Origin: Longimicrobiales bacterium
Lineage (GTDB): Bacteria; Gemmatimonadota; Gemmatimonadetes; Longimicrobiales; Gaopeijiaceae
Reading direction: 5' to 3'
NCBI GenBank assembly: GCA_965198065.1
Contig: CBDAON010000004.1
Coordinates: forward strand, 320,001 to 384,000
DNA length: 64,000 bases
Below the pieces are notes generated by a model. It was not told where the DNA came from and did no database searches. It saw only the letters and a list, made by a program, of their open reading frames with translations. This document shows positions 1 to 64,000 of this stretch, one piece after another. The translations under genes were made by a program, and so were the position numbers. How positions within the stretch are numbered: position 1 is the first letter of the stretch; the number at the start of each line of letters is the position of its first letter.

Positions 1-282
1 CAGGTGCCGGTCCGTGAGCATGAGGGGGAAAACGTGGTACTTCCGGGCCATGGCCTCGGGCACGGTCTCGACCGCACCGGCATCCGGGATGGACAGGTCG
101 GCCATGTTCAGCCGGAAATACTCGGCCACGAGCTCGGACATCCGCTGGTCCGCGATGCCGAGCGCCCGGGTCACGATCGGCCATGCTTCGCGGACCGGCG
201 CGGTCGGGGGCAGCTCGGGGCGCTCGTCCGGCACGATCCCCGCCCGCTCGGCGACCCGGAACAGCCAGTGGACCGAGCTCAC
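1..282 (-). CDS. N-terminal part of a GspE/PilB-family secretion/pilus ATPase-like protein; runs off the window edge
   Basis: GTG at 282 overlaps the upstream TGA (GTGA). Translation MSSVHWLFRVAERAG...VETVPEAMARKYHVFPLMLTDRHL resembles the T2SSE/PilB N-terminal domain. Not in the ORF track. Confidence 0.65.
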   Translation of the reverse strand, partial: MSSVHWLFRVAERAGIVPDERPELPPTAPVREAWPIVTRALGIADQRMSELVAEYFRLNMADLSIPDAGAVETVPEAMARKYHVFPLMLTDRHL

Positions 283-296
283 CCGACCCTCTCCAC
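241..296. repeat. 56-bp exact direct repeat, copy 1
   Basis: cgcccgctcggcgacccggaacagccagtggaccgagctcacccgaccctctccac, identical to 951-1006. Confidence 0.97.
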
Positions 297-1117
297 TTTC
301 ACGCGCTTCTCCTCGTACATCGCTCGATCGGCCTCCGCGAGGAGTTCGTCCAGTCGCGTCTTCCGGCCGGTCTCGTACCGCGCGATCCCGATGCTCGCGG
401 AGAGCCGGAAGAGGGCTTGCCCGCTGTCGTTGAACTCCTCGAGACGCTCCCGGAGCCGCCGCGCGAGCATCTCCGCGTCGTCCCCGGAGGCCTCGAGCGC
501 CAGGACCGCGAACTCGTCTCCGCCAGGGCGGGCCACCAGATCGGACCGCCGGAAGGTCTGCCGGAGGATCTCCGCCACCTTGAGGAGCCCCCGGTCCCCG
601 ACGTGATAGCCGTACGTGTCGTTGATCGTCTTGAACTGGTCGAGGTCGAGGTAGAAGAGCGCGAGCGGCCGGCCCGTTCGTCGAGCCAGCTTCGCGTGGT
701 GCTCGCCGAGCTCCAGGAAGCCTCTCCGATTGTAGAGACCCGTTAGGTCGTCGATCAGGGACAGACTTCGGAGGGCCGACAAGAGGCGATGGCGCTCGAT
801 CGCGTACCGGACGGAGCGGGCGACAAGATCCCCGTCCGAGCGTTCCTTCACGAGGTAGTCCTGGGCCCCCGCCTGCACGGTCCTGAGGGCCAGATCGAGG
901 TCCTCGCTGAACGCAAGCACCACGATCGGCACGTTGGGCGCGAACGCGTTCGCCCGCTCGGCGACCCGGAACAGCCAGTGGACCGAGCTCACCCGACCCT
1001 CTCCACCTGGTAATACCCGTCGTCGAGTCGGGAGAGAGCTTCTCGGAAGTTGCCCAGATCCTCGGGCGTCTCCTCGACCAGGAGGACCCGAGTCGAACGT
1101 CGGACCCGGTCGATCAT
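279..1117 (-). pseudogene. Response regulator-diguanylate cyclase (REC-GGDEF), REC domain disrupted
   Basis: The C-terminal part has DDLTGLYNRR, LDLDQFKTINDTYG, an RxxD I-site and GGDEF. The REC N-terminus (MIDRVRRSTRVLLVEE...YQVERVG*) is at 989-1117 in another frame. The middle of REC is replaced by a 56-bp copy of 241-296. Confidence 0.85.
951..1006. repeat. 56-bp exact direct repeat, copy 2 (inside the REC domain)
   Basis: Identical to 241-296, 710 bp apart. Confidence 0.97.
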
Positions 1118-1422
1118 CACCTCTCAGAGCGGGCAAGAATAGCGCCCGGTCAATCGGGGTCGAGCGGTGTTCTCGCGCGCGAGCCCCGTTCGCGCGACCC
1201 GCCTGTGGGGCGTCGGTAACCTGTGAAGCTAATCACCCCCGCGGAGGCGCGCCATTGGGGCACGGGGCCCATGGACACTGCCTTTGCGGCCCCTTCCGGA
1301 CTCTCCGCCGACTCCACCCTGCCGGAAAGTATGCGCCCCACGGCCCGTCCGGCAGCTGACCAGGTTATCTTCGTGAATCAAGCGTTCCCCCTTTCCCCCA
1401 GTCCTCGCGAAGAGCCTGGACG

Positions 1423-2148
1423 ATGTTTCATCGGGCGCTCCAGATCCTGACCGGCACGCTCTCGGGGCTAGCGGTAGTCGCCGTGCTCCTCTGGGCGAGG
1501 GTGCTGGGCCCGTCGCCCTCTCAGAGCGGTGTGACCGCGACGCTCCCGGCCTACCCCGCCCCGTCCCTCGTCCTTCCCGACACCCAGGGGGACACGTTCG
1601 ACCTCACCGGCCTCCGCGGGGAGCTCGCCCTCGTCTTCTTCGGGTTCTCGAACTGCCCGGACGTCTGCCCTCTCACCCTCGCGACCTGGACCCGGGCCCT
1701 CGCTCGGCTGGAGGGCGGGGCGGACCGCTTCCACGGGATCTTCGTAAGCGTGGACCCGGGGCGGGACACCCCCGAGGCCGTGACGCGATGGATGCAGAGC
1801 TTCCATCCGTCGATTCGGGCCCTCGTCGGAACCGAGGCGGAAATCGCCCGCGTGGCGGAGGCGTGGGGCGTGTACGTTGGCATGCGCTCGGACCCGGGAG
1901 GGCCCCCACCCCGCTCGCCCACCGTGGCAGCTCCTACGGCCGACCCTCACGCGGGACACGGGCCCGCGGCCGGGACGGCGGGGAACAGCGGCGGGTCGCT
2001 CGTCGTGGCCACGGACTCGGAGTACCTGATCGACCACTCGGCCCGGACGTTCCTGGTGGACCGCGGCGGACGCGTGGCCCGAATCCTCCCCCCCGACCTG
2101 GACGAAGAGGAGCTCCTCGCGACGATCGAGCCCTACTTCGAGGGGTGA
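1423..2148 (+). CDS. SCO1/SenC family copper chaperone
   Basis: N-terminal TM, FFGFSNCPDVCP (CxxxC), FVSVDP, YLIDHSA His ligand. Confidence 0.93.
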   Translation: MFHRALQILTGTLSGLAVVAVLLWARVLGPSPSQSGVTATLPAYPAPSLVLPDTQGDTFDLTGLRGELALVFFGFSNCPDVCPLTLATWTRALARLEGGADRFHGIFVSVDPGRDTPEAVTRWMQSFHPSIRALVGTEAEIARVAEAWGVYVGMRSDPGGPPPRSPTVAAPTADPHAGHGPAAGTAGNSGGSLVVATDSEYLIDHSARTFLVDRGGRVARILPPDLDEEELLATIEPYFEG

Positions 2149-2576
2149 CGGGGCTCCGCGGCACAGTGGTCGCCGCAGCCGAATCGCTGTCGGTTTCGGG
2201 CCACCCACGCGTACACCACCGCAGCGAGCGAGCGTACTCCAGGGACCCGGAACCCCCACCCCACCCACCCGACTCCGGGAAGCAGGAGGAAGAGCTCTTC
2301 GGCTGCCCGGGCACCCTCCCAGCGCCGGCCGTCCGGGGCCACCAAGTGCATGGCGGCCTCGAGGCGCTCCTGGGAGAGCGCGGGGAACCGCTCACGAACG
2401 CCCGCATCCTGATACGGAACGGCATCGATCGCGCGGTCTCCATCCCGCGCACGCAGCCACCTCACTGACCGGCGGCACAGCTCGCACTCCCCATCGTAGA
2501 TGAGGACGTAGCGGGAGGCGGCTGGCTCCGGGTGCGTCCTGGACCGCCCGGACCGACCGCGGTCAGTGGTAGTCAA
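2133..2576 (-). CDS. DCC1-like/DUF393 thiol-disulfide oxidoreductase family
   Basis: LIYDGECELC (DxxCxxC) and C-terminal YAWVARNR. Confidence 0.88.
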   Translation of the reverse strand: MTTTDRGRSGRSRTHPEPAASRYVLIYDGECELCRRSVRWLRARDGDRAIDAVPYQDAGVRERFPALSQERLEAAMHLVAPDGRRWEGARAAEELFLLLPGVGWVGWGFRVPGVRSLAAVVYAWVARNRQRFGCGDHCAAEPRHPSK

Positions 2577-3759
2577 CGGAGATGCGCGAGGCCGCTTCGA
2601 GCGCCCGGGTGCGACTTTCCGCCACCGTCCTCCCCGTCGCCAGGGCGATGCCCATGCGCCGATGTAGGTAGGCGTCGGGCTTCCCGAATATCCTCACCTG
2701 GGCGCTCTCGACTTGGAGGGCGCGATCGAGGCCCCGGTAACCCGTGACGAGGCCGTCCCGGTCGGCCAGAATCACCGCGGAGGCGGCCGGCCCCAGAAAC
2801 CGGATCGTCGGGATGGGAAGGCCCATTGCGGCCCGAAGATGCAGATCGAACTGCGAAAGGTCGTGCGAGACCATCGTCACCATGCCCGTGTCGTGGGGGC
2901 CTACGGAGACCTCGGAGAAGATCGACTCCTCATCCGTAACGAAGAACTCGACCCCAAACACACCGGCACCGCCCAGGCGCGCCGCCACCTGCCCCGCCTG
3001 CTCGCGCATCTCCCGGGACCTGCCTTCCTCCAGGTCGGCGGGGATCCACGATTCTCGGTGTCCTCCGCGCTCCTGACGTTGCCCGATCGGTGGGAGGTGG
3101 GTCGTCGTGCCGTCCAGTTCGCGGATTGTGAGGAGGGTGACTTCGGACCGGAACTCCACGAACTCCTCGACGACCACGCCGAACGCATCTCCCATCGCTT
3201 CCTCGTAGGCGAACGCCCAGGCTCGATCCACCCGGGCCGGGCCCGGGACGACGCTCTGGCCCTTTCCCGGGTACGCCGCGACAGGCTTCACCACGCATGG
3301 GTATCCGACGTCATCGCAGGCCTCGCGAAGCTCTTCCACCGAGGACGCGAACCGATACACCGGCGTGCGGAGCCCGAGCTCGTCCCGGACGAGCGCGCGG
3401 AGCGCCGAGCGGTCCATCACGAGCTCGGCCGTGGCGGCACTGGGGACGACGTGAAACCCCTGTTCCTCAAGACCTGCCAGGGTGTCGGCCTGGATCGCTT
3501 CCACCTCGGGCAGGATCAGGTCCGGGCGGTAGCTCCGGATAACGCCCTGGAGGGCCGTCCCATCCCTGAGGGAGAGCACCTCCGAAGCATCAGCCACCTG
3601 CATGGCGGGCGCCTGAGCGGAACGGTCGACCGCGATCACGCGGAGCCCGAGCCGCTGCGCGGAGATCGCGATCTCCTTTCCCAGCTCACCGGCACCGAGT
3701 AGCAGGATCGACCGCGGGAGCAGGGGGTGGGCAGAGGGAGACCCCGCGGCTCGGGCCAT
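2563..3759 (-). CDS. purT: Formate-dependent GAR transformylase PurT-like ATP-grasp protein (divergent)
   Basis: LLGAGELGKE, APAMQVA, PEVEAI, PHDTGMVT, FGKP, RRMGIALA; start placed at ATG 3759. Confidence 0.85.
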   Translation of the reverse strand: MARAAGSPSAHPLLPRSILLLGAGELGKEIAISAQRLGLRVIAVDRSAQAPAMQVADASEVLSLRDGTALQGVIRSYRPDLILPEVEAIQADTLAGLEEQGFHVVPSAATAELVMDRSALRALVRDELGLRTPVYRFASSVEELREACDDVGYPCVVKPVAAYPGKGQSVVPGPARVDRAWAFAYEEAMGDAFGVVVEEFVEFRSEVTLLTIRELDGTTTHLPPIGQRQERGGHRESWIPADLEEGRSREMREQAGQVAARLGGAGVFGVEFFVTDEESIFSEVSVGPHDTGMVTMVSHDLSQFDLHLRAAMGLPIPTIRFLGPAASAVILADRDGLVTGYRGLDRALQVESAQVRIFGKPDAYLHRRMGIALATGRTVAESRTRALEAASRISVDYH

Positions 3760-3917
3760 GCCTGAACCTCCGTATCGAGCGATGGTGCGACCCGAAGAAG
3801 CTACCCTTACAATGAGGGGGCCGCCACATGGATCGGAGCCCCTCGCGGCCGCCGAGGATCGACCGCGTGGATGGACCGCGGATCGTCTCACGATCGCCCA
3901 CTCCGCCGACGACCGCG

Positions 3918-4862
3918 ATGACGTGGAAGGACCGAATTCCCGAGCTCGCCCGGCGCCTCCCAGGCCTCGTCCTCGAGCGGGACATCCTCCTCGCTCCCTT
4001 CACCACTTTCCGGATCGGGGGGCCCGCCGATCTTCTCGTGCGTGTGCGGACGCCCGAGCAGATGATCCTCGCTATCTCCGAGGCGCGCGCGCTCCAGATC
4101 CCTCACTTCCTCCTCGGTCGCGGCGCGAACATCCTGGTCGCGGACCGGGGGTTCCGGGGCCTCGTGATCCGATCCGAGCTCCAGGGGATCGAGTTCCTGA
4201 ACGGGGTGCGCGTCCGGGCCGCTGCGGGGGTCGAGACGTTTCCCGACCTGATCCAGGCCACCGTATCCCGGGGGCTCGGTGGGCTCCATCACTTCGTCGG
4301 TATCCCCAGCACGGTCGGGGGCGCGCTTTGGCAGAACCTCCACTTTCTCTCGCCCGCTCCGGCTCGGGCGCGGACCGTATTCATCGAGGAGGTGCTCGAG
4401 TCGGCCGAGATCCTGACCGAGGAGGGGAATCGGCGGACGGTTGGCGTGGATTACTTCCGGTTCGGTTACGACGACTCGATCCTGCAGCACCGGCAGGACG
4501 TTGTGCTGTCGGCGACGTTCCGGCTCCAGCCCACGCCCGAGGACGAGCTCCGCCGCGTAATCCGGGAGAACCTCGCGTGGAGGGGCGAGCGCCACCCCGA
4601 TCTGTGGCTCTACCCGTGCGTGGGCTCGATCTTCCGGAAGATCGACGGTGTAGGGGCGGGGAGGCTGATCGACGAGTGCGGGCTCAAGGGCCGAGTGCAC
4701 GGATCAGCCGAGATCTCCCACAAGCACGCGAACATCATCGTGAACCTGGGGGGCGCGACGGCCGGCCAGGTCGTCCATCTGATTGAGCTGGCCAGAGCGA
4801 CCGTCCTTGAGCGTACCGGGCACGCCCTCGTTCCCGAGATCACATTTGTCGGTGAGTTCTGA
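3918..4862 (+). CDS. murB: UDP-N-acetylmuramate dehydrogenase
   Basis: LAPFTTFRIGGPAD, LGRGANILV, GIPSTVGG, GSIF, AGRLIDECGLKG, SHKHANIIVN. Confidence 0.93.
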   Translation: MTWKDRIPELARRLPGLVLERDILLAPFTTFRIGGPADLLVRVRTPEQMILAISEARALQIPHFLLGRGANILVADRGFRGLVIRSELQGIEFLNGVRVRAAAGVETFPDLIQATVSRGLGGLHHFVGIPSTVGGALWQNLHFLSPAPARARTVFIEEVLESAEILTEEGNRRTVGVDYFRFGYDDSILQHRQDVVLSATFRLQPTPEDELRRVIRENLAWRGERHPDLWLYPCVGSIFRKIDGVGAGRLIDECGLKGRVHGSAEISHKHANIIVNLGGATAGQVVHLIELARATVLERTGHALVPEITFVGEF

Positions 4863-4885
4863 CGGCGCCCGGACCGGACCGGGGG

Positions 4886-5347
4886 TCACTCGACGTCGCG
4901 CTCGCGCCCCATGGCAAGGGCGACGTCCTCCGTGAGGGGGCGGCGGCCGGAGAATCCCGCGTTCACCTCGTGCCAGGCCAGGATCTGGTCCTCGCCCATG
5001 CGCCAGCACAGGTAGACGGTACGACCGGCGTAACGAGCCGGGAAGTCGACCAGGCCATGCTCGATGCCCCCCGCGGGAAGGCGGACACCTAGGGAGAGGA
5101 GGCCGGTCTCGACCAGCCGCTCGAGGCGGTGCACGCTCCGCTCGAGTTCCGCCCTGGACCGGAGGAACTCTTCCCGATCGGGGTTCCCGGCCGCGCGGAT
5201 CTTCTCCCCCCAGAGCCCCTCCAGAAGCTGGACACGATCTGCGGTTCGCTCGATCTCCTGCCGGACCTGCCGGATCTCCTCCATGACCGACGTGAGGCGG
5301 GGGAGCAGAGCCCCTGCCTCGGGCACCGTGAAGAACCGCTGGATCAC
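4886..5347 (-). CDS. DUF2203 family protein
   Basis: RFFTVPEAGALLP...GLVDFP...VYLCWRMGEDQILAWHEVNAGFSGRRP; GTG start overlaps the proC stop. Confidence 0.85.
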   Translation of the reverse strand: MIQRFFTVPEAGALLPRLTSVMEEIRQVRQEIERTADRVQLLEGLWGEKIRAAGNPDREEFLRSRAELERSVHRLERLVETGLLSLGVRLPAGGIEHGLVDFPARYAGRTVYLCWRMGEDQILAWHEVNAGFSGRRPLTEDVALAMGRERDVE

Positions 5348-6264
5348 GATCCGCCCCCGTCGCCCGGGGAGGACGGGTCCAGGGTGCCGGCCCGCTGAGC
5401 CGACATCACCAGCCCGCGCACGAGCGCGGAGCTGAACCCGCGATTCTCCATCTCGTTCAGCCCGGCGATCGTGCAGCCGTTCGGGGTCGTCACCTTGTCG
5501 ATCTCGGTCTCGGGATGGCTTTGATTCACCAGTAACAGCTCGGACGCTCCCTTGGCCGTCTGAGCGGCCATCCGGATGGCCTCCTCGGCGTGGAAGCCGA
5601 TCTGGATTCCACCCTGGGCGGCCGCCCGAATAGCCCTGAGGAAGAACGCGATCCCGCAGGCGCAGAGCGCTGTCGCCGCGGCCATGTTGGATTCGTCGAT
5701 CCGAACCGTCTCCCCGAGTCCAGCGAAGAGCGCCTCCACTTCTGGAAGCACGGGCTCCGAGGCCGCATCCAGCGCGAGACACGTCATCGAGTTCAGAGTC
5801 TGAATCCCCAGGTTCGGCATCGCGCGAACGACCGGCAGGTCGTCGCCCACGTACGTTCGGAGGGCCTCGATCGAAACCCCGGTCACCGTGGATACGAGCA
5901 CGTGCCGCGACCGATCGAGCACCGGAGCCACCTCGGGGAGGACCTCCAGCGTGTCACGGGGCTGGACCGCCAGGATCACGATCCGCGCGGCCGAGGCGAA
6001 TTTTGCGTTATCGCTCCCGACCCCATAGCCCAGCGCCGCGAACTCCGCCAGCTCCTTCGGGTGGCGGTGAGTGAGCATGATCTCCTCGGGCCGACGGAGA
6101 CCGGCACGCACGATCCCTCGCGCGATCGCGCTGCCCAGGTTCCCCGCTCCGAGGACGGTAATCGGGGTGACACCCGTCTTCCGTGTCGGCGTACGCTCCG
6201 CCGCCGGCCGCTTACCGGCGGCCGCCCCCTTCCGGACCTTGGGCCGCTTCTGATTCATCGACAC
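5344..6264 (-). CDS. proC: Pyrroline-5-carboxylate reductase
   Basis: GAGNLG Rossmann motif, LAVQP, VRAMPN, VTTPNGCTIAGL. Confidence 0.93.
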   Translation of the reverse strand: MSMNQKRPKVRKGAAAGKRPAAERTPTRKTGVTPITVLGAGNLGSAIARGIVRAGLRRPEEIMLTHRHPKELAEFAALGYGVGSDNAKFASAARIVILAVQPRDTLEVLPEVAPVLDRSRHVLVSTVTGVSIEALRTYVGDDLPVVRAMPNLGIQTLNSMTCLALDAASEPVLPEVEALFAGLGETVRIDESNMAAATALCACGIAFFLRAIRAAAQGGIQIGFHAEEAIRMAAQTAKGASELLLVNQSHPETEIDKVTTPNGCTIAGLNEMENRGFSSALVRGLVMSAQRAGTLDPSSPGDGGGS

Positions 6265-6273
6265 CTCGCTGGC

Positions 6274-7341
6274 CTAAGGAGCGCTCACGCCGGGTACCCG
6301 TCCCTCTGCCACCGCCAGCTCGGCGCAGAGGAGCGCGCCACCGGCGGCTCCGCGGATCGTGTTGTGCGATAGGACGGCCATGCGGAGATCCAGCAGCTCG
6401 CACCTGCGGACCCTTCCCACGGACACGGCCATACCTCCGTCCAAGTCTCGGTGAAGCCGGGGCTGGGGGTGATCCATCCCCGCGAGCAGGTGAACCGGGC
6501 GCTCGGGAGCCGTCGGCAGACCCATCTCCTGAGGCACACCGCAGAAGGAGGCCATGCCCTCGATGGCCTCCTCGGGCGAGGCCGAACGCTCGAGCCCGAC
6601 CGAGACCATCTCGAGGTGCCCGTCCAACACCGGGACTCGTGTGCACTGCGCGCTCACCACGATCTCGGCCTCCTCCACACCCCTCCCGTTCAGCCGGCCC
6701 AGAATCTTGCGGGTCTCCGTCTCGAGCTTCTCCTCCTCCCCCGAGATGAAGGGGACGACGTTGTCGAGGATCTCCATGGACGCGACGCCCGGGAGTCCCG
6801 CGCCCGAGAGCGCCTGGAGTGTCACGACGTGCACGCGGTTCACTCCGAACGCCTGCTGGAGCGCTCGAAGTGGGATCACGAGCCCAATCGTAGAGCAGTT
6901 CGGATTCGTGACGATCCCTCCGCCCGCCGGGAAGGATTGCGCCTCGAGCAGCGCGAGATGGTGCGGATTCACCTCGGGAACCAGCAGGGGAACGTCCGCG
7001 TCCATGCGATGGTTCCGCGCGTTCGACACCACCATCACGCCCGCCTCGGCAAACGCCGTTTCGGCCGGCCCTGCCACGCTCGAGTCCAGCGCGGAAAAGG
7101 CGATCGGCACCTCGGGACCCGGGGTCGTGGGGAGAACGGGAAGCTCGGCCACCTCGGAAGCCAGAGGCCGTTCCTGAACCCACCGCACCGCCTCGCCGTA
7201 GCGCTTGCCCTCTGAGCGCTCGGAGGCCGTCACGGCCGCGACCCGAAACCACGGGTGCCCGTGGAGAAGCTGCACGAAGCGCTGACCCACGCTTCCGGTC
7301 GCGCCCAGCACCGCAACCGGGATCCGATCGTCCCGCGCCAT
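6274..7341 (-). CDS. asd: Aspartate-semialdehyde dehydrogenase (archaeal/fungal-like subtype)
   Basis: LGATGSVGQRF, VPEVN, NPNCST, QALSGAG, RVPVLDGH, HNTIRGAAG. Confidence 0.95.
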   Translation of the reverse strand: MARDDRIPVAVLGATGSVGQRFVQLLHGHPWFRVAAVTASERSEGKRYGEAVRWVQERPLASEVAELPVLPTTPGPEVPIAFSALDSSVAGPAETAFAEAGVMVVSNARNHRMDADVPLLVPEVNPHHLALLEAQSFPAGGGIVTNPNCSTIGLVIPLRALQQAFGVNRVHVVTLQALSGAGLPGVASMEILDNVVPFISGEEEKLETETRKILGRLNGRGVEEAEIVVSAQCTRVPVLDGHLEMVSVGLERSASPEEAIEGMASFCGVPQEMGLPTAPERPVHLLAGMDHPQPRLHRDLDGGMAVSVGRVRRCELLDLRMAVLSHNTIRGAAGGALLCAELAVAEGRVPGVSAP

Positions 7342-7472
7342 CCGCTCCCATACTCCTGTTTCGCCCTGGAATCTCCGGTGTAACGCACCTCGGAAGCTAA
7401 CCGCACTCGGGGCCACGCCAAGTCCGCCGGGCGCCCGTTGCCGGGGCCCGCGGAGCTCGGGATCTTCAGGAG

Positions 7473-7993
7473 ATGAACGACTCCCCGGCCGCTCCCGGTG
7501 CTGCCCTCCTCCGGCTCTGGACCCGCCTCCGGCCCCTTCCCGGCGGGAGGCTCCTCTTCTCCCGCCTCCTAGGGTGGAGGGTTCCCTACACGGGCACGGT
7601 AGCCCCGCGGGTCGAGCATCTGGAGGCCGGAGTCGCCCGCGTCGCGCTCCGGGACCGGAGAAGGGTGCGGAACCACCTGGGCTCGGTGCATGCGGTCGCA
7701 CTCACGAACCTGGGTGAGGTCACGAGCGGGCTCGCCACCCTGACGGCGATCCCCGGGGGGGTCCGGGGCATCGTGGTCCGTCTCGAGTCCGAGTACACCA
7801 AGAAGGCGCGGGGACGCCTCGTCGCGGAGTCACGCTGGTCCCCCCCCGACCTTACGCACGTCATGACGACGAAGGGGGGGACGTGAGCGGCGGGAGGTGG
7901 GCGGAGGAGTGGGTGACGGCAACGATCCGTGACGGGGCAGGAGACGAGGTCGCACGAGTCCGCTCGCTCTGGCGGCTGAGCCCCATCCGGTGA
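7473..7993 (+). CDS. Hotdog-fold thioesterase (DUF4442-like); apparent frameshift in a G run near 7880
   Basis: [26 protein letters not shown]. The natural C-terminus ([24 protein letters not shown]) continues in another frame to 7993 and overlaps the next GTG. Confidence 0.8.
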
Positions 7994-9042
7994 GCGGCGA
8001 CGACAAGGACAGGCCCGAACCCCCGGTCGATGTCCCCCCGGCAACCGGAGTCCCTGCTCCCCGCCTCCGCACGCGCCTGACCGAGGACGCGGGATGCTCC
8101 GTCCCGCTCATTTGCGGGGCCATGTATCCGTGTTCGAATCCCGAGCTCGTGGCTGCCGCAAGCGACGCGGGCGCGGTCGGGATCGTCCAGCCGATGAGCC
8201 TCACCTACGTGCACCGGCATCCGTTTCGCGACGGCCTCAGGCTCATCCGATCCCTCACGTCCGCCCCCTTCGGGATGAACGCCCTCATTGAGGCCTCGTC
8301 CAAGGCGTATCGGCGCCGGATGGAGAGCTGGATCGATGTCGCGCTCGAGGAGGGGGTCCGGTTCTTCGTGACATCGCTCGGGAAGCCGGATTGGGTCGTG
8401 AAGAGGGTCCGCTCCATGGGGGGGAAGGTCTATCACGACGTGACGGAGCGGAAATGGGCCCAGAAGGGTCTGGACGCGGGGGTGGACGGCCTGATCGCCG
8501 TCAACCGACGGGCGGGCGGTCACCCCGGACAGCGGTCCGCGGCGGAGCTACTGGACGAGGTGCGAGACCTCGGGCTCCCGGTCGTGTGCGCGGGCGGTGT
8601 GGGGAGCCCGGAGGACTTCCAGGCCGCGCTCGCGATGGGCTACGCGGGCGTGCAGATGGGCACCCGCTTCATCGCGACCGAGGAGTGCCGGGCGTCAAAC
8701 GCCTACAAGCGAGCGATCGTGGAGGCCGGCGAGGAGGACATCGTCTGGACGGAGCGTATCACCGGAGTCCCGGTGGCGGTGATCCGGACCCCGTTCATCG
8801 AGGCGATGGGGACCCGTGCGGGCACCGTCGCCGTCCGGCTCCTCCGGTGGCGCCGAACCAAGCACTGGATGAGGACGTGGTACGCCTTGAACTCGCTTCG
8901 AAAGCTCAAGCGCTCGTCGCTCCGGGACGACAGCGCGCAGGAGTACTGGCAGGCGGGAAGGAGCGTAGCGGCCATCACGTCGATCGAGCGCGCCGGGGAC
9001 GTCGTGCGGCGCTTCGCCGCCGCCGCTGCAGGAGGCGCCTGA
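7990..9042 (+). CDS. Nitronate monooxygenase / FabK-like FMN-dependent oxidoreductase
   Basis: PLICGAMYPCSNPELVAA, RAGGHPG, CAGGVG, GVQMGTRFIAT. Confidence 0.9.
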   Translation: MSGDDKDRPEPPVDVPPATGVPAPRLRTRLTEDAGCSVPLICGAMYPCSNPELVAAASDAGAVGIVQPMSLTYVHRHPFRDGLRLIRSLTSAPFGMNALIEASSKAYRRRMESWIDVALEEGVRFFVTSLGKPDWVVKRVRSMGGKVYHDVTERKWAQKGLDAGVDGLIAVNRRAGGHPGQRSAAELLDEVRDLGLPVVCAGGVGSPEDFQAALAMGYAGVQMGTRFIATEECRASNAYKRAIVEAGEEDIVWTERITGVPVAVIRTPFIEAMGTRAGTVAVRLLRWRRTKHWMRTWYALNSLRKLKRSSLRDDSAQEYWQAGRSVAAITSIERAGDVVRRFAAAAAGGA

Positions 9043-9051
9043 AGACCGTCG

Positions 9052-10162
9052 CTACCGTCTCTCGACCACGGACAAGAGGACGCCCCCCGCAACCCCGAGG
9101 GCCAGGGGGGCCCAGGCGGGTGAGGCCCCCAGCGCGAGCACCCCACCGGCGACGACGACCGCCACCGCCACCCGGGCCACGAGGACGGTTCCGGTCGCCC
9201 GCCAGGCCGATACCGCCGAGCGCCCAAGGAAGAGGAACAGCCCGACGGCCAGGGCGGCGCGCGGCCCCCCTGCGACCGGATCGCCGGGGTGGAGGATCAG
9301 CTCCTCGATCGCGGCCGCCGTCGCGATCACCCCGCAGAGAAGGGGGAAGTGGGCCAGGGAGAAGGCGTCCCGGGCCATCGTGGTTCGCTCGGTGTCCGAC
9401 GCCGCCACCATCGAGCGCTCGAGGGCGGGCCTCAGCCGCGGGAAGTACGCCCACCAGAGAGCGCAGGTCAGCGCGACCGAGAGCACAGACACCGCGATGA
9501 GGTCGGGATCCGTCGGCACAGCAGTCAGTCCCGCGGCCGCCACGATCAGGGATTCCCCGAGCGCGATGATCACGATCAGGCCGTGCCGCTCGACGAAGTG
9601 CTCGGGGCGGAGGTTCCACCCCTCCTGCCGTCCCCCCTTTGCCGCCGCGACGATGTCCAGGGCGATCGCCGCGCCCCAGAGCCAGTACTGGGCCCTGCCC
9701 CCGAGCACGGCCCCCAGGAGGACGGCGGCGAGCCCTCCGACCGAGGCCAGGGCGAAGACCTGCACGGCCGAGCGGTGCGCGTCGTCCGCGGCCACCCACC
9801 AGTAGACGAGGAGCCCGATCGACCGCACGCCCACGTAAGGCACGGCGAACCAGACGGCCCCGCTCCCGAACGCGCCCGGCACCGCAACAGCCATGAAAAA
9901 CGCGACCCCGGTCGAGACGAGTGTCGCCAGCCCGATGCGTGGGTGATCCGTGTTGGCCGCGTTCAGCGCCCAGGTGAACTGGGTCCACGCCCACCACACG
10001 AGCCAGAACACGAGAGTCGCCTCGGCCACCCGTCCGGGCGTCATCCCCTCGTGGAGGAGCCCGACCACCTGGGTGACCGAGAACACAAACAACCAGATCG
10101 AAGAAGAGCTCGACGAACGTGACCCTCTGATCGTCGGGCGAGACCACGCTCATCGTGCTCAT
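9052..10162 (-). CDS. Low temperature requirement protein A (LtrA) membrane protein; +1 frameshift near 10090
   Basis: RVTFVELFFDLV|FVFSVTQ split across frames; WWAW, HFVERHGLIVIIALGES. Confidence 0.87.
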
Positions 10163-10330
10163 GGGCTGTGGAGGAAGGGGGAGGGAGCGCACGCACGGAA
10201 CCGAGGGTCGACCAATTATCCCGGGGGAGCGCCCCCGGCACAACGGTTTCGGTCTCGCGGGCGGCGACGAGAGCACCTACACGGGGGCGGACGATCCCAC
10301 TATCTTGGAAGTCGTTTTGAAATGGACCGA

Positions 10331-10403
10331 TGGGGTGTAGCTCAACTGGCAGAGCGCCTGGCTGTTAACCAGGAGGTTGTAGGTTCGAGCCCTACCGCCC
10401 CAG
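10331..10403 (+). tRNA. tRNA-Asn(GTT); CCA not encoded
   Basis: Acceptor TGGGGTG/CGCCCCA, D arm GCTC...GAGC, anticodon arm CCTGG-CT-GTT-AA-CCAGG, T arm GTAGGTTCGAGCCCTAC. Confidence 0.97.
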
Positions 10404-10464
10404 TCAGCAGGGTTGGCTCAACAGCGCGGTTTGTAGACCTCAAGTAGTTTCGAGGTCCGGTGGG

Positions 10465-10488
10465 GTGTGCATGTTGAGTGTGCATGTT
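10465..10488. repeat. Tandem 11-bp direct repeat gtgtgcatgtt, probable integrase arm-type sites
   Basis: gtgtgcatgtt-ga-gtgtgcatgtt lies between the tRNA 3' end and the integrase remnant. Confidence 0.7.
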
Positions 10489-10499
10489 CAGCGCCGATC

Positions 10500-10615
10500 T
10501 CACTTCGCTTCCCTTAGCCTCCGCCGGTTCGAGGACCACGCGGAGCATGGTGTCCCGGTCCACCTGCTGGTAACACTTCTTGAGCGAGCTGGTGTCCGAC
10601 CATCCGCCTGAGAGC
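10500..10615 (-). pseudogene. C-terminal remnant of a tyrosine recombinase/integrase
   Basis: SGGWSDTSSLKKCYQQVDRDTMLRVVLEPAE(fs)LREAK*: GW...Y catalytic tail, oriented toward the tRNA; no upstream part. Confidence 0.7.
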
Positions 10616-10622
10616 GTAGTCC

Positions 10623-10982
10623 ATGGCCCGCGTTCTCGTTGCCGAAGATGACACACTGGACCTTATGATCCTGCAGTCCCTTCTGGCGAAGGGGGGCCAT
10701 GATCTTGTGGTTGCACCCGATGGAGCGGCTGCGCTCGCGCTCTACGAGACGGACAAGTTCGACCTAGTGATAGCCGACTTAGTCATGCCCGTTGTCGGCG
10801 GTGTTGAGCTCATCCGGGAGATCCTTGCATCCGATCCTGGCGCTTCGATCATCGCGATTTCTGGAATGAGTCCCGAGCAGCTTCCCCTGGCGCAGGATTC
10901 CGGGGCCGTCCGGACCCTCACCAAGCCCCTCGACACCGAACTATTTCTTAGAACGATGAAAGAGGTGCTCGGAGGAGCGTGA
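10623..10982 (+). CDS. Single-domain response regulator (CheY-like REC)
   Basis: VLVAEDD, DLVIADLVMP, IAISG, LTKP; lower GC than neighbours. Confidence 0.92.
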   Translation: MARVLVAEDDTLDLMILQSLLAKGGHDLVVAPDGAAALALYETDKFDLVIADLVMPVVGGVELIREILASDPGASIIAISGMSPEQLPLAQDSGAVRTLTKPLDTELFLRTMKEVLGGA

Positions 10983-11379
10983 GCGTCCTCCCGAGCAGGG
11001 ACGGTGGGCTGGCGCTCGGCTTCAGTCAGGGGGGAGGCAAGGAGATGTAGCGCCTCTGGGAGAATCAGCCATCACCCCCAACCCCCTGGCCTTCACAGCT
11101 TGATGACGGGGCGTGCCGAGACAACCGCGCAGCCGAAGAGACTTGCGTTCGGCCCTTTGTTGACGCTTTTTGATTATCATGCGAGCGTTAGACGTCATCC
11201 TTGGTCTGGGGTGGTTATCGAATTCATGAGGGCGGGGGTCTCGTTCTTTGGAGGCTGCCGCCTTTTCGTATGTTGTGACCGAGAGGGTCACACGAGGCGC
11301 GGCGCATCCGCGCATATCCAGCCGGTCGGTTAGTACGTGTCATAGCGACTCCGACTTGCAAAACCCAAGGAGCGCATTG

Positions 11380-11586
11380 ATGCGTACCAAGGGAACCGTG
11401 AAGTGGTTCAACGATCAGAAGGGCTTCGGCTTCATTACGCCGGAGGACGGTAGCAAGGACTGTTTCGTCCATCACAGCGCGATTCAGGCGGAGGGCTTCA
11501 AGACCCTCGCCGAAGGGGCCCAGGTCGAGTTCGACGTGGTAGAAGGCGCCAAGGGTCCTGCGGCCGAGAACGTCGTCGCGCTCTGA
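11380..11586 (+). CDS. cspA: Cold-shock protein (CspA family)
   Basis: [15 protein letters not shown] (RNP1), CFVHHSAI (RNP2), [17 protein letters not shown]. Confidence 0.96.
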
Positions 11587-11615
11587 GCACCCCTCCGCAC
11601 TGAAGAGAGGCACAG

Positions 11616-11647
11616 GCGGGGCCGTCCCGATCTCGGGGCGGCCCCGC
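11616..11647. terminator. GC-rich hairpin between convergent genes
   Basis: gcggggccgtcccga/tcggggcggccccgc inverted repeat. Confidence 0.7.
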
Positions 11648-11680
11648 TTCAGGTTTAGCGGGTTACTCCTCTCATCACCC

Positions 11681-13522
11681 TCAGCGTAGCGTGGCCGCGA
11701 TCGCCTCCATCTCGGCCGCGAGCAGCGCGCGTTTCCGCGCGTACTCCCCGACCCGGCCGCGGGTCAGGCCATCCAGGGCCTGAGCCTCAAGCTCGGCGGC
11801 GGTCGCGGTGAGCCGGTCCGCCACCGGAGGCCCCGCTGAGGCCGCCGCCGCGTCCAGGTCGTCAGCCACGCGCGCCGCCATCTGGGGATCGATGTTCTCT
11901 CCCCGGATTAGCTGGTCCAAGTAGGCCTTCGCCGCGACCACGCTCGTGGGCCAGGTGATCCGGGGCTGGTGCTGGGGATTGAAGGTGTCCGTTCGCGCCA
12001 GCCGGGCCGCTGCGATCTCGTTCTCCGAGAGATGCTCGCTCGGAACGAGCCGGAGAACGTCGAGACCGCGGGCAATCTCGGAGCCGTAGATGTACCCGTT
12101 GAACCAGTATGCCGACCAATGGCCCCCGAGCGTGATCTCCGAATCGTCAATCGGCCCTCGGTCGAAGAACGCGATCTCGAAGGGGCGGCCGGCGTCCGTG
12201 AAGTCGAAGACCGAAATCCCGCCCTGGTACCATGCTTGCGCCTTGATGTCTCGGCCCGGAACGGGAATGAGCGACCCGTTGTGAGCCACGCAGTTCTCCT
12301 CCTCCGTCTGCGGAACGGGCAGCTTGTAGTAGCTCCGGAAACGCAGCTCCCGACCCACGATGTCGAAGATGGCGTTGGCACCCCAAAGCGGCGGATCGTA
12401 GGCGCGACAGCGCGCGGCAATGCCCCCGCCCCACTCGTCCGTGAAGACCAGCTTGGTGCCGTCGTTGTTGAACGTCGCCGAGTGCCAGAACGAAAAGTTC
12501 GGATCCGCGACGTCGTACACGCGCACCGGGTTCACAGGATCGGAGATGTCGAGGAGGATCCCGTCACCCCGGCAGGCGCCCGCCGCGAGACCGATGTCGG
12601 GATACGCCGTGATGTCGTGGCACGCGCTGATGGGGGGAATCTCGCCGGCATCGCGATCGACCCCGTAGATCGCGGAGATGCTCCCGGTGACCGGATCGCC
12701 GAAGATGCGAGGCTGGTTCACGATCCGCGCGTTCTCGGGTGATGCGAGCGGAACTTGAATCACCTCGATCTGGAAGCGCGAGGTGTTCGGATCCTGTTCC
12801 GGCTCCGCGTCCGAGCAGCCCGCCACCTCCTCCGGCGGGCGGGTAGGGCTGTAAGCGGACACGTACACGTAGACGTTCTCGGGGTCGCCGGAGGAGGTCA
12901 CGAGCGAGTGGGTGTGGGAGCCGCGGCACGTCTGCACGGCCGCCACCTGACGGGGGTTCCGGACGTCGGTAATGTCGAAGACGCGGACGCCCTTGAAGCG
13001 ATCCGGGCTGACCGGATCCTCGACCCCCTGCGTGCCACAGTCCAGCCGGCCGATGTTCTCCTGAACAGACTGGAAGAGCAGGTTCTCGTAGACCGAGACG
13101 TCGCCCTGGTTGCCGGGACAGACGACCGAGACGATCAGCTCCGGATCCGTGGGATCGGACACGTCGAAGACGTTGAAGCCCCAGAAGTTCCCCATGAAGG
13201 CGTAGCTGTCGCGGAAGGCGAGGTCCGAGTTCTCGGCAAATCCCGCCGGGCGGGGGATGGTGGCCACAAGCTCGAGGCCGCGCGCGGCCTCACCGGCATC
13301 GAGAAGCCCTGCCCGGAGCCCAATGCGCGGGTCGGCGGCATCCCATTCCCATGCGGGAGGTGGGTCCACGTTCGCGCCCGGCTGCGCCTGCACAGCCTGC
13401 TGAGCGCTCACGTCCGCCGCATTCGTTAGCACGCCCATGAGAATCCACGGCGACCAGGTTCGAGCGGGGACACGAAGCCCACGCTCGCTCCATCCTCGCG
13501 CCCCTCTCGGCCGAGCTCTCAT
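11681..13522 (-). CDS. Secreted LVIVD-repeat beta-propeller protein
   Basis: Signal-like N-terminus; NSDLAF, CPGNQGDVSV, CRGSHTH, CHDIT, WHSATF, TDEWGGG, CVAHNGS. Confidence 0.85.
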   Translation of the reverse strand: MRARPRGARGWSERGLRVPARTWSPWILMGVLTNAADVSAQQAVQAQPGANVDPPPAWEWDAADPRIGLRAGLLDAGEAARGLELVATIPRPAGFAENSDLAFRDSYAFMGNFWGFNVFDVSDPTDPELIVSVVCPGNQGDVSVYENLLFQSVQENIGRLDCGTQGVEDPVSPDRFKGVRVFDITDVRNPRQVAAVQTCRGSHTHSLVTSSGDPENVYVYVSAYSPTRPPEEVAGCSDAEPEQDPNTSRFQIEVIQVPLASPENARIVNQPRIFGDPVTGSISAIYGVDRDAGEIPPISACHDITAYPDIGLAAGACRGDGILLDISDPVNPVRVYDVADPNFSFWHSATFNNDGTKLVFTDEWGGGIAARCRAYDPPLWGANAIFDIVGRELRFRSYYKLPVPQTEEENCVAHNGSLIPVPGRDIKAQAWYQGGISVFDFTDAGRPFEIAFFDRGPIDDSEITLGGHWSAYWFNGYIYGSEIARGLDVLRLVPSEHLSENEIAAARLARTDTFNPQHQPRITWPTSVVAAKAYLDQLIRGENIDPQMAARVADDLDAAAASAGPPVADRLTATAAELEAQALDGLTRGRVGEYARKRALLAAEMEAIAATLR

Positions 13523-14289
13523 CCCGGATTGCTCCCGCGATCGGGGTAGCCCGCCAGCATCTGGGTAATCCGGCGTATCTCGATGCTCTGGTCCGCGTGA
13601 ACGTGCGACGCGAACGCGGAAATCTCCGACTCCTGTCCGGCGGCCGGGGTTCCCAAGAGGTCACTTACCATCTCCAGGGCGCCCTCGTGGTGCTGGATCA
13701 TTCCCTCTAGGAGGAGCCGGTCGAATTCCGCGCCCTCGGCACCTTCAAGGGCCGCCATCTGGTCGGCGGAAAGCATCCCGGGCATGATGGCCGTCGGGGC
13801 CCCTGAAGCAGGCGACGCATCCGGACGCGCCCCGGCGGGTGCTTCAACGCCAAGCGCTCGACTCTCCCCCCTCGACTCGAGCCAGCGCTCCATCAGGCGG
13901 ATCTCGTCGATCTGGGACAGCTCGATGCGCCGGGCCAGGAGCGGGACGTCCCGGCTCACGGACCGGGCGGGCACCAGCGCCGCCATGAGGATGGCCTGCT
14001 CGTGATGCACGATCATTCCCTGCATGAAACGAGCGTCGGCCGCGGTGTGTTCCGGCCCGGAAAGGCTCGAGAGATCGTCGCGGGTGAGCACCCGTACTGA
14101 GCCCCCCGGAGGTCCGGGCTGGACCGTCCGGACCTGCGAGAGCGCGGGCGACGGGAAGGCGGAGATCGCGACGGTCGTCAGGGCGGCGACCGCCGCACCG
14201 GACCGGGCCCAACGAACCCGGAGCGCATCCCCGCCATCTGGGCGCCGGCTACGGTTGCCGTTACGGGACCTGGAGATCGAGCCGGGCAT
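13519..14289 (-). CDS. DUF305 ferritin-like secreted protein
   Basis: FMQGMIVHHEQA and GMIQHHEGA paired HH motifs; start codon uncertain. Confidence 0.88.
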   Translation of the reverse strand: MPGSISRSRNGNRSRRPDGGDALRVRWARSGAAVAALTTVAISAFPSPALSQVRTVQPGPPGGSVRVLTRDDLSSLSGPEHTAADARFMQGMIVHHEQAILMAALVPARSVSRDVPLLARRIELSQIDEIRLMERWLESRGESRALGVEAPAGARPDASPASGAPTAIMPGMLSADQMAALEGAEGAEFDRLLLEGMIQHHEGALEMVSDLLGTPAAGQESEISAFASHVHADQSIEIRRITQMLAGYPDRGSNPG

Positions 14290-14359
14290 GGATATGGTTA
14301 TCGTACTCCGGGCCCCGTGAACGGTCAATCCAATCGGACCCAACGCCACGGGAGGCTTC

Positions 14360-15637
14360 ATGGCACCCCCTCATGTCGTGATCGTCGGCGGCGGCTTCGG
14401 AGGCCTGTACTGCGCCCGAGCACTCCGGAAGGCGCCCGTCCGGCTCACGCTCGTCGATCGAAGGAACTTCCACCTCTTCCAGCCCCTGCTCTACCAGGTC
14501 GCCACGGCGTCCCTCTCGCCAGCCGACATCGCGAGCCCCATCCGCGCCATCCTCAGGAAGCAGGCGAACGCAGAGGTGTGGCTGGGCGAGGTCGTGGACG
14601 TGGACCCTACACACCGTGAGGTCGTCTTGGCCGAAGGCACGATGGTCTCGTACGACTATCTCGTCCTCGCGACCGGCGCGACCCACGCGTACTTCGGTCA
14701 CGAGGAGTGGCAGGCGGTAGCGCCCGGGCTCAAAACGGTGGACGACGCGACCGAGATGCGCCGCCGCTTCCTCCTCGCCTTCGAATCGGCTGAGCGCGAG
14801 GCCAACCCGGACGCGCGAAGGCGGCATCTCACGTTCGTGATCGTGGGCGCCGGACCGACCGGTGTCGAGCTGGCCGGCGCCATGGCGGAGATCGCCCGAA
14901 GGGTGATGCCAATGGACTTCCGCGCCATCGACACGGCGAGTGCCCGCATCCTCTTGGTCGAGGGGTTCGATCGGGTGCTCCCGACCTATCCGGCGGATCT
15001 CTCGGAGCGCGCGAAGCGACAGCTGGAGCGCCTGGGCGTGGAGGTGCGTCTCGGTGCCAGGGTCACCGACGTCGGCGACGATTACGTGCGGGTCGGCGCG
15101 GAGCGCATCGAGACCGGAAACATCTTCTGGGCGGCCGGCGTCGCTGCGTCACCGCTGGGAGCGCGGGTCAGGGCCGAGGTAGATCCGGCCGGGCGGGTCC
15201 GGGTGGCTCCCGACGGCTCCGTCCCGGGGCACCCCGAGACTTTCGTCGTCGGAGACCTGGCCCTTCAGGTCCGGGAGGACGGCTCGCCCGTGCCCGGGGT
15301 AGCGCAGGGCGCCATCCAGATGGGTCGCCACGCGGCCCGGATGATCCGGGGCGACCTGGCGGGGAAGGAGAGAGAGCCCTTCCGCTACGTGGACAAAAGG
15401 GACCTCGCCACGATCGGCCGAGCCGCTGCGGTGGCCCGGATCGCGGGATTCCACGTCTCGGGACTCGCGGCGTGGCTCGTCTGGGTGGGAGTCCACATCT
15501 TCTACCTGATCGGCTTCCGGAACCGGATTCTCGTCATGATCCAGTGGGCCTGGGCGTACCTGACTTACGCTCGGGGAATCCGACTCATCACAGGGGACCC
15601 GGCCGTCGAGCTTGAGCGTGCGCGCCCGGCCCGGTAG
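14360..15637 (+). CDS. ndh: Type II NADH:quinone oxidoreductase
   Basis: GGGFGG, HLFQPLLYQVA, GAGPTGVELAG, WAAGV, VPGVAQGAIQ. Confidence 0.93.
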   Translation: MAPPHVVIVGGGFGGLYCARALRKAPVRLTLVDRRNFHLFQPLLYQVATASLSPADIASPIRAILRKQANAEVWLGEVVDVDPTHREVVLAEGTMVSYDYLVLATGATHAYFGHEEWQAVAPGLKTVDDATEMRRRFLLAFESAEREANPDARRRHLTFVIVGAGPTGVELAGAMAEIARRVMPMDFRAIDTASARILLVEGFDRVLPTYPADLSERAKRQLERLGVEVRLGARVTDVGDDYVRVGAERIETGNIFWAAGVAASPLGARVRAEVDPAGRVRVAPDGSVPGHPETFVVGDLALQVREDGSPVPGVAQGAIQMGRHAARMIRGDLAGKEREPFRYVDKRDLATIGRAAAVARIAGFHVSGLAAWLVWVGVHIFYLIGFRNRILVMIQWAWAYLTYARGIRLITGDPAVELERARPAR

Positions 15638-15641
15638 CGGG

Positions 15642-15675
15642 AACGGGCCCCGGAGCCTCTGCTCCGGGGCCCGTT
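15642..15675. terminator. Perfect hairpin between convergent genes
   Basis: aacgggccccggagc-ctct-gctccggggcccgtt. Confidence 0.8.
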
Positions 15676-15705
15676 GGGCCTTCCCAGTTCGAGCCGTCCG
15701 TCAAG

Positions 15706-17070
15706 CTAGAAGCCGCCGCGACCACCACCGAAGCCACCGCCACGGCCACGGCCACCGCCACCGCCACCGCCCGGGAAGCGGTTGTTCACCACGTTGTTGA
15801 AGATCGACCCGAACTGCCACGAGAGCCCGAGGGAACCCCCGTAGTCGTAGTCCGTGGCCAGCTGGCGAACCTGGAACAGTCGCTCCTCTTCCGTCAGGTC
15901 CTCACCCGAGAGGAAGATCTGGTCGTGGACCTTGGACACTCTCGCGTTCAGGTTCACACTGATCCCCCGGGTGATCCGGTAGCTGACGAACCCGAACAAG
16001 CTCAGGTTGTAGAAGTTGGCGTTGTGTATGTAGTTCGAGAAGGTGGCCGAGACCGAGGCGTTCCCCCACGGCTGCCGCTGTGAGAAGTCGAGCGTGAAGG
16101 CCTCCTCCACGAGCACCTCGCTATCCTGCCCGTAAATCGTCTCCTCAATGTATCCCCGGTACACCGGGCCGATCTGGTAGAACGCCGTGAGGGAGCGTCG
16201 CGTGGCCTCCTCGTAGGGGAAGAAGCTGTACTCGATGGCCGGGTTCAGCTGGACCCTGGCGTGCTGGTTCTGCTGCTCCTGGCGCGCGGGCCCTCCCGTG
16301 ACCCCCACGGACCAGTGCTCTGCGATCGAATAGACGAGCCTCAAGTTCACGCTCCAGTTCACCCGGCGATTCGTGAACCAGGTCTCGTCCGACCGCTGTC
16401 TCTCGTCGTTGTTCAGGTTCCAGTTGCCGTTCAGACTCGTCTTCCACGTGGGGGTCGTCCTGGACGCGTTGAACCCGGCGTTGGCCCGGTACTCCCTGCT
16501 GGTCGCCTCAAAGTCGACATTCCCGCCCCCGTTGACCCGGAACGTCCACAGGTTCCACGGATCGTCCACTTCTTCGGGCGCGACGATGCCCTGGGGGGGC
16601 AACGCGTCGGACACATCATCGGCGTCCCCCTCGAAGGGCTCGACCCTGGCCACGTTTCGGAAGCCCGCTACGTTCGCGAACTGTGCGAGCCCGAGTGAGA
16701 GCGTGTACGCCACGCCGTCCAACTCCTCACGCTGGGTGTCCGTGTTCCTCGACTGGTAGCGGTTCTGGGTCACGTAGGCGGCCGAGGCACCGCGGCCGAT
16801 GAAGTCGAGAATGTATTCGCGGCCCCCCCCGCCCAGGGCCTGGCTCGTCATGATCACGTGGACATGAGCGTCCTGGGGATCCCGCACCCAATTGATCCAC
16901 GTGATCTCGGTTCGATAGTAGGTCTGGTCGCACTGCGGCCCCTGGCAGTCGAAGAAGACCCGGGGGCGACCCCCCGGAGCCTGACCGGGGTCCTGCGCCG
17001 CCAGCGATCCAGGCAAGAGCAGGAGGGGGAGGAGCACGAGAGGAGTCAGCGCTATGAAGGCTCGGCGCAT
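15706..17070 (-). CDS. Probable outer-membrane beta-barrel protein with Gly/Arg-rich tail
   Basis: Signal peptide, N-terminal FDCxxxxCD, amphipathic beta-strands, FGSIFNNVVNNRF, terminal Phe. Confidence 0.75.
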   Translation of the reverse strand: MRRAFIALTPLVLLPLLLLPGSLAAQDPGQAPGGRPRVFFDCQGPQCDQTYYRTEITWINWVRDPQDAHVHVIMTSQALGGGGREYILDFIGRGASAAYVTQNRYQSRNTDTQREELDGVAYTLSLGLAQFANVAGFRNVARVEPFEGDADDVSDALPPQGIVAPEEVDDPWNLWTFRVNGGGNVDFEATSREYRANAGFNASRTTPTWKTSLNGNWNLNNDERQRSDETWFTNRRVNWSVNLRLVYSIAEHWSVGVTGGPARQEQQNQHARVQLNPAIEYSFFPYEEATRRSLTAFYQIGPVYRGYIEETIYGQDSEVLVEEAFTLDFSQRQPWGNASVSATFSNYIHNANFYNLSLFGFVSYRITRGISVNLNARVSKVHDQIFLSGEDLTEEERLFQVRQLATDYDYGGSLGLSWQFGSIFNNVVNNRFPGGGGGGGRGRGGGFGGGRGGF

Positions 17071-17259
17071 CACATCACCACCATTCGAGTGAAGGCAAGC
17101 GGGCACCCGTTCTAGACACCCGGCCAGACTGGAGTGTTGACCCTGCGCGCCGCCGGGTCGAGGCCCCCCAGGGCCGCGCCCTCGGACCCGTACACACTCC
17201 TCACAAACGGCTCGACCCGAAGCCCACTCGACGACCGCGCGGGCCAAGGCGGCGCTCGG

Positions 17260-17823
17260 TCAGCCCGCATAGTATGGCATCATCATCAGGTAGACGACAA
17301 CGCCGGTGACGGCCACGAACATCCAAGCTGGAAGGGTCCACCGAGCGATCCGCCTGTGCCGCCGGAACTCGCCGCTCAGCCCGCGGACGACCGTATAGAG
17401 CGCGAGAGGGAGCACCAGGGGCGCTAGTGACACGTGGCTGATCAAGATCGCGAAGTAGGCCGTCCGCACCCAGCCCTCCCCTCCGTACCGGACGGAGGGG
17501 GCCTGAGAGTGATATAGCACGTACGACACGAGAAACACGCAGGACAGCGCTAACGCCGTGACCATGGCCCTCTGGTGCGCGGTCACCCTACGGGCCCGAA
17601 TGAGCCCGTATCCTACCGTGAGGAGGATGGCCGTCGAGCCGTTCAGGACGGCGTGCACACGCGGAAGGCCCGACACGTCCAGCCCCTCGATCCTCAGGGT
17701 CTCGGGGAATACGACGAGAGCGAAAACCACGGCGCATACGACGGCAGACAGCCCATACACGAGCGCCGCGAGCGACCGCTCGCCCATTCCCGACGTACCC
17801 GTTTCATCCACGCCTTCGATCAT
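17260..17823 (-). CDS. DUF420 membrane protein
   Basis: LPRVHAVLNG, FLVSYVLYH, ILISHVSLA, HRRIARWT, TGVVVYLM. Confidence 0.88.
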   Translation of the reverse strand: MIEGVDETGTSGMGERSLAALVYGLSAVVCAVVFALVVFPETLRIEGLDVSGLPRVHAVLNGSTAILLTVGYGLIRARRVTAHQRAMVTALALSCVFLVSYVLYHSQAPSVRYGGEGWVRTAYFAILISHVSLAPLVLPLALYTVVRGLSGEFRRHRRIARWTLPAWMFVAVTGVVVYLMMMPYYAG

Positions 17824-17975
17824 CTCCCACCCCTCCGATCCATCCTCGCTGCCCGTCCCGACAGAGACGATCGCGGTTCGGACGGTCGGGAGAAAGCCCG
17901 AACCCATATTGACCCGCAGGCTCCGCGCACCGAGGATCAGGCGTATCCGTCCGGAATCCCGCCCTGGACTACCTC

Positions 17976-19253
17976 ATGCTTCCGGCACTCTCCTTCGTTC
18001 TCGGGCTGCTCGCGCAGAACGCGCCCGTCCAGACATCGCCCGCGCAGCCGGACACCGCGGCGGCGCGGTACGAGGTCTTTCTCTGGACCATCGACCAGGG
18101 AGCCGCGGTCTGGGAGCGCTTCGGGCATAACGCGCTCCTGATTCGCGACCGCACGACCGGAGAGGAGCTGGCCTGGAACTGGGGACTCTTCGACTTCAGC
18201 GCGGACGACTTCCTGGTCCGGTTCCTCCGCGGCAGTATGGAGTACAGCATGGGGCCGTTCGAGCCGGGCGCGCTCCTCGCCTCGTACGTGGCCGCCGATC
18301 GTACGGTCTACTCGAACCAGGTCCTCCTGTCCGACGAGGAAGCGGGAGCGCTCAACCAGCTGGTCCTCCGGAATTTCCTCCCCGAGAACCGCTCCTACGT
18401 CTACCACTACTTCCGGGACAACTGCTCTACCCGTATCCGGGACGCGCTCGATCGTGTGACGGGCGGGGTGCTGAGAGAGACGTTCGACGGCCGCGGGGTC
18501 TCTCGGAGCTATCGCTGGCACACGCGCAGGCTGGTCCAAGCGACCCTCTGGATCGACCAGGGCCTCTCCTTCCTTCTCGGAACCCGAGGAGACCTCGCCC
18601 GCTCGGATTGGGAGGCCATGTTCGTCCCCATGGAGATGATGACGCTGCTCGAAGGGGCGAGGCGTTCCGTCGGCCCGGACGGCACGGCGCCGTTCCTCGG
18701 GCCGAGGGAGGTGCTCTATCAGGGATCCCGGCCCCCCGCTCCGGACTCACCGCCCACGCTCTCGGCCGCGTGGGTCGTGCTCGGCCTCGGGCTGGGAGGC
18801 GGGCTCGTGGCGATGGGCAGGCTGGCCCGCCGGAGCCTCACGTGGGGGCGCTGGGCGCTGTCGCTCGCCGCCGCGAGCTGGGGGTTGTTCTCGGCGGGAC
18901 TCGGCGGGCTCCTCGTGATGGCGTGGTTCACGGACCACGACTTCATCCAGCGGAACGTGAACCTGCTCCACCTTTCCCCGCTCGGCCTCCTTTTGGCCGT
19001 TGCGTCTCTCGGTGCGGCGGTGTCCGGGGGGAGCGGGCGCGCCCAAGCCGCCGCGCTCGTGGTGGCCAGCCTCATCGCGGCCCTCTCGCTCCTCACCGCG
19101 CTCGTCGAAGCCACTCCGCTCCTCGACCAGGGAAACGGCGAGGTGCTCGCCATCGCGCTGCCGGTGAACACCGCCCTCGCGTGGGCGTTCTGGAGGGCCC
19201 GCGCGGAGCGGGCGTCACGTCAGCCGGCGCCGTCTCGAACGAGCCCGGCGTAG
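17976..19253 (+). CDS. DUF4105 / Lnb-like lipoprotein N-acyltransferase domain protein
   Basis: WERFGHNAL, NWGLFDF, YHYFRDNCSTRIRD plus C-terminal TM helices. Confidence 0.8.
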   Translation: MLPALSFVLGLLAQNAPVQTSPAQPDTAAARYEVFLWTIDQGAAVWERFGHNALLIRDRTTGEELAWNWGLFDFSADDFLVRFLRGSMEYSMGPFEPGALLASYVAADRTVYSNQVLLSDEEAGALNQLVLRNFLPENRSYVYHYFRDNCSTRIRDALDRVTGGVLRETFDGRGVSRSYRWHTRRLVQATLWIDQGLSFLLGTRGDLARSDWEAMFVPMEMMTLLEGARRSVGPDGTAPFLGPREVLYQGSRPPAPDSPPTLSAAWVVLGLGLGGGLVAMGRLARRSLTWGRWALSLAAASWGLFSAGLGGLLVMAWFTDHDFIQRNVNLLHLSPLGLLLAVASLGAAVSGGSGRAQAAALVVASLIAALSLLTALVEATPLLDQGNGEVLAIALPVNTALAWAFWRARAERASRQPAPSRTSPA

Positions 19254-20632
19254 AAGCGAACCGCGTCCAGGAACCCCGTCACGCGGACGCGCTCCGTTTC
19301 GGGCATCGTGCTGCCCGTCTCGGCCTCCTCACGGAGCGGCACGAAGCGGAGCACCGTATCGGTCACGTCTTCGAACGCCCGACCGCGTGTGGGCGCCGCC
19401 ACGAGTCCCGGGACCGCCTCCACGATGTCGGGGAACGTCCGGAAGGCCGCGCGACGGACGAGGGCGAACCCGTCCGATCCCGCGGAAGACTCGCGGGATG
19501 GCGGGATGGGCGGGCCGCCGTCGGGGGACAGGGAGACCTCGACCCCCAGGTCTCCCACGGCCTCGCGCGCGCTCGCCAGGACGCACTCTAGGGTGTTCCA
19601 CGGAGCGATCCCGACCTCTAGGTCGGCCGTGGCCCGGGGCCGCGACGGCTCCGCGCCCTGGCTCGCGTCGGACCTCAGGGCCGCGAACGTCGTCCGGACC
19701 ACCGGCTCGAGCTCGGCCCTCTCGGCGAGAGCGCGGGCCACGGGCCCCTCCAGGAGCCAGAGGTTCGCGGCGAGCATTCGAGATCCCGGGTCCAGATGGG
19801 GCCCCAGGGTCACGAGCTGATCTCGGGTCGGTCCCGTGAGGCGCGCCGGGAGGCGCGCCTCCTCAAGCCGCAACACGGCCTGGTTGATCGGTTCCGCCGC
19901 TCCCGGGCTCCCCGGGACACCGGCGGAAGGCGGCCCGCTCACCCGGAGGACCGCCCGCCCTCTCTCGGCCGTGCCGACCACCGCTACCGGATCCGAAAGG
20001 CCCGGCATAAGCGCGGTCCGCACCATGGAGCCGCCGACCAACGCCCACACCGGCCGGACCCCTCGACGCGCCAGGTGGGCCGCCACGGCCCCCGCGCCCG
20101 CCCCGGACCGGGAGCCATCGCGCGTGAGCGCCACGAGGACGGTGCGCCGCGGGCGGAACCCGTCGCCCAGGAGCAAGTCCATCGCCTCGAGCAGGGCCAG
20201 GGCGGGGGCCGCCACCGAACGCGCCCCCCGGCCCTGCGCGTATCCACCCTCGATCGGGCCGGGGCCCCCCTCCGACGGTAGGCGCGCCGCCTCCGGCGGG
20301 GGCTCCGCCCCATCGCTCGGATAAAGGGAGACGGCAAGGAGGATCGGGGGAAGCCACGTGTCGGACCCCTCCCAGGTCAGGAGGACCGAGCCCCCGGCCA
20401 GCGTGTCCGCCGTGACAGGCCCTCCCGCGAACGCCGGGACCTCGACCCGGCCCACCCGGATCGCTTCGGACAGCCGGGCCACCACGCTCGCCTCGTCGAT
20501 CGAGAGGGCGACGGGCTCCACTTCGGGGGCGGCGGCCGCCTGGAGGCCCGCCATGCGGAAGACGAGGATCACCGTCACCATGCCCGAGATCACGAGAACC
20601 GTGACCAGGGCACGGAGCAGGAGAGTCTTCAG
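19220..20632 (-). CDS. M20 peptidase (carboxypeptidase S/PM20D1-like) homolog lacking metal ligands
   Basis: LLTWEGSD..LPPILL, GRGA, GFRPRRTVLVA, VGTAERG, RTT. Start uncertain; possibly CTG at 20632 overlapping the upstream TGA. Confidence 0.7.
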   Translation of the reverse strand: MKTLLLRALVTVLVISGMVTVILVFRMAGLQAAAAPEVEPVALSIDEASVVARLSEAIRVGRVEVPAFAGGPVTADTLAGGSVLLTWEGSDTWLPPILLAVSLYPSDGAEPPPEAARLPSEGGPGPIEGGYAQGRGARSVAAPALALLEAMDLLLGDGFRPRRTVLVALTRDGSRSGAGAGAVAAHLARRGVRPVWALVGGSMVRTALMPGLSDPVAVVGTAERGRAVLRVSGPPSAGVPGSPGAAEPINQAVLRLEEARLPARLTGPTRDQLVTLGPHLDPGSRMLAANLWLLEGPVARALAERAELEPVVRTTFAALRSDASQGAEPSRPRATADLEVGIAPWNTLECVLASAREAVGDLGVEVSLSPDGGPPIPPSRESSAGSDGFALVRRAAFRTFPDIVEAVPGLVAAPTRGRAFEDVTDTVLRFVPLREEAETGSTMPETERVRVTGFLDAVRFYAGLVRDGAG

Positions 20633-21369
20633 GGCGAATCCTCGCTCTCGGGCCAGAGTCCCAGGTTCAGGCCGCCCTCGAGGAGCGTCACCGACTGGTC
20701 GCCGCAGAGCGGAGAGTAGTCCCCGATCTCGCACCCTTCCATCTTGACTTGGTGGAAACGGAACCCCCCGTAAACGCTGACGGGGAACGGGCCGGGCACC
20801 GGAAGCCTTCGATGGAGCTCGAAGACGATCACGCTTCCGTCCGCCCCGCGGCTCCACGCCAGGCGGCCGCGGCCCGCGTCCGCGGGGGGCACCACCACGG
20901 AACGGCCCGTCATGCTCCCGATCCCGACCGACGTCACGACCCCCGCGGTCCGCCCGACCCCCGCCCGCATCGCCCAGTTCTCGCCTCCCCCCCGGAACAT
21001 GAGCATGAGGCTCGTAAAGTCCACGTCGGTCTCCGCGGCGACGTCTTCCTTGAGGCAGTCCTCTCCTGTGACCCCGCAGGTCACGCGGTACACATCTGGA
21101 GACGGCGCAAGGCGGTCGAACTCGATCCCGATCCCCATCCCGTTCGGAAGGAAATAACGGAGGCCCGCCCCGAACCCGTCGGTGAACCCCACCTCGTCCA
21201 CGCTGGAGTAACCCATGCCGCCCGCGACCCGGATCTCCTGCGCAACCGCGGGAGAGCCCGCGCCGGACACGGCCAGCACGGCCGAGAGGAGAAGCCCGAT
21301 GGGGCGAACCCCGAAGCGAGAGGAGGCCACGGGGCCGCGTTCTCCGAACACGTTCTGCATGGTCGGCAT
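20629..21369 (-). CDS. Secreted/outer-membrane beta-barrel-like hypothetical protein with Cys-pair loops
   Basis: Signal peptide ...AVAQ, alternating hydrophobic strands, CGVTGEDC and CEIGDYSPLC. Confidence 0.65.
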   Translation of the reverse strand: MPTMQNVFGERGPVASSRFGVRPIGLLLSAVLAVSGAGSPAVAQEIRVAGGMGYSSVDEVGFTDGFGAGLRYFLPNGMGIGIEFDRLAPSPDVYRVTCGVTGEDCLKEDVAAETDVDFTSLMLMFRGGGENWAMRAGVGRTAGVVTSVGIGSMTGRSVVVPPADAGRGRLAWSRGADGSVIVFELHRRLPVPGPFPVSVYGGFRFHQVKMEGCEIGDYSPLCGDQSVTLLEGGLNLGLWPESEDSP

Positions 21370-21464
21370 GCCGAAAGGTAGGGAAGCGGACGTCCCTCGA
21401 ACCAGGGGCCTGGGGGCGCGCGCGGGTGCCCACGAGCCGAAGGGCAGAGCCGGATCCGCCGCGC

Positions 21465-22958
21465 TCACCCCGCTCCCGGAGGTGGTCCCATGACGTCGGC
21501 GAGGTCCACGACCGACGCATAGGGCACCCGCGCGACCATCCGGCGGACCGCCTCGTCCCCCTCGCCGGCCAGGAAAAAGATGGGCGTCCTGGCCTCCCGG
21601 CCGATCCCGTAACGGCTCGCCTTCATGCGCTCCCCCATGTCCCGCGCGAGGTCTCTCCCGGCGGGGCTCCATTCCGCGAGGCCGAAGCAGACCTGCCCGT
21701 TCGCGAGCCGGCCGGCCACGGGAAACTCAGCTTCGGCACCCCACAGGGCGCCGGCCTCTCGCGCCTGCGCCCCGAACGCCTCTTCGGCATGGTCACGGAG
21801 CCAGCGGCGGGCGATCTCCTCCATCCAGGACTGGTAGTGCCCTTTCAGCGTCGGTCCGATATGATGCCGCCACACGGTCTCCGCTCCCATCGTGGAGAGG
21901 AGGCTCCGGTGGGGGAGGACCCACCCGAACCAGAAGGCCAGGAACGGGTCTGCCAGCGCGTACCGCCGGGTCCGGCTGTGGGGACTGGCGTCCAGCGGAA
22001 GGTCCACGCGGACGAGCCCTTCCTCCTCCAGTCGGCGAAGATAGGGGGCAAGCTGGCCCCCGGAGTCGATCCCACGAGCCTTCTCCAGGGTCCCCGACCA
22101 GCTGAGCGGCCCGCGCGCGAGCGCGCGGAGCACGGCCGCGTACCGGGCGGGGCGTTGGAACGTGCGCTCGAGACGGCCGAGAGGCGCGTCGAAGAGGTCA
22201 CCGCCCGGGACGAGCACCCGCCCGATCACCGACGCCTCTAGACCACCTGCCTTGAGGCCCTTGGGCAGGTGCGCGGGGTCGTCCCCAAAGACGGCCCAGC
22301 GGCGAAACGCGTCCAGCGCGTCCCTCCCCCCGTGCCCCCACCCAGCGGTGCGGAAGGGCAGGGCCGGGAGCGCCAGCTCCAGGTCGGCCGGGCCTAAGGC
22401 CCCCTGGGGGCCGACCAGGGCCGCCAAGGTCCGGGGGTCCCGCGCCGTCAGGATTAGCCGGAGCGAAATGCTCCGCGACCGCGCGCTCTGGAACGCCTCG
22501 GCGATTACTCCGCCCAGCTTGCGCCTTGCGCCCAGCAGCGCTTCCATGCCGTCCAAGGTGAGGGCGAGCGGGCGGTCACCCTCCGTGCGGTCCACAATGC
22601 CCATGAGGACCGAAAGCCAGCCGCCCAGCCCCGACGCCATTGGAAGGACGCCCGGACGCTGAGGGGTCGGAGCCTCGCCCAGCGCGGCGTGGGCGATTGA
22701 CTGAAAGTCCTGGAGGAGCTCCGCCTCGGTCAGCTCGCAGGTCTCCAGATGGATGGCGCGCCGACCGCTCAGTGCCTGTCGAACGACCGCGGTCTTACCT
22801 CGTCCCCGCGGCCCGGTTACGACGATGAGTCGCGGGCCTCGGTGCCTCAGTGCGGCCCGGAGCCTGGCAAGCTCCGGCCCCCGCCCCAAGAGGGGCGAGG
22901 GAGCCGAGGCGAGGTTTGCGGCCACCGATGATTCCTCCGGGACCCGAGCCGAGGACAT
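21465..22958 (-). CDS. Archaeal-type ATPase with C-terminal DUF234/PD-(D/E)XK-like domain (degenerate)
   Basis: LGRGPEL, GPRGRGKT Walker A, YALADPFLAFWF, W...EF.V...GLAEW. Confidence 0.8.
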   Translation of the reverse strand: MSSARVPEESSVAANLASAPSPLLGRGPELARLRAALRHRGPRLIVVTGPRGRGKTAVVRQALSGRRAIHLETCELTEAELLQDFQSIAHAALGEAPTPQRPGVLPMASGLGGWLSVLMGIVDRTEGDRPLALTLDGMEALLGARRKLGGVIAEAFQSARSRSISLRLILTARDPRTLAALVGPQGALGPADLELALPALPFRTAGWGHGGRDALDAFRRWAVFGDDPAHLPKGLKAGGLEASVIGRVLVPGGDLFDAPLGRLERTFQRPARYAAVLRALARGPLSWSGTLEKARGIDSGGQLAPYLRRLEEEGLVRVDLPLDASPHSRTRRYALADPFLAFWFGWVLPHRSLLSTMGAETVWRHHIGPTLKGHYQSWMEEIARRWLRDHAEEAFGAQAREAGALWGAEAEFPVAGRLANGQVCFGLAEWSPAGRDLARDMGERMKASRYGIGREARTPIFFLAGEGDEAVRRMVARVPYASVVDLADVMGPPPGAG

Positions 22959-23129
22959 TTAGATAAATCATATTAGGCTAATTTTACTATATCCAAATAT
23001 CAAGCCTGAGGCCCTTACCAGAGTGCTCCCCCGTCCCTATACTCGTTCCCTGTCCCTGCGGCCGGCCCCCCCCCCGCATGTGACGCCGCTGGCACGAGGA
23101 CAACCTCTGACACTGAGGAAACCCTACAA

Positions 23130-24515
23130 ATGCGAACCGTCACCCCCTTCCGACGCTGTGCGGCCCTCGCGTTCCCCGTCCTCCGGAGCCTCTGGTTCCC
23201 AGGGCTCCTCCTCCTCCTCCAGGCGGGTGATCTGGCGGCACAGGAGGGCGAGATCTCCGGAGCGGACACGAGCTGGCTCCTCATCTCCACCGCGCTCGTC
23301 CTCCTGATGACCCCGGGACTCGCCTTTTTCTACGGAGGGCTCGCGAACTCGCGAAACGCGCTCAACACGATGATGATGAGCTTCATCGCCCTGGGCGTCG
23401 TGGGAGTGCTCTGGGCAGTGGTCGGCTACTCCCTGGCCTTCGTCGAGGGTGGGACAAGCTTCGTGGGAGGTGCATCGAGCGCTTTCCTCCGGGGGGTGGG
23501 CCTCGAGGCCAACGGCTCGATTCCGGACATCCTCTTCATGGCCTTCCAGGCCACCTTTGCGATCATCACGGCCGCGCTCATCTCGGGGGCCCTGATCGGG
23601 CGCATTCGGTTTGGCGCTTACGTCTTGTTCCTCGGGTTGTGGAGCATCCTCGTGTACTCCCCCGTGTGCTACTGGGTGTGGGGTGGGGGGTGGCTGGGCG
23701 AGCTTGGTGCTCTCGACTTCGCGGGCGGGACGGTCGTTCACGTGAACGCGGGAGCGGCGGCCCTGGCAGGGGCTGTCGTGCTCGGGAGCCGCTCGGAGTA
23801 CGGGAGACAGGCGTTCCTTCCCCACAACGTGCCCTTCGTGCTCCTCGGCGCCGCCCTCCTCTGGTTCGGCTGGTTCGGGTTCAACGGGGGGAGCGCGCTC
23901 GCGGCGGACGGGATCGCGGCGCTCGCCTTCGTGAACACCCTCCTCGCTCCGGCGGCCACGCTCGTAGTGTGGGCGTTTCTCGATCGCTTCCGCGCCGGGA
24001 AGCCCACCGCCGTCGGCGTTGCGACCGCAATCGTAGTTGGGCTCGTGGCGATCACCCCGGCGGCCGGGTTCGTCTCCCCGACGTCCGCTCTCCTCATTGG
24101 CGCGATCGCAGCCGTTCCGAGCTACTTCGTCCTGCAGTGGCGCACGCGCACACGGTTGGACGATTCGCTCGACGTCTTCGCGGCACACGGAGTCGGCGGC
24201 GCCACCGGAGCAATTCTGACCGGGGTCTTCGCCAGCTCAGCGTTCAACTCCGCAGGGTCCGGGCTTCTCTTCGACGGCAACGCGGGGATCGTCGGGACCC
24301 AAGCGATCGCCGTCCTGGCGGTCTTCGTCTATAGCGCCGTGGGAACGGTCATCATCCTGAAGCTGGTCGGGCTCGTGGTTCCGCTCCGTGGGACCGCCCA
24401 GGACGAGGGCGTCGGGATGGACATCCTGAACCACGGGGAGGAGGCGTACGCGCACGGCGAAGGCGCCGTTCTCCTCCTTCACGAGGAGATCAACGGGCCT
24501 GGCAAGGGTGCGTGA
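23130..24515 (+). CDS. amtB: Ammonium transporter
   Basis: LMTPGLAFFYGG, FQATFAIIT, DFAGGTVVH, WFGWFGFNGGS, DDSLDVFAAHG. Confidence 0.97.
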   Translation: MRTVTPFRRCAALAFPVLRSLWFPGLLLLLQAGDLAAQEGEISGADTSWLLISTALVLLMTPGLAFFYGGLANSRNALNTMMMSFIALGVVGVLWAVVGYSLAFVEGGTSFVGGASSAFLRGVGLEANGSIPDILFMAFQATFAIITAALISGALIGRIRFGAYVLFLGLWSILVYSPVCYWVWGGGWLGELGALDFAGGTVVHVNAGAAALAGAVVLGSRSEYGRQAFLPHNVPFVLLGAALLWFGWFGFNGGSALAADGIAALAFVNTLLAPAATLVVWAFLDRFRAGKPTAVGVATAIVVGLVAITPAAGFVSPTSALLIGAIAAVPSYFVLQWRTRTRLDDSLDVFAAHGVGGATGAILTGVFASSAFNSAGSGLLFDGNAGIVGTQAIAVLAVFVYSAVGTVIILKLVGLVVPLRGTAQDEGVGMDILNHGEEAYAHGEGAVLLLHEEINGPGKGA

Positions 24516-24594
24516 GTTTAGGGGGCCGCCGCTCAGGCCCGTCGCGTTCTCGCGCACGTCTCGAGGGCTGATCCTGACCACCGGAGAAAACGCC

Positions 24595-24954
24595 ATGAAA
24601 CTGATCAGGGCCATCATTCGCCCGGAGAAGCTGAACGACGTCATGAAGGCGCTCTTCCAGGCGGAAGTGCAGGGAATCACCGTGTGGCGCGTCCAGGGGC
24701 ACGGTGGGGAGACCTCTCCCGTGGCCACCTACCGGGGCACGACGGTCAAGATGGAGCTCACCGAAAAGGTGATGCTCGACGTTGGGGTCTCGGACCCCTT
24801 TAAGGAGCCGGTCATCCAAGCGATCCTCAAGTCCGCCCGCACGGGGGAGGTCGGAGACGGCAAGATCTTCGTGTTCCCAGTGGAAGAGGTGCACCGGATT
24901 CGCACGGGAGAGCGGGACCGGGCCGCGGTGACCCCTGTGGCAGTGAGCGGTTGA
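24595..24954 (+). CDS. glnK: P-II nitrogen regulator
   Basis: MKLIRAIIRPEKL, YRG, ARTGEVGDGKIFV, RIRTGE; follows amtB. Confidence 0.93.
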   Translation: MKLIRAIIRPEKLNDVMKALFQAEVQGITVWRVQGHGGETSPVATYRGTTVKMELTEKVMLDVGVSDPFKEPVIQAILKSARTGEVGDGKIFVFPVEEVHRIRTGERDRAAVTPVAVSG

Positions 24955-25190
24955 CGCCCCTGGCGGCTAGGGGCCCGGCACATGAGCCGAAACGTAGGCG
25001 GCGAAGGACCCGCGTGAGCAGGGTCGAGTGAAGGCCCTTCCGACGCACACGCCTGCGAAGGAGCATGGCGGGTCGCTCTCGAGGGCGCACCACCGCGAGG
25101 TAGAGGTCGTGTTCGGCAGGAGGGAGCCCCGGCCTCGAGCTAGGAGTGCCGAGAAGAGGAGCAGCTAACCCACAGGACTGAGAGAAGGCG

Positions 25191-26603
25191 ATGACAGCGC
25201 AGGAATTCTTCAAGTTTGCCAAGGAACACAGGGCCCAGATGGTGGACCTGAAGTTCGTGGACCTCCTCGGAAGCTGGCAGCACTGCACGTTCCCGATCGA
25301 GACCTGGGACGAGGGTACGTTCGCGGAAGGAGTGGGCTTCGACGGCTCGTCGATCCGCGGATGGCAGGGGATACACATGTCCGACATGATGGCGCGCCCC
25401 GACGCCACCACGACGAAGGTCGATCCCTTCTTCGACGAGCCGGTCGTCAGCGTCATCGCGGACATCGTAGACCCCGAGACCCGCGAGGATTACTCGCGCG
25501 ACCCCCGCCACGTCGCCCGGAAGGCCGAGGCGTACATGAAGAAGATCGGGATCGCGGACACCTGCTACATCGGTCCAGAGCCCGAGTTCTTCATCTTCGA
25601 CGAAGTGCGCTACGAGCAGACCCAGCACCGCGGCTTCTACGAGGTCGACTCGGTCGAGGGGGCGTGGAATACGGCCCGCTTCGAGGAGCCGAATCTCGGA
25701 CACAAGCCGGGCTACAAGGGCGGTTACTTCCCCGTGAGCCCCACGGATACCTACCAGAACCTCCGGACCGCGATGGTGATGGAGATGATGAAGATCGGGA
25801 TCGTGGTGGAGGCGCACCACCACGAGGTTGGCACGGGGGGGCAGGCGGAGATCGACATGAAATTCGCTCCGCTCGTTCACATGGCCGACCAGTTTATGTG
25901 GTACAAGTACATCACCAAGAACGTGGCGAAGGAGCACGGCAAGACCGTGACCTTCATGCCGAAGCCGATCTTCGACGACAACGGGAGCGGGATGCACATC
26001 CATGCGTCGCTCTGGAAGGGAGGGGAGCCCCTCTTCGCGGGGGACGGGTACGCGGGGTTGAGTGAGCTCGGCCTGCACGCGATCGGGGGGATCCTAAGGC
26101 ACGCGAGGGCGCTTCTGGCCTTCGCGGCGCCTACGTCAAACTCCTACCGTCGCCTGGTTCCGGGCTTCGAGGCCCCGGTGAACCTGGCGCTCTCCAAGCG
26201 GAACCGTTCGGCTTCTGTCCGGATCCCGATGTACACGCCGAACCCCAAGGCAAAGCGCCTCGAGTTCCGCTGCCCGGACCCGAGCTGCAACGGCTATCTC
26301 ACGTTCTCGGCGATGCTCATGGCCATGATCGACGGAGTCAAGAACAAGATCGACCCCGGGGCGCCGCTCGACCGCGACATCTACGAGATGACGGAGGAGG
26401 AGCTCGGAAGGACGGAGAAGACGCCGGCGTCCCTGGAGGAGTCGCTCCAGGCTCTGGAGGCCGATCATGAGTTCCTGACGCAGGGAGGAGTGTTCACCGA
26501 CGACCTGATCGGCACCTGGATCGATTGGAAGACGGAGATGGAGGTTCAGCCGCTCCGTCTCCGCCCGCATCCGCACGAGTTCTTCCTCTACTACGACAAC
26601 TAG
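25191..26603 (+). CDS. glnA: Glutamine synthetase type I
   Basis: [54 protein letters not shown] Tyr. Confidence 0.97.
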
Positions 26604-26610
26604 GAGCTGG

Positions 26611-26645
26611 GGGGGGGACGGCGCGGGACCCGCGCCGTCCCCCCC
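26611..26645 (+). terminator. Strong hairpin after glnA
   Basis: gggggggacggcgcgg/ccgcgccgtccccccc; no U tract. Confidence 0.65.
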
Positions 26646-26742
26646 TGGCAGAGGAAGGTCCAATAGAGGCCCCCCCCGGGGGTCGAAGGTTCTGACTCTC
26701 GGGCCCGGAAGCCCGCCGACCCCCAAACCCGACCTGCGTCCG

Positions 26743-28887
26743 ATGATATCCCCAGGGGTCCGGCCGAAGCCGAGCGAGAGCGTCGAGGTGGAACGCGTCT
26801 TCGGCGAGAGCACGTTCGGGCTCGTCGAGATGAAGGCTCGCCTCCCCGAGGGCTCTTTCCGCGCCCTCATGGCGACGATCGAATCGGGATCCGAGCTGGA
26901 CCCGTCCGTCGCGGACACCGTTGCGGTCGCCATTAAGGACTGGGCCCAGGAGCGGGGCGCTACGCACTACACGCATTGGTTCCAGCCCCTCACCGGCTTG
27001 ACGGCCGAGAAGCACGACTCCTTCCTGAACCCGACTCCGTCGAACCCGGGGCAGGCGCTCGCAGAGTTCTCCGGAAGGGAGCTGATTCGAGGCGAGCCCG
27101 CCGCGTCGTCGCTTCCCTCCGGCGGGCTTCGAACGACCTTCGAGGCGCGCGGCTATACGGCCTGGGACCCCACGTCCCCGGCGTTCATCACCGCCGGGCC
27201 TGGCGGGGCGACCCTCTGCATCCCGACGGCCTACTCCTCGTGGGCAGGTGACGCCCTCGATCAGAAGATCCCGCTCCTCCGATCCATCCATGCCCTCGAG
27301 CAGAACACGCTGAAGGCGCTCAAGCTCTTTGGCGTGGAGGCGCGAAGGGTCAGGGCGACCCTCGGTCCCGAGCAGGAGTTCTTCCTCGTGGACCAGGAGT
27401 TCTTCTACCGCCGCCCGGACCTGGTCACGACGGGGCGGACGCTCTTCGGGGCCAAGCCCCCGAAGGGGCAGGAGCTCGAGGACCATTACTTCGGGGCCAT
27501 TCCCGACCGCGTGCTCGAGTACATGCAGGAAGTGGAGATGGAGCTCTACCGCCTCGGCGTGCCCGTGAAGACCCGGCACAACGAGGTAGCGCCGGGGCAG
27601 TTCGAGATGGCATTCGTCCACGAAGAGGCCAACACGGCGGCAGACCATCAGCAGCTGATGATGTCCCACCTGCGTCGGATCGCGCCGCGATACGGCCTCG
27701 TCTGCCTCCTGCACGAGAAGCCGTTCGCGGGCGTGAACGGGAGCGGGAAGCACCTAAACTGGTCGTTTTACGCCGAGAGCCACAATCTCCTCGAGGCCGG
27801 CGACACCCCGCACGAGAACATGCAGTTCCTGTTCTTCTGCACGGCCGTGCTCCGCGCGGTGGATCGTCACCAGGATCTGCTTCGGGCGTCCGTGGCGTTC
27901 TCCGGAAACGACCTTCGCCTGGGTGGAGGGGAGGCCCCTCCCGCGATCGTCTCCGTGTTCCTGGGCGACCAGCTGACCGACATCTTCGAGCAGATCGCCG
28001 AAGGCGGACCGGCGACCCACTACCGGGGAGGGGGGCTCCTGGGGCTCGGCGTCCTCACCCTCCCCGACCTTCCCAAGCACGCGGGCGACCGGAACCGGAC
28101 CTCTCCCTTCGCGTTTACCGGCGACAAGTTCGAGTTCCGCGCCCTCGGAGCGTCGCAGAGCGTCTCGTTCCCGGCAACCGTCCTCAACACAATCGTGACC
28201 GAGTCGATCGACCACCTGCGTGCCGCGCTCGAGTCGGAAATGGGAACCGGAAAGGAGCTTCCGGCCGCGCTCGGCGCGGTGCTCACCGAGGCCCTGGAGG
28301 ACAGCCGGCGGATCATCTTCAACGGGGACGGCTACTCGCCCGCCTGGGCCGAGGAGGCCGAGCGCCGCGGCCTGTTGAACCTGTCGAATACGCTCGACGC
28401 CCTCCCGTATCTCGTGAAGGACAAGAACGCCGAGATCTTCGAGCGCTACGGGGTGCTCTCGAGGCGGGAGCTTGAGTCCCGCTACGACATCCTCCTCCAT
28501 CAGTACTTCCACACGATCAACATCGAAGGGGAGACCGTCGCCGAGATGGGACGAACCCGCTTTCTCCCGGCCGCGGTCCGCCACCTGAACGAGCTCCTCG
28601 ACGCGGTAAGTAAGGCGAAGGAGGCCGGCGTCAAGACGGCGGGCGTCGTGCGCATGGCCAAGGAGGTCGCCGGACTCGTCGACGAGCTCGAGGAGACCCT
28701 ATCTTCGCTCCGGAAGCAGAATGCCGAGTTGGGAGGGGAGGAGGTGAGCTCGAAGGTCGTCCACATGCGCGAGCACGTGCTTCCGGCAATGGAAGAGGTG
28801 CGAGAGGTGGTGGATCTCCTGGAAAAGCTCGTGCCCGAAGAGCTCTGGCCCGTTCCGAGTTACCGAGATATGCTGTTCATCCGCTGA
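26743..28887 (+). CDS. glnN: Glutamine synthetase type III
   Basis: [52 protein letters not shown]. Confidence 0.95.
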
Positions 28888-29088
28888 GGGATCGATCGGG
28901 GCATCGGGACGGCCAGGATCCGGGAAGCGTCGGAGGCCTCGACCCGGTGGGTACCCATGTGTTTCCTCAGTTCCTCACACGTGCGTTTCCCGGACTCCTC
29001 GACAATCGGCAGGGGGCGCCGTACACTTTTCGGGGGATTCGGAGGCACCGAGCCCAGCGGTTTCACGCCTAAACAGAGGTACCGGCCG

Positions 29089-30457
29089 ATGCGTCGTACG
29101 CTCTGGAGCACGGGAGGCGCCCTGGCGCTCGCCTTGGTGGCGGGTGGACCCCAGCAGCATCCTTCGCCCCGGGACCTTCGGGCGGGACCTGTTCGCCGTG
29201 CGTCCCAGCTTCGGGCGGGGGGAGCGCTTCCAGCTGGGGATCACCGCGCTCCACGTGCGCGACGACGTGGGCTCGATCTCCAACCTGCGCACGAACCCCG
29301 ACGCGAACGGTAGCACCCAGTCGGTGAACCGCCTTCCCAAGGACAACCTGGCCCTGGGTACCGACATGACGCTGCGCTTCCTCTCGGGTCGCCTGCTCCT
29401 GCAGTACGAGAACGCAATCTCGCTCCTCGCGAACGACATCTCTGGCGGACCGCTCAGCCGCAGGCAGATCGACTCGCTCCTGGTCGAGTTGAATGAGGAT
29501 CCTCTCGACATCGACTTCGATCCACTGGAAGCTGCTGGGCCGCGTTCGTGAAGCCGCTTTCGGGCCACCGTCACGGCGGGCAGGCACTGCTCGGATCGAG
29601 GGGCACGAGTGACGCGTCACTACCTGTCGGCCGAGTGGCGCTCGATCGGAGGCGCGTACTACTCGCTCGGACACCCAGCCCTCCAGCGCGACCAGCGCGG
29701 GTACCGGGTGCACGACTCGTTCACGCTCCTCGACCGGTCGCTGGCCCTGTCACTCGGCTTCGAGCAGGACGAGGACAATCTGGCCGACGTCAAGGCGGCC
29801 ACGACGACTTCGTCCGGAGTGTTCGCGGACTTGAACTGGCAGGCCGCGCCGGACCGGCCGGGGGTGAACGCCTCCATCCGCGTCGGCTCGCGCACGAACG
29901 ATCTGCCCGAGGGGGAGGACGGAGCACTCGACGAGTCGAGTCGGACGTTCGGGCTCGGCATCCTCTATCCCGTGACCCTGGTCGAGGGCCTCCGCACGCG
30001 CATCAACGTAAACTGGTCGCTCATCACCCGAGACGACCCCAAGAACGAGTTCGTGGGGTCGAGCAACCACTACTACCTCGCGGGGGTCTCGGGAGAGACG
30101 CTGGACCGGGGGACCGAGTTCAGCCTGATGTACGGACTCAACCGCTCCGTGCTGACCGAATTCGACAACGTGCACACGGACTTCCGCCGCGTGCAGGCCA
30201 CCGGTCGCCGCCAGATCACAGAGCGCTGGACCGCGCTCGGCGACGGCACCCTCACGCTGGCGCGGACGCCCGAGGAAGCTCTCGAGTTCGGCCTGATCTA
30301 CAATCGGAACGAGCTGATGCTGGGCGGCGAGTTCGAGTGGACGTCGTCCTCGTTCGTCACGTTCCAGGCGGGGGTCGTCTCTTACGCGGACGACCGGTTC
30401 CCTGAGCGGGACACGACGGAGATTCTGACCCGCCTCCGGGTGAACCGGCCCTTCTGA
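29089..30457 (+). pseudogene. Disrupted secreted/outer-membrane beta-barrel protein
   Basis: Signal peptide at 29089 is joined out of frame to the barrel region (29144-29551). A scrambled segment lies at 29528-29617. The C-terminal barrel (29609-30457) ends in Phe. Confidence 0.7.
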
Positions 30458-30467
30458 CCGGACGGCA

Positions 30468-32565
30468 ATGGCCCTTGGGGCGGCGCGCGGGCGGATCCTA
30501 CTCCTCCTACTAGGGGTGGCGCTCGCCGCGCCTCTCCTCTCGTTGGTAATCGCGGAGGCCAGGGTCGGGCGCACGCTCGAGCGCCGGTTCTACGACAGCT
30601 GGTTCAGCTTCCGCGGACCCCTTCCGCGCCCCACGGACGTCGTTCTGGTTCCGATCGACGTCGAGTCCGAGCAGTCGCTCGGCCGCTATCCCTGGACCCG
30701 GGACTGGCACGCGAAGCTCGTGGAGAACCTGGCCCGAGCCGGCGCCAGCGTGGTCGCGTTCGACGCGACGTTCGCGGACGCGTTTCCAGCCCAGGATTCG
30801 ATTCTCCGGAGAGTGATCGACGAGACCGGAGTCACGGTTCTGGGCGCGAAGTCGAACGTGATCTTCACGCGGAACGCGCAGGGTGTGAGCCTGGAGGAGC
30901 CCGCCGGGGATCTCAGGGGCGCCCCGATCGGGATCGTGGACATCAGCCCCGACGCCACCGACGACATCATCCGGGAGTATCCGATCGTCCACGAGTACCC
31001 GCAGGGGCGGGTCCCGCAGCTGGGCGTGAAGGCGGCCCTCCTCCACCTGGGGCTCCCGGACCAGGCGCTCCAGACTACGCCCACGGGGTGGCGGATCGGT
31101 GAGCGCGAGATCCCGCGCGGCCCAGGCGGGGGGATGCTCGTGAACTTCCTGGGGACGGCGGGCTCGGTCTCTTCCTACTCGTACGCGTACGTCGTGGACG
31201 ACGCATACACCGACATCGGGGACTGGGACCTCGACACGTACGAGGATTTCCTGGCGGACAGCACGTTCCAGGACAAGGTCGTCCTCATCGGCTCGACGAT
31301 CCCGGAGGACCAGGACCTCCACGCGACTCCGTTCCGTGAGATCGCCGGGAGCCCGGGCGCAGTTCGCACTGCAGGAGTGGATATCCACGCGCACGCGGTC
31401 GCCACGATCCTCTCGGGCGCCCACCTCCGCCAGGTCTCCCGGCCGATCCAGTATGCCTGGACCCTCCTCCTCGCGCTCTTCGTCACCTCGCTCGCCCCGA
31501 AGGCCCGGGCCCTGTTGGGGGGCGGGCGTGGCCCTCATGATCGGCGGTGCCGCTCTCTATGCCGCCTGGTATCTCTTCGCCCGGGAGGGCCTCTGGCTCT
31601 GGAGCGTCGCACCGCTACTCTCCGTGGGGTTCTCGTACGCGGGGTCGAACGTGGCCCTCTATATGGCCGAGGAACAGGAGAAGGCGCGGATCCGAGGGAT
31701 GTTCCAACAGTACGTGGCTTCGTCGGTAGTGGACGAGCTGATCGAAAAGCCCGAGCTCCTGAGCCTCGGAGGAGAGGAGCGGGTCCTCACCGTTCTCTTC
31801 AGCGACGTGGCGGGCTTCTCGACGATCTCGGAGGGGCTAACGCCGAAGGCCCTCGTCGAGCTCCTGAACGAATATCTGACGGCCATGACGGAGATCATCC
31901 TCGAAGAGGGCGGGATCATCGACAAGTACCAGGGGGACGCGATCATGGCCGAGTTCGGCGCGCCCGTCCCGCTCAAGGATCATCCCGTGCGGGCGTGTCG
32001 CGCCGCGCTCCGCATGAGCGCGACGCTGGCCCGCCTCAGGGAAAAGTGGAAGGAGGAGGGAAAGCCGCTTCTCGAGGCCCGGGTCGGGATCAACACCGGA
32101 GAGATGCTCGTCGGGAACCTCGGCAGCCACCGCATCATGGACTACACAGTCATGGGCGACCAGGTGAATCTCGCCTCCCGCCTGGAAGGGACGAACAAGC
32201 TGTACGACACGGAAGTCATGGTTTCCGAGTTCACCTGGGAGGCCGTCAAGGACCACATGGTCGGCCGCGAGCTCGATCGAATCCGCGTGAAGGGGAAGAA
32301 CGAGCCGGTGAGGATCTTCGAGATCTTGGCCGCACGCTCAAACGGCGCCCCCCCCGACCTCTCGGACCTTCTCGAGCGCTTCAGCCAGGAGCTCGGCCTT
32401 TACGTGGAGCGGCGATTCGAAGAAGCGAGGGCCTCGTTCGAGGCCCTCGCTCGCGACTTTCCCGAAGACGGCCCGACCGCGCTTTACATGGAGCGCTGCG
32501 CCGAATACGCCCAGAGCCCTCCGCCCGCGGACTGGGACGGCGTGTACACGATGAAGACCAAGTAG
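30468..32565 (+). CDS. CHASE2-domain class III adenylate cyclase; +1 frameshift in G run 31517-31522
   Basis: CHASE2 (LGRYPWTR, DLHATP, GVDIHAH), TMs, VLFSDVAGFS, DKYQGDA, DYTVMGDQVNLASRLE, WDGV tail. Confidence 0.92.
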
Positions 32566-32568
32566 GGG

Positions 32569-34158
32569 TTACTCCAGCGGCCGCGAAATCACACACGCGT
32601 TCACGCCGCCGACTCCCATGGAGAGCTTTCCCATCGGCTTCCTGGGGGCGGGACAACCCGTGTCGTACACGAACGCGTCGTGCAGGTCGGCGATCTCGGC
32701 GTTCACCTCCCCCTTCTTGAGCGGAGTCGGGAACAGCCGCCCTCGCTCGGCCCCCAGGTACTGGGCCGTCAGCTCCCAGCCTCCTCCGGCGCTCATGCCG
32801 TGCCCAAACGTCCCCTTTCGAGCCGTGACGAGAACGTCGGCCGGAAGCAGGTCCCTCAGGTTCTCCACCTCGACGTAGTCGCCCGGGGTGGCGGTCGCGT
32901 GGAGGTCCCAGCTCCCTATCTCCTCCGGGGGGATCCCCGCCACCTCGAGCGCCTGGCGGATAGCCGATTGGGGTCCCTCCCTGGACGGCGTGATGATGTG
33001 GTCCGCGTCGGACGAGACGCCAACGGCGACCGGCTCCATTCCGAGGGGCCGGAACCCCTTCCCTTCCATGAACGCCCGGTCGCCCACGATCCAGACGACG
33101 GCCCCACCCGCAACGTGCGCGCCCCGGAGGCCCGTAAGGGGCTTCGACACCCTGCCGCCCGCGGCGAGCACCCTCCCCCTGTAGAAGGCTCCGACGATCA
33201 GGGGGTGCGGAGGCGGGTCCGTCGCGCCGATCACTACGGCCTTTGCTTCCCCGCGGCGGATCGCGTCCATGGCCACCTTCAGGCAAACGCCGAAGGTCGC
33301 GCACGCCGCCACCGGCGCGAAGGAGAATCCCGTAATGCCGCCCAGCATCGAGACCTGGGCCGCGGCGGTGTTCGGGATGTTCCAGAGCACGTTAGACGAA
33401 ACCTGGGCCCACGGAGGATCGGGCACCCCCCAGAGCTCCTGGAGCTTGGCGCGACTCCGTGCCTTGTCACGGATGAGCTTGAGCTTCCCGGCCTCCACCT
33501 CCCCACCCACAGACGCCTCCTCGATCTCTGCGAGCCCCTCGAGATACCTCCGGAGATCCGGAGAGCGCGCCGCCCAATAAGCGTTCCAAACGCGCGCGGC
33601 ATCGTGCCGATCGTCCTCGTCCTCGATCCCGGAAGGATCCGGGGGAACGTCTCCCAGCTCGGCCCTCACACGATCGGGATTCTCCTCGTAGCGGAAGCGA
33701 TCTGGGCATCGGGCCGGCTCGGCCCAGAAGCGGTCCCAGACGCGCTGCGCGCGATCCAACTCGAGCGTCACGCCGTGGATCGTCGGGAGCGAGCCCATCC
33801 CGATCCCTAGGTACACGTGCGCCTGGGGACCAAGATCCTGGAGGAGCGTCTCGATCCCCGGGTTCTGCCCAAGCGCCTGGATGAAGGCCCCCACCGCGTA
33901 GAGCGCGGTGGCCTCCATCTTGGACGTCAGCTGACGGAAGCGCGTGGGGGGGAAGCGGGCGTCGATCCAGGCACGATAGTCCGCGAGGTCGAACTCCGGG
34001 ACCCCGACGAGGAAGGAGCTCGGACCGAACTCTTCGAACCGCTCGAGCCAGCTCTCCGAGGTCTCGAGGTTCTTTCGGAACGTCTCGATGTTCGGAGACC
34101 GGGGGGCCACGATTCCCCAGCCGTAGACGCCGATCCGGGGTGATGGTCCCTCCGTCAC
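32569..34158 (-). CDS. Stand-alone beta-ketoacyl synthase (KAS I/II-like) with large insertion
   Basis: AACAT (Cys), LHATAT (His), KGTFGHGM (His), SSDADHII, MGVGGVNA. Confidence 0.85.
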   Translation of the reverse strand: MTEGPSPRIGVYGWGIVAPRSPNIETFRKNLETSESWLERFEEFGPSSFLVGVPEFDLADYRAWIDARFPPTRFRQLTSKMEATALYAVGAFIQALGQNPGIETLLQDLGPQAHVYLGIGMGSLPTIHGVTLELDRAQRVWDRFWAEPARCPDRFRYEENPDRVRAELGDVPPDPSGIEDEDDRHDAARVWNAYWAARSPDLRRYLEGLAEIEEASVGGEVEAGKLKLIRDKARSRAKLQELWGVPDPPWAQVSSNVLWNIPNTAAAQVSMLGGITGFSFAPVAACATFGVCLKVAMDAIRRGEAKAVVIGATDPPPHPLIVGAFYRGRVLAAGGRVSKPLTGLRGAHVAGGAVVWIVGDRAFMEGKGFRPLGMEPVAVGVSSDADHIITPSREGPQSAIRQALEVAGIPPEEIGSWDLHATATPGDYVEVENLRDLLPADVLVTARKGTFGHGMSAGGGWELTAQYLGAERGRLFPTPLKKGEVNAEIADLHDAFVYDTGCPAPRKPMGKLSMGVGGVNACVISRPLE

Positions 34159-34236
34159 CGAGCCTCCCCGCTCGACGCGCCGGGGATGATCCGCGCTATG
34201 GCGGCCCGCGCTGCCGGTGCCACGGCCCCGCAGGCC

Positions 34237-35547
34237 TCAGCCCCTCTTCGCATTGGGGACGTAGGAGCGCTCCCCACTCCCCAGATAGACCTGACGGGGC
34301 CGGGCGATCTTCTGCTCCCGGTCCGAGAGCATCTCCTCCCACTGCGCAAGCCAGCCCACGGTCCGGGGAATCGCGAAGAGCACGGGGAACATCTCGACGG
34401 GGAACCCCATCGCCTGATAGATGAGCCCGGAGTAGAAATCCACGTTCGGATAGAGGTTCCGTGACACGAAGTAGTCCTCCCCGAGCGCAATCCTCTCCAG
34501 CTCGATCGCGATGTCCAGGAGCGGGTTCCGGCCGGCCACCTCGAAGACGTCGTGCGCCGTCTTCTTGATGATGCTCGCCCGGGGATCGTAGGCCTTGTAG
34601 ACGCGGTGCCCAAAGCCCATGAGCCGTCGCTCCCCAGCCTTCACCCGCTCGATGAACGCCGGGACCTCCTTCACGTCTCCGATCTCGCTTAACATCCGGA
34701 GGACCGCCTCGTTGGCCCCACCGTGGAGCGGCCCGTAGAGCGCAGCCATGGCTCCGGCCAGCGCCGAGAACGGGTCCGACTGCGAGCTTCCGATGACCCG
34801 CATGGCGGTCGTCGAGCAGTTCTGCTCGTGATCCGCGTGCAGGATGAAGAGCACGTCCAGGGCACGCTCGAAGACCGGGCTCGGGTCGTACTCCTTCACC
34901 CCGATCCGGAAGAGCATATTCAGGAAGTTCCCGGTGTAGGAAAGCCGATTCTCGGGATAGACGTACGGAAGACCCAAGTGGTGGCGGAACACGAACGCCG
35001 CGAGGGTGGGCATCTTCGCCACCAGCCGGACCACCTGGGTCCAGCGACTGGCGGGATCCAGGACGTTCTTGGCCCCCGGATAGAACGTGGAGAGGGCCCC
35101 GACCGCGGAGATCATCATCCCCATGGCGTGGGCGTCGTACCGGAACGCGCCCAGGAGCTTGGTGATGTTCTCGTGGATGTACGTGTGGTACGTGATCTCG
35201 TGAGTGAAAGCGTCCAGCTCGGAGTGCGTGGGGAGCTCGCCCTTCACGACTAGGTATGCGACTTCGAGGAAGGTCGCCTGCTCGGCCAGCTGCTCGATCG
35301 GGTAGCCACGGTACCGGAGAATCCCCTTCCCGCCGTCTATCTCCGTGACCGTGCTTCGCGTCGATGCTGTGTTCGTGTACGCGGGGTCGTACGCCATCAT
35401 CCCGAAGTCGCCATCGTTCACCCGGATCTGGCGGAGGTCCATGGCCCGGATCACGTCCCCCTCTAGGATCTCGATCTCGCACTCCTTGCCCGTCCGGTTG
35501 TCACGAACTGAGAGGCTGTTCCTGTAGTCCTTACCGCTGCCGGTCAT
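34237..35547 (-). CDS. gltA: Citrate synthase
   Basis: YDPAYTNTAS, LRYRGYPIEQL, HADHEQNCST, GPLHGGANE, GFGHRVY, YPNVDFYSG. Confidence 0.97.
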   Translation of the reverse strand: MTGSGKDYRNSLSVRDNRTGKECEIEILEGDVIRAMDLRQIRVNDGDFGMMAYDPAYTNTASTRSTVTEIDGGKGILRYRGYPIEQLAEQATFLEVAYLVVKGELPTHSELDAFTHEITYHTYIHENITKLLGAFRYDAHAMGMMISAVGALSTFYPGAKNVLDPASRWTQVVRLVAKMPTLAAFVFRHHLGLPYVYPENRLSYTGNFLNMLFRIGVKEYDPSPVFERALDVLFILHADHEQNCSTTAMRVIGSSQSDPFSALAGAMAALYGPLHGGANEAVLRMLSEIGDVKEVPAFIERVKAGERRLMGFGHRVYKAYDPRASIIKKTAHDVFEVAGRNPLLDIAIELERIALGEDYFVSRNLYPNVDFYSGLIYQAMGFPVEMFPVLFAIPRTVGWLAQWEEMLSDREQKIARPRQVYLGSGERSYVPNAKRG

Positions 35548-35837
35548 TCTCCCGCCTCCCTAGTGGCCTGTAACGGATGAACCCTTGACATTCGACGAAC
35601 AGCTGGAGTCGCCCGGGTGCCCCACCCGCGGATCCAGGGGGGGGGGTACCCGCTCCACCGTCCCCCTCCGGAAGGGCCGAAAGATACCACGGTACGGAGT
35701 GCGGAGGCTACCGGGGGTCGGGGTGTCATGAGGCGTGTCTCAGCTCGCCCCTTGCCGCACACGTCTCCGCTGAAAAGGTTGTTACCGGAACGCCACGACG
35801 GACCCCTCGCCAATCCGACTGAGAAGGAGCCGCACCC

Positions 35838-36122
35838 ATGGCCGCACTCTTCGAAGTCCACCACGCCGTGAACCTCAAGGATCGGTACCTCTTCGGCCTC
35901 GTGGGTGTCATCGAGGAGGGGATGGTTCACACGGGGATGGCCGCATCCCTGGCGGACGAAGAGGACGGAAGGGACTTTGCGGGAAAGGTGCACGGCGTGG
36001 AGTTCCTCGGCGTGGACGGCGTGCAGGAGCCCACCCTGACGTTCCACTACCGTGACCCCGAGAAGCTCAGGCGTTGGGAGTCCATCGACTGGGAGGGGAG
36101 GAAGGTCCGCCTGGAGTGGTGA
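35838..36122 (+). CDS. Small protein resembling translation-GTPase domain II beta-barrel
   Basis: AAGGAG RBS. LFEVHHAVNLKDRYLFGLVGVIEEGMVHTGM...KVHGVEF parallels the EF-Tu domain II pattern (judged by eye). Confidence 0.6.
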   Translation: MAALFEVHHAVNLKDRYLFGLVGVIEEGMVHTGMAASLADEEDGRDFAGKVHGVEFLGVDGVQEPTLTFHYRDPEKLRRWESIDWEGRKVRLEW

Positions 36123-36176
36123 AGTAGCCTCCCGATCGAGGGAGGCCAGAGTGAGTCCATCGATTAGGGAGGTAGC

Positions 36177-38270
36177 ATGCCGTCAGCGAAGGAGTTCCCC
36201 ACCGAGCGCATCCGCAACGTCGCCGTCCTCGGGCACGCCGGATCGGGCAAGACCACCCTGGTCGACGCGCTCTGCTATGCCGCCGGCTCGGCCACGCGAA
36301 AGGGGAACGTCCAGGACGGGCACGCCGTCACCCTGACCACTCCGGAGGAGATCTCCCACCGCGTCTCCATGCAGCTCACTCCGGCTTTCGTGGAGTGGGA
36401 AGACACGAAGATCAATCTGCTCGACACGCCCGGGTACCTGGACTTCACCGGGGAGGCCGTTGCCGCAGTTCGGGCCGCGGACGCGGCGATCATCTTAGTC
36501 AGCGCGACCGCGGGGGTCGAGGTGGGGACCGAGAAGGTTTGGGAGTACTGCGAGGCCCGCGGCATCCCGCGCATCGTGGTGGCGTCCATGATGGACAAGG
36601 AGCACGCGGACTTCGACTCGGCGTTCCAGGACGTGAAGGAGCGGCTCACAGAGAAGGTCGTCTCGATCGAGATCCCGATTGGATCCGGTGAAAGCTTCCG
36701 GGGGCTCGTGAACCTGTTCCGTGAGCAGGCGCACATCTACAAGGCCCCCGACGGTAAGGGGGAGTTCGACGTGAGCGATGTTCCGGAGGAGCTCCAGGGA
36801 CGCTTCGAGGAGTGGCGCACGGAACTCCAGGAGACGCTCGCCACGTTGGACGAGGAGCTGCTGGAGCAGTACCTGGAGGGCGGAAAGATCGCGCGCGAGG
36901 AAGCCATTCAGGCAATGGCCCAGGGAATGAAGCGGCGCGAGGTCTTCCCGGTGCTCCTCGGATCCGGTCGGCACGGGTACGGGACGCGAGCGCTCCTCCA
37001 CAGGATCGTCCAGCTCCTCCCGAACCCGGCGGAGGCGACGCCCAATACCGCCCGCCCCGCGAGTGGGGGCGACGAGACGATCACCTTGAAGGCGTCGGAC
37101 GAGGAACGGTTCGCGGCGCTCGTATTCAAGACCACGGCCGAGCCCCACGTCGGCCACCTCTCGATCTTCCGGGTCGTGAGCGGTTCCGTGAAGAACGGAG
37201 CCCAGGTTCTGAACGTCGAGCGGAACGCCTCGGAGAAGCTGAACCATCTGTCGGTCCCCTTCGGGAAGGAGCGCCCGGACGTCCCCGAGCTGCACGCCGG
37301 AGACATCGGAGTCGTGGCTAAGCTCCGTGACACGCACACGAACGACACGCTGGCCGACTCGGGGCGCCCCGTCGTCCTTCCCGGCGTGCGCTTCCCACGC
37401 CCCGACATCACCCTGGCCGTGCGAGGCGTCGCCCGGAGCGACGAGGACAAGCTCGGGGAGGTGCTCGCGAGTCTCCGCGAGGAGGACCCGTGCTTCCAGT
37501 TCGAGTTCAACGCCGAGCTCCACCAGACGATCGTGCGCGGGCTCGGCGAGCTCCACCTCGACGTCCAGATCGAGAAGATGGCTCGGAAGTACGGCGTCAC
37601 GGTCGAGACGGAGCAGCCGAGGATCGCGTATCGTGAGACGATCACGAGGAAGGCCGAGGCCCACGGCCGCTTCAAGAAGCAGACGGGGGGCCGTGGCCAG
37701 TTCGGGGACTGCTGGATACGGTTGGAGCCCCTCGCGCCGGGCGAGGGCTACGAGTTCGTGAACTCGATCAAGGGCGGGGCGATTCCGGGGAAGTTCGTGC
37801 CCTCCGTGGATCGCGGGATCCGCGAGGCTGCGGCCAAGGGCGTGCGCGCCGGCTATCCGGTGGTCGACTTCAAGGCGGTGTGCTACGACGGGGGGTACCA
37901 CGCCGTGGACTCCTCGGACATCGCCTTCCAGGTGGCCGGATCCCTCGCGTTCCGTCAGGCGGTGGAGAGCGCGGGAGCGGTCCTGCTCGAGCCGATCATG
38001 AAGGTTCGCGTCACAACCCCCGACTCGCACGTAGGGGACATCCTCGCCGACATCACCCAGCGGCGGGGGAAGGTCCTCGGAATGGAGGGGGATTCAGGCC
38101 GGACCACCGTGAAGGCGAGAGTGCCGGAGGCAGAGCTCTACAAGTATGCCGCGGCCTTACGCGCGATGACGCAGGGAAGAGCGCACCACGAGAGGGAGTT
38201 GGTGGCCTATGAGGCCGTTCCCGACGTGGTGACCAAGCGGATCATTGGAGAGGTCGAGAAGGCGTCCTAG
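36177..38270 (+). CDS. fusA: Elongation factor G paralog (EF-G II/FusA2-like)
   Basis: GHAGSGKTT, LLDTPG, GLGELHL, YRETI, KKQTGGRGQFG, YHAVDSS, LLEPI; divergent switch I and G4. Confidence 0.93.
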   Translation: MPSAKEFPTERIRNVAVLGHAGSGKTTLVDALCYAAGSATRKGNVQDGHAVTLTTPEEISHRVSMQLTPAFVEWEDTKINLLDTPGYLDFTGEAVAAVRAADAAIILVSATAGVEVGTEKVWEYCEARGIPRIVVASMMDKEHADFDSAFQDVKERLTEKVVSIEIPIGSGESFRGLVNLFREQAHIYKAPDGKGEFDVSDVPEELQGRFEEWRTELQETLATLDEELLEQYLEGGKIAREEAIQAMAQGMKRREVFPVLLGSGRHGYGTRALLHRIVQLLPNPAEATPNTARPASGGDETITLKASDEERFAALVFKTTAEPHVGHLSIFRVVSGSVKNGAQVLNVERNASEKLNHLSVPFGKERPDVPELHAGDIGVVAKLRDTHTNDTLADSGRPVVLPGVRFPRPDITLAVRGVARSDEDKLGEVLASLREEDPCFQFEFNAELHQTIVRGLGELHLDVQIEKMARKYGVTVETEQPRIAYRETITRKAEAHGRFKKQTGGRGQFGDCWIRLEPLAPGEGYEFVNSIKGGAIPGKFVPSVDRGIREAAAKGVRAGYPVVDFKAVCYDGGYHAVDSSDIAFQVAGSLAFRQAVESAGAVLLEPIMKVRVTTPDSHVGDILADITQRRGKVLGMEGDSGRTTVKARVPEAELYKYAAALRAMTQGRAHHERELVAYEAVPDVVTKRIIGEVEKAS

Positions 38271-39482
38271 CGATCCGCGGCGGAGATGCGGCAGTTCGCG
38301 TCGCGGGTGACCCGGCAAGGGCCTCAATCTCCGTCACCGCGCGGCTCGTGCCGTCCTCCTCCGTCCGAACACGGCGACCGAGCGCCTCCGCGCGCTCGCG
38401 GTACCGAGCATCCGTCACGATGTCCCGCACACGGGCCGCCAGCCGTGCGGCCGTGAGGCGCCGAACCGGCAGGGGCGGAGGCGAGACGCCCAGGAGCCGC
38501 GCCCGCCCGGCCCAGAACGGCTGATCCATTCCAAACGGACAGCACACCTGGGGGCGCCCGGCCCGGACGGCAGCGCCCAGGGTTCCGGGGCCCCCATGGT
38601 GAATCACGACCGCGACGCGCGGCAGCAGCCACTCGTGTGGCACCCCCTCCCAGCCGTCCAGCGCCAGCACGCGACTCCCCTCCCCCCGAGCCGCGACCTC
38701 CCTCGGAGCCAGGGCACCCGACCCACGGGCCAGAAGGAGGCGTGCCCCCGTCGAGAGCACACCGTCCACGACCGCACGGGTCAGCTCGGTCGTCCGCGGG
38801 TGGGTCATGCTCCCGAAGCCGACGTAGACGGGTGGAGGGCCTGCCTCGAGAAAGCTCGTGAGCTCCGTCGGCGGCACCCACCCGTCGGGCGGCGGAAGGG
38901 TCCAGTACCCCACGGTCTTCCACTCCGGCTCCCAGTCCCCGGGCGTGGGCAGGACCGGTCCCGCCGCCACAGGTCACGCGTGCGGCGGATCGGGCCGAGG
39001 AGCATGTCGAGGACGCTATAGCTGGCCCGGTTCCCCCAGTTCCCCAGGGGTCGTCCCACCAAGAAAGTGGAGGGGAACTCGCGAGTGGGACAAAGCGTCG
39101 GGAGGGCACTCGCGAACACGACCGGGATCTTCCGGCGCTCCCCAATGTCAGACGCCGCGATCGCGCCCGGATGAGCGAGCAGGACGTCCGCCTCTTCGGT
39201 GGCGGAGAGACACTCGTTGAAAGCCCCGATCGCGCTCTCCCCGAAGGACCTCCAGCTCTCCATGAGGCCCGTGGGCGAGCGACTTTCGAGCACCGCTCTA
39301 AGACGCTTCAGCGGATCGTGGCTGAGAGGGATCCACGGGACGGCGTAGGGCTCGACCAGCCACCGGAAGCGTTCCGGGGCCGCGAGGACCACGGAGTGAC
39401 CGGACGCCAAGAGACCTCGAGCGAGCGCGACGTACGGCTGCACGTCGCCCCGGGATCCCAGCGAGAGGATAGCGACCCGCAT
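38242..39482 (-). pseudogene. GT1 (sterol glucosyltransferase-like) glycosyltransferase, split near 38955
   Basis: N-half GSRGDVQPYVAL; C-half PVYVGFGSM, HHGGPGT, DQPFWA in another frame; linker appears shortened. Confidence 0.85.
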
Positions 39483-39494
39483 CTCTCTCTCCGC

Positions 39495-40982
39495 TCAGTA
39501 GCGGTAGTGATCCGGCTTGTAAGGGCCTTCGACCGGCACACCGATGTACTCCGCCTGCTTCGGCGTGAGCTCGGTCAAGCGCACGCCCAGCTTCTCCAGA
39601 TGGAGCCGGGCAACCTTCTCGTCCAACACCTTTGGAAGCGTGTACACCTTCCGCTCGTAGGAGGCGGCGTTCGCGTGAAGGTCGAGCTGAGCCAGGACCT
39701 GGTTCGAGAACGACGCCGACATGACGAAGCTCGGGTGTCCGGTGGCGCATCCCAGGTTCAATAGCCGGCCCTCGGCCAGGACGAGCACGCTGTGTCCGTC
39801 CGGGAAGATGAACTCGTCGAGCTGGGGCTTGATTTCGTTCCTGCGGATCCCGCGCTTCTTCAGCCCGGCCATGTCGATCTCGTTGTCGAAGTGGCCGATG
39901 TTTCCGACGATCGCCTTGTCCTTCATCCGGGCCATGTGGTCCACGGTGATCACGGACGTGTTGCCCGTGGCTGTCACGAACACGTCGGCCGTCTCGATCA
40001 CGTCTTCGAGCTGGACCACATGGTAGCCCTCCATCGCGGCCTGGAGCGCGCAGATGGGATCGATCTCCGTAATCACGACACGCGCTCCCTGGCCGCGGAG
40101 CGCCTGGGCGCACCCCTTGCCCACGTCGCCGTAGCCACAGACCACGCACACCTTCCCGGCGAGCATGACGTCCGTGGCTCGGAGAATCCCGTCCGTGAGC
40201 GAGTGCCGGCAGCCGTAGAGGTTGTCGAACTTCGACTTGGTCACCGAGTCGTTCACGTTGACGGCAGGAAAGAGGAGCGTGCCGCTCCTCATCCGCTCGT
40301 AGAGCCGATGCACCCCCGTGGTGGTCTCCTCAGACACGCCCTGGATCTCCTTCGCCCACCGGGTCCAGCGAGTACCATCCTCTCGGAGCGACTGGCGGAG
40401 CAGGTCGAGGATGACTCCCCACTCCTCGGGTTGGGTCTCCGCGTCGAAGTCGGGGACCCGTCCCGCCCCCTCGTACTTGACCCCGAGGTGCACGAGGAGC
40501 GTCGCGTCGCCGCCGTCGTCCAGGAGAAGGTTCGGCCCCCGGCCATCCGGCCAGCGGAGCGCCTGGTCCGTGCACCACCAATACTCCTCCAGGGTCTCGT
40601 TCTTCCAGGCGAAGACCGGAACTCCCGCCGGAGCTTCCGGGGATCCACCCTTCCCGACCACCACGGCCGCCGCGGCTTGATCCTGGGTCGAGAGGATGTT
40701 GCAGGAGGCCCAGCGCACCTCCGCCCCGAGGTCATCGAGCGTCTCGATCAGGACGGCGGTCTGCACGGTCATGTGGAGGCTGCCCATGATCCTGGCGCCG
40801 TCCAGCGGACGCGCGGGGCCGAACTCCTCCCGGAGCGCCATGAGCCCCGGCATCTCGTGCTCGGCCAGGCGGATCTCCTCTCTTCCGAGCCTCCAGAGCG
40901 AGAGGTCCTTGACTTTGAAGTCCGGGCTTCCGTCGAGCTCCCTGGAGAGGAGCGGGTTCTTGGCCTTGGTGGCTACGGGCAT
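39495..40982 (-). CDS. ahcY: Adenosylhomocysteinase
   Basis: [53 protein letters not shown]. Confidence 0.98.
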
Positions 40983-40997
40983 CTTTCCTTCCTCGGA

Positions 40998-41945
40998 TCA
41001 GGTTCGGGTGGTGGCGCAAAGGTTGAACAGGAGGGGCCCGGCCGCGCTCGGGTCCGCCGGAAGCTCCGAGAGGCGAGGCGGATCGAACCCCGCGGCCTCG
41101 AGCCAGCCGGTCAGATCCTCACGGGTAAAACCGAGCCAGACGTGGCCCATTTCCTCCCGGAACGCGGTCCGCTGGTGACGCACCATGTCCAGGATCAGAA
41201 TCCTCCCCCCAGGCCGGAGAGCCCGGTGGACTTCCGCGAGAGCCCGGGGCGGGTCCACCACGTAGTGGAGCACGAGGGACAGGATGGCCAGGTCGAGGGT
41301 CCGTTCGCCGATGGGTAGCGCTTCCAGGTCGCCCTCCCGCACGTCCACGTTCTCCTGCCCTGCGAGCCTCTCGCGGGCCACCCGGAGCATCTCGGCGGAG
41401 CGGTCCACGGCCACGACCTGGCGCGCGAAGGGCGCGAGGAGCCGGGTTAGTCGTCCGGTCCCACACCCCAGATCCCCCACTACGTCCCCGGGGCGGAGCA
41501 GCGCGGGGAGGAGCCGCAAGTCCACCTCGGCCCCGAACAGCTCCTCACGCAGTGTGTCCCACCGCCCGGCTGCCGAGGAAAAGAAGGCCCTCGAGCGCTC
41601 GGCCCTCGCGTCGAGCACGCTCTTCGCGCGCGCCCGATCGGCCTCGGCCGCCGGGCTCCGGGAGAGCTCGCCTCGCACGGCGTCCCAAAGGGCTCGGGCC
41701 GACGCCTCGAGCGACGGAGATACGCGGTAGTGCCGGCTGGGGCCCTCGGCGCGCGCCGTGAGCCACCCTTCGCGGGACAGGATCCGGAGGTGTCGGCTCA
41801 CCGTGGACTGGGGAAGCTGCACCACCTGGCAGATCTCCGAAACGGTGAGCTCGCTCCCGTCGAGGAGGAGCAGGATCCTCGCTCGGGTCTCGTCGGCGAG
41901 CGAGCTGAGCCGGCCTAGGACCGGAACTGGAGAAGAGATGGCCAC
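40998..41945 (-). CDS. sahR: ArsR-HTH + SAM-methyltransferase-domain regulator (SahR type)
   Basis: LADETRARIL, QSTVSRHL, DLGCGTG, VLHY, GHVWLGF; immediately upstream of ahcY. Confidence 0.88.
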   Translation of the reverse strand: MAISSPVPVLGRLSSLADETRARILLLLDGSELTVSEICQVVQLPQSTVSRHLRILSREGWLTARAEGPSRHYRVSPSLEASARALWDAVRGELSRSPAAEADRARAKSVLDARAERSRAFFSSAAGRWDTLREELFGAEVDLRLLPALLRPGDVVGDLGCGTGRLTRLLAPFARQVVAVDRSAEMLRVARERLAGQENVDVREGDLEALPIGERTLDLAILSLVLHYVVDPPRALAEVHRALRPGGRILILDMVRHQRTAFREEMGHVWLGFTREDLTGWLEAAGFDPPRLSELPADPSAAGPLLFNLCATTRT

Positions 41946-41950
41946 GTAAC

Positions 41951-41979
41951 GTTAATCCTTGTATCCGGATTAACAGATA
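41951..41979. promoter_or_regulatory. Candidate SahR operator
   Basis: GTTAATCC-N8-GGATTAAC inverted repeat; two overlapping ATC-N10-GAT cores at 41955 and 41963, just upstream of the sahR start. Confidence 0.65.
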
Positions 41980-42137
41980 TTACCTATGGAGCGGTCCGTC
42001 AAGGGGAGCGGGCATCCCGGCCCCGGACGGTCCGTACCCGTGACCCCAGGCGGGGCGAGCGGTGCCGCGGCGCTCCTTTCCCCAGGCCCCCTCCGTGCAT
42101 ACTCTTCGCCCGTCACCGACGACGAGGTCCTAGAAAC

Positions 42138-43706
42138 GTGTCTAACACTCGCCGCCTCGCCACATGCGGGTTCCTGGCCGCGGCTGCCTCGTGGCTGGGG
42201 GCGCCCGCTGCCCAGGCGCAGCGGCCCGTCGATTCTCCGCCCTTCGAGGTGCACGAGGCCACGATCGCCGAGCTCCAAGCAGCCATGGGAGCGGGTCGCG
42301 TGACCTCGGTCGAGCTGGTCGACGCCTACCTGGCACGCATCCGAGCATATGACCTGGCCGGCCCCCGCCTGAACGCGGTGATCCACCTGAATCAGCGAGC
42401 GCGGAGCGATGCGGCAGCGTTGGACGGGGAGCGGTCGGCGGGACGCGTGCGCGGGCCCCTGCACGGCGTGCCGATCCTGCTCAAGGACAATTACGACACG
42501 AGGGACATGCCGACGACCGCCGGGTCCATGGCGCTCGCGGGCGTGATCCCGCCCGACGACGCCACGATCGTCCGGCAGATCCGCGAGGCAGGAGCCGTGA
42601 TCCTCGGGAAGACGAACCTACACGAGTGGGCGCGCGGGTACACCACGATCAGCTCGCTCGGAGGCCAAACGCTGAACCCCTACGATCCGACGCGCATCGC
42701 GGGGGGATCGAGCGGCGGGACGGGGGCCGCGGTGGCCGCGAGCCTGGCGGCCATAGGGTGGGGAACGGACACGTGTGGATCCATCCGGGTCCCCGCCGCG
42801 CTGAACGGCCTCTTTGGGCTCCGCCCCACGAAGGGGCTCGCGAGCATCGACGGCATCATCCCGCTCGCACACACGCAGGACGTGCCCGGGCCCCTGGCCC
42901 GTACCGTGTCTGACCTCGCGATCGGTCTCGACGTAACGGTCGGTCCCGATCCCGGTGATCCGTCCACGGCGATCCTGGCCGGGCGCCCCCTGCCCCGCTT
43001 TGCCGAGGCTCTCGATCCCGACGCGCTCCGGGGAGCTCGCATTGGGGTGCTCGCGAACTACTTCGGGAGTGCTCCCGAGGACGCCGAGGTCGGGGAGCTC
43101 GTGCGACGAGCAGTCGCCCGAATGTCCGAGCGCGGTGCCGAGGTGGTCGAAGTGACGCTTCCTGGCCTCGACTCTCTCCTCGCGGGCACGAGCGTGATCT
43201 CCGTGGAGTTCAAGTTCGACCTCCTGGACTATTTGGCGGCCACACCCACCTCCCCGTGGCGCACCCTCACCGAGGTGCTCGAGAGCGGGCTCTACCACGA
43301 CGCGGTGGCCGGCGGCCTCAGGCGAAGCGACGCGGTGGAGAGCCGGGACTCGAACGCGCGCCGCGAGGCACTCGCCCGGCGTGAACGGGCGCGGCAGACG
43401 GTCATCGATTTCCTCGAGAGCGAGGACCTCGACGCCCTGGCCTACCCCTCGGTCCGCCGCCCGCCCGCGCGCGTGGGAGAGGGCCAGGGAGGGGTGGCGT
43501 GCCAGCTGAGCGCCGCGACGGGCCTCCCAGCCATAACGATTCCCGCAGGACTGGTGGCGGACGCCCTTCCCCTGGGGTTCGAGCTCTTGGGGCGGCCGCT
43601 CGACGATGCGCGACTCGTCCAGTTAGCGTATGGTTACGAGGAGGCGTTTCGCCCGCGCATTCCCCCGGCCCTTACGCCCCCGCTGCCGAACCCCGACTCG
43701 CCCTAA
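42138..43706 (+). CDS. Secreted amidase-signature family enzyme
   Basis: LHGVPILLKDN, GKTNLHE, GGSSGGTG, GTDTCGSIRVPA. Confidence 0.93.
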   Translation: MSNTRRLATCGFLAAAASWLGAPAAQAQRPVDSPPFEVHEATIAELQAAMGAGRVTSVELVDAYLARIRAYDLAGPRLNAVIHLNQRARSDAAALDGERSAGRVRGPLHGVPILLKDNYDTRDMPTTAGSMALAGVIPPDDATIVRQIREAGAVILGKTNLHEWARGYTTISSLGGQTLNPYDPTRIAGGSSGGTGAAVAASLAAIGWGTDTCGSIRVPAALNGLFGLRPTKGLASIDGIIPLAHTQDVPGPLARTVSDLAIGLDVTVGPDPGDPSTAILAGRPLPRFAEALDPDALRGARIGVLANYFGSAPEDAEVGELVRRAVARMSERGAEVVEVTLPGLDSLLAGTSVISVEFKFDLLDYLAATPTSPWRTLTEVLESGLYHDAVAGGLRRSDAVESRDSNARREALARRERARQTVIDFLESEDLDALAYPSVRRPPARVGEGQGGVACQLSAATGLPAITIPAGLVADALPLGFELLGRPLDDARLVQLAYGYEEAFRPRIPPALTPPLPNPDSP

Positions 43707-43731
43707 CCCCGAGCTTCTCGTGGAGATCGAC

Positions 43732-45480
43732 ATGAGGCGGATCCTTTCCATCCTGACCGTTCCCCTGACCTTCGCCGTGCCGTGGGCCCTCACCGCCCAG
43801 CAGGGAGCCCCCGGGACCGTGCCGCAGGCGGCGGTCCGGGTGGACGATGACCTGATCCGGCGCGCCGACCCCGCCGAGTGGCTCACCTACGGTCGGGACT
43901 ACGCGGAGACCCACTTCAGCCCGCTCAACCAGATCGACGACGGAAACGTCGGCCGGCTGGGGCTCGCGTGGACGTGGCAAGTGGTAGGCACGAACGGCCG
44001 ACTGGAGTCCACGCCGCTCGTGCACGACGGCGTCATGTACGCGAGCGGCACGTACAGCACGGTCTTCGCCCTGGACGCGCGAACTGGGGAGCTCAAGTGG
44101 ATGTGGGATCCGGCCCTCGTGAGGGGAGGATACAGCCAGGGCGGGCCGACGTTTTGCTGCGGGCCGAACAACCGCGGGGTCGCGCTCTACCGGGGCAAGG
44201 TATTCGCCGGGCTCCTCGATGGACGCCTCGTCGCGCTCGACGCGGAGACCGGTCGACTGCTGTGGGCGCGCCAGACCACCCCGGTCGGCGTCGAGTACAG
44301 CATCACCGGGGCACCCCGGGTGGTGAAGGGAAATGTGATCATCGGGAACGGGGGAGCCGAGTACGGCGTGCGCGGGTTCATCACGGCCTACGACGCGGAG
44401 TCCGGCGAGGAAGCCTGGCGCCTCTACACGGTACCGGGCAATCCGGAGGACGGGTTCGAGTCCGTAGCCCTCGAGGTGGCCGCATCGAGCTGGGTGGGGG
44501 ACTGGTGGGCGCTCGGCGGAGGCGGGACGGTCTGGGATGCGATGGCCTACGACCCCGAGCTGGACCTCCTCTATATCGGGACCGGAAACGGCTCTCCCTG
44601 GAGCCGAGAGATCCGAAGCGCCGGCGAGGGGGACAACCTGTACCTCTCGTCGATCATTGCTGTCGACCCCGATGACGGGTCCTACGTCTGGCACTACCAG
44701 ACGACGCCCGGAGACGACTGGGACTACACGGCCACGCAGCCCATCATGCTCGCGGATATCGTGATCGACGGCGTGGAGCGTCAGGTCCTCATGCAAGCGC
44801 CGAAGAACGGCTTCTTCTACGTGATCGACCGGCGCACCGGCCGGCTCATCTCGGCCGAGCCGTATGCATACACGACCTGGGCCACGCGGATCGATCTCGA
44901 GACAGGTCGCCCGGTGGAGACCCCCATCGCCCGATACGACGAAGTGGGCGCCTGGATCTCGCCCGGGCCCATCGGAGCGCACAACTGGGAGCCGATGTCT
45001 TACAATCCCGGAACCGGGCTCGTCTACGTCCCGGGACAGAACAACCAGTCTTTCTACCGCCGGAACATCGATTTCGAGGTCGTGCGGGGACGGTTCAACA
45101 CGGGGACCGGGGGGTCGGCTCCGAGGACCATCGAGGCCCCATCGATCCCCGCGTCCCCCGGGTACCTGGTTGCGTGGGACCCTGCGGCCAATGCCGAGCG
45201 ATGGAGAATCCCGTACGAGACGCGGCGGAACGCGGGGACGCTCACGACCGCCGGTAACCTGCTCTTTACGGGAGAGGCTGGCGGAGTGTTCTACGCGTAC
45301 GACGCCACGACCGGTCGGGAGCTCTGGCGATACGACCTTCCGGCGGGCCTGGGGTCACCGATGACGTACGAGATGGACGGGCGGCAGTACGTCACGATCC
45401 TCGCTGGCCGGCAGGAGTCGGGCGAGTCCGCCGGCCGAGTGTGGACGTTCGCGCTGGACGGGAACGCGCCAAGGCCGTAG
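43732..45480 (+). CDS. PQQ-dependent alcohol dehydrogenase family protein
   Basis: WLTYGRDY..THFSPL, vicinal CC-GPNNRG, GGAEYGVRG, WDYTATQ, GAHNW, GRQYV. Confidence 0.93.
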   Translation: MRRILSILTVPLTFAVPWALTAQQGAPGTVPQAAVRVDDDLIRRADPAEWLTYGRDYAETHFSPLNQIDDGNVGRLGLAWTWQVVGTNGRLESTPLVHDGVMYASGTYSTVFALDARTGELKWMWDPALVRGGYSQGGPTFCCGPNNRGVALYRGKVFAGLLDGRLVALDAETGRLLWARQTTPVGVEYSITGAPRVVKGNVIIGNGGAEYGVRGFITAYDAESGEEAWRLYTVPGNPEDGFESVALEVAASSWVGDWWALGGGGTVWDAMAYDPELDLLYIGTGNGSPWSREIRSAGEGDNLYLSSIIAVDPDDGSYVWHYQTTPGDDWDYTATQPIMLADIVIDGVERQVLMQAPKNGFFYVIDRRTGRLISAEPYAYTTWATRIDLETGRPVETPIARYDEVGAWISPGPIGAHNWEPMSYNPGTGLVYVPGQNNQSFYRRNIDFEVVRGRFNTGTGGSAPRTIEAPSIPASPGYLVAWDPAANAERWRIPYETRRNAGTLTTAGNLLFTGEAGGVFYAYDATTGRELWRYDLPAGLGSPMTYEMDGRQYVTILAGRQESGESAGRVWTFALDGNAPRP

Positions 45481-45506
45481 GCCGGGCGGCGCGAACCGGC
45501 CGACCG

Positions 45507-46478
45507 TCAGCTCGGCACCAGGAGCACCTTCCCGGTCGTCTTCCGGCCAGTCAGTCGCTCGTGCGCCTCGCCCGCGTTCCCGAGCGGGTGCTTCTCGCCG
45601 ATCCGCACGTCAAGCTGGCCGGCCTCGATCCACTCGAAGAGGTCTCCCGCCCGGCCCCGCAGCTCATCGGGCGTGGCGATATAGTGCCCAAGGGTGGGGC
45701 GGGTCAGGTAAAGGGAGCCACCCGCGTTCAGGCGCTGGGGGTCCACGGGAGGGACGGCGCCGCTCGACTGACCGAAGAGCACGAGAAACCCCCGGGGCCC
45801 GAGACACTTCATGCTGGCGTCGAATGTGTCCTTCCCGACGGAATCGTAAACCACGTCCACACCCTTCCCCTCCGTAACCCGCGAGACCTCCTCCGCGAAG
45901 TCCTTCTCGGTGTAACGGATGACCTCGTCCGCGCCGGCCTGCTTCGCGAGCTCGGCTTTCTCCTCCGTGGAGACGGTTCCATAGACGGTAGCGCCGCCTA
46001 GCTTCGCCATCTGGGTGAGGAGGAGGCCGACCCCGCCCGCCGCCGCGTGGACGAGCACCCGCTTGCCTCTCTCGAGCGGAACCGTACTCCGCGCCAGGTA
46101 GTGGGCCGTCATCCCCTGGAGCATGACTGCGGCCGCGATCTCGAGGTCAACGCCCTCCGGCACGGGCACCAGCTTCCACGCGGGAAGGACGGCGTACTCG
46201 GCGTAGCTCCCGACCTGCATCGCGTACGCAACCCGATCCCCCGGCTGGACGCCGTCCACTCCGGGGCCCACGGCGTCCACGATCCCGGCCGCTTCCATAC
46301 CGGGAGTGAAGGGTAGCGGGCTCTTATAGGCCCCGGTCCGGAAGTACACATCGATGAAGTTGACACCCGATGCCGCTACGCGGATCCTCGCCTCTCCCTC
46401 GCCCGGGTCGGGAACGGGCACGTCCTCCAATCGGAGGACCTCTGGCCCTCCAAGTTCTTGGACCCGGATCGCCTTCAT
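45507..46478 (-). CDS. qor: NADPH:quinone oxidoreductase (zeta-crystallin family)
   Basis: [46 protein letters not shown]. Confidence 0.93.
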
Positions 46479-46728
46479 TCTTCACACCTCCTGGTGGGAC
46501 TCGGTCGGGTCCCATCGGTCATCTAACGAGAACCCGCGGGCTGGGAGCACGTGACGGTAAGAGCCCGCCGATCACGGGGCAAGAAACGCCTCCGAGGGGT
46601 GCGCCTGCGCCCCCCGACCGTTACCCTAGCCGAGGCTCGAATCACACCGACAAGTGGGCTTCGACCTGCGGTCTGGCGGGTCCCTTCGTCCGCAGCACTT
46701 CTGCTCTGAACAATAGGAGGGAAGTGTA

Positions 46729-47382
46729 ATGGCTCGTACGAAGATGTATCTCGCGGCTCTCATCCTCGCCGGCCTGGCCGTGCCGGGCTCGGTCGAGGCG
46801 CAGGACCCGCGGATGAACTTCTTTTTCACAAGCGTGGGCCCGGGAGACGGCGCGAACCTGGGGGAGCTGGCCGGTGCGGACGCACACTGCGAGCACCTCG
46901 CGTACGCCGTCGGCATGCAGGACAAGACCTGGAGGGCCTACCTGAGCGCGGCCGGTACCGGCGGGCGGCCCGCGGTGAACGCACGTGACCGGATCGGGGA
47001 CGGCCCGTGGTACAACTACGCCGGGGTCATGGTCGCGAGTGACGTGGACGAGCTCCACGGACAGAACAACCTCGCGAAGGAGACCGCCCTGAGTGAGATG
47101 GGCGTCGTGATCCACGGTCGTGGGGACAGCCCGAACCGCCACGACGTCCTCACCGGCTCCGAGATCGAAGGCACCGTCATGCCAGGGCCGGCCGCCGATA
47201 CGACGTGCAACAACTGGACGAGCAACGGCGCGGGAAGCGCGCAGGTCGGCCACTTCGATCGGCAGGGCGGCGGACAGAATCCCACGTCCTGGAACTCGGC
47301 CCACTCGTCGTCGGGGTGCGGCCAGGAGGATCTCCGCGGGACGGGAGGCGACGGGCTCTTCTTCTGTTTCGCGATCGACTGA
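46729..47382 (+). CDS. Secreted C-type-lectin/endostatin-like fold protein
   Basis: Signal peptide, GANLG.LAGADAHC, WRAYLS, NARDRIG.GPW, TCNNWTS, FFCFA. Confidence 0.75.
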   Translation: MARTKMYLAALILAGLAVPGSVEAQDPRMNFFFTSVGPGDGANLGELAGADAHCEHLAYAVGMQDKTWRAYLSAAGTGGRPAVNARDRIGDGPWYNYAGVMVASDVDELHGQNNLAKETALSEMGVVIHGRGDSPNRHDVLTGSEIEGTVMPGPAADTTCNNWTSNGAGSAQVGHFDRQGGGQNPTSWNSAHSSSGCGQEDLRGTGGDGLFFCFAID

Positions 47383-48326
47383 TGCCCCGCGGCTCGGTGC
47401 CCCTCGTCCTCCTTGCCGTCCTCGCCGCGGGAGCCTCGATCGTTCGGGAGGGCGCCGCATCGGGGGCAGGAGCCCCGGAGTCCCGCGAGCTCGCGGAGCC
47501 GCGCCCGCCGGCTCCGCGGGCCGGACAGGCACCCGTGATCCTCGTCACGGGATCCACGAGCGGGCTTGGTCGCGAGGTCGCCCTTCGACTGGGGGCGACC
47601 GGCGCCCACGTGATCGTGCACGGACGGAACCGCGAGCGAGGACTCGATGTCGTCCGAGAGATCGAGGCCGGCGGCCGCGGGAGCGCACGGTTCTACGCCG
47701 CCGACCTGGCATCGTTCGACGAGGTGAGGGGGCTCGCTCAGGAGATCCTGGCCGATTACGACCGCCTGGACGTCCTCGTGAACAACGCGGGGATCTGGCT
47801 CGAGCCCTCGGATGGGCGGCTGCTCAGCGCCGACGGGCACGAGCTTCACTTCCAGGTGAACTACCTCTCGGGCTTCCTCCTCACCCGTATGCTCCTCCCG
47901 CTCCTCCGGCAGAGCGCGCCGGCGAGAATCGTGAACGTCTCCTCGGGAGCCCAGAGGCCGATCGACTTCGACGACCCAATGATGACGCGGGGCTATTCCG
48001 ATGGCCGGGGCTACGCTCAGAGCAAGCTCGCCCAGATCCTCTTCACGTTCGACCTGGCGCAAGAGCTGGCCGGGACGGGGGTAACCGCGAACACCCTCCA
48101 CCCCGCCACGATGATGGACACGAACATGGTGCTTTCGCGGGGGGCGACGGCACGGAGTTCGGTCGACGAGGGAGCAGCGGCCGTGATGAACGTCATCACC
48201 GGATCGGACGTCGGGACCGGCCAGTACTTCAACGGCACGAGGCCCGCTCGCGCGAACGCGCAGGCCTACGACCCGACGGCTCGGGAGAGGCTCCGGGAGC
48301 TTAGCGAAGAACTGACGGGGCTCTGA
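47382..48326 (+). CDS. SDR family oxidoreductase with N-terminal hydrophobic extension
   Basis: TGSTSGLG, NNAG, YAQSK; ATG overlaps the upstream TGA. Confidence 0.9.
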   Translation: MPRGSVPLVLLAVLAAGASIVREGAASGAGAPESRELAEPRPPAPRAGQAPVILVTGSTSGLGREVALRLGATGAHVIVHGRNRERGLDVVREIEAGGRGSARFYAADLASFDEVRGLAQEILADYDRLDVLVNNAGIWLEPSDGRLLSADGHELHFQVNYLSGFLLTRMLLPLLRQSAPARIVNVSSGAQRPIDFDDPMMTRGYSDGRGYAQSKLAQILFTFDLAQELAGTGVTANTLHPATMMDTNMVLSRGATARSSVDEGAAAVMNVITGSDVGTGQYFNGTRPARANAQAYDPTARERLRELSEELTGL

Positions 48327-48329
48327 AGC

Positions 48330-49394
48330 TCATCCGAGGGCCGCGTTCCGCGCCCGCGTCGCCTCGGCGAGCTGCTCGAGGCAGGATACGGAGTCCTCCC
48401 ACCCGAGGCACCCGTCCGTGATGCTCTGTCCGTATACGAGCTCACGCACGTCGCCTAGCGCCTGGGCTCCCTCGACCAGGTTGCTCTCGATCATGACCCC
48501 CATGATTCCCGTCTCGCCGTCGCGAAGCTGACCGCAGACGTCCGCGCAGACGTCGATCTGCTGCTTGAACCGCTTTCCGCTGTTCGCGTGGCTCAGATCG
48601 ACCATGACCTTCGGGGGAAGGTCTCCCCGCTCCAGCATCTGGACCACCTCCTTCACCGACTCCCGGTCGTAATTCGGAGCGCCGTTCCCTCCCCGGAGGA
48701 TGATGTGACAGTCCTCATTCCCGGCGGTGGAGAAGATCGCGGAGTGCCCCTCCTTGGTGACGGAGAGGAAGATGTGAGAATGGCGGGCCGCCCGAACCGC
48801 GTCCACCGCGACCTGTACGGAGCCGAGCGTACTGTTCTTGAAGCCCACCGGGCAGGAGAGGCCGGACGCGAGCTGGCGGTGCACCTGGCTCTCCGTCGTC
48901 CGGGCCCCGATGGCCGCCCAGGCCACGAGGTCACCGAAGTACTGGGGGGAGATCGGATCCAGGTACTCGGTTCCCGGCGCTATCCCCATGTCCACCAGGT
49001 CGCGGAGCAATCCGCGGGCGATGCGGAGCCCCTCGTTGATCACGAAGGAGTTGTTCAGGTGTGGGTCGTTGATGAGCCCCTTCCAACCGACCGTCGTGCG
49101 CGGCTTCTCGAAGTACACCCTCATCACGATGTCGAGTGCATCCTCGAAGCGGACGGCTTGCTCGTGGAGTCGCGCCCCGTACTCCAGAGCGGCCTTCGGA
49201 TCGTGGATGGAGCAGGGGCCGATCACGACCAGGAGCCGCGGATCCCGCCCGTGGATGATCTGTCCGATCTCCCACCGCGACGAGAACACGAGCTCGGACG
49301 CGACATCGGAGAGCGTGAGGTCCCGGATCAGGATCTCCGGGGCCTCCACCTCCTCCATCCCCGTGATCCGGACGTCATCGGTGTGGTATTTCAC
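48330..49394 (-). CDS. aroG: Class I DAHP synthase
   Basis: GPCSIHD, RVYFEKPRTTVGWKG, IGARTTESQ, SHANS, YGQSITDGC. Confidence 0.94.
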   Translation of the reverse strand: MKYHTDDVRITGMEEVEAPEILIRDLTLSDVASELVFSSRWEIGQIIHGRDPRLLVVIGPCSIHDPKAALEYGARLHEQAVRFEDALDIVMRVYFEKPRTTVGWKGLINDPHLNNSFVINEGLRIARGLLRDLVDMGIAPGTEYLDPISPQYFGDLVAWAAIGARTTESQVHRQLASGLSCPVGFKNSTLGSVQVAVDAVRAARHSHIFLSVTKEGHSAIFSTAGNEDCHIILRGGNGAPNYDRESVKEVVQMLERGDLPPKVMVDLSHANSGKRFKQQIDVCADVCGQLRDGETGIMGVMIESNLVEGAQALGDVRELVYGQSITDGCLGWEDSVSCLEQLAEATRARNAALG

Positions 49395-49487
49395 GCGGGG
49401 AGCCTAACGGGTGGCAGGACGGCCGACAACGGGGAAAGGCAGCGAGAATAGTGACTGGACCCGGCCACGTTGGCCCCGCGCCCTCAA

Positions 49488-50504
49488 CTACGGAAGGGAG
49501 AGCAGGCTCGTCCCGTCCACGGTGATCACCCCGTAACGGACGATCCAGTGCAGGTGGGGGCCTGTGACCCGTCCGGTGGCCCCGACCCGCCCGATCACCT
49601 GACCGGGCGCCACGACGTCCCCCTCCTCCACCTCCCGCACGCTCAGGTGCAGATAGGCGGTCACGAGACCCGCGCCATGATCGAGATAGACGACGTTTCC
49701 GCCCAGATAGAAGGAATCGACGAGGGCGACGATCCCGGGGGCCGGGGCGAGCACGGGCTCCCCGGGCGCTCCCTGGTAATCCGTCCCCATGTGGCGGCTC
49801 TGGACCTGGTCGTTGAACACGCGCCCGTGCCCGAAACCACTCGTGATCCGGGTGCCGCGCGGGGCCTCGAACGGCGCCTCCCACTCCCACATCCGGGGCG
49901 TGCCGTGCGAGGCGCGAGATATCGCCATCGCGCGCGCGGACTCCTCGTCCACCCGGCGCTGGAGATCGGGCGGCAGAGGGTCCCCGAACTCGGGGGCGAC
50001 CGTGAGCCGCTCCATTCGGTAATCTCCGGGCACGATGGGCACTTGATGGAGCTGGCTCGCCCGCTCCCCCGCGGGCCCGCGGAGATCGAGCGACAGCTGG
50101 AGGCGACCCGAGGCGTCCACGGGCGCCGCGGCCAAAGCGAGGAGCGCGCCGTCGGGTCCCTCCACGAAGTGGATCGGCTCACCCGCGAAGGTGGCATCAA
50201 CCTCGTCCGGGAGCCCACCGTCCACCGCCGACAGTCGGACCTGGAAGAGGGTCCCCTGGGGCACCTCGGCCGGCGTCCATCTGACCGCGACCGAATCGAG
50301 CGCGGCTGAAAACGAGGGCCGCGCAGTGGCCCCAGAGGGGGAGCCCGGCTCCACCACTGGAGAGCCGGCCGGGGGCGCGGCCATCGGGGCGGGCCTACTC
50401 CCCGACAGGGCCGGCCCGACAGCTACGGCCGCCATCGCCGCCGCCAGACCCCACGCCCAGCGTTCCCTCACCGTCGGATCTCTTCCTCCCTTCCGGCTCG
50501 ACAA
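49488..50504 (-). CDS. M23 family metallopeptidase
   Basis: HMGTD, YLHL, GRVTGPHLHW. Confidence 0.92.
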   Translation of the reverse strand: MSSRKGGRDPTVRERWAWGLAAAMAAVAVGPALSGSRPAPMAAPPAGSPVVEPGSPSGATARPSFSAALDSVAVRWTPAEVPQGTLFQVRLSAVDGGLPDEVDATFAGEPIHFVEGPDGALLALAAAPVDASGRLQLSLDLRGPAGERASQLHQVPIVPGDYRMERLTVAPEFGDPLPPDLQRRVDEESARAMAISRASHGTPRMWEWEAPFEAPRGTRITSGFGHGRVFNDQVQSRHMGTDYQGAPGEPVLAPAPGIVALVDSFYLGGNVVYLDHGAGLVTAYLHLSVREVEEGDVVAPGQVIGRVGATGRVTGPHLHWIVRYGVITVDGTSLLSLP

Positions 50505-50683
50505 CGCGCTAGTCGAGGCCCTCGTGACCCCTGCCTAGCTCCCAATCGCAGCCAGTTCCTCGTACCCGTCCTGACGGACTATTGCGCCCCGCGGGGCTTC
50601 CCGGAAAGCTCGATGGACGCCCGGCGGACCGAGCTTGCCTCCGCTCCACGCCCTCTTTACCACCGCGCGAAGCAGAGTGATCG

Positions 50684-50809
50684 CGATGGTTCCGGGCGCA
50701 CGACGTGAGGACCGGCGAGGTCCTCTTGGAGGCGCGACTCGGCACCTCCGCCCCGGGGCACCCGATCTCGTTCGCGGTGGACGGGAAGCAGTACATCGCG
50801 GTAACGACG
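50684..50809 (+). pseudogene. Orphan C-terminal fragment of a PQQ dehydrogenase-like gene
   Basis: RWFRAHDVRTGEVLLEARLGTSAPGHPISFAVDGKQYIAVT, preceded in frame by TGA, no start codon. Confidence 0.7.
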
Positions 50810-50822
50810 GCGGCAGCGCAGC

Positions 50823-52700
50823 CTACGGCGCCGCGTCGGTCGGCCCGCTCACGAAGGCCCTCATGAGGAGCCACCCGTCCGGATCGAGGCGGAGACGGGT
50901 CGGGCGAGACGGCAGGGTCACCGAGACCGACCACTCGCGTCCGTCTACCCACTCGGTGACGCGGTGGACCCCTCCCGCGAGCTGGAACTCGAGCTCCACC
51001 GGCATTTGGAAGGTCGGCCAATCTTCCGGCTGATCCTGGACGATCGAGACCCGGGCTCGCTGGGACCGTTCGTCCCAGCTCCATTCCACCCGGTAGGTCG
51101 GGTATCCCGGTGAGTGGAGCCACTGCTGGAAGAACCAGTCCAGGAGCTCGCCCCTGACCTCGTCGAACGCGGCCTGGAGATCGGCCGTCACCACGTTTCC
51201 ACCGGTGTGCCGCTGGTAGTAGCTCCGGATCTGGTTGAAGAACGTCCGGTCTCCGACCACCCACCGTAGCATGTGCAGGACGAGCGCACCCTTGTCGTAC
51301 GAGTTCGCGTTGAGGAGGTCCAACAGGTTCGACGCGGTCGAGTCCACCACCGGGCGGTCGACCACGTCCGAGGTCAGGTATCGCTCCCGGGACCGCGCCA
51401 TCCGGGTCTGGAAGGCCTCCGGCCCCTCGATCCGCTCACGAAACACGGCCGCGAAGTACGTTGCGAAGCCCTCGGAGAGCCAGAGGTGCGGCCAGTCCGC
51501 GGGCGTGACCGCATCCCCGAACCACTGGTGCGCGATCTCGTGGGCGACGGTGTCCTCGATGTCGCGCCCTTCGGCAATCGCCTCTTCCGAGTAGAAGATG
51601 GCGGACGCGTTCTCCATCCCCCCGAAGCGGGTCGAGGCCTGCACGTTCGCAAGCTTCTCGAAGAGATACGGACCGAACAGATCCGTGAACGCGTCCACCA
51701 TCTGCCCGGAGCGGCCGAAGATCTCCCGAGCGAACGCCGTGTCGGGTGGGAACGCCCACGACGTCACCTCTATGCACCCGTCGGACCGGGGAGAGGCGGG
51801 CGCCGCCCCGCACGCCGCCACCCCCTGATCCAGCACTTCGAGGTTCGCGATCCCCACGACCATGAGGTAGGTGGGGATCGGAACCCGTGTCCCCCAGCGC
51901 CAGGTCACGAGCCCCTCGATCCCACCGGTGCGAGCCGGATCGGCCGGCTCGGGCTCCCCCGTCTGGGCCCCATTCGCGATCACGCTATAGGCGGGCGGCA
52001 CGTGCACGGTATACGAAACCGTGGCCTTGTCCGACGGGTGGTCGTTCGACGGGAACCAGAAACGCGCCCGATTCGGCCAGTTGTCCGCGAAGACGGTTGG
52101 CTCCCCGTGCACGTTCCGCCCGATGATGAGGCCGTCGTCCGGGGTGCCACGCGTCATGACCTCGACCTGGAGGGTGTCGTAGACCCCGGGCATCCCGGGG
52201 CTCACCATGCGGAGGAGGCCTGGATCCTGGCGGAACTGAATCGGGACCCCGCGAGCCGTGACCGCCTCGACCGCGAGTCCCGACAGGTCGACGGTCACCG
52301 TGTGGACGCCGCGACCCTCCCTCAAGTACCGGATGACGGTCCGCGCCGCGATCCGATCACCCTCGGGTGGCACGACCAGCTCCACGTCGTAGTGGAGCAC
52401 GTCAATCGCGTCGTGGTAGCGGTCCGCCTCGGGAGGGAGCCCGATGGGAACGGGGTCGGGCTCGGTCCACCCGGCAGCCGGGTCGAGGGGGGGCGGGGAG
52501 AGGGTGTCCCAGACGAACGCGGGAGCGTCCTCTCCGTAGAGCCAGCGGAGCGGCCGCTCCCAGTCCACGTCAGAGAGGTACGCGCACCCCGCCGAAGCCG
52601 CTGAGGCCGTTAACCCCACGGCCGCCAGGACGATGGCCCTTCCGCGTGCCGTCGGGGGCGGGGCGGCGGCTCGGCTGATCGTTCGGCCCTCCCCTTGCAC
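50823..52700 (-). CDS. M1 family aminopeptidase (probable lipoprotein)
   Basis: GGMENA, HEIAHQWFG...WLSEGFATY, YDKGA; SAGC lipobox-like. Confidence 0.92.
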   Translation of the reverse strand: MQGEGRTISRAAAPPPTARGRAIVLAAVGLTASAASAGCAYLSDVDWERPLRWLYGEDAPAFVWDTLSPPPLDPAAGWTEPDPVPIGLPPEADRYHDAIDVLHYDVELVVPPEGDRIAARTVIRYLREGRGVHTVTVDLSGLAVEAVTARGVPIQFRQDPGLLRMVSPGMPGVYDTLQVEVMTRGTPDDGLIIGRNVHGEPTVFADNWPNRARFWFPSNDHPSDKATVSYTVHVPPAYSVIANGAQTGEPEPADPARTGGIEGLVTWRWGTRVPIPTYLMVVGIANLEVLDQGVAACGAAPASPRSDGCIEVTSWAFPPDTAFAREIFGRSGQMVDAFTDLFGPYLFEKLANVQASTRFGGMENASAIFYSEEAIAEGRDIEDTVAHEIAHQWFGDAVTPADWPHLWLSEGFATYFAAVFRERIEGPEAFQTRMARSRERYLTSDVVDRPVVDSTASNLLDLLNANSYDKGALVLHMLRWVVGDRTFFNQIRSYYQRHTGGNVVTADLQAAFDEVRGELLDWFFQQWLHSPGYPTYRVEWSWDERSQRARVSIVQDQPEDWPTFQMPVELEFQLAGGVHRVTEWVDGREWSVSVTLPSRPTRLRLDPDGWLLMRAFVSGPTDAAP

Positions 52701-52704
52701 GCCC

Positions 52705-55566
52705 CTACTCAGGCATGAGGGTGACCCTGAAATAGTTCTCCGTGTCGAGGACGCGCCGGGCCATCTCCTGCACGTCCGCGGGCGTGAGCCCGTCCACGGT
52801 CGCCCCGAACGTATCGACGGCCGAGCCCGGGGGCACTCCCCGCTGATAGTCGGCCACCAGCTGGTTGAGCCACGTGCGGTTGCTCGAGAAGTCCGTCTCG
52901 AACTGCCGGAGGAGCGCCTCCCGTGCGTCCGCCGTCTCGGACTCCGTGGGGCCGGTGGCCTTGATCGTCTCGAGGGCTTCGAAGATGGCGTCGAGCAGCT
53001 CCTCGGTGCGCTCGGGATCCGAGCCGAAGCCGATCGAGAACTGGTACGCCTCCTCGGGACGCCACGACAGCCCCGGGCCGACTCCGATGCTGTACGTGCC
53101 GCCCAGCACCTCGCGGATCTCGCTGTTCAGGCGCGTGTCGAGGGTCATCGCCAGGGCTCGGATCGCGGCCCGGGCAACCTGGTCTCCGTAATCGAACGGG
53201 CCCGTGAAGGTGACGACCGTCTGACTGATCGGCTCGAGGCCCCGCTCGACCGTCTCCTCGACGACACCTCTCGGAGGCCGCACGCCGACGTCCCGCCAGG
53301 TCTCGTCCCGGTCCGTGGCGGGAAGGGCGCCCAGGTAGCGCTCCACGAGAGGGCGCATGACGTCGAAGTCGATGTTTCCCACGAACACGAACGTGAAGTC
53401 GTCCGTGTCGGCGAAACGCTCCTGGTAGAAGGCGAACGACTCGGCCAGATCGGTCTGGTCCAGGGTGGCGACCGTGACGGGTCGTTCTCGCGGGTGGTCC
53501 TGGGTGATGATGCGCACGTACGCGTCGTTGAACGCCGTGTTGGGATCCGCGTCCCGGTTGGCGAGCGACTCCCGGGCACGGTTGAGCCACACCTGGTAGT
53601 ACTGCTCGTCCATTCGCGGCTCGGTCAGACGAAGGTAGATGAGCTGGAACAGCGTCTCGAGATCGCGGATCGACGCCCCTCCGCTCACGCCCTCCTCGAA
53701 GTCCGTGATGAACGGGCTCGCCGAGGCCACCGTCCCAGCGAGAAGCCGGTCCAGCGCGATCGCGTCGAAGTCGGCAACGCCACCCGCCGTAATGAGCTGG
53801 GCCGCGGTCATCGCCGGAACGAAGTCCTCGTCGGAAGCGAGGGACGTCCCGCCCGTGCTGTACGCCCGGAAGACGACCTCGTCCTCCTCGAAGTCCGTGG
53901 ACTTGAGCGCGACCAGGATCCCGTTGGCGAGCCGCCACTCGGTGATGCCCCGCTCCAGCTCGCGAGTCTCGACCACGGGCGACCCGGTAGGAACGTCATC
54001 CAGGAGCGTCTCCGCGGCCACCCGGTCCACGTAGGGCGTGATCTCCGCCGTCTGGACGCCCTCGAGCACGGCGGCGAGCTCTGTCTCGTCCGGGAGGTCC
54101 GATTGGGCGCCCTCCGGTCCAGACACCAGGACTACTCGATTCGAGTCCGTGATCCAGCTCTGGCCCACCCGGTTCACCTCGTCCAGCGTGATCTCCGGGA
54201 CGAATCGCTGATAGAGCTCCCACTCGTACTCGATCCCCGGAATCGCCTCGCCGTCCAGCAACGCCCGTGTGTACTCGGCGGCGAACGAACCCGAGGGAGT
54301 GTTCACCCGGTTCGTGTAGATCTGCTCGATCTGTCGGAGAATGTTGGTCTTCGCTCGCTCGAGCTCCGTTTCCGTGAATCCGAACCGCTCGACCCGCTCC
54401 GCTTCCTCGAAGAGAGCCGCGAGCCCGCGCTCCACCCCACCCTCGGGAACCGTGGCGCTCAGGGAGTAGATCTTTTCCGTGCGCACAAACATGCCCTGGG
54501 ACCCCGAGGCTCCCAGAAAGGGCGCCTCCGGCTGGCGGGCGATCTCGGCGAAGCGGTCGTTCAAGAGCGAGTTGTAGAGCCCCTCGACGATCGTCTGGCG
54601 GTAGCCCCCCACGGTCCAGTCGTGATTCGCGTCCATCTTGTGGTAGACCGATACGCTCGACGTGGTGAGCTCGGGGTCCGTGACGATGGAGTAGAGGGTC
54701 TCCTCATGGTCGGGCACGCTGTAGGCGACGCGCTCGCGGGTGCCTCCCGAAGGCGGCCAGTCCCCGAAGTGATCCGTGAGGAGCGCCTCCACCTCCAGGC
54801 GGTCGAAGTCTCCGATGGCGATCACCGCCATCAGGTCGGGCCTGTACCATTCGCGGTAGAAGCGACGGAGCGACTCGTGCTCGAAGGTCTCGATGTTCTC
54901 GATCGTCCCGATCGGTAGCCGCTCCGCGTAACGCGAGCCCTGGAAGATCACGGGATACTGCTCGTCCTGGACCCGGGCCTGGACCCCCCGTCGGAAGCGC
55001 CACTCCTCCACGATCACGTCTCGTTCCTGGTCGATCTCCTCAGGATCTAGGGTCATGCCGTGAGCCCAGTCCTCCAGGATCTGGAAGGCCGTGGCCATGT
55101 AACGCGGGTCGTCCGTGGGCACGGTCAGGCGGTAGGTCGTCTCGTCGAAGCCCGTGGAAGCGTTCACGCCGGCCCCGAAGCGCATCCCGATCGACTCCAT
55201 GAACTCGACGAGCTGCTGCTCCTCGAAGTTTTCGGTGCCGTTGAAGGCCATGTGTTCGAGAAAGTGGGCGAGGCCCAGCTGGTCGTCGTCCTCAACGATT
55301 GAGCCCACGCGCACGACGAGGCGGAGCTCCGCCCGGTTCCCGGGCTCCTGGTTCGAGCGAATGTAGTATCGGAGCCCGTTCGGGAGCTCGCCGAGCGAGA
55401 CGGCCGGGCTCGGAGGAATCAGGAGGTCGAGAGGCGCGGTTCGGGCCTCCTCGGGAACGGCAACCGGCTGGAGCTGCTGGAGCGCTAACGCGGGCGGGGC
55501 GAGTACCGTGAGGACCAAGAGCCCGACGAGTCCCGCGGGGGCGACACCACGGATGGCTTCCTTCAT
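52705..55566 (-). CDS. pqqL: M16 zinc protease (PqqL-like)
   Basis: GLAHFLEHMAFNG, NASTGFDETTY, RLPIG, WYRPD. Confidence 0.9.
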   Translation of the reverse strand: MKEAIRGVAPAGLVGLLVLTVLAPPALALQQLQPVAVPEEARTAPLDLLIPPSPAVSLGELPNGLRYYIRSNQEPGNRAELRLVVRVGSIVEDDDQLGLAHFLEHMAFNGTENFEEQQLVEFMESIGMRFGAGVNASTGFDETTYRLTVPTDDPRYMATAFQILEDWAHGMTLDPEEIDQERDVIVEEWRFRRGVQARVQDEQYPVIFQGSRYAERLPIGTIENIETFEHESLRRFYREWYRPDLMAVIAIGDFDRLEVEALLTDHFGDWPPSGGTRERVAYSVPDHEETLYSIVTDPELTTSSVSVYHKMDANHDWTVGGYRQTIVEGLYNSLLNDRFAEIARQPEAPFLGASGSQGMFVRTEKIYSLSATVPEGGVERGLAALFEEAERVERFGFTETELERAKTNILRQIEQIYTNRVNTPSGSFAAEYTRALLDGEAIPGIEYEWELYQRFVPEITLDEVNRVGQSWITDSNRVVLVSGPEGAQSDLPDETELAAVLEGVQTAEITPYVDRVAAETLLDDVPTGSPVVETRELERGITEWRLANGILVALKSTDFEEDEVVFRAYSTGGTSLASDEDFVPAMTAAQLITAGGVADFDAIALDRLLAGTVASASPFITDFEEGVSGGASIRDLETLFQLIYLRLTEPRMDEQYYQVWLNRARESLANRDADPNTAFNDAYVRIITQDHPRERPVTVATLDQTDLAESFAFYQERFADTDDFTFVFVGNIDFDVMRPLVERYLGALPATDRDETWRDVGVRPPRGVVEETVERGLEPISQTVVTFTGPFDYGDQVARAAIRALAMTLDTRLNSEIREVLGGTYSIGVGPGLSWRPEEAYQFSIGFGSDPERTEELLDAIFEALETIKATGPTESETADAREALLRQFETDFSSNRTWLNQLVADYQRGVPPGSAVDTFGATVDGLTPADVQEMARRVLDTENYFRVTLMPE

Positions 55567-55715
55567 CGCTCACTCCTTCGCTGTTCGACCGGGGTCCGTG
55601 AAGCTCTCGGCCCCCCGGCGTGGAGACGCTCCTCTCCGCCCGGCGGGGGCCCTCTAAGTATGGAGGAGCGGCGCCGGTCACGCGAGCGACGTCGCGCCCC
55701 CCTCGCCAACGCGTC

Positions 55716-55922
55716 TCAAGGAGGGGTCAGGACGATCCTGAACCCAATGAACAGCCGCCTCGCTCCCGGATCCGCTCCTCCGCGAACGGCAGCCCGCACG
55801 TTCTGCTCGGTGTCGCTGAACGAGCCTCCTCGCATGATCCAGAGCGCGTCTGCCTCGAGGTCCACGCGCTCGTTCCCCGGATCATAGGGGGTGGCCTGGT
55901 AGGGCGTCCGGGTCCACTCCCA
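55716..55922 (-). pseudogene. Orphan C-terminal fragment of an FGE-sulfatase (formylglycine-generating enzyme-like) protein
   Basis: WEWTRTPYQ...IMRGGSF...VRAAVR...FIGFRIVL*, with an in-frame stop a few codons upstream. Confidence 0.75.
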
Positions 55923-55943
55923 TGGAAGCCCGCCCCCACCGAA

Positions 55944-57048
55944 TCAACTCGGGGAGCGCGCGGCCCGGGCCGAGGCCGCCGGACCCCGGCTCGGGCGAGC
56001 CTCGTTCTCGGTACTGTCGTGAGCCAATCGGGTCGCCGTCTCCTTTCGGACCACAGGGGCCACGCTCGTTCCGAAGAGACTCGATCGCGCGTAAGACCCG
56101 GTCGTGAGGCATCGGACCCACCGTGAGCTGAAGGAGGAAACGGTCGTGCTGGAAGAGGATCTTTTCAGCGACCTGTTCCGGGTTCCCCACGAAGAGCGCG
56201 CCGTCCAGCCGGACTTCCCGGTCGAACTGATCCCGACCGAACGGCGGCCATCCGCGCTCCCGCCCGATGCGGGTCATCACCTCCGAGACGGGCGGAAACG
56301 CCGTGTCACCCGCGTCCTTGGCATCCTCGGCCAGGAAGCCGTGGGAGTTGATCCCGAGCCGGAGCGCCCGAGAGTCGTATCCCGCCTCCTCCGCGCTCTC
56401 CCGGTACAGCTCGACGATCGGCCGGAACCGCGCCGGGGCTCCTCCAATGATCGCGAGCGCCATGGGAAGCCCGAGCGCCCCCGCGCGCACGACAGAGCGG
56501 GGCGTCCCGCCCACCGCGATCCAGACCGGGAGGAGATCCTGCTCCGGGCGCGGGTAGACGCCCCGATCCTCGATGGGCTGGCGATGCCCTCCCGACCATG
56601 TGACGCGCTCCGCCTCCCTCACCCGGAGGAGGAGATCCAGCTTCTCGGAAAAGAGCTCGTCATAGTCAGTGAGGTCCTGCCCGAAGAGGGGAAACGACTC
56701 GGTGAACGAGCCGCGCCCCGCCATGATCTCCGCCCGACCGCCCGAGATCAGGTCCAGGGTGGCAAAGTCCTGGAACACCCGCACGGGGTCGTCCGAGCTC
56801 AGGACCGAGACGGCGCTCGTCAGGCGGATCCGCTTCGTGCGCGCCGCGGCCGCTGCCAAGACCACCGCCGGCGCGGACACCGCGTAATCGGGCCGGTGGT
56901 GCTCTCCCACACCGAAGACGTCGAGCCCGACTTGGTCCGCCAGCTCGATCTCTTCCAGGAGGTTTCGGATCCGCTCGCCCGCGCCGAGCTGTCGCCCGGT
57001 CACCGGATCGAGTCGGGTCTCGGCGAAGGTGAAGATCCCGAGTTCCAC
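55944..57048 (-). CDS. LLM-class flavin-dependent oxidoreductase; frameshift near 56079
   Basis: [38 protein letters not shown]. Removing one base restores [14 protein letters not shown]. Confidence 0.9.
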
Positions 57049-57090
57049 AGCCCGGGAATCTAACAGAGGGGGACAGACCGACCGAGGGCT

Positions 57091-57714
57091 TCACGCCTCG
57101 GCTGCGCGCTCCGCCTGTACCAGGTGCCACTCCTGGTGGCGGGGGAGTACGACGAGGCAGGAGTACACGTTGTAGCGAAGCCGAGAGTCAAACGGGGAGA
57201 CGATCTTGACCGAGGCGAGCGGAAGTCCGTCCGACGCGCGGGCCAGCGCGATCTGCTCGTCCTGGAGCCGGTCGAACTCCCGGACGACGTCCCCTGGGGG
57301 AAGCTCTCCTCGGGGAACGAACGCCGGCGAGGTTCGGATCCGTCCGAATCGGAGGCGGCCGACTCGCAGGACGGGCCCGGTTCCGGCCCAGAGGAGCCAA
57401 CCGACGGGGTCCCGCCGATAGCGCTCCGGCGGGGGTCCTCCCAGGCGACGGGCTTCGTCGAGCGCGTCCCGGAGAACGGGCACGTACGCCCGTCCCGTCA
57501 GGTTCAGGTGCTCCACGCACTCCGCCACCGACCAGCTCCCCGGCGCGGGGCGCCGGGCCCAGCGCTCGTCCGGAAGCGTGTCGACCAGGTCGTGGAGACG
57601 GTCGCGAGCGGCCTCGAGGTTTCGAACGACTCTAGCGAGCTGGGACCGAAGGCGCCCTGCCCCGCCCGTTGGCTCGCTCCGTTCGCTAGACCCGCCCGCC
57701 ACCCCCCGGCTCAC
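57091..57714 (-). CDS. DinB family protein
   Basis: RPAPGSWSVAECVEHL, C-terminal HQEWHLVQA; GTG overlaps the upstream stop. Confidence 0.85.
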   Translation of the reverse strand: MSRGVAGGSSERSEPTGGAGRLRSQLARVVRNLEAARDRLHDLVDTLPDERWARRPAPGSWSVAECVEHLNLTGRAYVPVLRDALDEARRLGGPPPERYRRDPVGWLLWAGTGPVLRVGRLRFGRIRTSPAFVPRGELPPGDVVREFDRLQDEQIALARASDGLPLASVKIVSPFDSRLRYNVYSCLVVLPRHQEWHLVQAERAAEA

Positions 57715-58436
57715 TGGCCCGCCTCGTGGAGGAACCGGAGTACGTCGCCCATCAGCCGATACATGGATCGATAGCGCTCTGGGCCCGGCGCTAGGATCTC
57801 CTCCTCGGTCTGCACATACGTCGAAGGCTCGAGGCCGCCCCGGCAGCATCGGACCAGCTCCCTCGCACCCTCGGGCGTCGTCTCCAAGTGGAACTGGAGG
57901 CCGATCGTGGACCGGCCGAGCTGGAACGCCTGATTGTCGCAGGCCTCGCTCCGGGCCAGGTGGACAGCCCCGCGAGGGAGGTCGAAGGTATCGCCGTGCC
58001 AGTGGAAGACCTCGGTGGACGGTGGAAATCGGAAGATCGGATCGCCGTCTCCGTCGGCCGCGGCCGGTTCCACCCCTCGGACCGCGAACCACCCGATCTC
58101 CTTCTCCCGGTTCCGGTACACCCTCGCGCCCATCGCGCTCGCTATCATCTGAGCACCCAGGCACACGCCGAGCACAGGCTTCCCAGACTCGACCGAGGCC
58201 CGAACCAGCCGCTTCTCGGGCACGAGCCAGCCGTGCTCCGCTTCGTGGTTCACACTCATGGGCCCGCCCATCACGACGAGGAAGTCGATCTCCTCCGGCG
58301 TCGGGAGCTCCACCGACTCGTATATAGGCGTGCGGGTGACCTCGTATCCGGCGGCTCCGAGCCACGGCTCGATGGCACCGAGCCCCTCGAAGGGAACGTG
58401 CTGGAGGTAATGCGCTCGCATGCGCGTGGGCTCCAC
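57711..58436 (-). CDS. Type 1 glutamine amidotransferase (GMP-synthase-like)
   Basis: LQHVPFEG, MGGPMSV, GVCLGAQ, WHGDTF, QFHLE. Confidence 0.92.
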   Translation of the reverse strand: MEPTRMRAHYLQHVPFEGLGAIEPWLGAAGYEVTRTPIYESVELPTPEEIDFLVVMGGPMSVNHEAEHGWLVPEKRLVRASVESGKPVLGVCLGAQMIASAMGARVYRNREKEIGWFAVRGVEPAAADGDGDPIFRFPPSTEVFHWHGDTFDLPRGAVHLARSEACDNQAFQLGRSTIGLQFHLETTPEGARELVRCCRGGLEPSTYVQTEEEILAPGPERYRSMYRLMGDVLRFLHEAGQ

Positions 58437-58477
58437 TCAGCGACCCGACGGTTGAGATGGGGAAGGTTCGCTAGCCA

Positions 58478-58594
58478 GCCAACCCTCCCGAGGTCGGGTA
58501 TCTCACGATCTCGAATGCTCTTCAATGGAGGCTGCAATACCGGCGGGCGATCGACCAGGCTGGTGCGGTCGACGGCATCTTGCGAGTGAGGTAA
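58478..58594 (+). pseudogene. C-terminal remnant of a probable type II restriction endonuclease
   Basis: NPPEVGYLTISNALQWRLQYRRAIDQAGAVDGILRVR* ends 5 bp before the methyltransferase ATG. Family recognised from memory. Confidence 0.6.
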
Positions 58595-58599
58595 ACAGC

Positions 58600-59031
58600 A
58601 TGGCTGTCCGGAAGAAGACCAAGAGCAAAGCAGAATTCGGGGACTTCTAAACCCCCCCGGCACTAACCGAGCAAGTGTGTGCCTTACTCGTCGATCACGG
58701 TCTTCATCCTTCTAGCGTCCTTGAGCCTACTTGTGGCACAGGGAGCTTCCTGGCTGCGGCGGTCCGGGCGTTTCCGGCTGCGCGCCAAATCGTGGGCATG
58801 GAGATCAACCCGCAGTACGTGGCTCAAGCAGAGAGCTTGTTGAACGGAGCGCGTTCGGATGCGCACGTCCACATTCAGCAGGCTGATTTCTTTCAGACCG
58901 ATTGGGAAGAGCTAATCCGTGACCTGCCGAAGCCACTTCTAGTTCTGGGTAATCCCCCCTGGGTGACGAGTGCGGAGCTCGGCAACCTAGGTAGCTCGAA
59001 TCTACCCGAGAAGTCCAACTTTCAGGCGTGA
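58600..59031 (+). pseudogene. DNA amino-methyltransferase pseudogene (nonsense mutation and truncation)
   Basis: MAVRKK...EFGDF*TP (expected FQTP), LEPTCGTGSF motif I, GNPPW motif IV; ends abruptly at 59031. Confidence 0.88.
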
Positions 59032-59171
59032 TATTTGGACCGCTCCAAGTCTCTGGGTAATTCCGGATAACTGGGCGAAGGATACGGGATCCGGAAGCTC
59101 TGTCACCTTTGTGGCCGGCAACGCGGGCAGGCGTGGCTTCCGACATCACCGATTCTCTTGTCCGAGGTAAA

Positions 59172-60413
59172 CTAACGTAGCGAAGAAGACCGACCATCCG
59201 CAGGCTTCCCACTGAGGTAGGCTTCCCAGTCACCCATGAGCCGGCGTCGGCGTTCGAACAGGTCCGTGCGCCGATAGGCCGCCTCAACCCTGTTCTGGAC
59301 GACATGCGCGAGAGCCGCCTCGATGACCTCGCGGGGATGATCCGTTTCCTCGGCCGCCCAATCGCGGAAGCTGGAGCGAAACCCGTGGGGCACGGCCGCG
59401 ATCTTGTGCTTCCCGAGCATCCGGCGCAGTTGCTTCTCCTCGAGCTGCTTGCCGAGCCGATTGGGAAACAGATACGGACTGGTTCCCTCCACGAGCGTCC
59501 GTGCCCCGTCCAGAATCTCCAGTGCACGACCACACAGCGGGACCCGGTGCTCGCGGTTCGCCTTCGTCCGCCTGGCCGGTACGGTCCACACGCCATTCTC
59601 CCGATCAATCTCGGTCCACTCGGCCCACCGCACCTCGCCCCACCGCGCTGCTGTCAGCACCAGGAACTCGAATGCCAGCCGGACGGCCGGAGGTACCGTC
59701 GATGCCCGCGCCGTCCGGATGGCCGCGGCCACCTCGCGATGTGGCAAGGCCCGCATGTGCTGCACGACCTTATGCTGTGGACCCAGGACCGGGCCAATCC
59801 GGTCGCACGGGTTGTCGATCCGAAACTCCATCGCCACCGCCCATTCCAACACCGCATGGAGGCGTTGGCGCAGCTTCCGGGCGGTGGCCGCCTTCGTGTG
59901 CCAGATGGGAGCGATGATCTCCAGCACGTCGGCGCTCGTGACCTCCGACACCGGCAGCTTCCCGACCCGCGGGAAGGCATACCGCTCGAAGGTCAACATC
60001 CAGTCGCGGCCCTGCGCCCGACTTCGCCACCCGGCCCGCTTCTGCTCGACCACACGTCGAGCGGCTTCGGCGAACGTGGGTATGCCAACGGAGCGCCGCT
60101 TCTCGGCCAGCGGGTCGCCGCCCGTGCGGGCCAGCTTGCGGTTGGCCAGCGCCTGCTCGCGGGCCTCGGCCAGCGAGACTAGGGTGACGCTGCCGAGTCC
60201 GAGCTCGCGCTTGCGGCCCCGGATCACGAGCCGCTGAATCCAGCTCCGCGTTCCCGTCGGCTGCACGTAGAGGTACAATCCGTTGCCGTCCGCGTGTCTT
60301 CCAGGCGGGGCGGTGCGCACGAAAGCGGCCGACAGGGCCTTGTCGGGATGACGGCCCTTGGGCTTCGTTTTCCGGGGCGAGCGGGCCTTGTTCGTTACAG
60401 AATCCATCCCCAT
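59172..60413 (-). CDS. P4-like tyrosine integrase (copy 1)
   Basis: DGNGLYLYV arm domain, LGLGS..VSLAEARE, TAAR, HRVPL, HGFR, LAH, AAY. Confidence 0.95.
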   Translation of the reverse strand: MGMDSVTNKARSPRKTKPKGRHPDKALSAAFVRTAPPGRHADGNGLYLYVQPTGTRSWIQRLVIRGRKRELGLGSVTLVSLAEAREQALANRKLARTGGDPLAEKRRSVGIPTFAEAARRVVEQKRAGWRSRAQGRDWMLTFERYAFPRVGKLPVSEVTSADVLEIIAPIWHTKAATARKLRQRLHAVLEWAVAMEFRIDNPCDRIGPVLGPQHKVVQHMRALPHREVAAAIRTARASTVPPAVRLAFEFLVLTAARWGEVRWAEWTEIDRENGVWTVPARRTKANREHRVPLCGRALEILDGARTLVEGTSPYLFPNRLGKQLEEKQLRRMLGKHKIAAVPHGFRSSFRDWAAEETDHPREVIEAALAHVVQNRVEAAYRRTDLFERRRRLMGDWEAYLSGKPADGRSSSLR

Positions 60414-60531
60414 ATAATATAGGGGATGGAAGTGGATATCAATGGATGCCGGAGTCGGAAGAATCCGCTAGGATGTGTCCATAACTTGTTGTTATAGCAG
60501 TTACTTATGGACTGTACTGGATGATACTGCA
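60403..60531. promoter_or_regulatory. att-like/autoregulatory module 5' of integrase 1
   Basis: tccatccccat-ataata-taggggatgga (60403-60430); IHF-like taacttgttgtta at 60482; tgga/tgga/tgca at 60508/60518/60528. Confidence 0.7.
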
Positions 60532-61733
60532 CATCGGTCTAGATAGCATGCCCATTCCTCCATGAGCCGACGGCGGCGCTCGAACAGGTCGGAGCGCATG
60601 TAGGCGGCCTCGACCGGGTTCCGGACTACATGGGCCAGGGCCGCCTCGACGACTTCGCGGGGGTGGTCCGTCTCTTCGGCGGCCCAGTCTCTGAACGACG
60701 ACCTGAACCCATGCGGCACCGCCGCGATCCCGTGCTTCCTGAGCAGCCGGCCCATCTGCTCGCCGCCCACCTCTCTGCCGCGCTTGCCGACGAACACGAT
60801 CGGACTCCCGCCGCCGCCCAGCTTCCGCGCCGCGTCGAGAATCTCCAGCGCGCGGCCGCACAGCGGCACACGGTGCGCGCGCAGGCTCTTCATCCGGCTC
60901 GCGGGGACCGTCCAGACGCGCTCCTCCCGGTCGATCTCGCTCCATACCGCCCCGCGGACCTCGACGCCCCGCGCCGCCGTGAGCACCATGAACTCGAACG
61001 CCAGCGCGTCCACCTTGCCCGCCTTCGCCGCCCGGACCTTCTCGATGGCCGCCCCCACCTCGCGGTGAGGCAGGGCCTTCCGGTGTCTGACGACATGTTG
61101 CTGGGAGCCGAGCACCGGCAGGAGCCGGTCGCACGGGTTGTCCGTTCTCCAGTCCATGGCGATGGCCCATTCCAGCACGGCGCGGATGCGGTGGCGAACG
61201 ATCCGGGCCGTCGGCGGGTTCGCGTGCCAGATGGGTGTGAGGATCTCGAGCACGTCGGCGCTCGTCATCTCGGAGACCGGCACCCTCCCGATCCTTGGGA
61301 AGACGTGAATCTCGAAGCTGCGATACCAGTTCCTCGGCACCGCCGCGTTGCGCCATCCGGCGCTCTTCTGCTCGATGACGCGCTTAGCGGCCTCGGCGAA
61401 GGTGGGAATGCCCGCCGAACGCCGCTTCTCGGCCAGCGGATCGCCGCCCGCGCGGGCAAGCTTGCGGTTGGCCAGCGCCTGCTCCCGCGCCTCGGCGAGC
61501 AAGACCAGTTGGGCGTTGCCGAGTCCGAGCTCGCGCTTGCGGCCCCGGATCACGAGCCGCTGAATCCAACTCCGGGTTCCGGTCTTCTGGACGTAAAGGT
61601 AGAGACCGTTGCCATCGCAGTGCCTGCCGGGCGGTGCCGAGCGCACGAAGGCGGTCGAGAGCCGCTTGTGGGGATGGCGGCCCTTGGGCTTGCCTAGGCG
61701 GCGCTTGACGGGAGATCGAATCACATTATCCAT
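60501..61733 (-). CDS. P4-like tyrosine integrase (copy 2)
   Basis: Same motifs as copy 1 (DGNGLYLYV, TAAR, HRVPL, HGFR, LAH, AAY); start placed at the ATG within the palindrome. Confidence 0.95.
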   Translation of the reverse strand: MDNVIRSPVKRRLGKPKGRHPHKRLSTAFVRSAPPGRHCDGNGLYLYVQKTGTRSWIQRLVIRGRKRELGLGNAQLVLLAEAREQALANRKLARAGGDPLAEKRRSAGIPTFAEAAKRVIEQKSAGWRNAAVPRNWYRSFEIHVFPRIGRVPVSEMTSADVLEILTPIWHANPPTARIVRHRIRAVLEWAIAMDWRTDNPCDRLLPVLGSQQHVVRHRKALPHREVGAAIEKVRAAKAGKVDALAFEFMVLTAARGVEVRGAVWSEIDREERVWTVPASRMKSLRAHRVPLCGRALEILDAARKLGGGGSPIVFVGKRGREVGGEQMGRLLRKHGIAAVPHGFRSSFRDWAAEETDHPREVVEAALAHVVRNPVEAAYMRSDLFERRRRLMEEWACYLDRCAVSSSTVHK

Positions 61734-61857
61734 CCCACAATCATAACTGGGATGGAACGGGATCGCAAAGGGCACTGCTGGCAGAACGAGACAAGAAAGA
61801 AACTACGTAACCTGTTGTAAATACTGGATGTTATGCACCTACCCGGAAATCCTTGGA
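61729..61857. promoter_or_regulatory. att-like/autoregulatory module 5' of integrase 2
   Basis: tccatcccaca-atcata-actgggatgga (61729-61756); IHF-like taacctgttgtaa at 61808; tgca/cgga/tgga at 61834/61844/61854. Confidence 0.7.
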
Positions 61858-62293
61858 CGGTATCGGATTCAAGTTGTGCGTTTACGGCAAGTAATCGTCT
61901 AAGTTCAACCGGGACTGCACGATCTGCCGCACTTGCCGTTGGCCGATGGCTGATTGCAGCGTACCGAAACAGCGAGAAAACGGCATCGAATGGCGGGAAT
62001 CCGGGTCGCATCGGGTCCCGTGTCAGCAGTTCGTCGTGAGTTCCTCACGCTGGCCAAGGTCACGTGGATGGTCCCCCGTATGACGGCCCACACCTACGCG
62101 GGACTCCTCAGCGATCACAAGTGGACGATAGGTCAGTGGTGATACGGGAAGGAAGACTGCTGCATCGACCGATGGGCCGGGAACGGGCGCGGCGCCCACA
62201 CGATCGTTCACGAGGTCTTCCGCCTGTTCAGATTTCGGCGCCCGGACACACCGCCCGACAGAGGCGGCGTCCTGACAAGCTCAGAGCTTCTAT

Positions 62294-62403
62294 GGCGGCG
62301 TCGCCGGAGCTATGCGCGGAGCTTCTTCACGACAGTGCGCACGCGATCGGGTATCGTCCGAGCCCCGGCGCCCCCACACTTGGCGGAGGAGCTCGTCCGT
62401 GGT
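62294..62403 (-). pseudogene. Remnant of an OmpR-type winged-helix DNA-binding domain
   Basis: TTDELLRQVWGRRGSDDT(fs)DRVRTVVKKLRA*L(fs)GDAA. Confidence 0.65.
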
Positions 62404-62536
62404 CACCCCCGCATGGTCGTGGGTAGCCAGCAAGCAATGCTCCCTCCTCGATCAGCAACGCCCGCACCGACCGCAACTTCGTTAGGTCCTAAGCCGGGGG
62501 CGGTCCCGGGCAGCTCCGGGCGGGGCACCGTCCGCT

Positions 62537-63622
62537 TCAGCGGCGCACGGCCTCGAGCAGGAGCTGCCCCACCTCCCGGTTCTCCTTCAGTCCACCGAAG
62601 CGCTCCGCACCAGGACCCACGGCGAAGAGCGGAACAAACGCCGCCGAGTGGTCCTCGGTGGTGTACTGCAGACTGTCGGCGCGGCGCTCGGCCGTGGGGA
62701 GGCCGATGCCGCCGGTCTCGTGGTCCGCGGTCACGACGACCAGCGTCTGGGGGCTCCGGCGGCGGAAGTCGAGCGCCAGTCGCACCGCGTCGTCGAAGGC
62801 GAGCATCTCCCGGACGAGGATCTCGCGCCCGGCGTTCCGATGCGCCTCCGTGTCGGTGCCCTCGCTTTCCACCATCAGAAAGAACCCTCCGGGGCGGCCC
62901 TCCAGCATCTCGAGCGCGACGGACATCATGGCCGCAAGGCTGGGTGACCGCTCCGCTGCGGGCGCCATCTCGCCCTCGGCGAAGAGGCCGAGGAGAGCGA
63001 CCTCCTGATCGGTACGAACGGCTTCCAGCTCCGTGAGGGATTCGACGATCTCGTACCGCTCCCTGGCCAGAGCCCAGAGATCGACGCCCGCCCGCTCCTC
63101 CGCAATGTCCAACAGCCCTCGGCCGCCCCCCATGAGCAAGTCCACGGGCAGGTCGATCATCTGCCGGAAGATGCTCACTTGCTCCGTGCGTGAGAGGGCA
63201 TGGGCGCCGAAGGCTGCCGGAGTGGCATCGGTGATGTACGTCGTCGTGACGAGCCCCGTCCCCATCCCTTGCCGCTTGGCGGCTTCCAGCACGGTTTCCA
63301 GGTGGGCCGAGTCGGGCCCGACGGCAACGGCTCCGAAGAACGTTCGGGTGCCGGTCGACAGCGCGGTGGCGCCCGCCGCGCTTCCCGTCACGACATGGCC
63401 GTGGCCTCTGGTATCGACGAGGCCTGTCACGGGGAACTCCCGCACCGCCAGCTCGCTCCGGGCGAAGTAGGCAAGCGTCCAGTGCTCGACGCCCGCCCCG
63501 TCGGCGATCATCACGATGAGGTTTCGGGACGCCAGCCCGCTCGGAGCCTCGGGGGTGCAGGCCCACGCTCCAAGCGCGGCGAGCGCGACGAGCCCGAGCG
63601 AAGGACGGGAAGATCCGGTCAT
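62537..63622 (-). CDS. phoA: Alkaline phosphatase (probable lipoprotein)
   Basis: IVMIADGAG, VTGSAAGATALSTG, TDATPAAF, MVESEGTDTEAH, VTADHETGG, H in TEDHS. Confidence 0.9.
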   Translation of the reverse strand: MTGSSRPSLGLVALAALGAWACTPEAPSGLASRNLIVMIADGAGVEHWTLAYFARSELAVREFPVTGLVDTRGHGHVVTGSAAGATALSTGTRTFFGAVAVGPDSAHLETVLEAAKRQGMGTGLVTTTYITDATPAAFGAHALSRTEQVSIFRQMIDLPVDLLMGGGRGLLDIAEERAGVDLWALARERYEIVESLTELEAVRTDQEVALLGLFAEGEMAPAAERSPSLAAMMSVALEMLEGRPGGFFLMVESEGTDTEAHRNAGREILVREMLAFDDAVRLALDFRRRSPQTLVVVTADHETGGIGLPTAERRADSLQYTTEDHSAAFVPLFAVGPGAERFGGLKENREVGQLLLEAVRR

Positions 63623-63780
63623 TGAACGGTCCTTAGGCTCACCCTAGATCCACTTCGCCGCCTTGATCCAGGTAGACTCAGGGGCTGGCGGGCCCTGGCG
63701 CAAGCGTCCTTATCCCCCAGGGCCCTCCCTGAGCCCGCGTGTGGGGCTTGTGGGGGGCCCCGAGTCGCCCCTATACCACG

Positions 63781-63804
63781 CGCCAGAAATGTCGCCAGAA
63801 ATGT
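63781..63804. repeat. Tandem 12-bp direct repeat cgccagaaatgt
   Basis: cgccagaaatgt x2 in the intergenic region upstream of the phosphatase. Confidence 0.85.
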
Positions 63805-64000
63805 AATAGGCCAACTGTCACGAGCCCGAGAGATTCTTGGATCGGCGCTTGCCAACCCCTGGCGCCGGCAGGTGCCGAGGAGCATGGATAACATGGCCGG
63901 AGACGAACAGAAGGCGTCGGAAGGGTCCGGGTGGCCGGGTATCGCCTGTGGTGCTCGTGCTCGACGGGAACGGCTACCCAGTGGAGGGCGAGCGGGTGCT

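Follow-up and report, generated by a model that had tools for sequence, protein, structure and literature searches.

Nested insertion as the probable origin of a head-to-tail pair of P4-type integrases

Two intact integrase genes lying head-to-tail in a bacterial genome are, we think, probably the product of a nested insertion. An island carrying the first gene, int1, would have entered the final codons of the second, int2, by site-specific insertion, and both islands would later have lost their cargo and right ends. The genes lie in a stretch of 64,000 nucleotides that we call the window (contig C4, positions 320001-384000, of the genome G000). The suggested course of events is as follows. 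The int2 island would first have inserted into an att arm of a third element family. The int1 island would then have recombined into the conserved codons for the last helix of int2 (M-D/E-D/E-W-x-x-Y-L), presumably by recombination of the lambda/P4 type, through a short overlap located some 150 bp before its own ATG. The left end of the int1 island is predicted to supply a look-alike tail, and the chimeric int2 with this replacement tail would keep working. The guest island might in this way hitchhike with its host island. The earlier note on this DNA had proposed that integrase units accumulate here in tandem; on the explanation we prefer, the pair comes instead from the insertion of one island into the integrase gene of another.

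Both genes encode P4-type tyrosine integrases. The guest gene int1 (59172..60407, minus strand) specifies 411 amino acids from a predicted leaderless ATG, or 413 from an alternative in-frame ATG at 60413. The host gene int2 (60501..61733, minus strand) specifies 410 amino acids, with its native last codons replaced. The two products are about 70% identical. Both have the domains Arm-DNA-bind_3, Phage_int_M and Phage_integrase, and the catalytic motifs R-K-H-R-H-Y are at identical positions. NCBIfam PRK09692 is matched, yet with a score below its cut-off, and the nearest solved structures are the arm and core domains of CP4-like integrases (3jtz, 3ju0, 2khv). The description of the pair in the earlier note, as two intact but diverged P4-type integrases with no adjacent tRNA, is therefore borne out: the only tRNA gene in the window is at 10331, 49 kb away. 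On its 3' side int1 runs within 150 bp into a broken DNA-methyltransferase fragment (58600..59031, plus strand), at the place where cargo and attR would be expected. A search of G000 found no right end for either of the two window islands. Since the right ends are missing and int1 runs into the broken methyltransferase, the locus is a remnant. An inverted copy of 1469 bp, 100% identical, lies 11 kb from it, at C4:393k.

Evidence for nested insertion comes from the end of int2. Uninterrupted copies with 97-99% DNA identity to the window int2 are present elsewhere in G000 (C4:15k) and in loci L106, L110 and L114. They end LM(D/N)DW(A/E)AYLA, followed by a short tail. The window gene matches them as far as 60559; from the codon that follows LM it departs from them and runs into the left end of the int1 island. 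This left end takes over at the third position of the first E codon and, read in the int2 frame, encodes the look-alike tail EEWACYLDR... (EEWACYLDRCAVSSSTVHK-stop; 60501..60558, minus strand). The attL overlap of int1 would be CATGGAG (60558..60564, minus strand), which differs from native int2 only at the seventh and last base (CATGGAG versus CATGGAC). A second intact head-to-tail pair was found in another genome (L119). The host integrase of this pair, with 66% identity to int2, makes the switch at the corresponding base; the uninterrupted allele of that host, present in G000, ends LMDDWARYLALWR. A degraded host integrase in L130 again switches at this base, and in L126 the host integrase is only 36% identical. 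We also considered that members of the int1 clade avoid inserting into themselves by means of an altered tail of their own. This idea was dropped: the tails have CATGGGT in 7 of 19 cases, but CATGGAC is kept in 8 of 19.

What are the boundaries of such elements? The module upstream of each integrase gene is the left att arm and promoter of P4-type integrase islands of 3-10 kb. Past the module similarity ends sharply, and each subfamily adjoins a different sequence. The complete in-register relatives measure 3.8-9 kb and have a second arm, cargo and split protein genes at their flanks, which speaks against the earlier suggestion that module plus integrase (about 1.3 kb) is a self-contained mobile unit. 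There are 17 candidate left/right pairs, nine of which rejoin in register across cores of 11-22 bp to restore a continuous open frame (L038, L049, L050, L060, L061, L065, L093, L094 and G000 C4:1334k; 4.3-9.0 kb). The matching cores of L093, for example, are 5.6 kb apart. A weaker tenth, L059 (3.8 kb, score 8.5), stands outside this count, as do L018, L026, L033, L069 and L080 (repeats of only 7-9 bp), L078 (no recognisable frame) and G1364 (mixed flanks). Pfam searches with the separate halves of the split proteins place the cut in the Plug domain of a TonB receptor at profile position 63 on both sides, in IstB at 220 of 238 and in an HNH domain at 38 of 47; a PQQ dehydrogenase is matched on both sides of its island. 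The cores end 138-144 bp before the integrase match, and the window junctions are 151 bp (int1) and 150 bp (int2) before the ATG. G000 and other loci share a conserved right arm that has two direct repeats, and a pattern search of nine other genomes gave no right arm of the int1 type. One genome has four copies that are more than 99.7% identical over more than 5 kb. In L034 an arm-like stretch directly follows int, with no left module.

The two modules in the window align without gaps at an offset of 1326, as first described, and share 73 of 143 bases. Each contains a palindrome, TCCATCCC-N12-GGGATGGA, around the -10 box and the start codon (60403..60430 for int1, 61729..61756 for int2). The promoters are of the sigma70 type: TTGATA-17-TATTAT for int1 (60414..60442, minus strand) and TTGCGA-17-TATGAT for int2 (61740..61768, minus strand). 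Promoter scoring found 3 sites versus 0.4 expected, and both modules score. Since the ATG is 7 bases past the -10 box in both, leaderless transcripts are predicted; that of int1 would start at its ATG, 60407. The IHF-like motif starts 52 bp past the end of each palindrome, at 60482 and 61808. That of int1 (60482..60494, minus strand) has one mismatch, and that of int2 two mismatches, to WATCAANNNNTTR, which we take to be the IHF consensus and on which both calls are based. TCCA-like repeats in a 10-bp phase come next in int1 (60508..60531, minus strand), and in int2 the IHF-like site and the phased repeats together cover 61808..61857 (minus strand). Read as YGSA, as in the earlier note, the repeats are indeed at 60508/18/28 and 61834/44/54. 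They are likely sites for a directionality factor, by analogy with the layout of KplE1 attL.

Comparison of 91 upstream regions shows that the TCCA repeats in their 10-bp phase, the AT-rich IHF-like stretch, the -35 box and, within the palindrome, a -10 box are all kept. The reading of the module as an att arm equipped with IHF-like and phased sites is borne out. In 36 of the 91 the IHF-like stretch has at most one mismatch to the consensus, a count that has no shuffle control. The palindrome is kept less strictly, with all 8 outer pairs present in 17 of 91 copies and at least 7 in 41 of 91. Perfect 8-12-8 inverted repeats are not rare in the window, which has seven; what goes beyond chance is the constancy of their place in the modules. 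Nor is the palindrome spacer free, since it contains the conserved -10 hexamer. The 11-6-11 reading of the palindrome holds in part, with 9 of 11 pairs in each copy. A weight matrix made from right-arm repeats only puts the half-palindrome over the ATG among its top two sites in 58 of 64 anchorable modules, and finds the other half in 23 of 64. In the window both int1 halves come out on top, and only one int2 half does; the upstream int2 half is outside the top five.

Because of the -10 box inside it and the match to right-arm repeats, the palindrome is likely a pair of inverted arm-type integrase sites acting as an operator, not a crossover site. Two roles had been offered for it previously, recombination site and autorepression operator. 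The first fails, since crossover takes place about 125 bp beyond the palindrome and not inside it, and the second is the likelier. For the same reason, and since the spacer holds the -10 box, we rejected a dif-like or Xer-type crossover within the palindrome. By analogy, the integrase may repress its own synthesis through these sites, and IHF together with an AlpA-type factor would act on the arm. G000 has nine AlpA matches, some of them just before right arms and none of them in the window.

The left arm of the int2 island (61734..61883, minus strand) meets its own target at about 61883/61884. The sequence beyond, which we call the 'R' arm (61884..62027, minus strand), is an att arm of a different multicopy element family and the target of the int2 clade. 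All seven int2-clade copies seen (three in G000, three in G032 and one in G035) lie after TTGCCGT in an 'R' arm. The 'R' repeat has 13 matches in G000, in two places followed by displaced tRNA halves, and the arm likely belongs to another integrase family. A search for an unoccupied version of the whole locus found none; in L105 the right flank and some of the R arm remain, and the sequence then passes into another element.

If the int1 island is specific for integrase tails, where else are its left ends found? A pattern search of 401 genomes gave 28 left ends of this type, spread over 14 of them. Integrase tails account for four (the window, L119, L130 and L126), one shared junction in an IS3-family element for 21 and other places for 3. 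This distribution suggests another explanation, which we regard as unlikely. The EWADYL-like left end might be a relic of a single ancient insertion, with IS3 or short look-alike sites as the working target, and the integrase pairs might have formed by deletion or microhomology recombination between this relic and the ends of integrase genes. The 21 of 28 left ends in IS3 would fit, and so would the heavily rearranged state of G000, with its dozens of IS3 copies, and the fact that no complete island was found inside an integrase gene. In addition, a right arm followed by a displaced IS3 half, at C4:1748k in G000, indicates that IS3 is a true target of some member. However, 16 of the 21 IS3-type copies run from the IS3 left tip with differing flanks, so that a single event, spread by IS3 itself, may lie behind many of them. 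Furthermore, three host genes of the family change over at one and the same base though relic and host ends match only partly, and this base is in register with the cores of other family members. A right end with a displaced integrase tail also exists. At C4:1354k in G000 an arm-like AT-rich end is followed by QEWADYLDRL, a displaced tail of a P4-type integrase; together with an int1-type left end at a distance of 10 kb, this tail makes up a direct repeat of 30 bp. This sole right end of its kind pairs with a left end of the IS3 type. For the four integrase-embedded copies, a right end with the displaced host tail was not found in the whole of G000, in L095, L096 and L145-L146 or, by pattern, in five genomes.

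It is very improbable, in our opinion, that module and integrase form a tandemly stacking, IS-like unit of 1326 bp whose site of recombination is the palindrome or its own 3' end. The exact period of 1326 bp would suit such a unit. So would the 17 matches of at least 248 residues to int1 in a genome of about 3 Mb (which has 34 matches to PF00589), the identical inverted copy being among them, and the similarity of many relative pairs that ends near the integrase stop codon. Nevertheless, this model is largely refuted by the complete relatives with their separate right arm, by the four copies that stay nearly identical over more than 5 kb, by a palindrome that is imperfect in most homologues and by the different left ends and targets of the int1 and int2 units. 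Nor is a circle joint of 1326 bp among the joints listed for the assembled contigs of 8 public runs; the earlier note had proposed to look for circular junctions. A joint in run X9 that 'goes back' at the module was rejected as a circle, since an int2-like gene had been placed on both paralogous positions.

We give equally little credence to transposition of relaxed specificity of the Tn916 kind, in which the element would use many sites, carry along a few bases of the previous one and meet integrase tails merely because they are abundant. Such behaviour would account for the varying six bases before the junction (CATGGA, GATGCA, GACCCA and others) and for the three left ends at unrelated sites, but not for one target type per clade, for near-identical cores at both ends of complete elements or for a tail-like sequence that is longer than 20 bp and in frame. 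Finally, an assembly artefact is hardly credible even for a family so highly repeated and with a 100% identical inverted copy nearby, given that this junction recurs in further genomes and in different host genes, that the joint between methyltransferase and int1 is covered by contigs from runs X2, X5 and X6, and that the tail junction is contained in short contigs from X6 and X8, with fewer than 31 letters on one side.

The integrase family is common in sponge-type Gemmatimonadota and Acidobacteriota. Its best 80 GTDB loci come from Longimicrobiales, Palauibacter, Versatilivorator, Vicinamibacterales and similar assemblies, and one genome alone has 144 integrase matches. In a sample of relatives only 5 of 31 genomes have any match, G000 included. 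A search of sequencing runs points to sponge metagenomes; RNA runs contain at most 12% of the sequence words. From these observations taken together we infer that the host is a sponge-associated member of Longimicrobiales. Scans of the JGI metagenomes gave 0 matches to the int1 left end by pattern and 7 loci by protein, none of them of the int1 clade; plasmid homologues are all less than 60% identical. As for the large tRNA-integrated islands against which the earlier note had set the pair, the elements are rarely beside tRNA genes: 3 of the 80 loci have tRNAs, and none is at the left junction in two inspected loci. Sequence that looks oriT-like and MobC-like to the eye follows several integrases of the family; none is in the window.

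In a tree of 112 rows (SH-aLRT support only, 28 rows unassigned, kin not independent) integrase clades follow the type of left junction. The int1 clade (SH-aLRT 100) has an EWADYL-type left end in 16 of 18 rows. Integrase genes are also entered by others. An unrelated subfamily, about 50% identical, is inserted a few codons further down the same integrase helix in L073, L074 and L077, and another subfamily in the N-terminal CDGNG codons. We offer, tentatively and with some reserve, a wider suggestion: that the family has given up tRNA genes and moves rapidly from one target to another among motifs of multicopy or mobile genes, the conserved last helix of integrase genes being the attB of one clade that brings a working replacement tail. 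On this view every resident P4-type island would serve as landing pad and vehicle alike, and the rapid change of targets would account for genomes with more than 100 integrase matches. The list of target motifs named so far comprises the integrase start and end, IS3, the IS21 helper, HNH, TonB receptors, PQQ enzymes and the att arms of other elements.

We know other islands that share some of these features. In KplE1, attL overlaps the intS promoter and has arm and directionality-factor sites, with autorepression (PMC2951348). The P4/KplE1 (IntS) islands resemble the present family in their three domains and in having int directed inward from attL, with a promoter overlapping attL and its sites (PMC2951348). 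The present elements have the domains and the RKHRHY residues of the P4/CP4 group, an int gene beside attL and a promoter in the arm. Core repeats (attL/attR) surround the cargo in the relatives, and no attR was found for the window elements. Insertion at the 3' end of a tRNA gene, however, is not what they do. Insertion downstream of tRNA genes is reported for the P4 cluster (PMC8138268), whereas the family here splits protein-coding motifs and att arms of other elements and has a predicted leaderless promoter.

Mobile elements that use other mobile elements as targets are known as well. In helper-embedded PICIs (HE-PICIs), whose clades share a type of attB, an integrase clade inserts in prophage late genes (PMC10111431). 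As here, a clade of tyrosine integrases repeatedly hits genes of other mobile elements; unlike here, the targets are late genes and no replacement sequence is brought, while in our case an integrase gene is the target and a tail is supplied. IMEs may insert in oriT (IME_oriT) or in ICE genes, and tandem accretion occurs at att sites (PMC5704250). They too land in another mobile element and may ride with it, but the site here is the coding end of an integrase gene and not oriT or a resident att site. In tandem accretion the newcomer would sit at the border of the island, not inside int. Islands in the 3' ends of genes such as tRNA genes, guaA and thdF similarly restore the frame of the target with their incoming end (PMC10111431, PMC5704250); here the gene entered is itself mobile and multicopy, and the tail it regains resembles the original without being identical to it. 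Lastly, archaeal integrases of the SSV type, whose own gene contains attP, also recombine inside an integrase ORF (PMC7253208), but there the element breaks its own gene, whereas here it enters that of another and keeps its own whole. The available parts of PMC13626063 and PMC12884075 make no mention of integrase genes as targets. The layout of the module is itself already known. In the literature searched we found neither the targeting of integrase tails nor the family described; TIGER, which reportedly maps integrase targets widely, may already list integrase genes.

The window locus itself is a decayed remnant. If nested insertion is correct, it provides a mechanism for adjacent integrase genes, which are usually taken as deletion scars. 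Islands would parasitise the recombinase gene of other islands without obvious breakage. Whatever the history of this particular pair, the family is a natural series for the study of how site specificity changes, with related integrases (65-95% identical) and different mapped targets.

The R arm (61884-62027 of the window), an att arm of a different multicopy element family, is the insertion site of the clade of int2 (60501-61733, minus strand). The family that owns this arm appears to enter P4-type integrase genes of the source genome near codons 264-276 and 375-388, at 452342, 136031, 511787, 2685154 and 2074404 of contig C4 and at 55358 of contig C3. The R-arm family and the P4-type family of the int2 clade thus seem to target each other.

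Integrase genes are entered at other points as well. At L100-L102, three loci of genome G031, a subfamily has entered a different integrase gene head-to-head, within the CDGNG codons close to the start of that gene. A second, distant subfamily lies head-to-tail behind the integrase YLA codons at loci L073, L074 and L077 (about 5200-5330) and supplies the interrupted integrase with a short new tail. Many of the 144 integrase matches in G031 end at residue 351 or start at residue 101, a hint that the gene may hold more targets.

As for tRNA genes, the source genome carries 17 in a single-strand array within 2.2 kb (C4:1711057-1713237), and the 3' part of its tRNA-Leu(TAA) (C4:395757-395836) recurs as displaced copies at C4:19072, 2803906, 2807204 and 2813278.

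The R arm and int2 together (60559-62027) are duplicated in inverted orientation at C4:393118-394586, 11 kb away; the 1469 bp are 100% identical. This copy ends within one base of the int1 insertion site, and past the breakpoint lies what we take to be Ig-like-repeat sequence. The arrangement suggests a rearrangement at that site, gene conversion or an assembly issue. In the methyltransferase fragment adjoining int1 (58600-59031), there is a stop at about 58648, where the contigs of three runs have C, not T.

The int1 module, its left att arm and promoter, is joined to an IS3 left end with orfA in 21 copies (L117-L144; C4:451021, C4:1364500 and C3:60835 of the source genome). Of these, 16 begin at the IS3 tip with differing flanks. 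The fusion may be a composite of IS3 and integrase that transposes as one.

Locus L034 lacks the left module, and immediately behind its integrase, at about 5209, comes a stretch resembling a right arm; this locus is a possible deletion derivative. A conserved stretch lies downstream of the integrases at 888k, 919k, 1335k and 1348k of C4 and at L014, L017, L021 and L025, followed by a presumably MobC-like frame, which suggests that many members of the P4-type integrase family are mobilizable.
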